From: Octopus vulgaris
Taxonomy: Eukaryota
NCBI GenBank assembly: GCA_951406725.2
Contig: OX597815.1
Coordinates: 210,180,001 to 210,244,000 of the forward strand
DNA length: 64,000 nt
Direction: 5' to 3'
In this document: piece after piece, positions 1 to 64,000 of the stretch
Numbering within the stretch: the stretch's first letter is position 1
Layout of the letters: every line of letters starts with the position of its first letter
The notes under the pieces: model-generated
Database searches by the model: none
Seen by the model: only the letters and a program-made list of their open reading frames with translations
Told to the model about the DNA's origin: nothing
Position numbers and translations under genes: made by a program

Positions 1-334
1 TAAACTCTGAGTTGTAACAATGACCACATCTTTCGAACTAACTCGAAAACTTACGGAATCTTTTTCATTTATACCCGGCTTCAGTATTTGTAAATTGAAG
101 AAATATATGAAGGGGAAATTCCAGATTTTTGGTAATGTCGGTGATAAGGATTAGACAAGTTATCGCAGGCAACTAGTGTGTAAGGGTTTACATGAATAAC
201 CTCTTATGAAAGTACACATGTTACGCACGGTGGGAGCTGGTAGGTATCATCGATCTCAGTACTTGACTTGTTCATTACTTTATCGACACTAAAAAGGTGA
301 ACGACAAATATGAGCGTAGTAGTATGTGAATCTA

Positions 335-629
335 CAGGATGTCCACAAAGTCTGGGTACATGGAGTAAATAAAATCATAACATAAAGAATTAAATATAAG
401 AAATAATAATATCTTAAAGTATGTGTTAATCCCATGTGGGAACATGGAGTAAATAAAATCATAACATAAAGAATTAAATATAAGAAATAATAATTTCTTA
501 AAGTATGTGTTAATCCCATGTGGGAACATGGAGTAAATAAAATCATAACATAAAGAATTAAATATAAGAAATAATAATTTCCTAAAGTATGTGTTAATCC
601 TCATGTACCCAGACTTTGTAGACACCCTG
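335..629. mobile_element. Tc1/mariner-type MITE with ~28-bp TIRs and TA target duplication
   Basis: The left end CAGGATGTCCACAAAGTCTGGGTACATG is the near-exact reverse complement of the right end CATGTACCCAGACTTTGTAGACACCCTG. TA flanks both sides (333-334, 630-631). Confidence 0.8.
358..600 (+). repeat. Tandem repeat, 84-bp unit, about 2.9 copies, inside the MITE
   Basis: ACATGGAGTAAATAAAATC... starts at 358, 442 and 526; the units are nearly identical. Confidence 0.95.
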
Positions 630-832
630 TAGAATGTGAAAACTAACAAGAAATCCCACAGGGCATTTTGTCCACTATTTGAATTACCTTGGCAATTCAC
701 TCACTCTCAAATAATGCAAGGGAAATCATTTATAACTCATTCTACCTAACATTCTCATTGCTAATCTCATCGTTGCTGTCTAACAGTCGTTTACCGTATG
801 TAATATGATGTCAACGTATGTCGACTGAGAAA

Positions 833-990
833 GAGGTAAGCTAGCATAATCGTTAGCACATCGAACAAAATACTTAACAGCATTTCGTCTGTCTTTACGT
901 TCTGAATTGAGACGAGCCCAAGTTTGCCTTTTATCCTTTCGGGTTCGATAAAACAACTATCCTTTCCCTATATTTGTAGGCCTTATGCCA
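833..990 (+). mobile_element. Degraded SINE family A copy
   Basis: Diverged match to the 7410 copy (gctagcataatcgttagcac...tttgccttttatcctttcgggttcgataaa). Confidence 0.6.
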
Positions 991-1373
991 ACATTTTGAA
1001 ACCAATATATACCAGCTGGGTCTGTTATTCTACAATGCATTCATTTTCTCTCAGACTTGCAAATAGCAACCGCATCTCGATCTAATGAAACGTCACCCTA
1101 TTTGGAAAAGAATATATTGTCCAATATAATTCCTGATGCACAAAGGATGGGATAGTGAGAACTAGAACACTTATCGTAATAACTTTGATCAGTGTTGGTG
1201 TATAGTTAAGCAGCAACCAAACAAATTTGGAGCCAATGAGGGGAACCTTCTGTGCGGAAATTGTATCTGCTTAGCAATAACCGTTAAATTATGCTCCAGA
1301 GACACCCTAGTGTTTGAATAAGGAAAGGAAGCATAGGACACATGGACATATAGAGAACAGAGAAAATAACTTA

Positions 1374-1721
1374 TCTTTATATATAAAAGTCAAGTTGTGT
1401 GTCTGTCTCCTACGATTTAGATTCCTAACTACTCCCACATTTTGCGGTGCAGTTTAACCAAAAACCGGGTATCTTATAGTCGTGATTTATATCGAGCCCT
1501 TCTGGGTATTAGCGCGCGTCTACGATGAGTCCACGATTTAAAAGAAAATTTACCATCAATTTTTCCCATTTTTAATGCATTTTTGGCATATATAAGGGAA
1601 GCAACTCTCTAAAAATGTATTATTAAATCTCAGAACGTAAAAAGCTACAGTAACACCCTCCCCCTTTGCTTATATAGTTATTTCCTTTACAAACCCGAGC
1701 AACGCCGGGCGATACTGCTAG
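1374..1721 (+). mobile_element. Non-autonomous Helitron, copy 1
   Basis: 5' A|TC start, 3' GC-rich hairpin CCCGAGCAACGCCGGG then CTAG|T. Closely similar to 23517-23911. Confidence 0.85.
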
Positions 1722-2659
1722 TATATCATAGAAACTATAAGAAAACCGTCTGATGTGTTTCTCCTAGTAAAACAATTAATAAATACTAACAAAAGCACAA
1801 TAGTAAAACTATTTAGGGACCGTATAGTCGATCATAGATATAATATTACATGTACTTAATATATATCTAGCTGTAAAATCTAGAACGTAACGTGAAGCAA
1901 ATGGTGATGAGGAGGGGGAGGAAGTGAAGGAGAAAGATTTTAATTTATTATAATAATGACAAAAGTGATCATACTTTGGGATGTGCCAATACATACGAAA
2001 AGTGAGATGAAAGCTAATCGATCAGATTTTGTTGCCTAAGACGACTAAGGAATGAGGAAAATACTCGTCGTATCAAAATCCGAGTTTGTATCTACAAAAG
2101 AAATCAAGAAATTATCCATTGTAGGCTAAAAAAAAAAAATTAAAAATTAAGAAAGAAATAGGCTGCATGGTAATATCTGCACAGGGAATAACAAATAAAA
2201 TATACTGAAAAATAAATTGTTCAGATCCCAGTACACACAAGTATGAAGAATGCAGAGAAATGACACTACTAGAATTAGCAAATACATATTACGTGCAGTA
2301 CAGTAAAAACAATGAAACAATACAAATGGTACATGAAATATTATATTATTGTCATGCCATCTCCTAATTTTAGCAAAGCTGCAAACAGTTATTTTCACTA
2401 CCATTCTGTGGATTTCTTAAGAATGAATGGGCATTGAATTACGGTGCTGCACAGGCAAGACATTCACTTGAGTGGTCAATTGTATACACTTGTAACTATT
2501 TCGGTGATAGTCATTTATATAATATGTAGAGCTCGAAGCGAAAAGTTATCCGTCACAGCTTCCCAGCGAAAAAATCTCAGATTTTAGACCGGTGTATGCA
2601 TAAAAAGCCTCAATGACATTCATACAGACAAATATACATATGCATATATATATATACAT

Positions 2660-2698
<39 letters not shown>

Positions 2699-2742
2699 CT
2701 CACACACACACATACTCACACTCACACATATAAATCCACACA

Positions 2743-2957
2743 CAGGAGTGGCTGTGCGGTAAGTAGCTTGCTTACCAACTACATGATCCCGGGTTCAGTT
2801 CCACTGCGTGGTACCTTGACCAATTGCCTTCTGCTATGGCCTCCGGTCGACCAAAGCTTTGTAAGTGGATTTGCTAGACGGAAACTAAAAGTAGCCAGTC
2901 GTATGTATGTATACATACATACATATATATGTATATATATATATATATGTATGTATA

Positions 2958-2993
<36 letters not shown>

Positions 2994-3159
2994 TGATGTC
3001 TGTCCCGCCTTCATCGCTTGACAACTGATGGTGGTATGATTACGTGCCCGTAACTTAGCGGTTCCGCAAAAGACCGTTAGAATACGTCCTGGCGTCGATT
3101 TGCTCGACTTAAGGCGGTGCTCCAGCATGGCTGTAGTCAATTGACTGAAACAAATAAAA
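2743..3159 (+). mobile_element. tRNA-derived SINE family B (CORE-like) with internal microsatellite
   Basis: A-box-like TGGCTGTGCGG, B-box-like GGTTCAGTTCC, and 3' tail GCGGTGCTCCAGCATGGC...GACTGAAACAA. Six more copies occur in the window. Confidence 0.85.
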
Positions 3160-4837
3160 TGATATAGACACGCAAACACACTCATATATATATATAAAAT
3201 ACACATATAGATATGTATGTATGTGTGTGTGTGTGTATGCATGGATGTGTGTAGATAGGAATGCCCGGCTTCCCTCACAGCCTCACTTTTGGTGTCATCG
3301 AATGAGGCTCTACTGATAGGCACTTTAGATTTCGCTCTGCTTGATTGAACCTGGAACTACTTGTTCGGTAGGTGAATTTCTTAACCAATAGTCCATTTCT
3401 ACTCGTGAGATTAATTATTTAATTCACTTTTGTATGAATACAACACAAAATCAATAATAAAAAATATAGTGAAGCACATGTTGCGTTAGTGTTGAAACTG
3501 AAATTCATTAAGTTGTTTATCTCATTCTTAATTCAATGGTTTTATATATCCTGCTCTCCAAGAAAATACTAATCAGTAAATAGACTTACACTTAAGCGTT
3601 TTTGGCATCTTTTCGAAGCATGAATGCCCAATGCAACTTCGTTGTCGATAATGTAAAATTTATGACAAATATCAATGAAGCCATTTTCAAAAATAATTTA
3701 CCCGACTTTAGATTAAATCATTAAAATAATCTTTTTTATAATTATGAACACCATGTAAGCTCTTTTATAATATTCTGTAAATATTAATTCTATACAAGAT
3801 CTGTCATTATACTCTGTAATTATTAACACTGTGTAATATATGAAATATAATATGTAATGTAATGAAATATGTGTAAAAAATATGTAAAAAATATATACAT
3901 ATGTAATATAAAATGAAGTATATTATGTAATATAATATTTTGTAAATATTAAGTCTATGTAATCTCTACCATAATATTATGTAATTATTAACGGTTTAGC
4001 ACAAGTTCATGTTTTGCGAAAATAATAAGATTTACATCGTATGAAATATAAAAAGTCTGCAACAACTCATATGGATTCCATGGAACTGTTTTCACATCTA
4101 TCAAAAGCAGGAAACAAAGCAAAAAAAAAAAAATGAATTAGAAGCAATCGGTTATAGTCAAACACCATAAAAAGAAAAATTATTCTTAATTTGGAAAAAG
4201 CATAGTGGAATCAATTGTCTCACATAAATAGCTTCCCTTGATTAAATAAATGTAATAAGAGGGAAAAAAAATTCGATATATTCGGGAAATTAGTCAACAG
4301 ATTTTCAATGTGTATTAAAAGATTGAACATTATTTAAAGTTACATCATGTTGCAGGAAATATTTGGCTTTAATACTTTAATATCTATTTCAGTCTAACAC
4401 AATGAGAGAAAAAAATTTTTTAAAACCCGTATCTTGTGTAGAATGATTAAAGCCATAGATAAAATTTCGAAACTTTCAGATTGATGTTAAGAATTATACG
4501 TATATGTACGAGCGCTGGTCCTTTTAGGCATTTCCAAACTATGATGTACAAACATGTGTGTGTGTCTGTGGGGGGTTGCGTGTGGGCATATCTGTTTATC
4601 TATAATTCTATTTTGGAACTGGTTTATATCTGCATATAATGTTCTTAATAAAAGGATGTAAATTTTGTGTCGAAAACCAATCTGGATAGAAGGAGTCTGA
4701 GACTGCCCTGGAAATCTAAAGCAAATCTCCTGGAGACATGACATGCATTCCATATTAGTACCAAAGCAATGCTTCGAATTTTCAATCTCTGCCTCTCTCT
4801 CCCTCCCCTCTCTCTCTCCCCCCTCTCTTTCTCTCTC

Positions 4838-6449
4838 TCTATATATATATATATATTATATAATAAAACGGATGTGTTTGTGTGTACAGGCCTTTTACTT
4901 GCCCCCTTTAAAATTAGTATTTTTCATCCGATTTCATTCACACTGGGAACATAATTACTCATTATGTGGATTTACATCGTATGATGTAACTTTTCATAGT
5001 TAAATAACAAATATTAACGATCGTTGCTTCGAGGGACATTATTCTTGATGACGTAGTTATGTTACTTTCACTTCGCCTTCTACTAGTTTTTAGAACGCCC
5101 ATTCACTGCAAACCGCCGATATTTGCACAGTATCCCTTCCTTCAGGTAGCTGCGCAATTTAAATCAACTTTTAATTATTTTTTAAATGCCTTCAGAAATT
5201 GATCTATATTATATATATTCTCTGCTTTTTCTCATATAAAGTTGTGATAGTTGTGACAATTTTTCCAATGCCCATTCACTGCAAACTACCGATATTTGCA
5301 CGTTAGCGCTTCTTTGTGGTAGCCATGCAATTTTAATCAACATTTAATTATTTTTTAAATACCTTAAGACTATGTTTAGCCAGAATGCCATAAAGCTCAA
5401 ACGTCTCAACCCACCCACTTGACCCCTTTTTATCTTCAGTTTGCAGATAACCCTGTATTGCCACCTAGGAGAAAGAGAGCTCGCATTGGTAGACTGTCCC
5501 ATGCTGCCTTCAAAGATTATATCGGGATAGCAAAACTCAAGACCAGAGGTCCCACAGACTATCCCAGCAGGCTGCGGGCGATGCCGCTGCCCCTATAGTA
5601 AACGCATCTGCAACTTCTGCAACCGTTATGGTTTCAAAGTCCGTCATGCTGCAACTATTGCTATTGCCGGGCTACCGAATCATCTCAAAACCGGACTATT
5701 CCGTTGGCATGTCTTGGAACAGGTAGCAAGGGCTACTGCATCACCTCAACAACGGACTATCCAGTTGGTGCGTCTTGCCAAACATGCATCAGATGCAACA
5801 GCTGATGATATTTACAACCGCACACAGCCCGAAAAAAGCTTAATTCTGAAACTACTGCTGCTGCAAGGGCTTCACAGTCACCACAACAACGCACAGCCCG
5901 TAGGGCACGTAATGCTATTACTACTGCAGCGGCAAGGGCTGCAGAGTCACCAGCGCAGCGCACAAATCACGAGAAACGGATGAACAAAGGAAAATGCGAC
6001 TTCAAACCAATGCAAACTTGAAAGGTCTGCGAAAGGCCATTTCAAAACCATCGGTCGGTTGGTGGGCGTTTTATCACACATGGCTTTCATTGAAAAAAGC
6101 TTCGATGCAGTTGTGTCAGGCATTACGAGTAAAATAACTACATGTCACAAATAACTACATGCTACAAAACGCTACGGGTAAGATATAGGATCCCTAATGC
6201 TTACTGCTATTTCATGGACGTTCATTTATCACTAACTGACAAATTTTTCTTCCAAAAACTTTATTTATTACCTAGGTTGCTTAATACCATACAATAAACT
6301 GCTAACGAAATTGGTAATTATGTAATTATACATTTTACATTCATCAACTTGAAACGACTCCTAACTGCGAGCTAATTCAACTTGAACCGTCCAAATCGTT
6401 GCGCCATTATAATAGATTACACCGTCCAAAGGACGGGTGCATTTCGTAG
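4838..6449 (+). mobile_element. Internally deleted Helitron (~1.6 kb) retaining a RepHel N-terminal repeat remnant
   Basis: 5' TCTATATA...ATAATAAAACGG start. 3' hairpin CCGTCC-AAA-GGACGG (6422-6436) followed by CGTAG|T. Internal STPR-like peptide repeats. Confidence 0.65.
5720..6010 (+). pseudogene. Frameshifted STPR-like repeat fragment (Helitron RepHel N-terminus)
   Basis: Translations across frames give ARATASPQQRT, AARASQSPQQRTARRARN, AARAAESPAQRT and SRETDEQRKMRLQ. Confidence 0.55.
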
Positions 6450-6528
6450 TATATATATATATATATATATATGTATTGTTTTGGGATTTGGTTTGCAAGA
6501 TTCTTTATATGAGTTCGTGTGTTGAAGC

Positions 6529-6657
6529 ATATTCTGTTGTGTCAGGGGAGAGTCATTTTCATTTTCTTTTTGTGCCTTATAATGTAACAGACTCACCGGT
6601 CAAATTTCCACTGTTTTACAAAAAGAAAATGGACTCTTCCCAGACACAACAGTATAT
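6529..6657. repeat. Inverted repeat (~40-45 bp arms) in a segment bounded by (TA)n, probably a PLE remnant
   Basis: 6529-6573 is reverse-complementary to 6618-6657. Confidence 0.7.
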
Positions 6658-6685
6658 TTATATATATATATATATATATATGAAC

Positions 6686-6758
<73 letters not shown>

Positions 6759-7276
6759 TATATTTGTATGTGCGTGTATTTATACTTAATGGGAGAGAGT
6801 AAATGAGTGAGAGAGATAAAGAGAGAGAGAGAGGATGACAGAAAAAGTGAAAATGTGTATATATATGTTTTGGAAAACTTATATAGAAATCTAAAGTTTT
6901 TTTCTGGAACTACAATGAAAAGAATATGCATTATAATGAAGACAGCAAATATGAGAATAAAGTAGAAAGCCAGGATAGTCGCAAAATTTCATAGCTTAGG
7001 TGTGAGAGAAAGTGAATGAAAGAATTTTTGCATGGAGTGCAAATTTTCATATCAGCATTTATAAGTATTGACATTCACGTTAAGGCAATGTGATGACAGA
7101 TAATCAATTCACCATCATAAAACATGATGTAAAATATTGGCAAATATATATCTGTACACACACATACACACACACATTTGTGTATGTATGTATGCGCAGA
7201 TATGCATACATATATGTAGATGGATATATACGTGAATATGTATAAACTTACATATAAATATATGTATATATACACA

Positions 7277-7333
<57 letters not shown>

Positions 7334-7369
7334 TTATAGGTTCATATACATATGCATATATAGACATCT

Positions 7370-7409
<40 letters not shown>

Positions 7410-7412
<3 letters not shown>

Positions 7413-7640
7413 GAGAGCTGGCAGAAACGTTAGCACGCCGGGCGAAACGCGTAGCCGTATTTCGTCTGCCGTTACGTTCTTTGTTCAAATTCCGCCGAGG
7501 TCGACTTTGCCTTTCATCCTTTCGGGGTCGATAAATTAAGTACCAGTTACGCACTGGGGTCGATGTAATCGACTTAATCCTTTTGTCTGTCCTTGTTTGT
7601 TCCCCTCTGTGTTTAGCGCCTTGTGGGTAGTAAAGAAATA
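7410..7640 (+). mobile_element. tRNA-like SINE family A, tail type 1
   Basis: Head GCGGAGAGCTGGCAGAAACGTTAGCAC, B-box-like GTTCAAATTCC, central GCCTTTCATCCTTTCGGGGTCGATAAATTAAGTACCAG, tail ending TAAAGAAATA. Inserted in a (TG)n tract. Confidence 0.9.
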
Positions 7641-7654
7641 GGTGTGTATGTGTG

Positions 7655-7702
<48 letters not shown>

Positions 7703-7804
7703 TGCTTGTGTGTGTTGAAATACACTTCTGACAAATTATAAATTCTGAAGTCCATATAAAATGATCTCGCTAATGGTAAAATATGTAAATACACCTTTAT
7801 CATT

Positions 7805-7908
7805 AGCCTAGTACTTATTCTATAGATCTCTTTTGCTGGACGCTACGTTACAGGGAAGTAAACACACCAGCATCGGTTGGCAAGCGATGTTGGGACACAC
7901 ACACACGC

Positions 7909-7973
<65 letters not shown>

Positions 7974-8125
7974 CATATATATGACGACCTTCTTTCAGTT
8001 TCCGTCTACCAAATCCAGTCACAAGGTTTTCGTCGGCTCGAGGCTATAGGTGCAATGCAGTGCGACTGACCGCGGAACCATGTGGTTTATAAGCAAGCTA
8101 AATACCACACAGCCACTCCTGCGCC
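7805..8125 (-). mobile_element. SINE family B, partial
   Basis: Reverse-complement match to the 2743 and 44397 copies. Confidence 0.8.
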
Positions 8126-8142
8126 TATATATATATATATTA

Positions 8143-8382
8143 ACTATTTTTATCAAGTCTTTCTTGAACCTGTCCATGTGTGGCCGTTCATATCTGTTAA
8201 GATAGCCAGTCCGTCGTCTCAATACAGCGCCGACCTATGTGGGTGGGTACGTCTCTTGAGGGTATCCAGCTTTGAGGGTATCTAGCGATTTCAGCCCCGT
8301 CAAAGCTCCCCATAGATACATCGAACAATGGATCGCCTTCTTTCTTCACCCACAAGGAATCGTCGTGGACCAGAGTGGTCAT
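8143..8382 (-). pseudogene. Penelope-like element reverse transcriptase fragment
   Basis: [22 protein letters not shown] (the MGS motif), then LY*DDGLAILTDMNG (YRDD with a stop in place of R, 8213-8224) and MDRFKKDLIKI. Frameshifted; flanked by (TA)n. Confidence 0.75.
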
Positions 8383-8483
8383 CTTGATATGAGATATTTT
8401 GAACTATATATACATATACATACATACATACATACATACATACATACTTACATACATACATATATATATATATATATACATAC

Positions 8484-8596
<113 letters not shown>

Positions 8597-8612
8597 TTCT
8601 TATGTTTCTACT

Positions 8613-8669
8613 GGAATTCTGTCTCTGAAGAGCCCAGAACAGGGTGAAATCCCATGATCTAACAGTTCC
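8613..8669 (+). ncRNA. Candidate type I hammerhead ribozyme
   Basis: CUGAAGA core (8625-8631), stem II GCCC/GGGU, GAAA (8646-8649), stem III AUC/GAU with an AUC cleavage triplet, imperfect stem I CUGU/ACAG. Confidence 0.55.
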
Positions 8670-9109
8670 GGCAGCCATAACAGACGGTTCTCAATTGTCA
8701 ACAATATAAATACGAATGCTTTTATGCTCCTCGAATGATTATGAGAGGTGCTGTCAAGGTAGATGATACAGTATTATGTGTAGTAGCACAATATCCACGT
8801 AACGCTGGAGAAATGATTATCTTTTCGGATTATTTCTGCTTCTGTCGCTATTGATTATTTCATGTGCACATGTCTATACTTATTCAGATTTTATATATAT
8901 AATTGTAAGATAGCACAAATGTATCCTCCAACTAACATTAGTTAAGTTACTTATTTAGAACATACGCACGTTTTCCCCACTATCATAATCACTTTCTTCA
9001 GCACAAACAATAAACACGATACACAGTCTCTCACATTGTGTCCCGAATATTATGAGATGAAACTGAAATTCTACACATCCTTACGAAGTTTCATCTTTTA
9101 TTTTATATC

Positions 9110-9327
9110 TTTTAATTCTCTTAGGCATTAGACTGCAGTCATGGTGGCGCACCGTCTCGAAAATTTTTTCAGTCGAGTGAATCGGCCCCATTATTTAGAT
9201 TTTGTTCAGCCTTGTTCTTATTCTATCATCTCTTTAGCCGAACCGCTATGTTACGGAGACGTTAAGACACTAACACAGGTTATCAAGCGGTAATGAGGGA
9301 CAAACAGAGATACGAAGATACAGACAA

Positions 9328-9380
<53 letters not shown>

Positions 9381-9530
9381 ACGTGTTCCCGTCTATCAAA
9401 TCCAGTAATCAGGCTTTGGTCGACTTGAGGGTATAGTAGAATGCACTTGCCTAATGAGCACACAGTAGGACTGAACTGGGAAGCATGGGTTTGGGAAACA
9501 AGCTTCTTACCACTCAGCTACGCTTGTGCC
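9110..9530 (-). mobile_element. Diverged SINE family B
   Basis: gactgcagtcatggtggcgcaccg...ggctttggtcgacttgagggtatagtagaa...ggactgaac. Confidence 0.7.
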
Positions 9531-10189
9531 TATGTATACTTGTCTAGAAATTTATATATGTTTTCCCTATATCTTACACGACATATAATCATTACTCTGT
9601 CCTGTAAATATTTCGTCCTGATTTTATCTATCGTTTCTAAAATGGTACTGATATGGTCATAATATTAGAATGCTGATTTATAAGACTTGTTCGAAAATGC
9701 TCAATCTTTGGAATCTGCGTCGCAACAATCAAATGCCGCGTATTGTGATTGTAGTACGTTTAGCTCCAGTCCCTTTAACAGCTGCATTGCAGTTCACCCA
9801 TGATTCAATTGTTACTGAAGCTCAATGATGAATGATATGGAGTAGTAAAATATTTATATGAATTTTTACTTCAAATTACTACTCGAGTAAACACTTAAAA
9901 AAGAAAAAAACTCTTATAAAGGTTACTGGTGTTGCAATAGACTACGGACAAGATTCTTTGACATGTAACCTTTCTTAAAAATGATACTAACGTTTTAGAT
10001 CGGAAGCAGCAGCTGCGGAATATGACCGCCTACTCTGGATGACTACGTCTGAAAACAGACAAGAAGTCCATTGTAAATGTGCGTAATGCTATTCAGGATA
10101 AATGTCATATCGCCACCGAGCTTTCTCGGAAAATTTCTATGTGAAAGGCAATAAAAAGAATAACAATAATCATAATATTGGTTTCGCAT

Positions 10190-10390
10190 TCAGGCACAAG
10201 GCCCGGTATTTCGAGGGAAGGGAGTAAACCCATTATTTCGACCCCAGTGTTCAACTGGTGCTGATTTTATGCACCTCCAAAGGATGAGAGGCAAAGTCGA
10301 CCTCTGTGGAGCTTGAACTCGGAATTTGAAAACGGACGGAATGCCGCTAAGCATTTCGCCCGGCATGCTAACGATTCTGCCAGCTCGCCA
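10190..10390 (-). mobile_element. SINE family A, tail type 2
   Basis: ggcaaagtcgacct...gcatttcgcccggcatgctaacgattctgccagctcgcc. Confidence 0.8.
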
Positions 10391-10479
10391 CTAGAAGAAG
10401 ACTAGGAATATTAACCACAAAATCATGAGAGCGAGAGATAAGTTAACACATGAGACAAAATGTTGTAATTGTTGTGTAC

Positions 10480-10614
10480 CCGACAATTATCCACCCTGAA
10501 ATGCTGAAAGGCAAAGTCAACCTCAGTGAAATTCAGACTCAGAACGTAAAGCCGGAGAAAATGTGGTTAAGTTGTTTTTTCCGGCGTGCTTGCTATTCTG
10601 TCACTTCACTGCCT
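10480..10614 (-). mobile_element. Degraded SINE family A 5' part
   Basis: gaaaggcaaagtcaacctcagtgaaattcagactcagaacgtaaag. Confidence 0.65.
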
Positions 10615-12666
10615 TAGATCATCTAACATTACTTGCTAGTTATATTTCTTATCGCTTGGTTAATAACATTTTGTTATAAAACTAACATGTCTGTTATTAG
10701 GACTGACAGATGTTATCAATAGTGCATACAGGCCATGCAGCATGGAATCTCCGCAGATATTACGTAAAAATTGAATTACCTTTTACCATAGATCAATATT
10801 TTCCAATCATCTTCCAAAAAATATCGACTCTTGGATTTCAAACTAAAATCATCGTCCTAATATATATATATATATATACACATACATATATACATACAAA
10901 CATGCATACACTCATACATACATACAAACATGCATACACTCATACACACACACTCAGAAACACACACACACACATGCGTACACTGGGCCTGCGAAATTTA
11001 TGTCACGCATTCATTTTAAAGCAACTAAATTTATGTTGATAGTTATGTAATAATCTTTTTGTAACCCCTACCTTTTATTGATTTTTCCTTCTATCTACTT
11101 GGTTTTCTGTCCCTGTTTTTACTTCTTTTTACTTTTATCGTGGTTTCTGTTTTGTCTGGTCTAAACGCTTGGTTAGTTATTCTGTACTAAAGCCTGTGCT
11201 TTCTTTCGTGCTTTCTTTCTTGTCCTTTCTGTTTAGTCAATTCTCTTTCATCTTGTATATTCTTTCTTCGTCAAAAAAACAGATTTGTGATTTGTCGGCA
11301 TTAGTCTACTTCTAACACAAGCCTCTTCATCGTTTTTCTTTCTTCTCTAGTCATCTCTCCTCTCTTTCTTTCAATCACTTTCATTTGTATCTTCGCTTTC
11401 GATCACAAAGCTTTTCTGCTGATCGCTGTTTTAATCTGACCTTTGCTATAACCTATTTCCTCTGTCTTTCTGCTGTTTTTATACGTCCTTTAAAAATAGA
11501 CTTACTGCTATAACATTTGCATTTCACCACACCTTTTTCTGAAGAAAGAATTCGGCAATTCAACACTTCCAGCTTGATTCTATTAATGTATCATGTTTAC
11601 ATGCTGATGATAATTTCTAATTGTTCGATGTGAATTTCTGTATCAGTATGCACACCATTTTGTTTAATTACATATTATTACGTCAATAAATCATGAAAAT
11701 TTTGAGTGAGTTATAAAAGATTTCAAGGACTATATTTTTTCCCCGAATATATTCCTGCGTTTTGGTGAAGGATCCTTGCAAAATACACACTGTCACTTAT
11801 GTGCACTTCGACATCGTTTGTCTCAAATTCAATATTCTTCAGCTTCGGAGGTAACAGCTTAAATTCTGACGAGTGCACCATTTACCAAAGGCTCAATTTT
11901 TACCATTTTTGTTTTGCAATCTCTTCTTGTCCCTGGTTAGGACCTGATATTTTGAAAATTTTCTCACTTTTTTTTTATATCAACTCTACTGTCATATGGC
12001 ATCACAAAGCTAATGATCTTGTTTCTTCCTCTCTTTCATTGACGAACCAAGTTTCCTTGCTATAGTATTATCAGGTTCTACAAAGAGACTCCATGAAATT
12101 CTATACTTATCTTTCTCCAACAGGGCCTCTGCTCGCGTCCGTACTTTTTCTTGATTTCAAACTAACACTCATAGGTAACAGCCTAATGTAATCCTTTACT
12201 GATGCAGTTGTGTCTGTGCTCATGCTTTATTTGTGTCAGCTAACAATTCTTGTTTCGAATATGGTTAACACTTTCATCCTGTCCGCTGAGCGACGGAATT
12301 TTACCAGACTTTTGTTTTATTAAATCCATTCTTTTGGCTTGTACTTGAGTGTCGGTTATTAGCGATTCAGCTTCCCATACTTTATTTGTAACTCTCAGCC
12401 AAAACTATCGTTTTCCACTTTTATTGTATGAATATGCCATGTGTTTTCTTCTTTCCCAACTATTTATCCTGCAGTTTTCTTTTCTATTCTTGAATTTTGT
12501 TTCCTTGTTCCAGCAAATTCTTTGATATTTTAACTATAAACATTCGTTGTTTTGAGATCACTGTTATTCCAAACCCAAAATCGAAGCACAGGTAATGTAT
12601 TCTGCATTCATATATCCCTGTCCCATTAACTTATTAGCAAATAGAGCCTATCTATTTCAGTCTTTC

Positions 12667-12699
12667 ATCATCACCATCATCATCACCACCACCACCACC

Positions 12700-12751
<52 letters not shown>

Positions 12752-12777
12752 CCACCACCACCACCACCACCACCACC

Positions 12778-12811
<34 letters not shown>

Positions 12812-12819
12812 TCATCACC

Positions 12820-12887
<68 letters not shown>
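12667..12887 (+). repeat. Compound (CAT)n/(CAC)n microsatellite
   Basis: Direct inspection. Confidence 0.95.
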
Positions 12888-12975
12888 TAACAACAACTAC
12901 AACAACTTCCTCCACCTCCTCTTCATCTTCATCGCCATTCTCGTCGTCGTTGATATTATTATTATTATTATTATT

Positions 12976-13450
12976 GAGTGAGAGAGCAGTGCATGCCATC
13001 AAAGTGACACTGGGGTAAAATATCCGAAGCCCAGTACCAGCATCATGACTACCCGTCTGATAAGGATACACTAGGCACATGCATCACAACCATATGTGCG
13101 TGACTTGGTGATCTCATATCAAGATAAACAGAACATGACCTTGCACGTGGGGCTCAGCTAGAATTTTCTTTCTGGTCGAATAACCCACCCCGCTCAAAAG
13201 GTCCCTGAATAAGGGTTGTTTAAGAATGTTCAATGAAACACCCATGTTTCCAGAGGTGAATTATTCAAACCCCCAAGAATCCCTCTCAACACATGGCTAT
13301 GATACTCGCCCACTACTTCTGCTCATGATCAGAAGGAACATGTTCAACTGGTTAAGGCCAAACAACTGACAAGCAAATCTGTGGTATTGAGCAGGATATT
13401 TGCTGTAGCCCATCTTTTATACCAAGAGAAAACAATGTATTAAAAAAACA
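12976..13450. mobile_element. Complex segment bounded by (TTA)n tracts; probable retroelement fragment of unassigned family
   Basis: Higher-GC ~470-bp block with TTA repeats on both sides, next to an R4/Dong-like fragment. No ORF recognised. Confidence 0.35.
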
Positions 13451-13451
13451 T

Positions 13452-13462
13452 TGTTATTATTA

Positions 13463-13526
<64 letters not shown>

Positions 13527-13553
13527 CATTATTATTATTATTATTATTATTAC

Positions 13554-13598
<45 letters not shown>

Positions 13599-13626
13599 CA
13601 TTAATATTATTATTATTATTATTATT
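13452..13626 (+). repeat. (TTA)n microsatellite
   Basis: Direct inspection. Confidence 0.95.
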
Positions 13627-13847
13627 CAGTAGTATATATTTTATAGCGTGTTTTCACTTCACTACCGAGCGCAGCTCTGTGTGCCTTGGGTATGTGCTGT
13701 GATTTGTTGTGATGCTCTGATGGTTATTGTATGGAAAGAGTTCTGCGTAGGATGTGTGCGGTGCCTAGTAGTGCAATTTTCTGTATGTTATATGTGTTTG
13801 TAAGTCATGGTGGTTTTGTTATGTATTTGTCTGAATATTTTTTATCA

Positions 13848-13848
<1 letters not shown>
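13627..13848 (-). mobile_element. 5'-truncated R4/Dong-like non-LTR retrotransposon 3' end inserted in (TAA)n
   Basis: The minus strand encodes TYNIQKIALLGTAHILRRTLSIQ* (stop 13724-13726), resembling the C-terminus of R4/Dong RLE-type ORFs. Dong elements are known to target TAA repeats. Confidence 0.7.
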
Positions 13849-13905
<57 letters not shown>

Positions 13906-13939
13906 ATTATTATTATTATAATTATAATTATTATTATTA

Positions 13940-14000
<61 letters not shown>

Positions 14001-14044
14001 CATTATTATTATTATTATTATTATTATCATTATTATTATTATTA

Positions 14045-14096
<52 letters not shown>
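13849..14096 (+). repeat. (TTA)n microsatellite
   Basis: Direct inspection. Confidence 0.95.
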
Positions 14097-14100
<4 letters not shown>

Positions 14101-17100
14101 TTTTCCTATGATACTACAAAGGTTTACAATATATATCAAGACTATAATCGTTAGACTTTACAATTGAGCTAGACTCATGAACACTTATTTATAAATATGT
14201 TTATGATTATAACTATTTGTACGAAATCTCTTTCATCTTTTATTGAAGGTAATATATACCAGTAATGCCAGCTTTGGTCTGGTGGGTTTCGAATATTGAT
14301 ATTAGTTTTCTGCTTTCTCAATCAAAGCTGTGAGTATTACCTGAATTATCTTGACTCTATATTTCTGAGATTGGATATAGGTTGAGCTTTCTGATTTCGC
14401 TTTTCGAATTATACCTTGTTATATTGAACAATCCGATTCTTCGGGGAATTTCTTTCATTGCGCTATTTTCAACTTACTTTAGGTAGTGTGCTTAATCAGT
14501 TTTCTATATTCGTCTCCAGACATTTTACTTTCAATATTGTTCCCATGATGCTTTTCAGTTTTGCAAATTTCTTTAGTGCTTTGTTTTGAATGGATATGTC
14601 TTAGCATTGTATAATAACAGAATGACAATTGCGTTTTATGTATATATTTTAGGTTTTTTCTGTGAAGGAAACAAATAACATATTTTCAATCTATTTATAG
14701 CTATTCAATTTGAATAAATAAATTAAAATGTGTCTGGTAGAAATTATAGAAGATATGCAGATTTTTTTATATTAAATTTTGTGTTTTAAATGGATATTAT
14801 ATAAGTAGGGAATTTTATTTCTTTCTCATGTTAAAGAACAAATAAATTGCGCCGACACACTCTAATATGGTATATAATCAGTTAATTCGAATCAGTCAGA
14901 CTTATGTATTTCTTTAATTGAACTAATCATGTTTTCTTTCTAAGTTTCTTTAATGTCTACTTTTCAAACCTCATTTGTGCTCTTCTGGTCCGATTTTATT
15001 TCCAACGTGTGTAGTTTTCAGACAGTCGTTTCATTTACAGTAATTTTCACTTATTAATTTGAATCGGTTTTTTTTATCACTCTATCAAGAGTCTGACCGC
15101 ACGATGTAAATACTTTTCTTGGATTTAGAAAAATCCTTGCAAAGAAATCCATAACCGCAGACATGGTTGTAATGTGAAGAATACTGGTTCGCGTCGTCAC
15201 ACTTTCTCGCACTTCAGTGTACTGTATTCTGCCACTGTTATTGATCAACCAAGGTCACGGAGCCAAGTGAGTAATTTTGTGATCAATGGAAATTATGTGG
15301 AAAGCTGGTCATGTTTGCTTTTTTGTGTAACAGAATAAATCTGCCACCCATTTTCACATCCCGAATTCGGTATCTTTAACCTTATACATCTGACCAGAAT
15401 ATAACCTCCTCCGAGCAGTCTCAGAGATGCCATACTATCCATTTTTCAGTTATGCTCGGAGTAACTGGCAAGATAACTACCAAATGGTTACGCTTGGTTT
15501 TTGTTTTAACGACAAGTCATTTTCTAACAGGAAACGATGACCAGTAATTCTTAATGGAAACTTTGTTATTATTTCTTTAAAATATTCTTTAAAATTTTCA
15601 ATTTTTGAGAGTTAAATTATTTTGCATGATTCAGATTTTGACTAAGAATGCAATTGAGTTGGTTTCCAGCATAAGTTTGCATCCGTAATTTTCTACCCTA
15701 TTGGAGAATAATGTTATCTAGACGGATAGCATTATTAGCAGTAGGTCAGCGTCAGAAAATAAGTGATTAAAGAAACATAGATGTGATATTTAGGAATATG
15801 ATTCATTTTAAATCATTAACAGAGAATAAATTTCATCTAATTTTAGACCAGAGCAGAGACGGCTGAAATTAATAGCATTCTAAATTAGCTGCATAGACGT
15901 TGTTTTGCATCAGGTCACCGGTAGAACGTGTGAGTTTCTTAAATATTTGACAACAAAAGGATAGCTTACGTAGCTGATAGAAATTAACACTGTAAGCGAT
16001 AGCAATGCTTTGGAATTGAAGTGTAATTCATAAGATGTTTGCTCTGCCAAGTTCAACTTACGTCATTGAAGAAAAAAGAAGCAGTTTTAAAAGACCAGCT
16101 GGCTATGCATTGGCCACGTAGAGAAATGTGATTAGAAATGAATAAAATAACAGCGGTAATATCAAAATGTAGAACTTTGCGTGTGGAACCGATATACAAA
16201 TATGGTTTTATAAAAGGTCGTTATAGAAAAAAAAAAGCAGTTTTTGGAAGCATCTAATTTTAAAGAATTTTGTTTGCATAATTTCTTGAATGTTTTTCTG
16301 TTTCAGGAAAGGAAAGACTAACAAATAAACAAACACTATTTCTTCATATCCTTCGTTTAAATATTAGTAATATTGAAATTGTCACAATTTTCTATTTATT
16401 AACTTCATTAGTAATATCATATCTTGAAGAAATGATATTTCACATTTGTGGGAGTGTTTTTTCTCTCTCTCTCTCTAGAAACTGCATTCATGCACACACA
16501 CTTGCGCAATATCCACACATTCCCGCACACAAACATAAAGATATACAGACACGCTAACAAATTAACACACGCACTCATACTCACATATATGTTTCTGCGT
16601 ATGCGGTATGAGTGTGTTTATGTTTGTATGCTCACATATTAATGCATGAATCATTGGTTTCATATAATTCTTTATTACTTTATTCAATACGTGTGTTTCT
16701 ATTTGTATATTCAAACGTTATTCACACACACACACACATGTACACACATATAAAGATACACATATGCGTGTGTACATACCTGCACGGGCGTTTTCTATAT
16801 CTGAGCACCTGTATATGTTCGTTTCGTTTCTATGTGTATGAGTGGGTGCACGCGCACGTGTTTATGTTCATTAAATACCTGAAGTTCATGGCATGCACTA
16901 CGATGAACGTCACCGTTTTAATTAGTAAATACCTTTCGAAGTATTCCATTTAAATTTCATTTTATGACTGTTTGTTTCTATTCCTGCCCTCAGTCAGTTG
17001 TTAATGCTCTCTCTCTCTCTCTCTCTCATTAAAGCCTGAACTTGCATTTGCAGTTCTTACTAAATTATTTTAGTTGTTCTTACACCGATAACGTTACACA

Positions 17101-17468
17101 CATTATACTGCAAACATACCGGCTAATTTTGAAAGAAAATCGGCATTTGTTTTGTACCTGCTGCCGATAAAAGACCGCGCGTGCGCGGTGGATTTTGAGA
17201 AGTTATAATATGTAAACACGAGGCATGTTCTTTATCGCCTCGTTTTTATACGATATTCTTGGCTTTCCTGCTGATGGCAGCTTCATCAATGAAATTATTT
17301 AATTTACTAAAGATTGCTTGAAACCATGGTACAGGAAATAGAGGGTAAATGTTCTTATTTTTCATTCCATTTCGAAATTACCCCTAATAGTGGTTTTGAG
17401 TTTAACTACTCTTTCTAGCGACTCAAATGTCATATTATGGCCATCTCTCATGTGCTTAAATGTACACT

Positions 17469-17500
<32 letters not shown>

Positions 17501-17505
<5 letters not shown>

Positions 17506-17695
17506 ATCCAAACAAGAAAACACAAAAAAAAACACAACAACGCGAGGACGTGGAACAAATAAAGTATTATTGGACGCTCAGGAAAGAAGGGAAGAAGGAG
17601 GGTTTAACGTTTCGAGCGGAGCTCTTCGTCGGAAACATAGGAGAAGGAAATATCCCGAGAAGGGAAGACAGAGGAAAAAAAATCGCCAGCGGTAC
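17501..17695 (-). mobile_element. PLE-like terminal fragment in (TA)n carrying a minimal hammerhead motif (17602-17636)
   Basis: A highly similar second copy lies at 61337-61570. Minus strand reads GUUU-CCGACGA-A-GAGC-ucc-GCUC-GAAACGUU-AAAC. Confidence 0.65.
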
Positions 17696-18210
17696 TCATA
17701 TATATAAATATATATATCATAGTTATCCTCATATAATTTCACGTCAATAATATTTTCGTTCTATTGCTGTAAAATCTTGCTACCTCAACTCTAAATGATT
17801 AACTGCAGAATTAATCTGTCCAGGATCATATAAATAATGTGAGTTTTATTTAAAATATCTTAAATCGTATTTGGCTTCGGTTTGTTGCTGGTCAACAAAC
17901 CATATAGAAACCTCACCATCATTCCGTATTTCGGTTGCGTATTACCTCCGGATTTTCTTGTGCGGCTTTTTGTGAAAACTTCATACATGTCATTCGTGGA
18001 CCGTAATAGCAGAAAATAGCTGAAGGAGCAGCATATTACTCACTCATTTTCTTATTTAAACATATTTTTTTCATATAGCTTTTCCCAAGGGTACTGGAGA
18101 GCCGGAGTTACATTGGATATTCTTCGTTTTTATCATCTAGAGACGTCTTGAATGAGCAGATCTCTGATCAAAGTCATTCAAATAGTCATCTTAATATTTC
18201 TCCTTCCGAA

Positions 18211-18441
18211 GGTGGGGAACTGGTAGAAACATTAGCACGCTGGGCGAAATGCTTAGCCGTATTTTGTCTGCCGCTACGTTCTGAGTTCAAATTCCACCGA
18301 GGTCGACTTTGCCTTTCATCCTTTCGGTGTCGATTAAATAAGTACCAGTTACACACTGGGGTCGATATAATCGACTTAATCCCTTTGTCTGTCCTTGTTT
18401 GCCCTCTCAGTGTTTAGCCCCTTGTTTGTAGTAAAGGAATA
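18211..18441 (+). mobile_element. SINE family A, tail type 1
   Basis: Matches the 7410 copy, including the TTTGTCTGTCCTTGTTTG tail. Confidence 0.85.
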
Positions 18442-18610
18442 GGTATTTTATCTGTCTTTATGTTCTGAGTTCAAATTCCGCCGAGGTCGACTTTGCCTTT
18501 CATCCCTTCAGGGTCAATAAATTAAGTACCAGTTGCGTACTGGGTTTGATCTAATCGACTGGCCACCTGCCCCAAAACTCCGAGCCTTGTGCCTGGAGTA
18601 GAAAAGAATA
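18442..18610 (+). mobile_element. 5'-truncated SINE family A, tail type 2, abutting the previous copy
   Basis: Repeats the B-box and central domain, then GCCTTGTGCCTGGAGTAGAAAAGAATA. Confidence 0.85.
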
Positions 18611-19034
18611 GTTCTCCTTCCGATAAGGTGTACTCGGACTACATCAATAAAAGTTCACTTATTTTCTGTGTTCTTTTAAAAAATCAAAACTGTATATTAT
18701 TATCAGAAGGATAACAATATCGGATATCTATTTTTAGCATGTAGCATGATCAGATACAATATCCTATTTTGGGCCGTGTTTAATTGAAAGTTTATCATTT
18801 AAATGTTAATATTCTTTTCCTTTGTTTGGCCTTGTAATCTGATAATCCTGAAATATCCTCTTTTTAAATACCAGCCTGGTTCACTTTACAATCCTTTCTG
18901 TATGTCTCTAACTTCAAAGGCGTTTACTTTAATTGTATCATTATCATTTGGCATCTATCTCTCATTTTAAAATTACAGCCATTTCTAATAACCTATAAGT
19001 TTGTTTTCTTTTTACTTACAATTAGTATACTGAC

Positions 19035-19067
<33 letters not shown>

Positions 19068-19551
19068 TTTTAACGTGTTAAACCCTTTTGTGTTTTACAA
19101 TAGTATTAAGTTTATTATACAAATACTTTTTTGTATATTTTATAGAATTTTTTATTCTATTTCATTCCTTTTACCTAGAGTTGTTCCTGCTGAAAATGAT
19201 GAACGTGTTTTAGAACTCTTTTCATTTACTTGTTTAGTCTGTTCAAAATGTTTGCTGACTTTGTATTACGATCTTAAAATTAGTCAGATTTCAATTATTA
19301 TCGAATATCTATGAGCAAATATTTAATGAAACCTGCTCTTTCTGTTACTTTAAACTCAGAACAAACTTATCTTAAAATAAAAACGAAAATAAAGCAAGCG
19401 AAATAACTCCAGTAAAACGAAAAATAAAGAACACACGACTTGTCAGAATTGTCATTTTATAATCGCAAAATGAAAGAAATCCATATTGATTAGAAAATAA
19501 CAACAGTTACAACAACACATCAGTGTAATCACCAGCAGCACCAGTATCACC

Positions 19552-19586
<35 letters not shown>

Positions 19587-19842
19587 CGATAATGATAATA
19601 ATAATAATAATAATAATAACAACAATAATAATGATGATATTGATAATAACAGCAGCAACAACAAAAATAAAATCAACGATGATAATAATAATTCAAAAGA
19701 TAATACCAACTACAAAGACAACAATAAAATACACAATAAAAAGAAAGAGAAAATAAGATGATTATGATAATAATGATGTAGAAGAAGAAGAAGAAGAAGA
19801 AGAAGAAGAAGAAGAAGAAGAAGAAGAAGAAGAAGAAGAAGA
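19552..19842 (+). repeat. (AAT)n-rich and (GAA)n microsatellite region
   Basis: Direct inspection. Confidence 0.9.
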
Positions 19843-21686
19843 GTATGACGAAGAAGGAGGAGAAAGAGAAAAGCTTCAACGACTTCATCAAATCTAATAA
19901 ATATGGAAAGAGCTCATGGAAAACTGTCATTAAGATTAAAAAGCCATAAATGATTTGCTTCCTAACATGAATGATTTTGAAAATGATTTAAAAGAATACG
20001 ATACCTTTGTGTTTTAATGTTGTTGATAGCATTCTCAAAAGATAATCATTTCAATTTTTTTTCTTTGTTAAGTGTCTTGTTTACATTTCAGGAATGATAT
20101 AGGATTATTTTATTTCCACTGCGTTATATAAAAAAAATATGTTCAATCCTTTCGTACAAGCTAGTCGGAATGACAAAGCGATTTAAAGCGTTTCTCTAAA
20201 TTCAATGATTAATTCTAAGTAGAAAAATTATATTTTTCTATCAATACTAGGAATAGCTGATTCAATGTTATTGTTGTGTTACATGTATTATGTTTTAGTT
20301 ACAGCTAATACGTCCTACATAACAGACTCTTCGATGTAGTTTTATGCATACCTTGAATTATTATAGCAAACTATTTTCAAAAGATGAACCTTTATAAGAT
20401 TTCCAAATCTTTTTGTATCTGGCGCCGTGTTTAAGTGTTACTAATGTCTCGACTATGATAGAAACACGGAGAAGACAGCTGCTATGCAATTATTATTTTG
20501 AGACAAATAATTCTTTTATGATTCAAACAGTTGATGTAATTATTTTCAAAAATTATTAATTAACTATTATGTTGTTTGTTGATTTTAATTAATCGTTCAC
20601 GTATTTACAACAATATTTGCTTGCATACTAAAATTAGATAATCATATTTAGAATGAAAAATTATATATTGGAGATACGTCGGTTAAATATAAAACTAAAG
20701 ATTAAGTCTTGAAAACTGAAGGATTTTAATTTGGTTGAATAGATACTCAGAAAAGTTAAAACATGAATGAAGAAATTTGCATAACTTAAGATGGTTTATT
20801 CCAGGTTAGATCCTACATCTAAATGTTATTTCTTCTTTTCATAAAGAAAATATCCCACATCTATCATTCTCGAGATCCCTTCCGAGACGATTTCATTTTG
20901 ACTTGCTCAAGCAAATTGGGTTTTCAAAGAAAATCTTCCTTAAAAGGATCTGTTTCCGAAGTGACTACTGCAGCCTCTGACCTTCCAACGATATACATAC
21001 GTTGTGTCATATAAATAAAGATTTTACTCTACAGCAGTTACTATTACATAATTTAAATACATAGATACGTACATACATATATGCATGCATACATATTTAC
21101 TGAAATACTTACCTACGTAAGTGTTTGTTAGCAAAGTATTGACATAGACAACACATCGCTATCGAAGGACAAAATCTGATAGAAGCCACCAGATTAGGCT
21201 ATCTACAAAGTACACACAAAAATTTTATGTAACATTTTATATGAATCGTTGATATGAACGATGCTCCACAAACTGCAATACACACACAACAAATGTATGT
21301 ATATATGTAAATGTTTGTATAATATATATGCATATGCATGCGTGTGAAGCATTGATGACGTATAATGCATTGAGTGAGTAAGTATAAATGATATCTAACC
21401 AGTTAAAACAGAAACACTTCAATAAAACGTTAGGGATTTTCAAAATAATGAGATAATCGTTATTCAGAAAGGAGCCTTTAAAAGTTGGTTCAACCTGAAA
21501 AAACAAAATGATTGCCAAATCTTTATTTAATATATAACACATTGTCATCGTAAATGAGGAAGGATATATCAGGCATTCATGTAATTCTGCATTAATGCAT
21601 TAAATTACAGGTATGGTCATGGTAGGAGTCCGTATATGTCTGCTCTGTCGAAGCTGATTTACGGTAAATAAAACAATAATAACTGC

Positions 21687-22211
21687 ATATTTCTGTAGCA
21701 GACTTCCCAAGTTTAACGCAAAATTTCGCGTTGGCTCTTTGTTCTAACTTCCTGTCCTTAAAAAAATCGCAGACTACAGCATATACGTGATTACGAAAAC
21801 ACAAATTTCACACTTGCGAAGTAAAAACAACATCACTCGGCACACTGCGTCATGAAGATCACAGCTAGCTCTCATTTCGAATGCAACCGTCTGCTTCTCT
21901 CTGTCGATGCGCTACAGAACTAGCCCAGGGACTATTTGATACCTTGACATAGTTGAAAATAGTTCTCTACTTCCTTTCTAAGTTGACTTCCCTCACGTAT
22001 GTACCTTATACTCGTATATACTTGGGTGCTTGATATATCTGTCTTTCGCTTCCACACACTCTTACTTACGTTTCTCTCGACGTATTTAACAAACAAATTT
22101 GATAAACAGTTCTTATCTCTCCGATTAAATATTTTGCTCGAACAACAGGCATCACTTCTTTCTCAAGGCACAAAACTTTTCCCCTCACTTTGAATTTTTA
22201 CTTATGAGCAT
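21687..22211 (-). repeat. Left arm of an inverted duplication, including a mariner 5' fragment
   Basis: Reverse complement of 24746-25202. Encodes KDRKLEQRANAKFCVKLGKSATE (mariner transposase N-terminus). Confidence 0.9.
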
Positions 22212-23516
22212 CTTAAGAAGAGACAAGAGTTTATAAACAATCTTATATATATGTACAAAATCAATTCGATTATTTCATGAATTCTCCAGAGAGTATTTTA
22301 CAAATATTGCCTCCGATTAATCTCTCGAACTTAGCGTTATGCTTCTTGAACTTATCCATTTTCTTAATGTCAAAGAAAATTACATAATCAACGGACTGGT
22401 TTCTGTCTCAATGGTATCAAATATATTTTCCCAGTGAATGTGATTACAAAGTCCACTTTCAAACCACATTTACAGAAAACATATATTTTAAACCACTTGA
22501 CGTTGGGTTCGTTGTACTGTGCAGTATTTTGAACAAATGTCTTGCACTATAGTCCCAGACTGACCAATATCTTGTGAATTTTCAACCGTTTCACAGCCGT
22601 TGATCTTTTGTAGACATACCCGTAACTAGCGGTTTTGCAAAACGTGTGTATATCACGTTATGTAAAAGGCATTTGCGTTTAATGGGAATTTGAGATGTAT
22701 CTCTACTGTAATAGGTATATAAGATTACTTTTTTTTAAATCTAGGGTGTTTAGCAAATTTATAATCTTACCGTTGCTATATACTTACTCATTATTCATAT
22801 GTTTAGTATTAAAACTATTATGTTTACATTTAGAATTACTGTTTGTAGTATTATTTTTATGACTATTTCTATTATTACTTTTGACTAATGAACGTATAAA
22901 AAACTCACAGCATATAAATACATTGTATCAGCTTTCTTCATTTTCGATTTATATAAGTAATGTTTATTTCGTTACTTCTATTTATCAGCCCGCTACCATA
23001 TTCCTAAATGTGTTGGATTATAACTGCTTAGTGATAAACTCACGTAAATAAGCCCACCTCTACTTACTTCCGTTCCGCTTCCCTAAATGATCGTATGCTT
23101 TTACTATTCTGTTACCACTGTTTGCATTATTCGTATCAAAAAATATATACGCTCCTTTATACATACGTGTGTAGACGAGTTGGTATTGGATAAATCTATT
23201 TGCAAGACGAGTTTTCTGAAGATGTTACTCCTTTTAGAAAATTCACATATCAACCACTAGCAGTCAAACAAACATACATAAGTGTAATTCTCCTTATACT
23301 GACATTCATACATACACCATTTAAACGAATACAAACACAGAACCTCACAAATAAAGCTTCAGATGAAATCATTTACAAATAAAATATAAATACAACATGG
23401 CGTTCCGGTTGGCACTCAAACTCTCCCACACATGCACATAACTTTGAACAGACCAGCATATGCTATATCAAACTGTTGAAAGGAACATGCATACACACAC
23501 AAGCGTTCGCACCACA

Positions 23517-23911
23517 TCTTTATATATAAAAGTGAGGTTGTGTGCTGCCTGTCTCCTACGATTTAGATTCCTAACTACTCCCACATTTTGCAGTGCAGTT
23601 TAACCAAAACCGGGTATCTTATAGTCGTGATGCATATCGAGCCCTTCTGGGTATTAGCGCGCATCTACGATGAGTTTACGATTTAAAAAAAAATTACTAT
23701 CAATTTTCCCCATTTTAATGCATTTTTGGCATATATAAGGGAAGTAACTCTCTAAAAATTTATTATTAAATCTCAGAACGTAAAAAGCTACAGTAACTCC
23801 CCCCCTTTTGTGGTTAGCCATATTGAGATGGCTATTATACTTTACATCTCTAAAAATTCTTATATAGTTATCTCCCTTACAAACCCGAGCAACGCCGGGC
23901 GATACTGCTAG
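23517..23911 (+). mobile_element. Non-autonomous Helitron, copy 2
   Basis: A|TC start, hairpin, CTAG|T end. Closely similar to 1374-1721. Confidence 0.85.
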
Positions 23912-24607
23912 TAGAAGATATATACACATCGAATGAAAACACGTCGTACAAATATTATCTACCATCGCAACACAACTGTTTGCTGCCGTTGTTTTAACAA
24001 TTCACATATGAAAGTGAAATAACATCACTTGATCTTTATAAAACTTCGAGACTCTCGCCATAGCTGTTGTGTGTATAATAATGAAATTATTTGTTCACAG
24101 AACAAAGTACACAGTAATTAGTTTGAAGCCCATAATTTTCATGAAATTGTATTTATTGAACAGATGATTATATTTTTTAATATAATGTGAAATAAAATTT
24201 TTGTATGGAATCAGATTTCTAAATTACTTTATCATTGCACCTAGGCAATTTAATGCTTATGCATTTAGAATTGATAAATTGGATTGTGTCGACAGTTTTA
24301 TCCATGTTTCACAAAGTAGAACAGAATCTGAATTGTTGCCAAGATTTTCCAGTAACAGTGTGATGTTCGTAGAAAAGAAGTTAGGCATAACTATTCACTT
24401 TTTTTTTACGTATTATAACATTTATTGTACTGCAACTTTTGAAAAATGTCTTTTCCTTCTCTTTGCTTAATCAATGCTCAAAATATGAATTGATTTACTT
24501 TTGTAATAATATCCCGCTTTTCAAGATTGGATTCGAAGATTCAAATCATGTACAATAGTAATAAATCCTATCGAAACGCGTCAAAGGCAATTTGCATAAC
24601 GATATAT

Positions 24608-24644
<37 letters not shown>

Positions 24645-24745
24645 CACTCATATATATATATATATATGATACTTAAAGAAGTTTTAGCTTTGCACGTTGC
24701 AAGTATTAAAATTCTTTCTATCATGAAGTTACCGTAATCATCAGT

Positions 24746-25202
24746 ATGCTCAAAAGTTAAAATTCAAAGTGAGGGGAAAAGTTTTGTGCCTTGAGAAAGG
24801 AATGATGCCTATTGTTCGAGCAAAATAGTTAATCGGAGAGATAAGAACTGTTTATCAAATTTGTTTGTTAAATACGTCGAGAGAAACGTAAGTAAGAGTG
24901 TGTGGAAACGAAAGACAGATATATCAAGCGCCCAAGTTATTACGAGTATAAGGTACATACGTGAGGGAAGTCAACTTAGAAAGGAAGTAGAGAACTATTT
25001 TCAACTATGTCAAGGTATCAAATAGTCCCTGGGCTAGTTCTGTAGCGCATCGACAGAGAGAGGCAGACGGTTGCATTCGAAATGAGAGCTAGCTGTGATC
25101 ACGTCTATGCTGTAGTCTGCGATTTTGTTAAGGACAGGAAGTTAGAACAAAGAGCCAACGCGAAACTTAGCGTTAAACTTGGGAAGTCTGGTACAGAAAT
25201 AT
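24746..25202 (+). repeat. Right arm of the inverted duplication, including a mariner 5' fragment
   Basis: Reverse complement of 21687-22211 apart from a ~65-bp indel. The transposase remnant continues ...TEILSMLRPAYG. Confidence 0.9.
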
Positions 25203-25332
25203 TGAGCATGCTTCGGCCAGCTTACGGACGCTTCAAAAGCTGAAGAACTTCCCTGGAAGATTTGCCACGAGCCTCAATGTCGGGAATGTTGTATTGTGCA
25301 TCGAGAATTCGTTGTATTATGTATACGTATTA

Positions 25333-25740
25333 CTCGTTACTCTTTTACTTGTTTCAGTCATTTGACTGCGGCCATGCTGGAGCACCGCCTTTAATCGAGC
25401 AACTCGACCCCGGGACTTATTCTTTGTAAGCCCAGTACTTATTCTATGGGTCTCTTTTTGCCGAACCGCTTAGTGACGGGTACATAAACACACCAGCATC
25501 GGTTGTCAAGCAATGCTAGGGGGACAAATACAGACACACACACAAACATACACACAGACACACACACACATATATATATAAATATATACGACGGGCTTCT
25601 TTCAGTTTCCGTCTACCAAATCCACTCACAAGGCTTTGGTCGGCCCGAGGCTATAGTAGAAGACACTAGACCAAGGTGCCACGCAGTGGGACTGAACCCA
25701 GAACCATGTGGTTGGTAAACAAGCTACTTACCACACAGCC
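25333..25740 (-). mobile_element. SINE family B, near full length
   Basis: Tail TACTCTTTTACTTGTTTCAGTCATTTGACTGCGGCC through head CTTACCACACAGCC. Confidence 0.9.
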
Positions 25741-27513
25741 AATGTATGTATGTATGTATGTATTTATATCTACTCGTCTACTTTATTATTTAATGTATAG
25801 CTATCTATATTTGCAGTACCTAAGAGTGCTTATTTTTTACATAAATGTTTATATGTTATTTTATTTTAATTCTCTTTTTTTTTCTTCTGCAAGCGTTGAT
25901 AGATTGGTACACATTAAAATGTTTATCAGACGACTCTCCAATTTCGATTGGATATTCCTGATATCATTATAAGTTTTAGTTTTAACGTTAGATAAACAAG
26001 AAGCACGTATAAAAATTCTTGTCAATGGAATGGTTTGGGAAGTTTTCTGCCGATTGAAAGAACTACACACAAAAACGCTCCCCATACACACACATACACA
26101 CACGCATACACCCGTAGATGGTCGACGTGCTGGATTTATTAGAACATCAGATTAAGTGCTTGGTGGGGATCGTTCTGCTATGGGCTCTAATCTGCTGAGG
26201 TAAACTTTGGCATTTGTTGTTTCAGAGTAAAATACTAGTTTTGTACCGGAGCTCTTTCTTCCCTTTCTGTCCCTCTGGTTTTATCTTTTCTGTAAGAAAA
26301 CGAGCGTAAAAGAAAAACAGAAAATGAAAGGCACAACACACCTTGCTAGCATTCAATACCATCTCGCTCTGGTAGAGAAAAAATATCTATGAAGGAAACA
26401 TCCTTATGTGACAGTTATTAGTCAACAGCCGAAGTTATCTCGTAATCAGTGAGCTGCCACAACTTCGTTGGAGAAACTTATAATAGCTTTGCCATTTTAA
26501 AATTTGGAGAAAGATCGAATCTAGGAACTCCCCGGTCGCTTTGGCGTTGGATACTGTAAGTGGAAAGTGGCTTGTATCACAAAATACTTCTTTTTTTAAA
26601 TCGTACGCTTAATATCAAGTGGTTCGTGCAGAAGCATTACTCTCTCCAAATGCTTGCTGCCGATAAGTACAAGATGCACTTGTTCGAGAATGAAGATGAA
26701 GTACGTTTGGTATGGTTATGAGATAAACTGCAGGAATGCAAAGATACTTGTGAGTGATGTGGGGACATATTTAAAGGTGTCTTACTTTAAGGTGATATAT
26801 CGAAAGTTTTGAATAGGAAGATTGTTGCCGACTGCAAAATATAAGCTAAGTTTCTGAATTATTAAAAGCTCTTTCCTGCATATATGTATCCCACGGCCGT
26901 CCGTACTTATTAACAAGAACAAGATCCATGATGCATATATAAACATACATATATACATACGTAGGTAGGTAGATACATACATACATGTGTGTGTGTGTGT
27001 GTGTGGTATACATTGTATACTATACATGTTCTGTTACTTAAAGTGGTTTCCGATAATGGCGATAGGGATAGCAGTCAAATCTCTGATGAGAGAGTTAGTA
27101 GCAATAACAGTGATACTTGGGATAATAGTGGAGTTGATAGATATTGATTAAGTGATATTGATTAAGTATGAAGGGAAAGGACTATTATTAATAGGGATCC
27201 ACGGTGAGATTTGCTGCCATACAGTTTTTGATGTAATTCATCTGCGAAAGAATTATGTTTAAACACTTCCGGACTGAACTTTCTCGCATATAGGCAAAAG
27301 GAAAGTGTCTCCTCTCTTCAGTTTAGGATTTGAGTTGCAGACAAGATGTGCAGTTTCTCGATTATGCACTGATTACACTTTCTGTCCTGTCCACTAAATA
27401 AGATCGCTTACCTTTACTAAAATACTCTACTTGGTTGTAGGACTACTTATACCATTGGCCTTTAAGTGCCAGACATACATTCGTGATTATATAGAATTTC
27501 TCATACTATTATT

Positions 27514-27739
27514 TGTTTTTTATTACCCACAAGGGGCTAAACATAGAGGGGACAAATAAAGACAAAGGGATTAAGTCGATTACATCGACCCCATTGCGTA
27601 ACTGGTACTTAATTTATCGACCCCGAAAGTATGAAAGGCAAAGTCGGCCTCAGCGGAATTTGAACTCAGAACGTAGCGGCGGACGAAATACCGCAAAGCA
27701 TTTCGCCCGGCGTGCTAACGGTTCTGCCAGCTCGCCGCC
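27514..27739 (-). mobile_element. SINE family A, tail type 1, with 16-bp TSD
   Basis: TTCTCATACTATTATT occurs at 27498-27513 and 27740-27755. Confidence 0.92.
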
Positions 27740-28507
27740 TTCTCATACTATTATTAGTCATCACATAAATGTGTTGCATGAAACGAACTTTAAAGCCTTT
27801 TTGCGCGGGCTCGATATACAATTTTGTGGCAAATATCCATTCCTTTGAACTTTGGATTTGTAAGCGAGCTCATTCAGGTGGTATTTATTATTCTGTGGAC
27901 ATAGCGACGAGTTTCTACAATTACCGTCTTTTGGGAGTAGGTTTATGTGTGGGAACATAATATTTAAAAGCATCTAACTTTGATGTGATATCTCGAAAGC
28001 GGAATGATTGCTTCATACTGTGATTTATGCGATGTTGTTCGTTTTAACTAGGTCATTATTTTTATTTATTTACTTATTCATTCATCTATTTACGTCCTTG
28101 AATATTGCAAGCCTCAAAGTTTACTTATCTGCTATTTTCTAATCCCACCCATCTTAATTCGTCCCCTTTTTTCTTATCCCTTTTTATTTCTTTTTCCTCT
28201 TTTTCGTTTCTGCTGTTCCTATTCATTTTGCTCTTCCATTTTTACTTTTCCCTATTTCTTTACTCTTTTCTTAATTTCTTTTCTTTTTCAACTTTTATCA
28301 TATCTTCTCTCTTTCTACTCAACTTCTGACTGAAGAAGCTATATATAAATGAGCAAATCCCATCAATGTTCAGTCATAAATTGCCTGAGGATCCTGTGCA
28401 CTCAAGGATGAAACTCGGAGCACCAAGAGTCAGAGCGCCTAAAATAATATGTTAATATCTACTATGATACCGTGTCATATTTGTGTCGACAGTTAACAGT
28501 AAATAGG

Positions 28508-28555
<48 letters not shown>

Positions 28556-29094
28556 AATGGCTTATAAACACCTTTCACGCTGCAATTGTTTATGTATATA
28601 TTTATATACACAAATACATATATCAATTACATATACATATACATGCAGTTATAATTTTGGCGTATGTGCATTCACACCATGCATGTTTAATATCTAAATA
28701 TTATATGCTAATGTAAACACTGCATACATATCTGAATTATATTGCATAGATATTCCCAAGATATATTCGGCATGTCCAGTAACTAGATATATTTATTTCA
28801 AAATAGAAAATAATTTCGATCAATTTTGAGAGAATCACAATGTTTGCATGAAAGCATGATGCTTCGAACACATTTACATGTGACCTATATCTGTGTGTGT
28901 CTGCGTGCGCACGTGTGTGTGCACGTGCGTTCATGTATATATCCCCTGCACACATATGCATATGCATACATATATAAGTTCGAATGTATTTATCCGGTAT
29001 GGTTTACTGTAGCATATTCCGATCATAAGTTGTATTTGGAAGATCATTGCAATTCTTTATCATAACAGTAGCAAGTTAATACCATATTCTGCTA

Positions 29095-30346
29095 TCAGGG
29101 TGAGTAAAAATTAAGCAACGTTTTGAAACATGAAATTCATCACAATATATTTCAACACCGCGGAAATTTTACTTATCACAATATATACCATTACAATCAA
29201 CAGATTTTTGCCAACGAGTTACTAGTTTGTTTATTCCGGTAACATAAATATTTGGAGTTCTCGAGGTGATGAACTCATTGAATGCACTTTCGGCATCGGT
29301 TTCATTTTTGAACTCCTTCTCTCGCAGGAAACCATCAAGATGCTTGAAAAATGATAGTCGGTAGGAGTAATGTCTGGGGAATCAGCTACCTGTGGAATAA
29401 CTTCCTAGTCAAGTTCCCTCAACTTCTGGAGCGTCATTAGTGAAATGTGTTCGCGCATTCTCATGAAGAATAATTGGCTCTCTACTGCTGACCAGTCTGG
29501 GACAGAGGAGTAGCGGTTTTTCGCTCATTTTCACAATGTTATTGCAATATATTTCTACAGTAATGTTTTTACCGGGTTTTAAGAAGTTATAGCGGTTGAG
29601 TCCAGCACTACACCAACAAATAGTCACCATAGTCACCGTTTTTCTGAAGAGCTTGAGTTTAAGGGAGGTTTTCGGTGCTTCATTTTCGTCCGACCACTGC
29701 GAAGAACGAATTTTATTATTGTACAGAACCCAGTTTTCACCGCATGTTACAATAAGGTCGAGAAATGTATCGGTCTGTTACGGAGAAAAGGCGACGATCA
29801 AATTTCATATCTGCGCATTTTCCGATTTTCATTCATTGTCGAACTATTTTGATTTTCTGATCGCATGTAAATGGTTGCAGGCAGTTTTCTGGCGCACATG
29901 AAGTTCTTTTGCCGGTTCTTGAGTGGTTTTACATGAATCTCTCTCAATGACGGTCTTTAATTGACCGTCACCGATGACAGATAAGCATCCACTACACTCA
30001 CGATCTTCAAGGCTTAGGTCTTCACTGCGAAATCGTTTGAACCATTTTCGAGCTGACCACTCACTGGTCATTTCCTCACCAAACGTTTTGTTGATATCGT
30101 GAGCAGTTTCAGCTGCTTTACATCTTAAGGTGAATAGCAAAATTGCTCGAATATCGCACTTTGACAGTTCAATTTCCGACGACTGGTGAAAAAATATCAA
30201 CGTTAATTTATTGATGCATTTGGACAAGTCTATGTCTGTATTATCAGTCAATTGCAAAACAAATGTTTTAAAAAATTTCAAAACTGCAAAACTCCGGTAC
30301 AAATTCTTCATAGTTCAAGACGTTGCTTTCGTTTTACTCAATCTGA
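29095..30346 (-). mobile_element. Decayed near-full-length mariner transposon (~1.25 kb)
   Basis: Imperfect TIRs TCAGGGTGAGTAAAAATTAAGCAACG / CGTTGCTTTCGTTTTACTCAATCTGA with TA on both sides; transposase remnants inside. Confidence 0.9.
29170..30165 (-). pseudogene. Mariner transposase pseudogene
   Basis: HTH region AAETAHDINKTFGEE..ARKWFKRFRSEDLSLED; degenerate catalytic motifs IVTCGENW, ILHENAR and SPDITPTDYH; multiple frameshifts. Confidence 0.85.
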
Positions 30347-31420
30347 TATATTCTGCACCTGAACATTAACCACAGTTGCAATACTGATTAAATAAAAATG
30401 TTAGACCCATCTATCATGGCCGAAAATCATTTGTGAAGAAATGATTATCATCTTCTTCTTACTGAACGAAGGTTATTTTTCACTTATAATTTGAATTTGC
30501 AAGCTACCCTTCTTGTATTGAATATCCATCATACTTTGGTATAATACAGATATCTTTATAAGTAATATATCATTTCTAGAATAAATTGAGTCTGAGGGAA
30601 TATATTTTCTTTCTTGTAACCTACTTCATATAAGGTGCAATAAAAATATGCTGATGTACACATTTAACCTGATATATTACCTATAATCTCAGAAAATAGA
30701 AATTGTAGGAAAGCACTTATTTAGGTTTCATGTATTTCTTTGCGTGAAGTGTAAGTATTTAAGTCTCAACAATTGATAGCAATTGAGTTTAAGAAGATAT
30801 ATACAGGCTGTTTTCTCAGTTTTACACCCACCATATTAACGTACAGAAGCAAGTTATTAAACTTTAAATAAAAAATAAAGAGATACGTAGTTTAATATTG
30901 TCATGCAGTAAATTTTATCAATTTTAAGGTTATTTTTAAAGTTGCATTATTTTCATTCAAGACGATGCCAACATTCTGTATCCTCTTTTCCATAGAATTT
31001 TGGTATTGACGTCTACCTGAGTTCCCTCTTTTTGTCGTTGTAGTCACATTTATATTTATGTTTAGCTCCAAGAAATTACGTATAATAGGTATTTCTAACA
31101 AATTTCCTTTAATATGATTTTTGGTTTGATACATCAAAGGAACGGTCTCTTTCGTTAGTGAATATAACTATACCTTATATAGCAAGAGTGTGTGTGTGTG
31201 TAATTATATATATATACCGATACGTAAGCACACACACACACGCGCACATAGACACACGCACATAGACACACACACACGCACATATATACAATGCCTGCGT
31301 GTTTAAAAACTCCACATAATTCATAGAACGTCTTCAAAGCGTTACTGTAACAAGTGTAGACCACAACGATCACTAGCCCGTTAATTCACTTGGTCATTAC
31401 GACATTTTAGTCCACTAGAC

Positions 31421-33191
31421 TAGTGTCTACCAAACTGTGTGCCGCGAGAGATTACTGGAGTGCCGTGAAAAATATCTTCGGGATTTTCGGGAAACAACTA
31501 TCCAAGGACATTCGCAAAGTTCGAGCGTAAATATAAATTCATTTTATAAATCGTAAAATAGTTACATTTCTGCATTTAACCCGGGAATTTCTGTAAGTAA
31601 ATTGTTTAGTAGTCCTAGTAGTTTTAATTTTTAATTCATTTATAATATACATAAATTATATTATGTTAACTGTAATCGATTTTTAACTTTGGACAAATTT
31701 TTATTGAGACCTCAGAAAACTGAGAAAGAGAGTCGTAGCAAACGAGACGAATACCAGAATAAAGAGTCCACCTCATAAAAAAAACAACAAAATATATATA
31801 TATATATACTGAATATTACATCCAATATGGTTTTATATTATCGGAAAAAGACAACTCGGTTCCTATTTGTATGATTTGTTTAACAGCACTCTCAAATGAA
31901 GCGATGTTTCCCAGTAAAATTTAACGTCATTTATTAACGAATCATCCGCAACATAAGAACAACCTAAAGGAATACTTTGAAATGCTAAAAAATAATTTAA
32001 AGTTTCAATGAAAAAAGCTGGAGAAATTTCACTCAAATCGCTAGTTACAAAATTACACAGCTTTTGGCAAAGAAGAAACAAACCACATTCTGATACCGAA
32101 AACAGTATTTACCAGCCTTGGAGATCGCCGTTGGCACAATGATTAGTGATGAAGCCGTCAAACGAATTAAGACCATTCTTTGTATGCACACACGATTTCT
32201 CGTAAAATTCAAGACATTTCGCGCATTGATGATCAATTTCTGCGAACATTCCACTGAAGCAAAAGAATGAACTCGAAAATTTGTGGGCCTTACGAATCGA
32301 TGAAAGCACAGGCATCAGAAACAAAGCTCAACAAATGTCATTTTTGCGAATTATCAGAGGTGGTAAAATTATAAGTCAGTTTTTGTTTTTTTGTGAATTG
32401 AAGGAAAGAACGATAGGAGAAGATGTTTTTAACCTGGTAAACCACAATGTCGTATTGAAAGGGATGCAGTGGCAGACTGGTATTTGCGTTTGCACTGATG
32501 GCGCTCGATCCATGCAGGGTCGAAAAAAAGGGCTTCGTGGCTTATGTGTTATAAAAAACAAGTTAAGATTGTACATTGCCTGATTCACCGCGAGGCTTTG
32601 GTCTCAAAATATCTACCTGATGGTCCCTGAAGACGATGGATAATATTGTTAAAGTGGTGAGCTACATAAAATAGCATTCCCTACGGTGCAAACTTTTTGC
32701 ATCCCTATGTGAAACTATGGATTCTGATTTTAAGATTTTACTGCTTCAAACAGAAGTGCGATGGCTCTCGAAAGGAAAAGTGCTCTGTTGATTTATCTCT
32801 TTGCGAAATGAAATAATATGTTTCTTCGATGCTGGAAATTCTGCATTTGAATTTATTAACGGTGATAATTGGTGACTGAAAGTAGCATTTCTCAACGATT
32901 TTTTTGAGAAATTGAACGCTTTAAATTTGAGTCTGTAAGGAGAGAATGAAAATATTATTACAGTTACAGGCAAATTAAAGTCTTTCACCGACAATTTAGA
33001 ACTGTGGATAAGGAAAGTTAAAACCTCGAAGCTTGATTGCTTCCCAAGCACAGAAAGTTTTCCAGACAAATTAAAAATTTTGTCAGAAGTACAGAAGACA
33101 GCAGAAAACCTCTCTGTATAATTTTCTACGTATTTTCCATCACTTCATTATCAAATGTACGAGTGGATCATCAATCCTTTCGCAAGATACG

Positions 33192-33230
<39 letters not shown>

Positions 33231-33390
33231 TTATAAAACAATGTTAATTTATTGTTACTATAAGAAATTGTTTATTTTTATAATTACTAATAAAGTATAT
33301 TGAAATTTGTTGGGATTTTTATTCGGTGAACCGCAAAATATATTGTCCTCGCCCAGTCTCGTAAGGTAAAAAAAAGTTTGGCAGACACTG
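31421..33390 (+). mobile_element. Decayed hAT transposon (Buster/Charlie-like)
   Basis: TIRs TAGTGTCTACCAAACT / AGTTTGGCAGACACTG (14 of 16 match). The 8-bp flanks CACTAGAC / TCCGAGAC match only partly. Confidence 0.8.
31860..33190 (+). pseudogene. hAT transposase pseudogene
   Basis: Motifs ALRIDEST, FLFFCEL, VCTDGARSMQG, HCLIHREAL and TEVRWLSKGKVL, interrupted by stops and frameshifts. Confidence 0.85.
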
Positions 33391-34899
33391 TCCGAGACCA
33401 TTATCATCACTTCATTTGCGGTTTAAATCTACACTTTGGTTCCGCTGCGTCCAAGTTACACAAAAGGCAATGATTCATTTTAGGTATTTGTCAATAATCT
33501 CATCACCTTATTGTTCTAGTCAACTGTCTCCTACCACATTTTGCAAATCTATCTCCTTACACACTAGTAATCACCCTCTGTTGTTTGACCATTACCATTC
33601 AGCCCCCTGCCAAACGCTAACACACAGTATGCGCTGTTATATTCAATTCACACAATTTCACAAAACAAAAGAATATTTTCCGTTCATACTAGCTACGTAC
33701 ATCCATGCAACTATATCCGCAGACCACCACGCACATGCTCACACACATTAATAATCTGTTCAGTTTCACTCATCCATTATATCGAAAGACAAAATTTGTT
33801 GTGTCTGTGTAATGTTTTTTCTTCCAAATTCCATCAAACACTCATTCAGAGTATGATGTCATAACACCGCAATGTTTATGCCAACGGATGGTTTTTCTCT
33901 TTCTTATTTCTTCAAAAAACACTGTCCGAAACGAACGATATATCCTCTCTTACCTACTGCAGAGTAAAATTATGTTTTAATTCCGACTATGTATATGTCC
34001 TTGTATATTGTTCATAGAAAATACTTCGATACGGAAAATCGTTGCCTATATATTTATGCAATACAAGCATTGATTAAGATCTGTTAAAAGTCCGGCATTT
34101 AAATTATTGATTTTCCTTTGTATGTTGGCTAAATTTGTTTAAGTATGCATGCGGTATACATACGATAATACGTTCTTTGTTTGTACTGCAAATTCTTGTG
34201 ACTATAGAATTGTCTGTCTCTATGTATTTAAATTATTCTTTATTCAACCTTGCAATACGAATCAAAATTTTGTTTCTATGCATAAATGAAACTGTGTGAA
34301 AAATATTTATGTGAATAATGTTCAATGCGTATCATTATCTGATGATAGAACAAATTCCATTGAAATTCATTGAGAAATTTTTTAGAATATGGAAGTAATA
34401 TATCATAAAATTGTTATTGCTATAATTTAGAAGTGCATTGCAAGTAAAACTCAATAAAATTCAACAAATGTTGATGCACTTGAACGAAACGGATTAAATA
34501 TACAAAAGCCGCGTTCTCTGTGATAATCTAGCATTTCAAAGGTTTTCATAGCGTAACATAAATTGTTCGGATCCTTAACCTCATCGATTATGTTGCCATC
34601 TTTCCAGCAAACTGAATAACCTGGTTAATAGAAAGTTGTTTGGTGATAATTTATCGCATGAAATTATTTGTTCAGTGAAACCTACAAATATTTTGGATAC
34701 GTTACGGAATGTATGTACGTTATTGTTAATTAAAAAGGAATGGAATTATACTGCGATTTAATAACAATTGTTACTACAGTGTTTAATATATTTTTTAATG
34801 GTGGAAGTCAGGGAATTGTTTTTAATCTAAATTTTAATATAATATTCCGAAATTAATTTTACTCCGTCACATTTGAATCTATTCTTTTAGATTAAGTTT

Positions 34900-35340
34900 C
34901 CTCGATCTATACAGACGTTCCAGTCTCCCACAGCCCATTTGAACTCTGGAACCGACAGGCTGCTACCAATCACTAGTTCGTCAACATATGATGTAGCCGG
35001 TCGACCTCTTCTCCAGCAGCTATGCGTTAATTCGCAGAGTAACACATCCCTGATGCAGTCATTCCTGGCCCGGTAGAAGTGATAGAAGGTCCCTGTAGAG
35101 GTCTTTATCTGTCACCCTCTGTTGCCATTCGATATTCAGTGAGTATCGGAGTAGCCGGGTGGGTGCATCCGTCTAGTTACTCCTGCAGTGATTTTGCCAA
35201 TGTCCAAGTTTTGGATCCGTAAAGTAGCACACTTTCAACTGTTATTTTGAAGAACATTACATTTTGTCTTCTCGGGAGTGATGACCGCCAAATCCTGCTT
35301 TGTTTGCTGATGGCATTCCAGATTTGAGCCTTTTTGGTCG
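34900..35340 (-). mobile_element. RTE-like LINE 3' fragment
   Basis: FFKITVESVLLYGSKTWTLAKSLQE*LDG resembles the post-RT region of RTE/RTEX ORFs. Confidence 0.65.
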
Positions 35341-36111
35341 TTAGTTCTCTCTCTGGTGAAGTTAACAATGCAATGCACAGAGATATTTGAAGTGTTCGAC
35401 CATTGAAAAGGGGGAGAGCCTTATTATAGCTCCCCAAAACCAAGCACTGCAAACAGCTTAAGAAAATATGAATATAAGGAGAGTGACGGCAAAATGTAGA
35501 GTATGTGGAAGTTAGGATGAAGAAATGTTTGTAGGATGTCCCAAGTCGATCTTTAACGGAGACATGATGAAGTTAGGAAAGATTTACACAGAAACTTTAT
35601 CACAACGATTCTTAGATGCAAGAAGTCTATCGTAAAATCATCGGATAGAAAGATAACTTGAGTTGCAAACATACAAGATTTTGTAAGATTTTCCCTTTGA
35701 AATTGGCAATTTCCCTTCTTTCCTATTTTTCTCTTCGTTTTTCATTTTACTTCTAAGCCACTTATATTTCTCTGATCTCCTCACTCTTGGTCAACTAACA
35801 GTTACATGTCATTTATATTATATTGTTGAAGTAATTTTTGTTTCGTTTATTCATATGTACATTTGCATATTCACTTATTTTAATTAAAGCTGATATTACA
35901 GATGCACTGAGTTGTTTATATTTTATTCGCAACGAACGTTGTTTTCTCTGGCCTTCAACAATCCTACCATTAGGAAGGTTTTTCCCCTATGACACTTTTT
36001 GTGCCGCTAATACACACTCCTGCATTAGTTTCCTACGTACTAAAACACTGGATCTCATTCCTCTTTTGATGAATTCGGTCGAAAAGCACTTAATATTACA
36101 AAACTCTCTCT

Positions 36112-36468
36112 CTCTTTTACTCTTTTACTTGATTCAGTCATTTGACTGCGGCCATGCTGGAGCACCGCCTTTAGTCGAGCAAATCGACCCCGGGACTTAT
36201 TCTTTGTAAGTCCAGTACTTATTCTATCGGTCTCTTTTCCCGAACCGCTAAGTTATGGGGACGTAAACACACCAGCATCGGTTGTCAAGCAATGCTAAGG
36301 GGACAAACACACACACACACATATATACGATGGGCTTCTTTCAGTTTCCGTCTACCAAATCCACTCACAAAGCATTGGTCGACCCGGGGCTATAGCAGAA
36401 GACATTCGCCCAAGATGCCACGTAGTGGGACTGAACCCGGAACCATGTGGTTGGTTAGCAAGCTACTT
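36112..36468 (-). mobile_element. SINE family B body, split by the LINE insertion
   Basis: The SINE consensus breaks at ...GCAAGCTACTT and resumes at 41909-41946. Confidence 0.92.
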
Positions 36469-36720
36469 TATTTCATATAATTTGCCATTTAGGCATTTAC
36501 AAAGAGGGGACAAACAAGGACAGACAAATATAAAGGGTGAAGTAGCTTAACACAGTTACAATTTTCGAATGAAATTACGGATAAGATTATAAACAATGAA
36601 TTTTACGAAGGCAATGTTTAAAAATATTAATGATCATGTCGAAGGACGGACACCCAGCCATCCGGGTAGAACCTTTACTTTCTGATCCGGTCACACTTAC
36701 CTGGTGCCAAACATACCCAT

Positions 36721-39700
36721 CTAGTATGCCACAGGCTTCCATCTTTTCACAAACATATCTCGTGACAGACACCTCTTCTCCAGCCTTATTTTGCTACTGA
36801 GGTGGTAACTAAAAAAGTTAATCAACCCCTGGCCGGAGACAAAGGTGCCTGTCACTATACCTTTCGTACGCGTCTTCCATACTGTTTCTTTCAGTATGGC
36901 TACTACACAGAAAAAACAAGCCTTTCTTTCCCTGTTAAGGAAAGGGGGCGGCACAATCTCGATGATAGACTCAGCTGATAGCTGTATTCTTCCCATCACT
37001 GACAACAGTTGTTCAACAAAAGCTATCAGTCCCGATAACTCCGGACACTCCACGAATGCGTGCAAGACGGTCTCCCTATCCTGCTCACATCGCGGGCATG
37101 TCGGCGAGACGGCACTACCGTGCCTTGACAGCTTGTCGCGAACAGGTAAAGCCGCACAGAAACACTGCCAGGCCAAGGATTTCTGGTAATTATCCAGATA
37201 CCCCGGCCCGAACGTCCTTCGGAACAGGTTGACCAACTGATTTTCATCGTAGCCCAGGGTCTCCCCCAAGGCGTCTTCGGACTTAATCTCCACTAACCCG
37301 CTATAGAAATCCGTGGTGGAACTCCTGTTGCCGGCGTTGCCCACCCGAGATAGTAGCTGGAGCGCCTGACGGCACTCCAAATGCCATTCACTCAGTTTAG
37401 GTCTCCGCTTGATCCATGCACCGATGTCCGTTAGGGATGTTAACTGGGGAAGGTAGAACCGGACGTGCGGCGACCACACCTGCTCTCCATCCAGGTAAAG
37501 CCAGAGGTGCTTCAACCTTAACGCGAGTTTTCGCATCCTCAGCCAAGGCATCCCTAGCCCACCCTTTAGCGGTTTCTGGCAGCAGACAGAGCGCTTTACA
37601 AGTGGCTTTCCTCCTTTCCACAAAAATCGGAAAAGGATTCTCTCCAACTTGTTCAGCCACAAATCGGGGCAAGGCACCACGGTCAGACGGTAGGTGATTA
37701 CTGATGCTATAAACATCTGCACCACCTCCGCCTTCCCTAGCAGGGATAACGCCCGCCCAGACCAGGTCTGGGTTAGAGCGGTCACCTTGTTGGCCACCTC
37801 ACTCCAATTTTTCTCAATCTGGAGGTGTGGCCCGAACCAGACTCCGAAAAGCTTAACAGGACCTTCCGTCCAACGCCCTACGACGTTATTGGACGGCATC
37901 GGCTTGCCCCTCCAGGTGCCGAGTTGCAAACCGACCGACTTGTCCTTGTTAACCTTTGCTCCTGCCACCGCCTCGTAGCTTTTGATGGCCTCTTCCACCA
38001 CTGGAAGCTGGCCTTCGTCTGCCACGATGATGGAGGTGTCATCCACATACGCCGTAGCTCCTCTTCCACACCATAGATCATGCGGCGCGCCCCCTAGTGC
38101 CTCCAACTTCCGCAGCAAAGGCTCAAGAGCCAATACGTATAGGAGCGAGGACAGGGGACACCCTTGACGAACTGAACGCTCGATCCTGAACGGCTTCGAA
38201 AAGGAACCGTTCACCTTGACTACAGACTCGATGTCGCTATACAAAGCAGCGATCCAACCTCGAAAGGTCGGGCCTAGGCCAGCCTCTCCGAGGACCGCCG
38301 CCAGGTACCGATGGTCGACCCTATCAAATGCTTTGGACTGGTCTAAATGTACCAGTGCTCCCCCTGCGCCAGAAAGCTCCCCACCCTCTCTAAGGAGTAG
38401 CGTATAAGGTGGAGATTGTCGTGGATCGTTCTGCCGGGGATAGCACACGTTTGCGCTTCCCCGACAAGTTTGTCCACGACCCGCGCCAACCTTTTTGCTA
38501 GCACCTTGGCCAGAATCTTTAACTCTGTGTTTAACAGAGTTATGGGCCTGAAGTTCCCTATCTCGTCCCCCTTGTTCGGGTCCTTCCTGATCAACGTCAC
38601 CGCCCCTCGGCTCGCAGACTTGGGAATTCTCCCATTCTGCTGCCAGTTGGCGTAGACGGTAGCCAGCAGGTGCCCGAACAAGTCTGGCATACTTCTATAA
38701 AATTCATAGGGCCGACCATCGAGACCCGGCGACTTCTCCCCGGGGCACTTGCCCAACACCTCGATTACTTCCTCGGCTGTGATTGGCCCTTCACAGCACT
38801 CAGCCTCTCGTGTCGAGAGGCGCGGGCCACCAGACAGGAAGTCCCTAAGGGCCTCACCATGATCCAGCGTCCCGCACATCCCGAACAACTCGGCGAAGTG
38901 CTTGTGAAGTGCCTCACACATCTCGTCCCAGTTCTTGATCGTACATCCGTTTTCATCAACAAGAGACCCAATTGTGGCATCGTTTCCACGCTGTGTTTCT
39001 ATCGTACGGGCCCATCCGGCAACATTAATTCCCTCACGGCCCAATGCTCGTACTTTAGCCCGGACTCTACATCCCTCATGTTTGGTTTTCAGGTGACGGT
39101 CTAATGCCGTTCTCGCCGCTAAAATGTGAGATGCAGAGCCCAACCTCAACGCCTCCTCTAAGTTCTTAACTAGTTGCCCTTCTATTCTAGCCCTATCTAG
39201 TCTTAGTTGTTTACTAAATCTAATGGACTCGAATCGAATGGCTCTTTTGAGGGTGAACCACCACCGGTTATTAACCACGGCTCCGGTTAACGACCTCTGC
39301 ACTAACACCTTAATCCGGCTACGGTATGCCTCGCGTGTCAAAATAGACTTGTTCAGCTTCCAGTAGCCGGTTCCTATCTTAAGTGTGCTATCTATGTCCA
39401 GTCTACACGTGACCATTCTATGGTCAGTATAGGGCACCTGGACGAGCTGTGGACAACTAAAACTAGACTTATCTCTAGTTCTTATCACTATCCTGTCTAG
39501 ATAAGACTTGAACTTTCCGTCGCCACTCATCCAGGTCCACTCTGGGACGTTCGGATGGTCAAGTCTGTAACGATCTGCTAGCTGAAACCGCTTAAGCAGA
39601 TCCACGAGACGTGAGTTCACTTTCCTATTGATCGAGCCAACGCTATCGATGTGTACGTCAACGATAGCATTAAAGTCCCCTAATATCACTAAAGTCTTCG

Positions 39701-40097
39701 ACGTCACGAGAAAGCCCTCTAGGCGCCGATAAAAATCAGTTTGGAGACCTCTAGCACAAGGTGCATAGAGTCCGATCAACCTGAAGGCCTTACTGCTGTA
39801 TGTCACATCAAGGACGACCAGCCCACCTTCTGGGTCTACATAGACTGTACTTGTCTGTAGAGCCAAGTCTTTACGGATCAGTACCACTACGCCCCCTCGC
39901 CCTCCGGTCTGGCCAGGAGACATGATTTTCTCGTAGCCATTCAGGAGAGGCGAGAAGGTTTGTAGGCTGTCCAGCTTGGTCTCTGTAGCAACCATCACAT
40001 GTATATCACGTGATCTGAGGTCGTCGAGGAAACAAGCCTGCTTCCACTTCGAACTCAGACCACGCACATTTAAACAACCAAGGTTAAGCGAAGCCAT
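36721..40097 (-). pseudogene. Tx1-like ORF2 (APE endonuclease + reverse transcriptase), one frameshift near 38375
   Basis: APE motifs LNVRGL, ILGDFN, SYLDRI and TDH. RT motifs KSPGLDG, FRPITLLN, LDQSKAFDRV, RQGCPLS and YVDD. C-terminal CPRC..ETVLHAFVEC. Split across ORFs 38343-40097 and 36721-38448. Confidence 0.93.
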
Positions 40098-40114
40098 TAC
40101 AAAAAGTAAAAGTT

Positions 40115-41519
40115 CTATTTACATTTCGTTGGAGAGGAGGGGGCCGACCTCACCACACGTTTGTGGGCCCCTTCTTTCTCCTCTTTCTTCAGATAGTCCG
40201 GCAAGTTTGCGATATGCCGGATGGCGTTTGGGTGTCTGTCTTTTAATTGTTTGAACGTTGTTTCCGCAATCCACGCGTGTCTATTTCGATCTTTGTATTT
40301 GTTGTACAGTCTTGCTGACTGATGCTGAACCACAATATCGTTTATGTATTTGTCTTGTGTGTCGAATTCAATTAATATGAGTTCATTTTCATTTTTGTCT
40401 TCTTTTTCTGGCCCAGTTGAGCGGGATTTTTTTTTTCCGTGTCTGTGGTGTGTCTTTGTTTTTATTATTTTTTGTAGGGGATGTGGACGGGGATGCTGCA
40501 CGAATTCTTTTACGAACTGGTGTAAATCCCCCCTCTGATACCTCCATGGTATCGTCTTGGGTAGCAATAGTTTGTTCGGTAGGCGCCGCAGTTTTTAGGG
40601 GGGTGGGAGGTTTTAATAGTGTAGGGGTTTGTGAGTGCGAGGGCTGGTTTTTTCTTCAGTCTGTTTTGGGGTTGGCACCGTAACAGCAGGAGTGTGATTT
40701 TTTGTTTTTGTAGGGGTAGGTGTGTTTGTAAGGGTAGGGACTTTTTTATTATCTGAGGGGCCTGGTGTCTGCGGTTTCTTTTGCTTGTCTGGACAGTCTA
40801 CACGAATGTGGCCCTTTTTGCCTCAGGCGTAACAGGTGGGTTTTCGGCCTTCGACCTGTACCCTGAGGGCTACGTTCTCGCCCACGAGCACCCTCTCAGG
40901 AAGGAGCTGCAGGTCCTCCGCTGTTCCTTGAATTAATATATTAATGTTACGCCCTAGCCAAAATCGAGGGGTAGAGCATGTTACTTCTAGTATTTTTATT
41001 TTGTCCGCCCTTTTATATAACAGGGCGGCCACTACATCTACCGGATCTACTTCCGGCGGGGCTTCTACAATCCTGACCCGGGACGTCCTGCGTCCCCTAT
41101 AGCTTAGGAAAAGTACCACCTCCTTGGTTTTTAGGGGGTTCACAGAATGCCCGCGGGCCATTTCTTCCTCCGAGAAGCGGACATCCACAGTGCCATATGC
41201 CCGTCCCCTGGCGACGTACACGATGTCCTTCCAAATTGGGGACAGGCATTTCTCGATGGTGCTTTTTTCAAAGTGTTTGAACCTTCTGCTTTGTGGACAG
41301 AAAGTTTTAAACACTACGGTCCGCTTCTCGGTCTCCACGATACTGGCGGAGGGTGATATTTTAACATCACCACCCTCCTCTTGCATTCTTTTAAATAGCT
41401 CGACGAGCTGATTGACATCGATGTCAATGTTCTCGGTAGCCACTGCGGCTACCTCAGAAAATTTTTTAACATTTGCTCTCCTCAAGAGCACTACTTTCGA
41501 GAATAATTTCAACAGACAT
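40115..41519 (-). pseudogene. Tx1-like ORF1 (gag-like, CCHC knuckle), disrupted
   Basis: ...KPTCYA*GKKGHIRVDC, with TGA (40823-40825) in place of the second Cys. Probable ATG at 41519 followed by an early frameshift; the C-terminal part is in ORF 40115-40567. Confidence 0.8.
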
Positions 41520-41908
41520 TATTCTGTTGAAATTAGACAACACAAAAATTACGAATATTGGTTTCCCACAAAACTGGGAAACCTATAGAAAGTTTTTCTT
41601 CCAAAGTAGTTCAAAAAAGCAGTTCAAAAATTCCAATTCCCACCCCCATTCGGGGGAGGGGCACGAAAATAGTCTGACAGGACTATATATAGTCACGTAA
41701 ATAAAAAGCCACAATGGCTAACAGTTCAACGGTAAGAAATTATCCAATTATTCCCCGGTAAAACCGGAGAACAAGACAGTTCAGCAACGTTTAAAGACAA
41801 ATTTTCAGTAGTAGGAATTCAACAATTAACAACACAGCAAAATTCTTACCGGGAAGAAAACGCGTCCAAACCGAAGTACGGTAAGCAAAGTCACTCTTCA
41901 GTCAGTGA

Positions 41909-41946
41909 GGTTAGCAAGCTACTTACCATACAGCCACTCCTGCGCC
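41909..41946 (-). mobile_element. 5' head of the interrupted SINE family B copy
   Basis: GGTTAGCAAGCTACTTACCATACAGCCACTCCTGCGCC. Confidence 0.9.
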
Positions 41947-42018
41947 TATAAAAAATCTGCAACAAAAAGTATTTATTTTAATGCCATACATTATATGCAT
42001 AAATACACACATATGTGA

Positions 42019-42378
<360 letters not shown>

Positions 42379-42466
42379 AATTTCCTCTATTTACATAATA
42401 TTGAGGTCTCTTTCTTTCTTTTGTTATCTTACCGTTTTATCAATATATATATATATATATATATAT

Positions 42467-42541
<75 letters not shown>

Positions 42542-43229
42542 TGTATCTGAATATAAGGACCTTCCAGTTGAAGTGATATGCTTTATAAACAATGTTCCAT
42601 ACTACAATATTCGTCAGAATGTCTTGACGAGAGTACCATGATTTCTTGTGATAAACATCGATATTATCGTTCCTTATTACGTAACATACATGTTTATCGC
42701 ACCAATCATTGGTAATTCGAAACAGCTGTAAAGATAGAGCTTGGTTAAATCATTCGTTTTTTATTTACATAGGCAACTTTCCATGCAAATATATTCACAT
42801 ATATATGAAGAAGGCTGGTTACTGTTGCAATACCTGTCTGCACACATCACCTTCCTACATCACATATCTGAGCAAAACGACCTTTTCCATCTCTCGCTTT
42901 TCCACATGTTGGAAAGAAGGGGTCACACCCCCATAAAATAGAATCGTAAGGTAAAACAAAAGGTAAAATTTCTTTGTTTTGTTTTCTTTTCATATTTTAT
43001 TTCATTTCCTTGCATTGTTACGGTTTACACATCAAGTCTCTTTCGTATATGTGTGTGTGTGTGCCTGCGTGTGTATGTATGTATGTATGTATGTATGTAT
43101 GTATGTGTGTATATCTATGTATATATATGTAAATATATGTGTGTATATATGTGTGTGTATATATGTATATATGCATAATATGATATGTATACATATATAT
43201 TATATGATATATATTCATAATATGATATG

Positions 43230-43785
43230 TCAGGTCACTTTCGAGTGCTACTGGTAACATGTAACCCAGTACAACCTGTTGCATGGTCGGGTCGTCGGCG
43301 ACTAAACCGGCAACCCCACCAAGCTTGCTTGGTGAGGAGGGTGTTTATTGCACACCCTGCGGGATGAAAAACAAAACTCGTCAAATGGTGGAGGAACTCT
43401 TGAGAGTCAACTGCTATCGAATAAATGTCTTAAGGATGTATCATGTGCGGGGACATAGAAATAATCGGACTGAATACCCTATCGCGCGGTCAAACCATTG
43501 AGAGTGAAGGACTCCTAGCCTTTGTTATGGCATCCTTCTAGGAGAAGGTAACTCAGGTAACTGGGATAACTCCGACATAAAACCTGCGGCTCAGTGGTTA
43601 CCGATGATGTTGACTTGTACTTTTTTTCGGATTATGGCTGCTGTTACTTAGTGAGTGGGATTGACTCAGTGCACAGCCTTTCCTCACTTAAAAAAAAAGT
43701 TTCTTGCACAGGCATTGCATGATAACAACATTGATTAAGCTTCGTGCAATGGTCATACTCGATAACGAGGGGGCAGCAACCATAC
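43230..43785 (+). mobile_element. Probable RTE-derived non-autonomous element or 5' UTR fragment
   Basis: Higher-GC block containing GGCATCCTTCTAGGAGAAGGTAACTC, which resembles RTE 5' UTR motifs (from memory). Confidence 0.35.
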
Positions 43786-44396
43786 ATAATATGAAGCCAG
43801 TGCCAAGAAGAAATATGTTAATTATAGAGTGTTCATTCAGTTAATCGTCGACTGAGTATGTATGCGGGATTATATGTATAGGTGTGCTTGCTTGTGAATC
43901 CCTCGGTATAAGATAATATTATTAGATTTACATTTCTTATAGATATACAGATATGTCAGGTATAACTTCCGTAACCTGATCACCTAGTAGCACGTTCTTT
44001 TTAAATAATTCATTGGAGTTACCGGCGTTTCAAAGTTTAAAAGATGAGGGAGGTATATTTGTTCTCTATGTTTTGGTGTAAATAATAAATAGTTACTAGC
44101 AAATATTGCCTCTCTGTCTGGACGGAAGATCAGCAACCGATATCTGATGAGGTGCTAATAACTTCGAAATTAATCCGAGTGATCTCTCTCGCTTTCTAGT
44201 TACAAACAGAAAATGTTATAACCTCCATTAATGTAAACTTTTCACAGAAAAGCTAAATCATATATTTCCCAAATTAGATTAGACTTTAAGATTTCTACGA
44301 GTTATATAAACATACACATATATATTCACATGTCATGCGTGCGCGCGCACACACACACACACAAACAAACATACACACACACATATATGTATGTAT

Positions 44397-44976
<580 letters not shown>

Positions 44977-45251
44977 ATACATACATAGATTTAGTCTTTG
45001 CTCGTCATCAGACTGGAGTAGCATGGCCTGTTAGAAACTTGTCAGAAACTAGTCTCTGGATGCAGGCTTAGCTGGGTCGAGGTGCTTGTCTCCCCCTTAT
45101 AAACATAAGGACACACGAAATGAGTCAAGGCCGACAGGAAGCGTTGATGCTTCCTAGGGCTAAAGAGCAGTGGTGTGATTCCTTTCATGAGATTCTCACA
45201 TTAAGTTGACAGTATAAAACTACTCTCACGCTCTCTGTCTCTCTCTCTCTG

Positions 45252-45341
<90 letters not shown>

Positions 45342-45349
45342 TACATACA

Positions 45350-45389
<40 letters not shown>

Positions 45390-45655
45390 TGTATGTGTGT
45401 ATGTGTGTGTGCGTGCGTGCATGCGTGTGCTTGAGTGTTCGCGCGTGTATGTGTATATGCAGTGCCACTATGCGTCGCACTTACAGTAATGCCAGGGCGC
45501 CTTCATCTCAAGGGCAAGAAAAAGATACCAAAGATGCTTAATGCCATTCCCTGCATATCAGGATTCATATCAGAGTGACCTACCCCTAGAAATGTTTGAA
45601 TAAATGTTGAGGGGTACCTCACTCCCAGTGGTCTTCCAGCATACCCGATATCAGT

Positions 45656-45956
45656 GGAGGCACATGGTCTAGTGGTTAGAGCAGCGGACTCGCAGTCTTG
45701 GGATCGCGCACTCGAACTTCAGACCGGGCGATGTGTGTGCTTATGAGTGAAACACCTAAGCTTCACGCGGCTCCGGCAGAAGGTAATGGCGAATTTCTGC
45801 TGACTCTTTCGCCACAACTTTCTCTCATTCTTTCTTCCTGCATCTTGCAGCTCACCTGCGACGGACCGGTGTCCCGTCCAGGTGGGGAACCTATACGCCA
45901 AGGAAACCGGGAAACCGGCCCTTATGAGCCAGGCATGGCTCGCGAAGGAACAAACA
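45656..45956 (+). mobile_element. tRNA-derived SINE family C (V-SINE-like tail region)
   Basis: Head GGAGGCACATGGTCTAGTGGTTAGAGCAGCGGACTCG; CCTGCGACGGACCGGTGTCCCGTCCAGG...GAAACCGGGAAACCGG. A related copy is at 46965-47279. Confidence 0.8.
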
Positions 45957-46964
45957 TTTCCAGATATCAGCCCGCAATTTTTGAGAACCTGTGCTATAGC
46001 TACACAGTCATTTAACATGCACTACGTTCGGACATCCTTTTAAAAGATCTTATTTTTAGTCTTGGTGTGTTTTTAGCACTTGCTAAACGTAAACGTCTGA
46101 GAACCGATCGGTCAATATCTCAGTGAACCTTCAGATAGATTTGAGAGTCAAAATAAGTGAAACTTTTAGGGAACTGGGTCAGCAACTAATGGTGAACAGA
46201 CATGAACGCACATATTATATACATAAATACATATATACACACATATATAAATATATATATATAAACATATTTACATATATATACACACACATACACGCAT
46301 ACGTATGTGTATGTATATATATGTATAAATGCATATGTATGTATAAATATATTTTATAAGGGATATATGCATACATATATAGGTGTGCATATTTTAATAT
46401 AAATATATGTGCGGGTGCGTGTATGTGTATGTGTACATATAATTTCTTTTGTTATTCTCAACATACCGTTGTCATTAAGTACTTGATTTTAATCATTGAA
46501 GATGATGCAAAAAGAAAGTGTCGCTAAAAAGTCAATATGTTATGAAAAACGTGTAATCAACTCTAATTGATGGTTCTTTGGATAGACTTAAAGGACAATG
46601 ATATAAAGGTAGCGTGATAAGATATAATCAGCAATAATTGGCGTACAAGTGTCATTATAACGTGCAACAAGAGAAAGGTTAATGCTAGTGAAAGGCAAAA
46701 ATACTGAAACCTCAGAATAATCAAGCAAGTCTAGAAAATAAAAGAGAAAGTTTTAGCAAGCTTAGTGTAGTGTAACTTTAGTATCAAAGAGATATTTACA
46801 TTTTTTATAAAGTCATGAAATCATACAGTGCGTATTTTCAGTGAGCAAACAAGTGAAACGAATGGGTAAGAAATATGGCTCGCAAACACATGGCTGGGGT
46901 TCGATTCCATTTTGTGCTCATTATGCATATGTTTTTTTTTTAATCAAAATTATAAAACTATAAA

Positions 46965-47279
46965 CGTCGCCCTTTTTTGAAGCCTAGCCAGGCTCATGGG
47001 TCCGGTTTTCCGGTTTCTGTGGCGTATGTATCCCCCCCCCCCCAGCTGGACGGGACGCCAGTCCATCGTAGCGTTACTCAAGAAACAGGAAGAGAGAGGG
47101 TGAGAGGAAGTTGTGGCGAAAGAGTACATCAGGGGTCACCACCATTCTTGCGGGAGTCTCGTGGAGCTTTTTAGGTATTTTCTCTCAATAAAACACACAC
47201 AACGCCCAGTCTGGGAATCGAAACCGCGACCTTCCGACCACGAATCCGCCGCCCCTAACCACTGGGCCATTGCGCCTCC
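46965..47279 (-). mobile_element. SINE family C, diverged subfamily copy
   Basis: Minus strand GGAGGCGCAATGGCCCAGTGGTTAG...CTCTTTCGCCACAACTT...CGATGGACTGGCGTCCCGTCCAG. Confidence 0.8.
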
Positions 47280-47666
47280 ACAATCAAAAATATAGTTTTG
47301 ATAAATTCTCATGAGAAGAATTTGCGGAATCTTACTGCTGGACTGGTGCTATAAAAAGTAAACTACAAAAAGACTTTTAATCTCCTTATTTTGGGGGAGT
47401 GAGCAACTGCCCTGTCGCATTCTCTTGGATTTATTCGATATCTTGAAATTTTGTTTCGGGGTGCTTTCCACTGACAAAACTGAGTCTCAGTTTCGGGGTC
47501 ATAGCCAGATTGACATTTAGGCATTTACTCACAAAACCAAGTGCAACAATTTTTGCTGATATAAATGTCAGTTTATAATATGGTTATAGAAGCTTGATGT
47601 TTCAATGCAGTTATCTGTAGTTCAACTTTTTCTCTTCTATAAGTGAATGGATGTATGCATGTATGT

Positions 47667-47860
47667 AGTTGAAATTTACAGAAAAACAAAAGACGAAGAC
47701 AGGTATACACAACAAGCAGGTGTATTACTTTGACGTTCGTGAAGGTGACTAAGTCTTTTACGTTTCGAGTCTACGCTCTTCAACAGAAACGAACACAAGG
47801 AAATAAACAGAAAGCGAATAAAAAAAAAAAACTTGTGAATTTAGTGGTCAATCATGGCGA
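47667..47860 (-). mobile_element. PLE-like terminal fragment with a hammerhead-like motif (47755-47790)
   Basis: Minus strand UUU-CUGUUGA-A-GAG-cguaga-CUC-GAAACGUA-AAA; same layout as the 17501 element. Confidence 0.5.
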
Positions 47861-48596
47861 CTATACATGTTAGTATTTATGTATGTATGTATGTATGTAT
47901 GTATGTATGTATGTATGTATGTATGTGCGAATGGTTGTGCACGACTGTGTAGATTATTTGGTGACTTATACCTGATACTCGGGCTCGTTAAGGGTGAAGT
48001 TGGTATCTCATCGATTAGACACTATAGCTATAAAACTCCGCGTAATGGATACCCCTTGACGATGTGTCTGCAAGCATACACACTTACCTACGTGCATAAA
48101 TACGTACCTACTAGTATAGTTACATACATTTGCATTGTATATAAACATATATATATATATATATATATACATATGTCTGTGTGTATGAGTGTGTTGCTGT
48201 TTATATGGTGATATGTGGTATATTTATTTTCTTCGAGACATGATGACAAGTGTGACGCACGAGTGAATCTCTGAGTTAATATTGTATTCTTCTGTTTGTA
48301 GATCGTTCGGTTGTCTGAATCGTAGCTGTCGTCTGCTCTTCTAAAACTATATTTATAGAGAATTATCAAAGGAGAGCTTGGAAACTTGCGCAGAGAAAAA
48401 ATGTGCACCAGCTAAATCGATATATGTGGTTTTAGGTTAACTCGAAGAAAGACGATAAATATATTGTTGTGATCAGACCCAATCTCTTGTTTGAAGCAAT
48501 TCTCAACACTTGGAAATAAATATAGTACGTTTTAAGCATCGAGACTATCGTCAACGGCATTGATATAAATATAATCCTTCGCCTCCTCCTCCTCCT

Positions 48597-48611
48597 CATC
48601 ATCATCATCAT

Positions 48612-48705
<94 letters not shown>

Positions 48706-48720
48706 GTTATCATCATCATC
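48597..48720 (+). repeat. (CAT)n microsatellite
   Basis: Direct inspection. Confidence 0.95.
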
Positions 48721-50500
48721 AACAACACTACCATCAACATCAGCATCAATACACGAATCAACACCAACACCCTGCTATTAGCAAGTCTTAGATGGCTCCG
48801 TTCAATATGTTCAATATTATCAAATGATGTAATGTTATCGATACAGGACACGTTAAACTAAAATCACTCGGTTTGCTGTCGCAGTAAGTAATGTGATCAT
48901 GATACAGAATAATAACATCTGTGTTACTATCACCTCACCACCATCGACACCACCGACAACGCCACCACCACAGCAAACACCTTCCGTCTGCTTTCATGGA
49001 TGTCGCTTTTATAATTTTAATTAATTCATAAAGTTGTTAGATCCATACATTTTGCGACATACTCAAATCTGCAAATTAGATTCTTTGACCTTTACTTGAA
49101 TGTCATTGTGTTCGAATAATTTTCATGTTTTGTCTCGGAAGATCTCTTATGAATATAAGAATATTTACATAGAAACGATTTAACTCACGAACCAAAACTT
49201 TTGCTCGGCATTTACATTTTGTGGCATTTTATCTCATATTTCTGGCTTATCACGAAGATTCTTTCTTTTAACACTTTAACGACTTTTGCACAAGCAATCC
49301 ACCCCACCAACTTGCAATACATCTCGTTCAGCTACAATCGATATCTACACTTATACATGGGTACATGAGGAAGCCTTGTCGTAGATTCTCAACTCTCAAA
49401 AAATTGCAGCTAAATTTTCCTAAAATATCGCCCCCTTTTTTTTTTTTTAGCAAAATGATTATACAGAATAAGAGCAGTGGACGAAAAATATCCAATGTTT
49501 AGTGTTTGAATACCGTTCGATCGGCGGTTTTCGATATAGAGATGGAGCTTTCCAAGTATGGTTCAACATAGCTAGACAATACAGAAGTCGTAATTGGTCA
49601 TGGTATCGGCTTTACAAACATATACCACAGTTTGACAAAGTCTACGAAATACAAAATGGAACGTCCATATAAAATACCTCGGAAATATATTGCTCATTGC
49701 AGAAGTAGTTACTCTTCAAACAAGACGAGAAAACTACTTGAACAGTGAGTATTGCTGTTGCACCCTGTCATCATAAATATAACCGAAGACTTTAAATTTG
49801 ACGAAAACTTGAAATGAAACACTTTCATATACTTTATAGAAACTTCATTTCTGTACTAAGGAGGCATTCTTAGAAATGTAAAAGATAATAACCAATGACC
49901 AAATTAATCTCAGATCAGACTAGACAGGCATTTTCACAGCTGAGTCTGTTTCATTACATACACAAGGATCGTTCGTGCTGTTTAATGATTGTTATAACTG
50001 ACAAGCCAACTTCAAAACACTTTTCCTTATATCACTTTACATTCTGCGCATCTAGTTGTCGGACGCATTTGGAAATTATCTCCAATAAGATCCAAAGCAC
50101 CTAACAATCGTTATCGCAACACGCTCACACCTCAAGGAAAAGAGAAAATTACTCTTATACTCCTTTAAATAAATTCACAGTAAAGCATTTTCCAAGAAGA
50201 CACACAATCAAGGTTTCAGAATTCTTCAGCAACACGATTTTTAACATAGGCATCGGTGTAAATGCTTTCTGTATTTATATCCTGAAATAATTAATGATAA
50301 TTTGAGAATGCATAACCCGTAAGAAAATATAAATAGTGGAATGACAATTACATACAAGAAATAGAAAACCTTATAAAAACCTGCGTGAACTCCAAGCGCA
50401 ATACAAGAACACTATACACGATGAAACTCAACATTAAATAATTAAACAAGGAAGTATAAAGGAAAATTATAGAAAATCAGAAAACTGAAAAATATTTGTA

Positions 50501-50929
50501 TTACTCTTTTACTCTTTTACTTGTTTCAGTCATTTGACTGTGGACATGCTGGAGCACTGCCTTTAGTCAAGCACATCGACCCCATGACTTATTCATTGTA
50601 AGCCTAGTACTTATTCTATCGGTCTCTATCGGTCTCTTGCCGAACCGCTAGTTTACGGGGACGTAAACACACCAGCATCGGTTGCCAATCGATGTTGGGG
50701 GGACAAACACAGACACACAAACATATACACACACATACATATTTTTTATATATATATACATATATACGATGGGCTTCTTTCAGTTTCCGCCTACCAAATC
50801 CACTCAGAAGGCTTCGATCGAGCCGAGGCTATAGTAGAAGACACTTGCCCAAAGTGCCATGCAGTGGGACTGAACCCGGAATCATGTGGTTGGTAAGCAA
50901 GCTACTTACCACACAGCTACTCCTGCGCC
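50501..50929 (-). mobile_element. SINE family B, full length
   Basis: Matches the 44397 copy. Confidence 0.9.
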
Positions 50930-51357
50930 TATTCAACATAAATATCAAAAGTAACATTAAAATATTATTGGATTACTTGTGAAGGTCATCTCTTCAAGTT
51001 TTCTGTAGGAATTATAGACAGCAGTGATCTGTTACGATGTTTCGTATCTGAGTACGTCTAATGTAAACTACAATGAGATCGATGATGAAAAAGGAGTATG
51101 AGTGTAGATGGCATATTTTAGGAGTTCCTCCTCCTTCATCAGCACCTATTCAACCTATTAACCATCCACGAACTCATTGCTGAAACAACCACTAAATATG
51201 ACAGTGTTCTACGAGTTTTACATATTAAACATATTACTGGCAGTTGGTAAGTACATATTAATGACTTGTATGGACACCATATTTTGTATGCAACCGCAAT
51301 ATACTACAAAGTATATTACACACACATCACACACATGCACTCACATACACACACACA

Positions 51358-51401
<44 letters not shown>

Positions 51402-54022
51402 ATAACGAAACTGAATGGTATTTGATTTCATAGTAGTTCGAAACCCCATTAGATGCATCCTAACATTTCGCTGGGAAGGAAAGCTTGAATACACTTGCCT
51501 TTTCTAATATTGATTACATTCGTCAACTCAATATATTTGCTTAGAAGTTGGGAACATGACACAATAATTGATATGAGTAGATAGGGTTATTTTGATCACA
51601 ATGTAGATACTTCGCAATTGCTCTTATTTCATCACTTACCCCCTAAAATATAATAATAACTTGCAGCGCCTTAATCTTCAAATTCGGTCTCTTTATAACA
51701 AGTTTCAAATTTAAGACATACGAGAGCTATAATTTACTGATTTAGATTGGCTTGTTGTATAACTCAAATATCAGATAAGTAGTGTTACTTTCATAGCGTA
51801 AAGTTTATTGAAACGTTCCTCATATTTGAAAGGATGAAAGGTTATCCATTCATTCATATGTTGATGTACTAACTGTTTGTCAAATTTTTCAAAGCTTTCG
51901 AGTAAACAGAGAATGTATAAAATTTGTAATTTGTGGCTTTTTGATCTAGAATAAATTATATTTTAAGAAATATTATAGGTTACATTATACTTTCAATACA
52001 ATCTGTAAATTTGCTTAAACATAGTTTTGCTTTTATTTTTCTATGAGAAAATCGATGCTTTAATTATATTTGCTTTTATCACAGCATTTCGCATAATAAT
52101 TCTATATTCTCTGCTAAGTTGCACCTTCTGCTTAAATCTAATATTTAAAGTAATTTATTAAATGTTTTAAATGTAAGTTAAGAATGTTTTAATATTTTTA
52201 TTTTATGATATTGCGTTAAAATATATTTAAAATAAATGATAAATCATCCCTAATAAACAGGAGTAAATTTCCTCCCTTTGGTTACAAACCATTTTCACAT
52301 AATTTAGAAACACCTTTTGAAAAATTGTAAACTTTTTGAAGAAGAACAGTATGAAATATTTTTAACTTTATTTTAGAACAATAAATATTTAGAGACATAG
52401 ATAAATTATAATACGTTTTAGTACTAAGATCTATTATCAGCGTTTGTATTTTACTTCATTTGTTTTAAAATAAGCTAAAGATACGAATAAAATTAATAAT
52501 TTCTTTATCACAGATACACAGCTTGTTTTCAATAAGTGCGAGGGAAATTGTAATTGAAAGCGAATGCAATTTGAATTTAATTTTGTTTCTGTTGACTCGG
52601 TGAAGGTAAAAGTAAAGATAGACAAGGAAATATCTGAACTAAATTAATAAAGATACTTATAAGTCTTTGCAGGATTCTTCCAGGGCGTTCAAAGGTTCTC
52701 GTAAGTGGATTTCATAAATACGAGCAGTAGACAATAAACATATGAAGGAAAATAACATGGGTCGATTGAGTAATTCGGGGCCAAGACAAACCTTCTGTGT
52801 GTTGTTTGAGTCGAATGAGATATTTTTTATTTCAATAAAATGTATGTAATAGTGATCAAATAAAACGCATATGTCGTAGTCATCAATATCCAATAGTGGG
52901 TTCCCAGTTCTATACTGCATGAAACTCATGCAATGCTATAAACATTCACATCCCCAATGAATATATGTGAGTTAGGAATTTAGGCATCAGTAAACGATAG
53001 AGAATTTGGTTTTGTAAAGACACTTAGCACAAATCAAAAAGTATGTAATTTATCAGTTAAGGTGGGAAGTGCTATAATTTCAACTTTGATTCGTATTTTA
53101 AAGACATAATACTAAAACTTTTAACTTGATAACTTAGAAATAAATCACAGGAATATATGAGGTTAGTTTGTTTTATGAAGCATGATTTTGTAATGCCTAG
53201 GGACATAAAAGAATAAATCTACCAAATCACACGGCATTTTACAGAAAAGTAGAATATTTAATATCAGCTTGATTTCAAATCAAACATAAAAAGAGTAAAG
53301 GACATGAATTCTAGTTATAACTAGGACTTGCTCTATGTTATATCCCAGTTACTGAATCATAAGTATGTGATACTGATAAATGTGGACGCATACATTAATA
53401 TCGTCCTTAAAAACAGTAGTAATAATCAAGTTAATAGCAACACTGCTTAAGCAAGTAAAATTGTCATACACATAATGTATGCAGAAACATCCGCACAAGT
53501 ACGTGATAGCAGAAGAAAATGATGCAATATTTATATCCTACATATCTCTAGTAAAATTTAGAAATCGCAACACTGATTTTAGCACTTTTCCTACATTTTA
53601 CCCCCAACGTCGATCATTCGAATGGATTCCGATAGTACAATAACGTTTTCAATTTATTAAACTATAATTCTTCCTACACTAGTTCTCAGTTAATACGTAC
53701 ACAGTCTCTAGGTGTCATTCACTCGGTTATTCCAACTCTTTCTATTGTTAAAAACACGACCACTTCATTTTTAGCTGCTTGAGAATTTACCGCCAAAGAA
53801 AACAATTTTGAGATTTAGACACAGAAAAATACTAGACATCGAAATCTTAATTTTTAGTGCATAATAGTAATAATGACACGTTGTAAATATTTCTATAGTC
53901 ATTCTCACTAGTATTTACAAGATGAATTTCAGAAGACTCGAGACCTTTTCAGGAGAGAGTTTAATAATTCGGAGTACAAATCTAATCTCCTTTTAGGCTT
54001 ACTGTATGTTGTAGCGCTCCGC

Positions 54023-54069
<47 letters not shown>

Positions 54070-54131
54070 TGTGTGTGTGTGTGTGTGTGTGTGTAGAAGA
54101 TTGAAAAGGAATAGACGAATTGATATATTTT

Positions 54132-54466
54132 GAAAAAGTCAATGTTGAAAATGCCAAAATAATATTATAAAAGAAACATTTCAGTGCCGGCTTCAGTCAT
54201 TGAGACTTTTTCAACTCTAAGTATGGAAAACAATTAAATTTTGGAAAAGTTAAAAGAAAAGTTTTTTAAAAGAATATTTACATACCATTCAAATACAAGT
54301 GGTACTTTCCTTGTATGAAAATATTCTTTTAAAAAACTTTTCTTTTAACTTTTCCAAAATATAATTGTTTTCCATACTTAGAGTTGAAAAAGTCTCAATG
54401 ACTGAAACTGATACTGAAATGTTTTTTGTAAAATTATTTTGGCATTTTCTATCTTGACTTTTTTCC
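54132..54466. repeat. Foldback with ~154-bp arms and ~27-nt loop; probable PLE inverted pLTR remnant
   Basis: 54132-54285 is reverse-complementary to 54313-54466. Bounded by microsatellites; contains a hammerhead-like motif. Confidence 0.9.
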
Positions 54467-55786
54467 ATATATATATATATATATATATACGTATACGTAT
54501 AAAGAGAGATAGAGAGAGAGCAAACTCCATCAGTTGGCTTATATTTTGAAACGTATTAACTGAGGCAAGTCTTGTGTAAGGGATATATTTCCTATTACAT
54601 AATATGTAATGATCTGAAACGTACGCTTTGAAAGTCTTCAAAATATTATTTGGTTATATATATATTTGTGCTTGTGTGTGTATGTGTGTGTCTGTGTGTG
54701 TTGTGAGTGTGCGTGTGGGAAAGTATGTGTGTTCGTGTATGTGTGTGCGTATGTGTGTATGTGTGTATGTGTGGTTTTATACATATTTATATAAAATGTA
54801 GCCTACTATTAACTGAACTGTACTTAGGTTCTTTTGAGTTAGATTTTCTGAAAACGTTGCACTGGCAGATTTTACACTCTCACTCAGAAGAATATATCTA
54901 AGTGATGTGTCAGCAAACAGAAATGATGGAGACCTTAAAGTGTTGTATAATAATAGTAGCGTTTTAACTAAAGTTTATAAGGTCAACCGCTTAAATTCCC
55001 AATTTGTTTCCAGGCTATTTACATTAAGTGCATCTGTGATAAAACACAGTATAATTTATTTTGCGGTCAATTTACTTGATACGACAATAATATAAACAAT
55101 TGTAGTTTATTTATCCGATAAAAAGTCCATAATTCATGGTACATGTTAAAAAAAATCATTTAATCAACTGATGATATTAATTAAACCTTTTTGTTGTTAC
55201 CACATATTATATTTAATGATATACAAATTTGTGTATAATTTCGAGTGTATAATTTAAAACTTGTATTTTATTTTGTAGTAATTAGTAATATTTAGCTGTT
55301 GAACGTCTTTCACTTTCTTCATATTGATCTATTGATAGTGGAAGTAGCTTGCTGGATTTGGATTCTTTATCTCTAGTGTGTTTGTGGCCACAGGTTTTGG
55401 GGCGGAAAGATGAAAGGTTATTATTTCTCTCTTTCTCTGTGTGTGTATCTCTCTGTCTTTATCACCTCTCTCTTTCTCTCTCTCTCAATATTTCATCTAT
55501 TCAATAAGACAATCAATACTTCATTTCATTATACTATATATTCATTTTATACTATATATTCTATATTCTACATTAATATTATAAAGAATATAAATAAAAC
55601 ATAAAAACAGAAAGAGTTGGAATTTTTTTGAATAATATATATCCCTCTATACACAATCATACAAACCCCTTTTATATATATATATATATACACACGCTTA
55701 CATATCTATACTGTCCAACGAACGGGAGCGTGAAACTCTGGGTAGCAGTTTTTGGCGACATTTGTATGATGATTTGTAGCTTAAGC

Positions 55787-55838
<52 letters not shown>

Positions 55839-55880
55839 GTAATAATAATAATGATAATAATAATAGTAATAATAATTATT

Positions 55881-55922
<42 letters not shown>
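55787..55922 (+). repeat. (AAT)n then (TA)n microsatellite
   Basis: Direct inspection. Confidence 0.95.
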
Positions 55923-55923
<1 letters not shown>

Positions 55924-55924
<1 letters not shown>

Positions 55925-56429
55925 TAGCAGTATCGCCCGGCGTTGCTCGGGTTTGTAAGGGAAATAACTATATAAGCATTTTTAGAGAGTTACTTCGCTT
56001 ATAAATTCGGGCTTTCTTAGCCATTTTTGTTTTGGTGTCTTCAAGCCATGAAGTCGTTGTTCTAAAAGAACGCTGGTTTCCTTCACAACGCATCACGACG
56101 TTGATTTCTTTACACTCCCTTCCCCACAGCTTCACGAGGGAGGGAAGGGGGAGAAGCAAACAGGTGCAGCTGTGAGCGTGGACGCCAACTCCGCCGCCAT
56201 CGACATACGATGCATTTTATGCATTAAAATGGAATAAAAAATGATGTTAAATTATTTTTTAAATCGTAGACTCATGGTTGACGCGCGCTAATAGTCAGAC
56301 GGGCTCGATATGAATCACGACTATAAGATACCCGAATTTGGTTAAACTGCACCGCAAAATGTGGGAGGAGATAGGAATCTAAATCGAAGGGGACAGACAC
56401 TCACACAACTAGAGTTTTATATATATAGA
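55924..56429 (-). mobile_element. Non-autonomous Helitron, copy 3 (variant with a different interior)
   Basis: Same 3' hairpin + CTAG and same 5' region as copies 1 and 2, on the minus strand, with a different ~200-bp interior. Confidence 0.85.
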
Positions 56430-56460
56430 TGATATATCTCGCTCAGAGATTTCTTATTGT

Positions 56461-56493
<33 letters not shown>

Positions 56494-57413
56494 GTATGTG
56501 TGTGTGTGTGTGTGTATCTACTTGCTCTACACTGACGATTCATTATATTTCCTGACAGCATTTCTTGTGGCTTATCTTTCATCTCACTAAAACAGCCTAA
56601 TGAAAAATGTCATTTTTTCACTACTTCCTGACTTTGCGATGTATACCATTCGTGTATGGCTGGCATTTCTAGCAGTGTTCCGATGTTGGTTAATTATAAT
56701 CATGTCTACGGTAACTGTTTGTTATTACTACTTTTTTGAATATTTTGTTCGTATTTTTTGGCTTTGATTTTATACATATTTACATCGTTGTTAGTTCTAG
56801 CTGTTCCACGTTGTATTTTCTAAACTTCTTTACTAGTATTTAGTCTTCCATTCCTTTGCCCAGTCAGTATTTGGCATGCCTTTATTTGGCGTGGGAAGTG
56901 ATTGGGCCACTCATAACCTCTTTTCATAAAATACCTATTCTGCTTAATTCATAACATATTTTAGATGTCAAGCAGCTAAATAGGATTTACTTATGACTTC
57001 GGTATGGTTTGTAATTAATTTTTCATAATCATTGATAGGATGTCCATGGGATTTTATTGAAATATTATAACAAATGGAATTTTAACTTGCAAAATTTCTA
57101 GACATTGGCGCATTCTCTCCCTAAGCGTTGTAAAATCATGCCTCGTAAAACAAATTAACCTCATATATTCCAGAATATAAATTTCGTTGGAGTTGTGTTT
57201 ACATACAGTATTCGAATACCAAGCACTACTTTCATTACGTGACATGCTTCCAAGAAGAACTGATCCGAATAATGATAAACTGAATTGCCGATGTTCCTGC
57301 CTTTACGAGAAAATTCTGAAATATTGCTGAGGTAATTTACGAGTTCGTAAAATTCTGAGCAATGAACGGAAGAATTACTAGCGACTCTGAGTATCGTTAC
57401 TCTTTTTGCATCA

Positions 57414-57484
<71 letters not shown>

Positions 57485-58062
57485 GTTATGTGTGTATGTG
57501 GTTATACCAACTACATCACTGAATCTTTTTTGAAGGGCATGGAAATATAAGAACACATGAAAGTCTTTTATCTTTGCAGTTATAAAAATATTCGTAAAGA
57601 CATTTCTGGAACACTCGAATACCACTAGCATGAACCACATTTGATCCTCTAAAATTTATCGTCATACACAAATTGTTCTGTGCTCTGTATTTTGTAACTA
57701 CGTTCCCAACACTCAGATATACTTGTGGGTACATAGGACATACATCTAACGTCATGTTTTGCCTTATTCTGTCACAAGAAATGTAAAGAATGATAATCAC
57801 AGTTCTAGATTGAAGTATATCCCTGGCTTCTCTAATATTTTGTATGAGAGCTGGTCTACGTAAACACAGTTAAGATAAATGTTATTGTGGCAATGCTACA
57901 CCTTTTATTACAGCTGTCATTATTACTGTACATCTACCTGCATTACTACTGTCACTGTTCTTGTTGTTATCATTATGCTACGCGTCTATTATTAACATAT
58001 ATATATATATATATCTGTGCATGCATAGAAATATGCCTCTTTACATATACACAAATATCTAA

Positions 58063-58126
<64 letters not shown>

Positions 58127-61100
58127 GTATGTATTATATGTACATACAAACGTGGATATATAAACACATGCTTCTACGCGGGTACATTTAAGCTGCCATA
58201 CTTCATCCATCAACTGATGCGCTATCTTCATCGATTTTAGGAGCTACTGAAATGAAAGTTATGATGTTTGCGCTCTTCAACGATGCATTAGTAACGGAAA
58301 GTATGCGAAGCCCTACAAGGAAAGTCTGTTTTAAAACCGATTCCGACTTAGCAAGAATCGTCTCCTGCTTTCTTTTAATGCTTTTTATTATTTTTTTTTT
58401 TTTGCTTTGTTTGCGATTTCTGTTTACTGCATTTTTCTCCTTTCAGACATACATTCTTGGATTGTAGCTGTACACAGTCTTACGAATACAACAATAAACA
58501 GTCCTTTATACACACATACACACACACATACGCACACACACTATATATATATATATAAATATATATATATATACATGTGTGTATGTGTATGTTCGTGTGT
58601 GTACATGTATGTGTGATGGTCTTTGTGTGAGTGTAGCGGGAGATTGATAATTGGATAGATTTGTTCAGCATGTAACGATATATTATTAGAAAATACTTAA
58701 GAAATGTATTGAAAATTTCATTTCGTCATAGATAATTGAAATATTGTCTCATGAACCAAGGTTTATTTGCGAAGGAAGTATCTAATTAAATAATTGCGTA
58801 ATTATTCTGAAGCGCCTTGTTTCTTTTTCTTTCATTCTTGCTACTTGTATCTTGTCGCCTGTCAAATTATGTTTCTTTTTGTGCCATGCATATAGTTCTA
58901 GGCACGACATTATGTTTTTGACAATAAAATATGCTAACACTTCCTACAAAACTTTCAACACACTCTTTTATCTACTGCTTTGGCAAACGAAATATAAATA
59001 ATAATTGAATTGAAATACCTGAATATTTTTTTTTATATATTTAGAAAGGAGCAAATGAATGACTAAAACAAAATTGTTGATTGGAAGCTGCTTTTCGTTT
59101 TGTTTTTATTCTCTTACACTTCATACTTTCAATGAATTACTGATTTCAGATATTCCGCATTTAAGACCCTATGATGCAGTATCCGGCAAATCACAAGTGA
59201 AACGGAAAGATTTTGTATAAGCGTCGGTGAGACTGATACATTGCTTCAGCGTCGAATTCTGTCATTAATTGTATTTTGTTATGGATAAGCCGATTTCCCT
59301 TTTAGTTACTTGTCAAAATGATTCTCAAAAAGTGTAATTTTATTCAACCTGTTCTTTCTTACTTTCTCTTTTAATATGCAGATACATTACTTGATAGCCA
59401 GAAATGTTAAGAGGAATACAAAGCCAAAATATAGCAAAATAATTTTAAAAGAACAACTTTGATTTTTAGTTGCCACATATGCGCTAGAAAATTATTTATT
59501 ACTTTCTTGTTATTTAGAGACCGAAGCACGTACGCACGCATGAATAGATCTTTATAAATCTGCCCATTCTACTTGCATTCCTTTATCATTTAAATCAGTT
59601 TTCCAGGAGTGTATTGATTTGAAAATATCTGCATAGTCCCAACAGTGGCTAAAAGCTCACTAAACCTTTTATTCATATTAGCATATGCGTTTTTAATGCA
59701 CATATCCAACCTATACATTTGGACTTAACATTGCAACATATTTCAACATCAAATCGTTTTATTTTTCTGTTTTGACATCTCTTGGTATGACCTAAAACAG
59801 GAAAGTATGTGTATTTCTAGATACTACATCCTCCTGTTTATGAGACCAGATATTTTTAAATACTTTTAAATGCTTTCGTCAAAACTGCTATTTATATGAT
59901 CATGAAACAAGCAGTATCTACCATAAATTCAAACCGTTTTAATCTATCCATACTCATCCCTCTAAGAAGCACTCTATGTATTAGCTTCCTCAATTAGTGT
60001 CTTACATAATCAGCCCGTTTCTCAGCACAATGATACTCCAATTTCCATAAATATAAACATGTTGCAACAAACAATACCTGTCTTTCACTTTAACAGTATC
60101 TTCAGATTTCCTGCCCTCATAACGTTTGCCTCACTACTCATCTTCTTACACATGTTTCGTATTCCCTTTATTGGCACAATGAGAGATGTTCCATGTGTAA
60201 CAGTTCCATGACATTCTTTCACTGCATTCAAACCATTTTCTAAACATTCCCTGCTTTTTAGTACAACGGTTTGTGCACGCGGTGTTCTCTGGTTCGTTCT
60301 AACTGTTATTGTAATGTGCTCTTTAAAAAGATGTAGTCAACACTTCGCTAAACACTTCTTGAAAACAAAAGAAAGAAAGGTAATATGACCTGCAGTTGGA
60401 TTTGAACACAGAATCAAAGAGCGTAGCAATTAGTACAACTCGTTTTTCTGATGCCCTGACGAATTTGTCAAAAGAAAAACGAATTCTTACTGAAGCTATT
60501 CGAATTTCAATAGAATCTCATCTAGATTTCATATGTCTTCTAAGAGACAGAATTTATCAACAGCTTCAGGTCAGTTATCTAAGCAATTCATACCTCTATT
60601 GCAAACTATTTCTAGGCTTTCTCAGGTTCGGTTGTTATACAAAACATTTTCCAAGAAGAGTGAGATCATTGACGTATACATGTTCCCAGGAGATAGATTC
60701 TTTCTATTCCATTCATACTCAATGCTTACCAATATCAAATGGTAATATTACCAAGCTACTTTCTCTTTTTTTATTGTCTCGTACATCAATACTTCACGTG
60801 TATTTCTTTCCATTGCAGGGAGATACAAGTTTGCAATTTGAAGTAGTTTATGCTTCTTAAAAAATATAAACAATTTCAGACATTCCAGAAAAAAGAAAGA
60901 CACATAAGGAAATAAGATATATGAACAAAAATACCAATAGTATTTAGAATTTCATAGCCAGAAGCATTACTGGAGTTACTAAAAGAATGCTTTAAGCAAA
61001 CATTTGATGTGAATTGAGTGCGATTTGACTGCTATTTCTAAAACTTAAACTGCTATCAAATAACACTTCCCTCTTAAGATAAATACACTTTGAATAATGT

Positions 61101-61247
61101 GGTTCTAAAATTAAAAAGAATAAATTACACATGTAAAAATAGCGGTAACACCAATAATCTCATTAGCCCAAGCCACATCAAGATAGCACGTACGCCTGTC
61201 CTACAAGACAGAAGAGCAAACAGAAAAGACCGCCATCTTATTACGCA

Positions 61248-61336
<89 letters not shown>

Positions 61337-61340
<4 letters not shown>

Positions 61341-61565
61341 TAATCCAAACAAGAAAACACAGAAAAAAAGAGAAAAAACACAGCAACGCAGAGCGTGGAA
61401 CAATTAAAGTATTATTGACGCTCAGGAAAGAAGGGAAGGAGGGTTTAACGTTTCGAGCGGAGCCCTTCGTCGGAAACAAGGAGAAGGAAAGATCCCAAGA
61501 AGGGAAGACAGAGGAAAAAATATTTGAGCTGGTGGTGCTCAAGTGATCACATGTTGAAAGAACAG

Positions 61566-61570
<5 letters not shown>
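61337..61570 (-). mobile_element. PLE-like terminal fragment in (TA)n with a minimal hammerhead motif (61443-61477)
   Basis: Second copy of the 17501 element. Confidence 0.65.
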
Positions 61571-61605
<35 letters not shown>

Positions 61606-63259
61606 CCGCATCTAGTCATCCCAAATTTTAAGCCACTACAACCGTCTCTAAAAACAACGAAAGAAGCTCATTCAAATGAAAAATTCGATTGACTTGAGAG
61701 GTGCACACTTACTTGGAGCAAACAGAAGACACCGCTATCATATTTATTACATCTTCAATGATCTCCCAAAGTAAAATCTACGGAAGTAAGTATTTTATTA
61801 CAGCTACATTTTCAGAGCTATCCACTTTACAGTATTTCAGGCGGGGGAAATTGCACAAACAGAAATAGCTATACCATTACTATGCGAAAAAGGTTTTCTG
61901 AACTATACACAAGAAGTGCCATGGTGAGACATGAGTACTGTTTGCGAAAGATTTTCAGATGCTGGTGTGCAAGTGAAATAGGGTACACTTAGGTGTTAAT
62001 TAACAACGAAATCACGCACAGAGGAATATCAAACTGTTATACGCGAATCGTATCATGCTCACCTAATACTGTTGTGGGTAGGTTGTCATGTATACCGACT
62101 TACAAGCCTCATGCATTCACAATTGGCATTGAATTTATGTGATTTTATTGTGTTAGCAGCCCAGACCATCCTTATATAAAATACGTCCAATATCATTCAA
62201 AGGAACACGTCGGGTAGTCCGCGGCCAATATACGCATAGAGAAATTGATCATTGATCAATTGTCTTTTATGAGAAGATATTTTTCGACCAACAAACAGCT
62301 GGCGACTGGCATACAATAAAAGACTGTGTGCAAGAGGAAAAGCGACTCAGGCAGACATTCACATGCATTTCTTAAAAACTATGATACGACGTTCCATGTA
62401 AAACTTATGATTTACATATTTACATAAGACTCTTAAAGACAGATGTCTTTAAATGCTGAATATTAGTTCTCTTATGATATGTAATTTGCTATCAAATTAT
62501 CTAGTCTCCATAGGTGTACTCAGCCACACAAATTGGTACGAAATAAAATCATGTTTCCAGTCTTCTCCGTACAGCATGTCAACAAATTCTTCTAGGCCTC
62601 CGAATTATTGCTTATTAAATAACCTTCAAGTTTGCACTGTGCACCGTATTAACTTTTCACTTGGACTGGTTTTTGATATTGTGCATCATCATCTTTTAAA
62701 ATCTTTCATGGCCTACCAGCAGGCTGAGACACTAATGTCTCCATGTATTTGCCGGTGATCTCATAAAATTGCTTCTTAAACATTTACATGTATCTTACAT
62801 TTCAAACATGCAAATCTGACCCTTGTTTCTCAACATGCACTTCACAACTTACACATTCATACCTTATTGGTTGACGTGTGCGTACTTATAATAAAGCTTG
62901 TGCTTCAGTTCATAAACATAGTGTGTACGATGGCTGTCCGCGCAATATCTATCAAGCCAATTCTTCGCAGATATTCTGTGGCCGAAGGAATTTCGTATAA
63001 TACACATTCCTATAGAAGTGAAGAATTGTATCCAATGGCTAAATTTGTCATGTATATGCATCCATGTATGTATGTTTATACTTATTTGTGTATGTCTGTG
63101 TGTGTGTGTATGTATATAAATCTATGAATATGTGTATGTGTAAATGAATTTGCATGTGAAATCATATATATGGACATATATATAGATGTACTCATATACG
63201 GGTATACACTAAACCCCTACATATATATATATATGCACACATACACACACATACTCACG

Positions 63260-63363
<104 letters not shown>

Positions 63364-64000
63364 CATATATATAAAAGAAATAGCAGTCCTTGCAAAATGG
63401 AAACATGAAAACATTTATCTTTTTGTAATTATGGAGAAAAAAGATCGTATGAATTCTTTACATTGAATAACTGAAACTTTAGAAAAGCACTGAAGGCAAT
63501 AATTCGAACAAATCAAGATTTCATTCAATGCACATAATTGGAAGATGCTTATTGATTCCACAAAGACAAGTATGAACTCACCTTTGTTACTTAACAAACT
63601 ATATGTATCTTGCAGAACCAAACAACGTCTAGCATATATATATATATATATATATCTATATATACACATATATATATTTATATGTGTGTGTGTGTGTGTA
63701 TGCAATACGAAGCCTTGAGTCTCCAGATAAAATGTTAAGATACCATCGGCAATATTATTTTGTTATGCCTTAACATAATACATGAAATTCAATGCGATTC
63801 TGCTAGATGTTATATTTATGTTTATGGAAAAGCAGCCTTCTCTGGCATTTGCTAAATCCATAGAGAACACCCAGTCGCTTTTGCATTACATTTGACGAAA
63901 ATTTAAAGCTTGCTTTTGAAACTTATTTTCTACATCTAAGAAATATACATGTTTGTGAAATGCACATAAACTTTCGATTAATTTTGTAAATATTGTAAAA

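Follow-up and report, generated by a model that had tools for sequence, protein, structure and literature searches.

The 64,000-nucleotide stretch of Octopus vulgaris contig OX597815.1 analysed here (the window) contains a full-length LINE and copies of an abundant SINE that carry nearly the same sequence close to their 3' ends, and the question it raises is whether the one has mobilised the other. A common tail is the textbook link between a SINE and its LINE partner, and a first-pass annotation of the window proposed that this LINE family, or a close relative, recognises a structured 3' tail and moves the SINE. Our contention is that the close relative is the better candidate. The last 58 bases of the SINE (SINE A) are common to a site-specific lineage of L1-group LINEs, and sequence comparison suggests that SINE A was mobilised by the ORF2 of LINEs that are related to the window LINE but older, above all those of a family that we call FG, and not by the window LINE's own family, F1; we put the probability of this reading at about two in three. 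The tail homology, the target of each family, the mismatch between targets, the tree and the relative ages that enter into it are direct observations.

Table 1. Features of the window that bear on the relationship between the LINE and the SINEs.
Feature	Position	Strand	Remark
SINE A, tail type 1	7411..7640	plus	Embedded in (GT)n; block spans 7582-7608
SINE A, tail type 1	18211..18441	plus	Ends at site G of next headless unit
Headless SINE unit	18442 to about 18590	plus	Follows the 18211 copy; another tail
SINE A, tail type 1	27514..27740	minus	Deletion in block; 16-bp TSD
Host SINE B, 3' part	36117..36468	minus	End approximate
3' copy of apparent 16-bp TSD	36453..36468	minus	Target site in SINE B head
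Full-length L1-group (Tx1-like) LINE, family F1	36469..41908	minus	Junctions read; young, site-specific; window copy broken
Tail hairpin	36483..36495	minus	Predicted 4-bp stem, 5-nt loop, then A-rich end; register matches SINE A and relatives
26-nt pyrimidine-rich block	36503..36528	minus	Identical to SINE A majority tail; predicted mostly unpaired
F1 ORF2 in two frames	36721..40118	minus	AP endonuclease, reverse transcriptase, zf-RVT (Pfam)
F1 ORF1 in pieces, gag-like	40115..41518	minus	CCHC knuckle interrupted by stop in window copy
5' copy of apparent 16-bp TSD	41909..41924	minus	Last 2-7 nt probably LINE-borne
Host SINE B head, 5' part	41909..41946	minus	

The LINE belongs to the L1 group, having an N-terminal AP endonuclease, a reverse transcriptase and a C-terminal zinc motif, and the closest solved protein to its ORF2 is human LINE-1 ORF2 (E 4e-38, against 0.003 for R2). 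ORF1 gave no Pfam match. A CCHC zinc knuckle in ORF1 is a feature of the Tx1 clade, and the knuckle is whole in all three other F1 copies examined; sequence-specific insertion into repeats, transposons and microsatellites, a further trait of that clade, is displayed by the LINE families described here. It is on architecture and site specificity that our label 'Tx1-like' rests. Look-ups in a protein atlas and in protein clusters returned no clade name for F1, its best named relative is from Argonauta (56%), and the reverse transcriptase trees comprised unlabelled relatives and one Argonauta protein, without labelled Tx1 elements (Tx1L, Keno, Kibi, Koshi). Other full-length F1 copies are 97.8-98.8% identical at 14 of 15 loci and 92.6% identical at one, and the genome holds 114 exact F1 3' ends. 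On expression, no RNA data set was listed as holding the element, and contigs from four runs cover the LINE 3' UTR, none bridging the junction by 31 letters.

The near-identity of the block in LINE and SINE, as first reported, was confirmed. Positions 36503-36528 (minus) align with 7582-7608 over 31 nt at 93.5% (E 5e-7), the difference being one inserted T, and the LINE block agrees at 26/26 positions with the majority built from 52 sampled SINE A tails of type 1. Chance is ruled out as its origin, since 2000 shuffles of the LINE 3' UTR gave no match better than 19/26, as is a private SINE fragment in the window LINE, the block being present with at most one mismatch in 44 of 44 distinct LINE 3' ends. 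It is also correct that neither element has a poly(A) tail and that GAAATA terminates both. The claim that the same tail recurs at 18211 and 27514 needs qualification: the former matches at 23/26 and its tail is internal, and the latter has lost part of the block. Over the terminal 40 nt, F1 and SINE A agree at 25 positions.

F1 is strictly site-specific, which the first-pass annotation overlooked. Genome-wide, 104 of the 114 exact 3' ends run directly into one site in the head of another SINE, SINE B, with 7 of its bases exact, and the target is the same whether or not the query includes flank bases; among distinct flanks, 33/33 on the 3' side and 29/30 on the 5' side lie at this one position of the SINE B head or on a neighbour stacked there. 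The 16-bp TSD originally ascribed both to the LINE and to the SINE at 27514 stands for the SINE. For the LINE it is probably in part the element's own 5' end, because in 8/8 full-length copies with a target unlike the window's (the informative ones among 14 copies with both junctions) the 5' junction retains TAACC and agrees with the 3' side over no more than 9-14 nt. Tandem stacks occur at the SINE B head, made up of F1 itself and of three ORF1-only passengers. Within SINE B, after its microsatellite, there is also a stretch with 5-7 mismatches to the 26-nt block (about 36295-36325 on the minus strand, 44600-44632 and 50695-50725), which is possibly the relic tail of a left monomer.

The insertion sites of SINE A follow another pattern. 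Our sample of 52 tail-1 copies came from the window and from segments spaced evenly over the genome, 600 kb in all; tail-1 density was about 82 copies per Mb, and the copies are 94% identical to their majority. None of the 52 lies at the SINE B site. The SINE A tail followed by 10 nt of F1's target occurs nowhere in the genome, even though 600 kb contain 27 exact SINE B heads, while the tail followed by 10 nt of an internal site of SINE A itself, site G, occurs 31,872 times. These junctions are not independent, many of them joining the units of tandem arrays. When head subfamilies were compared to tell homing from the amplification of multimers, 10 mixed arrays were seen, and the arrays may have arisen in either way. 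Nineteen of the 52 sampled junctions enter another SINE A unit (16 at site G and 3 at a second internal site, site A), and the other 33 are terminal. Among the terminal junctions, 10 start with G[GA]TA (background <1%, p 5e-13) and 26, by hand count, with NRTA; AA begins only four, and a T|AA start is not confirmed as a signature common to LINE and SINE duplications. TATA follows 12 of the 52 copies, and none of the 52 junctions falls in a TATC or ATT tract or at the Mariner site described below. Outside TA tracts the SINE A TSD has a median length of 16 (range 9-25, n=13).

In its general features SINE A recalls older descriptions of octopus SINEs. Ohshima and Okada are said to have described the tRNA-derived families OK, OR1 and OR2 in 1994; like the SINEs here these are abundant with a conserved core, and they are tRNA-like, as the present SINEs may be, a likeness by description that ties none of the names to SINE A or SINE B. 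The head of the SINE is putatively tRNA-like: ARAGORN found no tRNA in it and Rfam gave no tRNA match, and motifs seen by eye resemble A and B boxes. Copies of SINE A with at least two further tails, which look older and often precede ATT repeats, are also present (in the window at 10218-10389 and 18442-18590), and such copies likely had a different partner. In some SINE A arrays the units have private variants in common, which suggests that they were duplicated locally or copied repeatedly from a single RNA.

FG is a LINE family related to F1, but older, which inserts at site G of SINE A. A query without the tail retrieved at least 1000 FG candidates, and among 39 other top copies examined 35 end at site G (25 by script, 10 by reading), one ends at a short GGTAT and three have lost the tail. 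The FG TSD is about 15-16 bp in the one copy with both ends. FG tails are 92% identical to the FG majority, close to the 94% of SINE A, while F1 copies are mostly at 98-99%. The tree places F1, FG (one copy, on a long branch) and the older relatives in one clade (support 100/99), to which the microsatellite-targeting families do not belong. When the last 32 nt are compared with F1 and with 28 FG tails, FG is the nearer for 52/52 SINE A copies, and over the terminal 40 nt the FG majority matches SINE A at 31 positions, 19 older relatives at 29-35 and F1 at 25. An older TATC-targeting subfamily does about as well as FG (32-33). Across the whole tail of 58-62 nt F1 is as good a match as FG (18 against 16), because only F1 has the full block, the 5' part of which is exact between F1 and SINE A and missing from FG; FG ends also depart from those of SINE A at the final base and in the loop most often seen. 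As a pair, then, SINE A and F1 differ in target and TSD signature and in time of activity (98-99% against 94% in sampled SINE A), whereas SINE A and FG agree in 3' terminal sequence (31/40, the upstream block not being common to them), target, TSD length and age.

The same type of tail extends well beyond F1 and FG. It is found in families targeting (TATC)n, (ATT)n, the start of the Mariner coding region, and sites A and G of SINE A, so that Tx1-like families with six different targets, and four ORF1-only passengers, have in common a predicted 4-bp hairpin and, after it, an A-rich end that lacks poly(A). It is because the hairpin tail has this span that we derive the tail of SINE A from the L1-group lineage. 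The ORF1-only passengers have divergent bodies but the hairpin tail and target of their LINE. Three of them, of 1.5-2.3 kb, are stacked at F1's SINE B site with similar hairpin tails; the fourth has two target classes, site A of SINE A or (GT)n, and site A is also used by two older LINE copies. Bao and Jurka reportedly described HAL1 in 2010 as half-L1 elements, ORF1-only, non-autonomous relatives of an L1-group LINE. Both systems are ORF1-only, but the four such families in the octopus share insertion site and hairpin tail with LINEs that are site-specific. As for the LINEs themselves, the young ATT-targeting family has many open ORF2 frames of 1145 aa and forms long head-to-tail arrays, some filling small contigs. 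An older subgroup ends at the Mariner coding start, and the window contains a member of that Mariner family at 29844-30314 (82% over 327 nt; HTH_48).

Whether the tail is structured, as the first reading had it, is less easily settled. A hairpin is predicted, but it lies outside the block that had been flagged, in a part of the tail that had been treated as unlike. Across 21 tails it is paired in 88.8% of cells, and two pairs show two-sided change; its covariation of 0.224 was reached by 2 of 500 shuffles, with slid controls at most 0.077, a value that derives from related rows and only three cells with two-sided change. RNAalifold predicted no consensus pair in the tails, and against shuffles only F1 folds better (z-scores of -2.0 for F1, 0.2 for the SINE, -0.9 for FG and -0.6 for a passenger). 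With pairing and covariation in its favour, and RNAalifold and the z-scores giving no support, the hairpin is plausible as a real structure but not proven.

In proposing a mechanism we need to explain how SINE A could follow the site of one LINE family loosely, avoid that of another entirely, and still share an exact block with the latter. ORF2 of this lineage would recognise the short terminal stem-loop and A-rich end in place of poly(A). Reverse transcription would then be primed at the nick, following the target-primed reverse transcription model as given in the portions of PMC4176376 and PMC4494074 available to us. The endonuclease would set the target, with SINE passengers following it more loosely, as the NRTA junctions, including GGTA, GATA and TATA, suggest. 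That SINE A uses the site of FG in this loose way, and never that of F1, makes an FG-type relative its likely mobiliser. Less firmly, the exact 26-nt block could reflect a recent exchange of F1's ancestor with SINE A, or a donor common to both, and the SINE A tail would on that account be a mosaic relative to the families seen. A more extended scenario, which we hold to be conceivable but would not favour, has a Tx1-like lineage keeping a constant, poly(A)-free stem-loop tail while its endonuclease radiated to at least six targets; one branch would have spread a SINE of about 200,000 copies and landed in that same SINE, and tails would have been exchanged, the block being taken by the LINE from the SINE.

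The exactness of the block does invite a different account, in which the main driver was an extinct or unsampled member of the lineage bearing the whole 58-nt tail, for instance F1's direct ancestor before a target switch, and FG merely shares the site. This would explain block and hairpin together, F1 is sister to a group with SINE-like hairpins, and our searches scored only the best 40-90 candidates. We nevertheless think it unlikely: FG, with its abundance of candidates, fits SINE A in both age and site, and among the candidates scored none was a LINE bearing the whole tail. In searches for a LINE with the full SINE tail, the best 30 of 258 matches and four more were SINE mutants or truncations, as were the 24 of 47 site-A matches and 24 of 330 site-G matches examined; a further search for the exact tail gave four matches, all SINE-type, and a SINE-type end on the F1 UTR gave none. 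Another set of 15 site-A matches comprised 14 of SINE type and one LINE tail. We see still less reason to suppose that several families (FG, the site-A relatives and the microsatellite-targeting LINEs) each moved a part of SINE A, its hairpin being read loosely across the lineage, although such an account is compatible with a role for FG. SINE A junctions do fall into classes (site G, site A, TATA and other), site A is used by both an ORF1-only element and LINE copies, and the tails of all families are alike; against this, one relaxed NRTA preference covers most terminal junctions, and the tracts and the Mariner site favoured by other families hold no sampled copy. That F1 itself moves or moved SINE A, with its specificity lost in trans, is scarcely credible and largely refuted, for although it alone has the block at 26/26, ends in the same six bases, and gives a junction that reads NRTA when shifted by one base, no SINE A tail lies at its site, its own ORF1-only passengers stay there, its exact ends number about 114, the family is younger than SINE A, and its terminal hairpin is the least like that of SINE A.

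Mobilisation by FG-type relatives, if correct, would place the octopus among a small number of precedents. Ohshima (2013; PMC3747384), in the sections accessible to us, treats L1-group LINEs as an exception that rarely have tails shared with SINEs, lists three L1-tailed SINEs in plants and an alga, and poses as an open question what the ancestral L1 recognised, a specific tail or poly(A). Its tail pairs, such as ZmSINE2/LINE1-1_ZM in maize and SINEX-3_CR/L1-1_CR in Chlamydomonas, are of the L1 clade, and in that text none is Tx1 or animal; the Chlamydomonas pair ends in poly(A), and no site specificity is given for the maize and algal pairs, unlike the octopus lineage. An animal L1-group lineage with a common, poly(A)-free tail bears on the ancestral question. 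The stringent L2 LINEs UnaL2, ZfL2-1 and ZfL2-2 have an ORF2 that recognises a short 3' stem-loop, the stem being general and the loop specific, according to the available part of PMC4176376; there the clade is L2 and recognition was tested experimentally, whereas the octopus case is a predicted 4-bp stem.

The nearest analogue is that of Kojima (2015; PMC4494074), where, as far as the accessible text goes, SINEU was linked to Tx1-Mar of crocodilians by their common target and no LINE with the SINEU 3' end was found. In both cases Tx1 or Tx1-like LINEs target another transposon, the partner is inferred from the target, and insertions stack in tandem; a Mariner site is involved too, in one lineage here, and the Mariner-targeting LINE subgroup of the octopus parallels Tx1-Mar. 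SINEU differs in its snRNA heads and poly(A), while the octopus elements have a common tail without poly(A) and targets that include SINEs, one of them the passenger itself. Neither full-text searches of openly accessible papers nor the accessible parts of PMC13282606, PMC4824008, PMC4758252, PMC10294476, PMC7245038, PMC3531059, PMC8967140 and PMC11203168 revealed a SINE paired by its tail with a Tx1 LINE, or any partner for a SINE of octopus. Tail pairing itself is known; what the window adds is an exact block in a LINE family whose target and age do not fit the SINE. The best sequence match to a SINE tail may thus indicate the wrong partner unless targets are checked. A likely driver is also proposed for a SINE expansion that ranks among the largest in the octopus genome, and close relatives with one type of tail and different targets offer a means of studying RNA recognition separately from DNA targeting. 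Elsewhere in the window there are inverted repeats, namely a self-complementary match at 63050-63350 and an apparent inverted duplication upstream of the LINE at 42160-42400.
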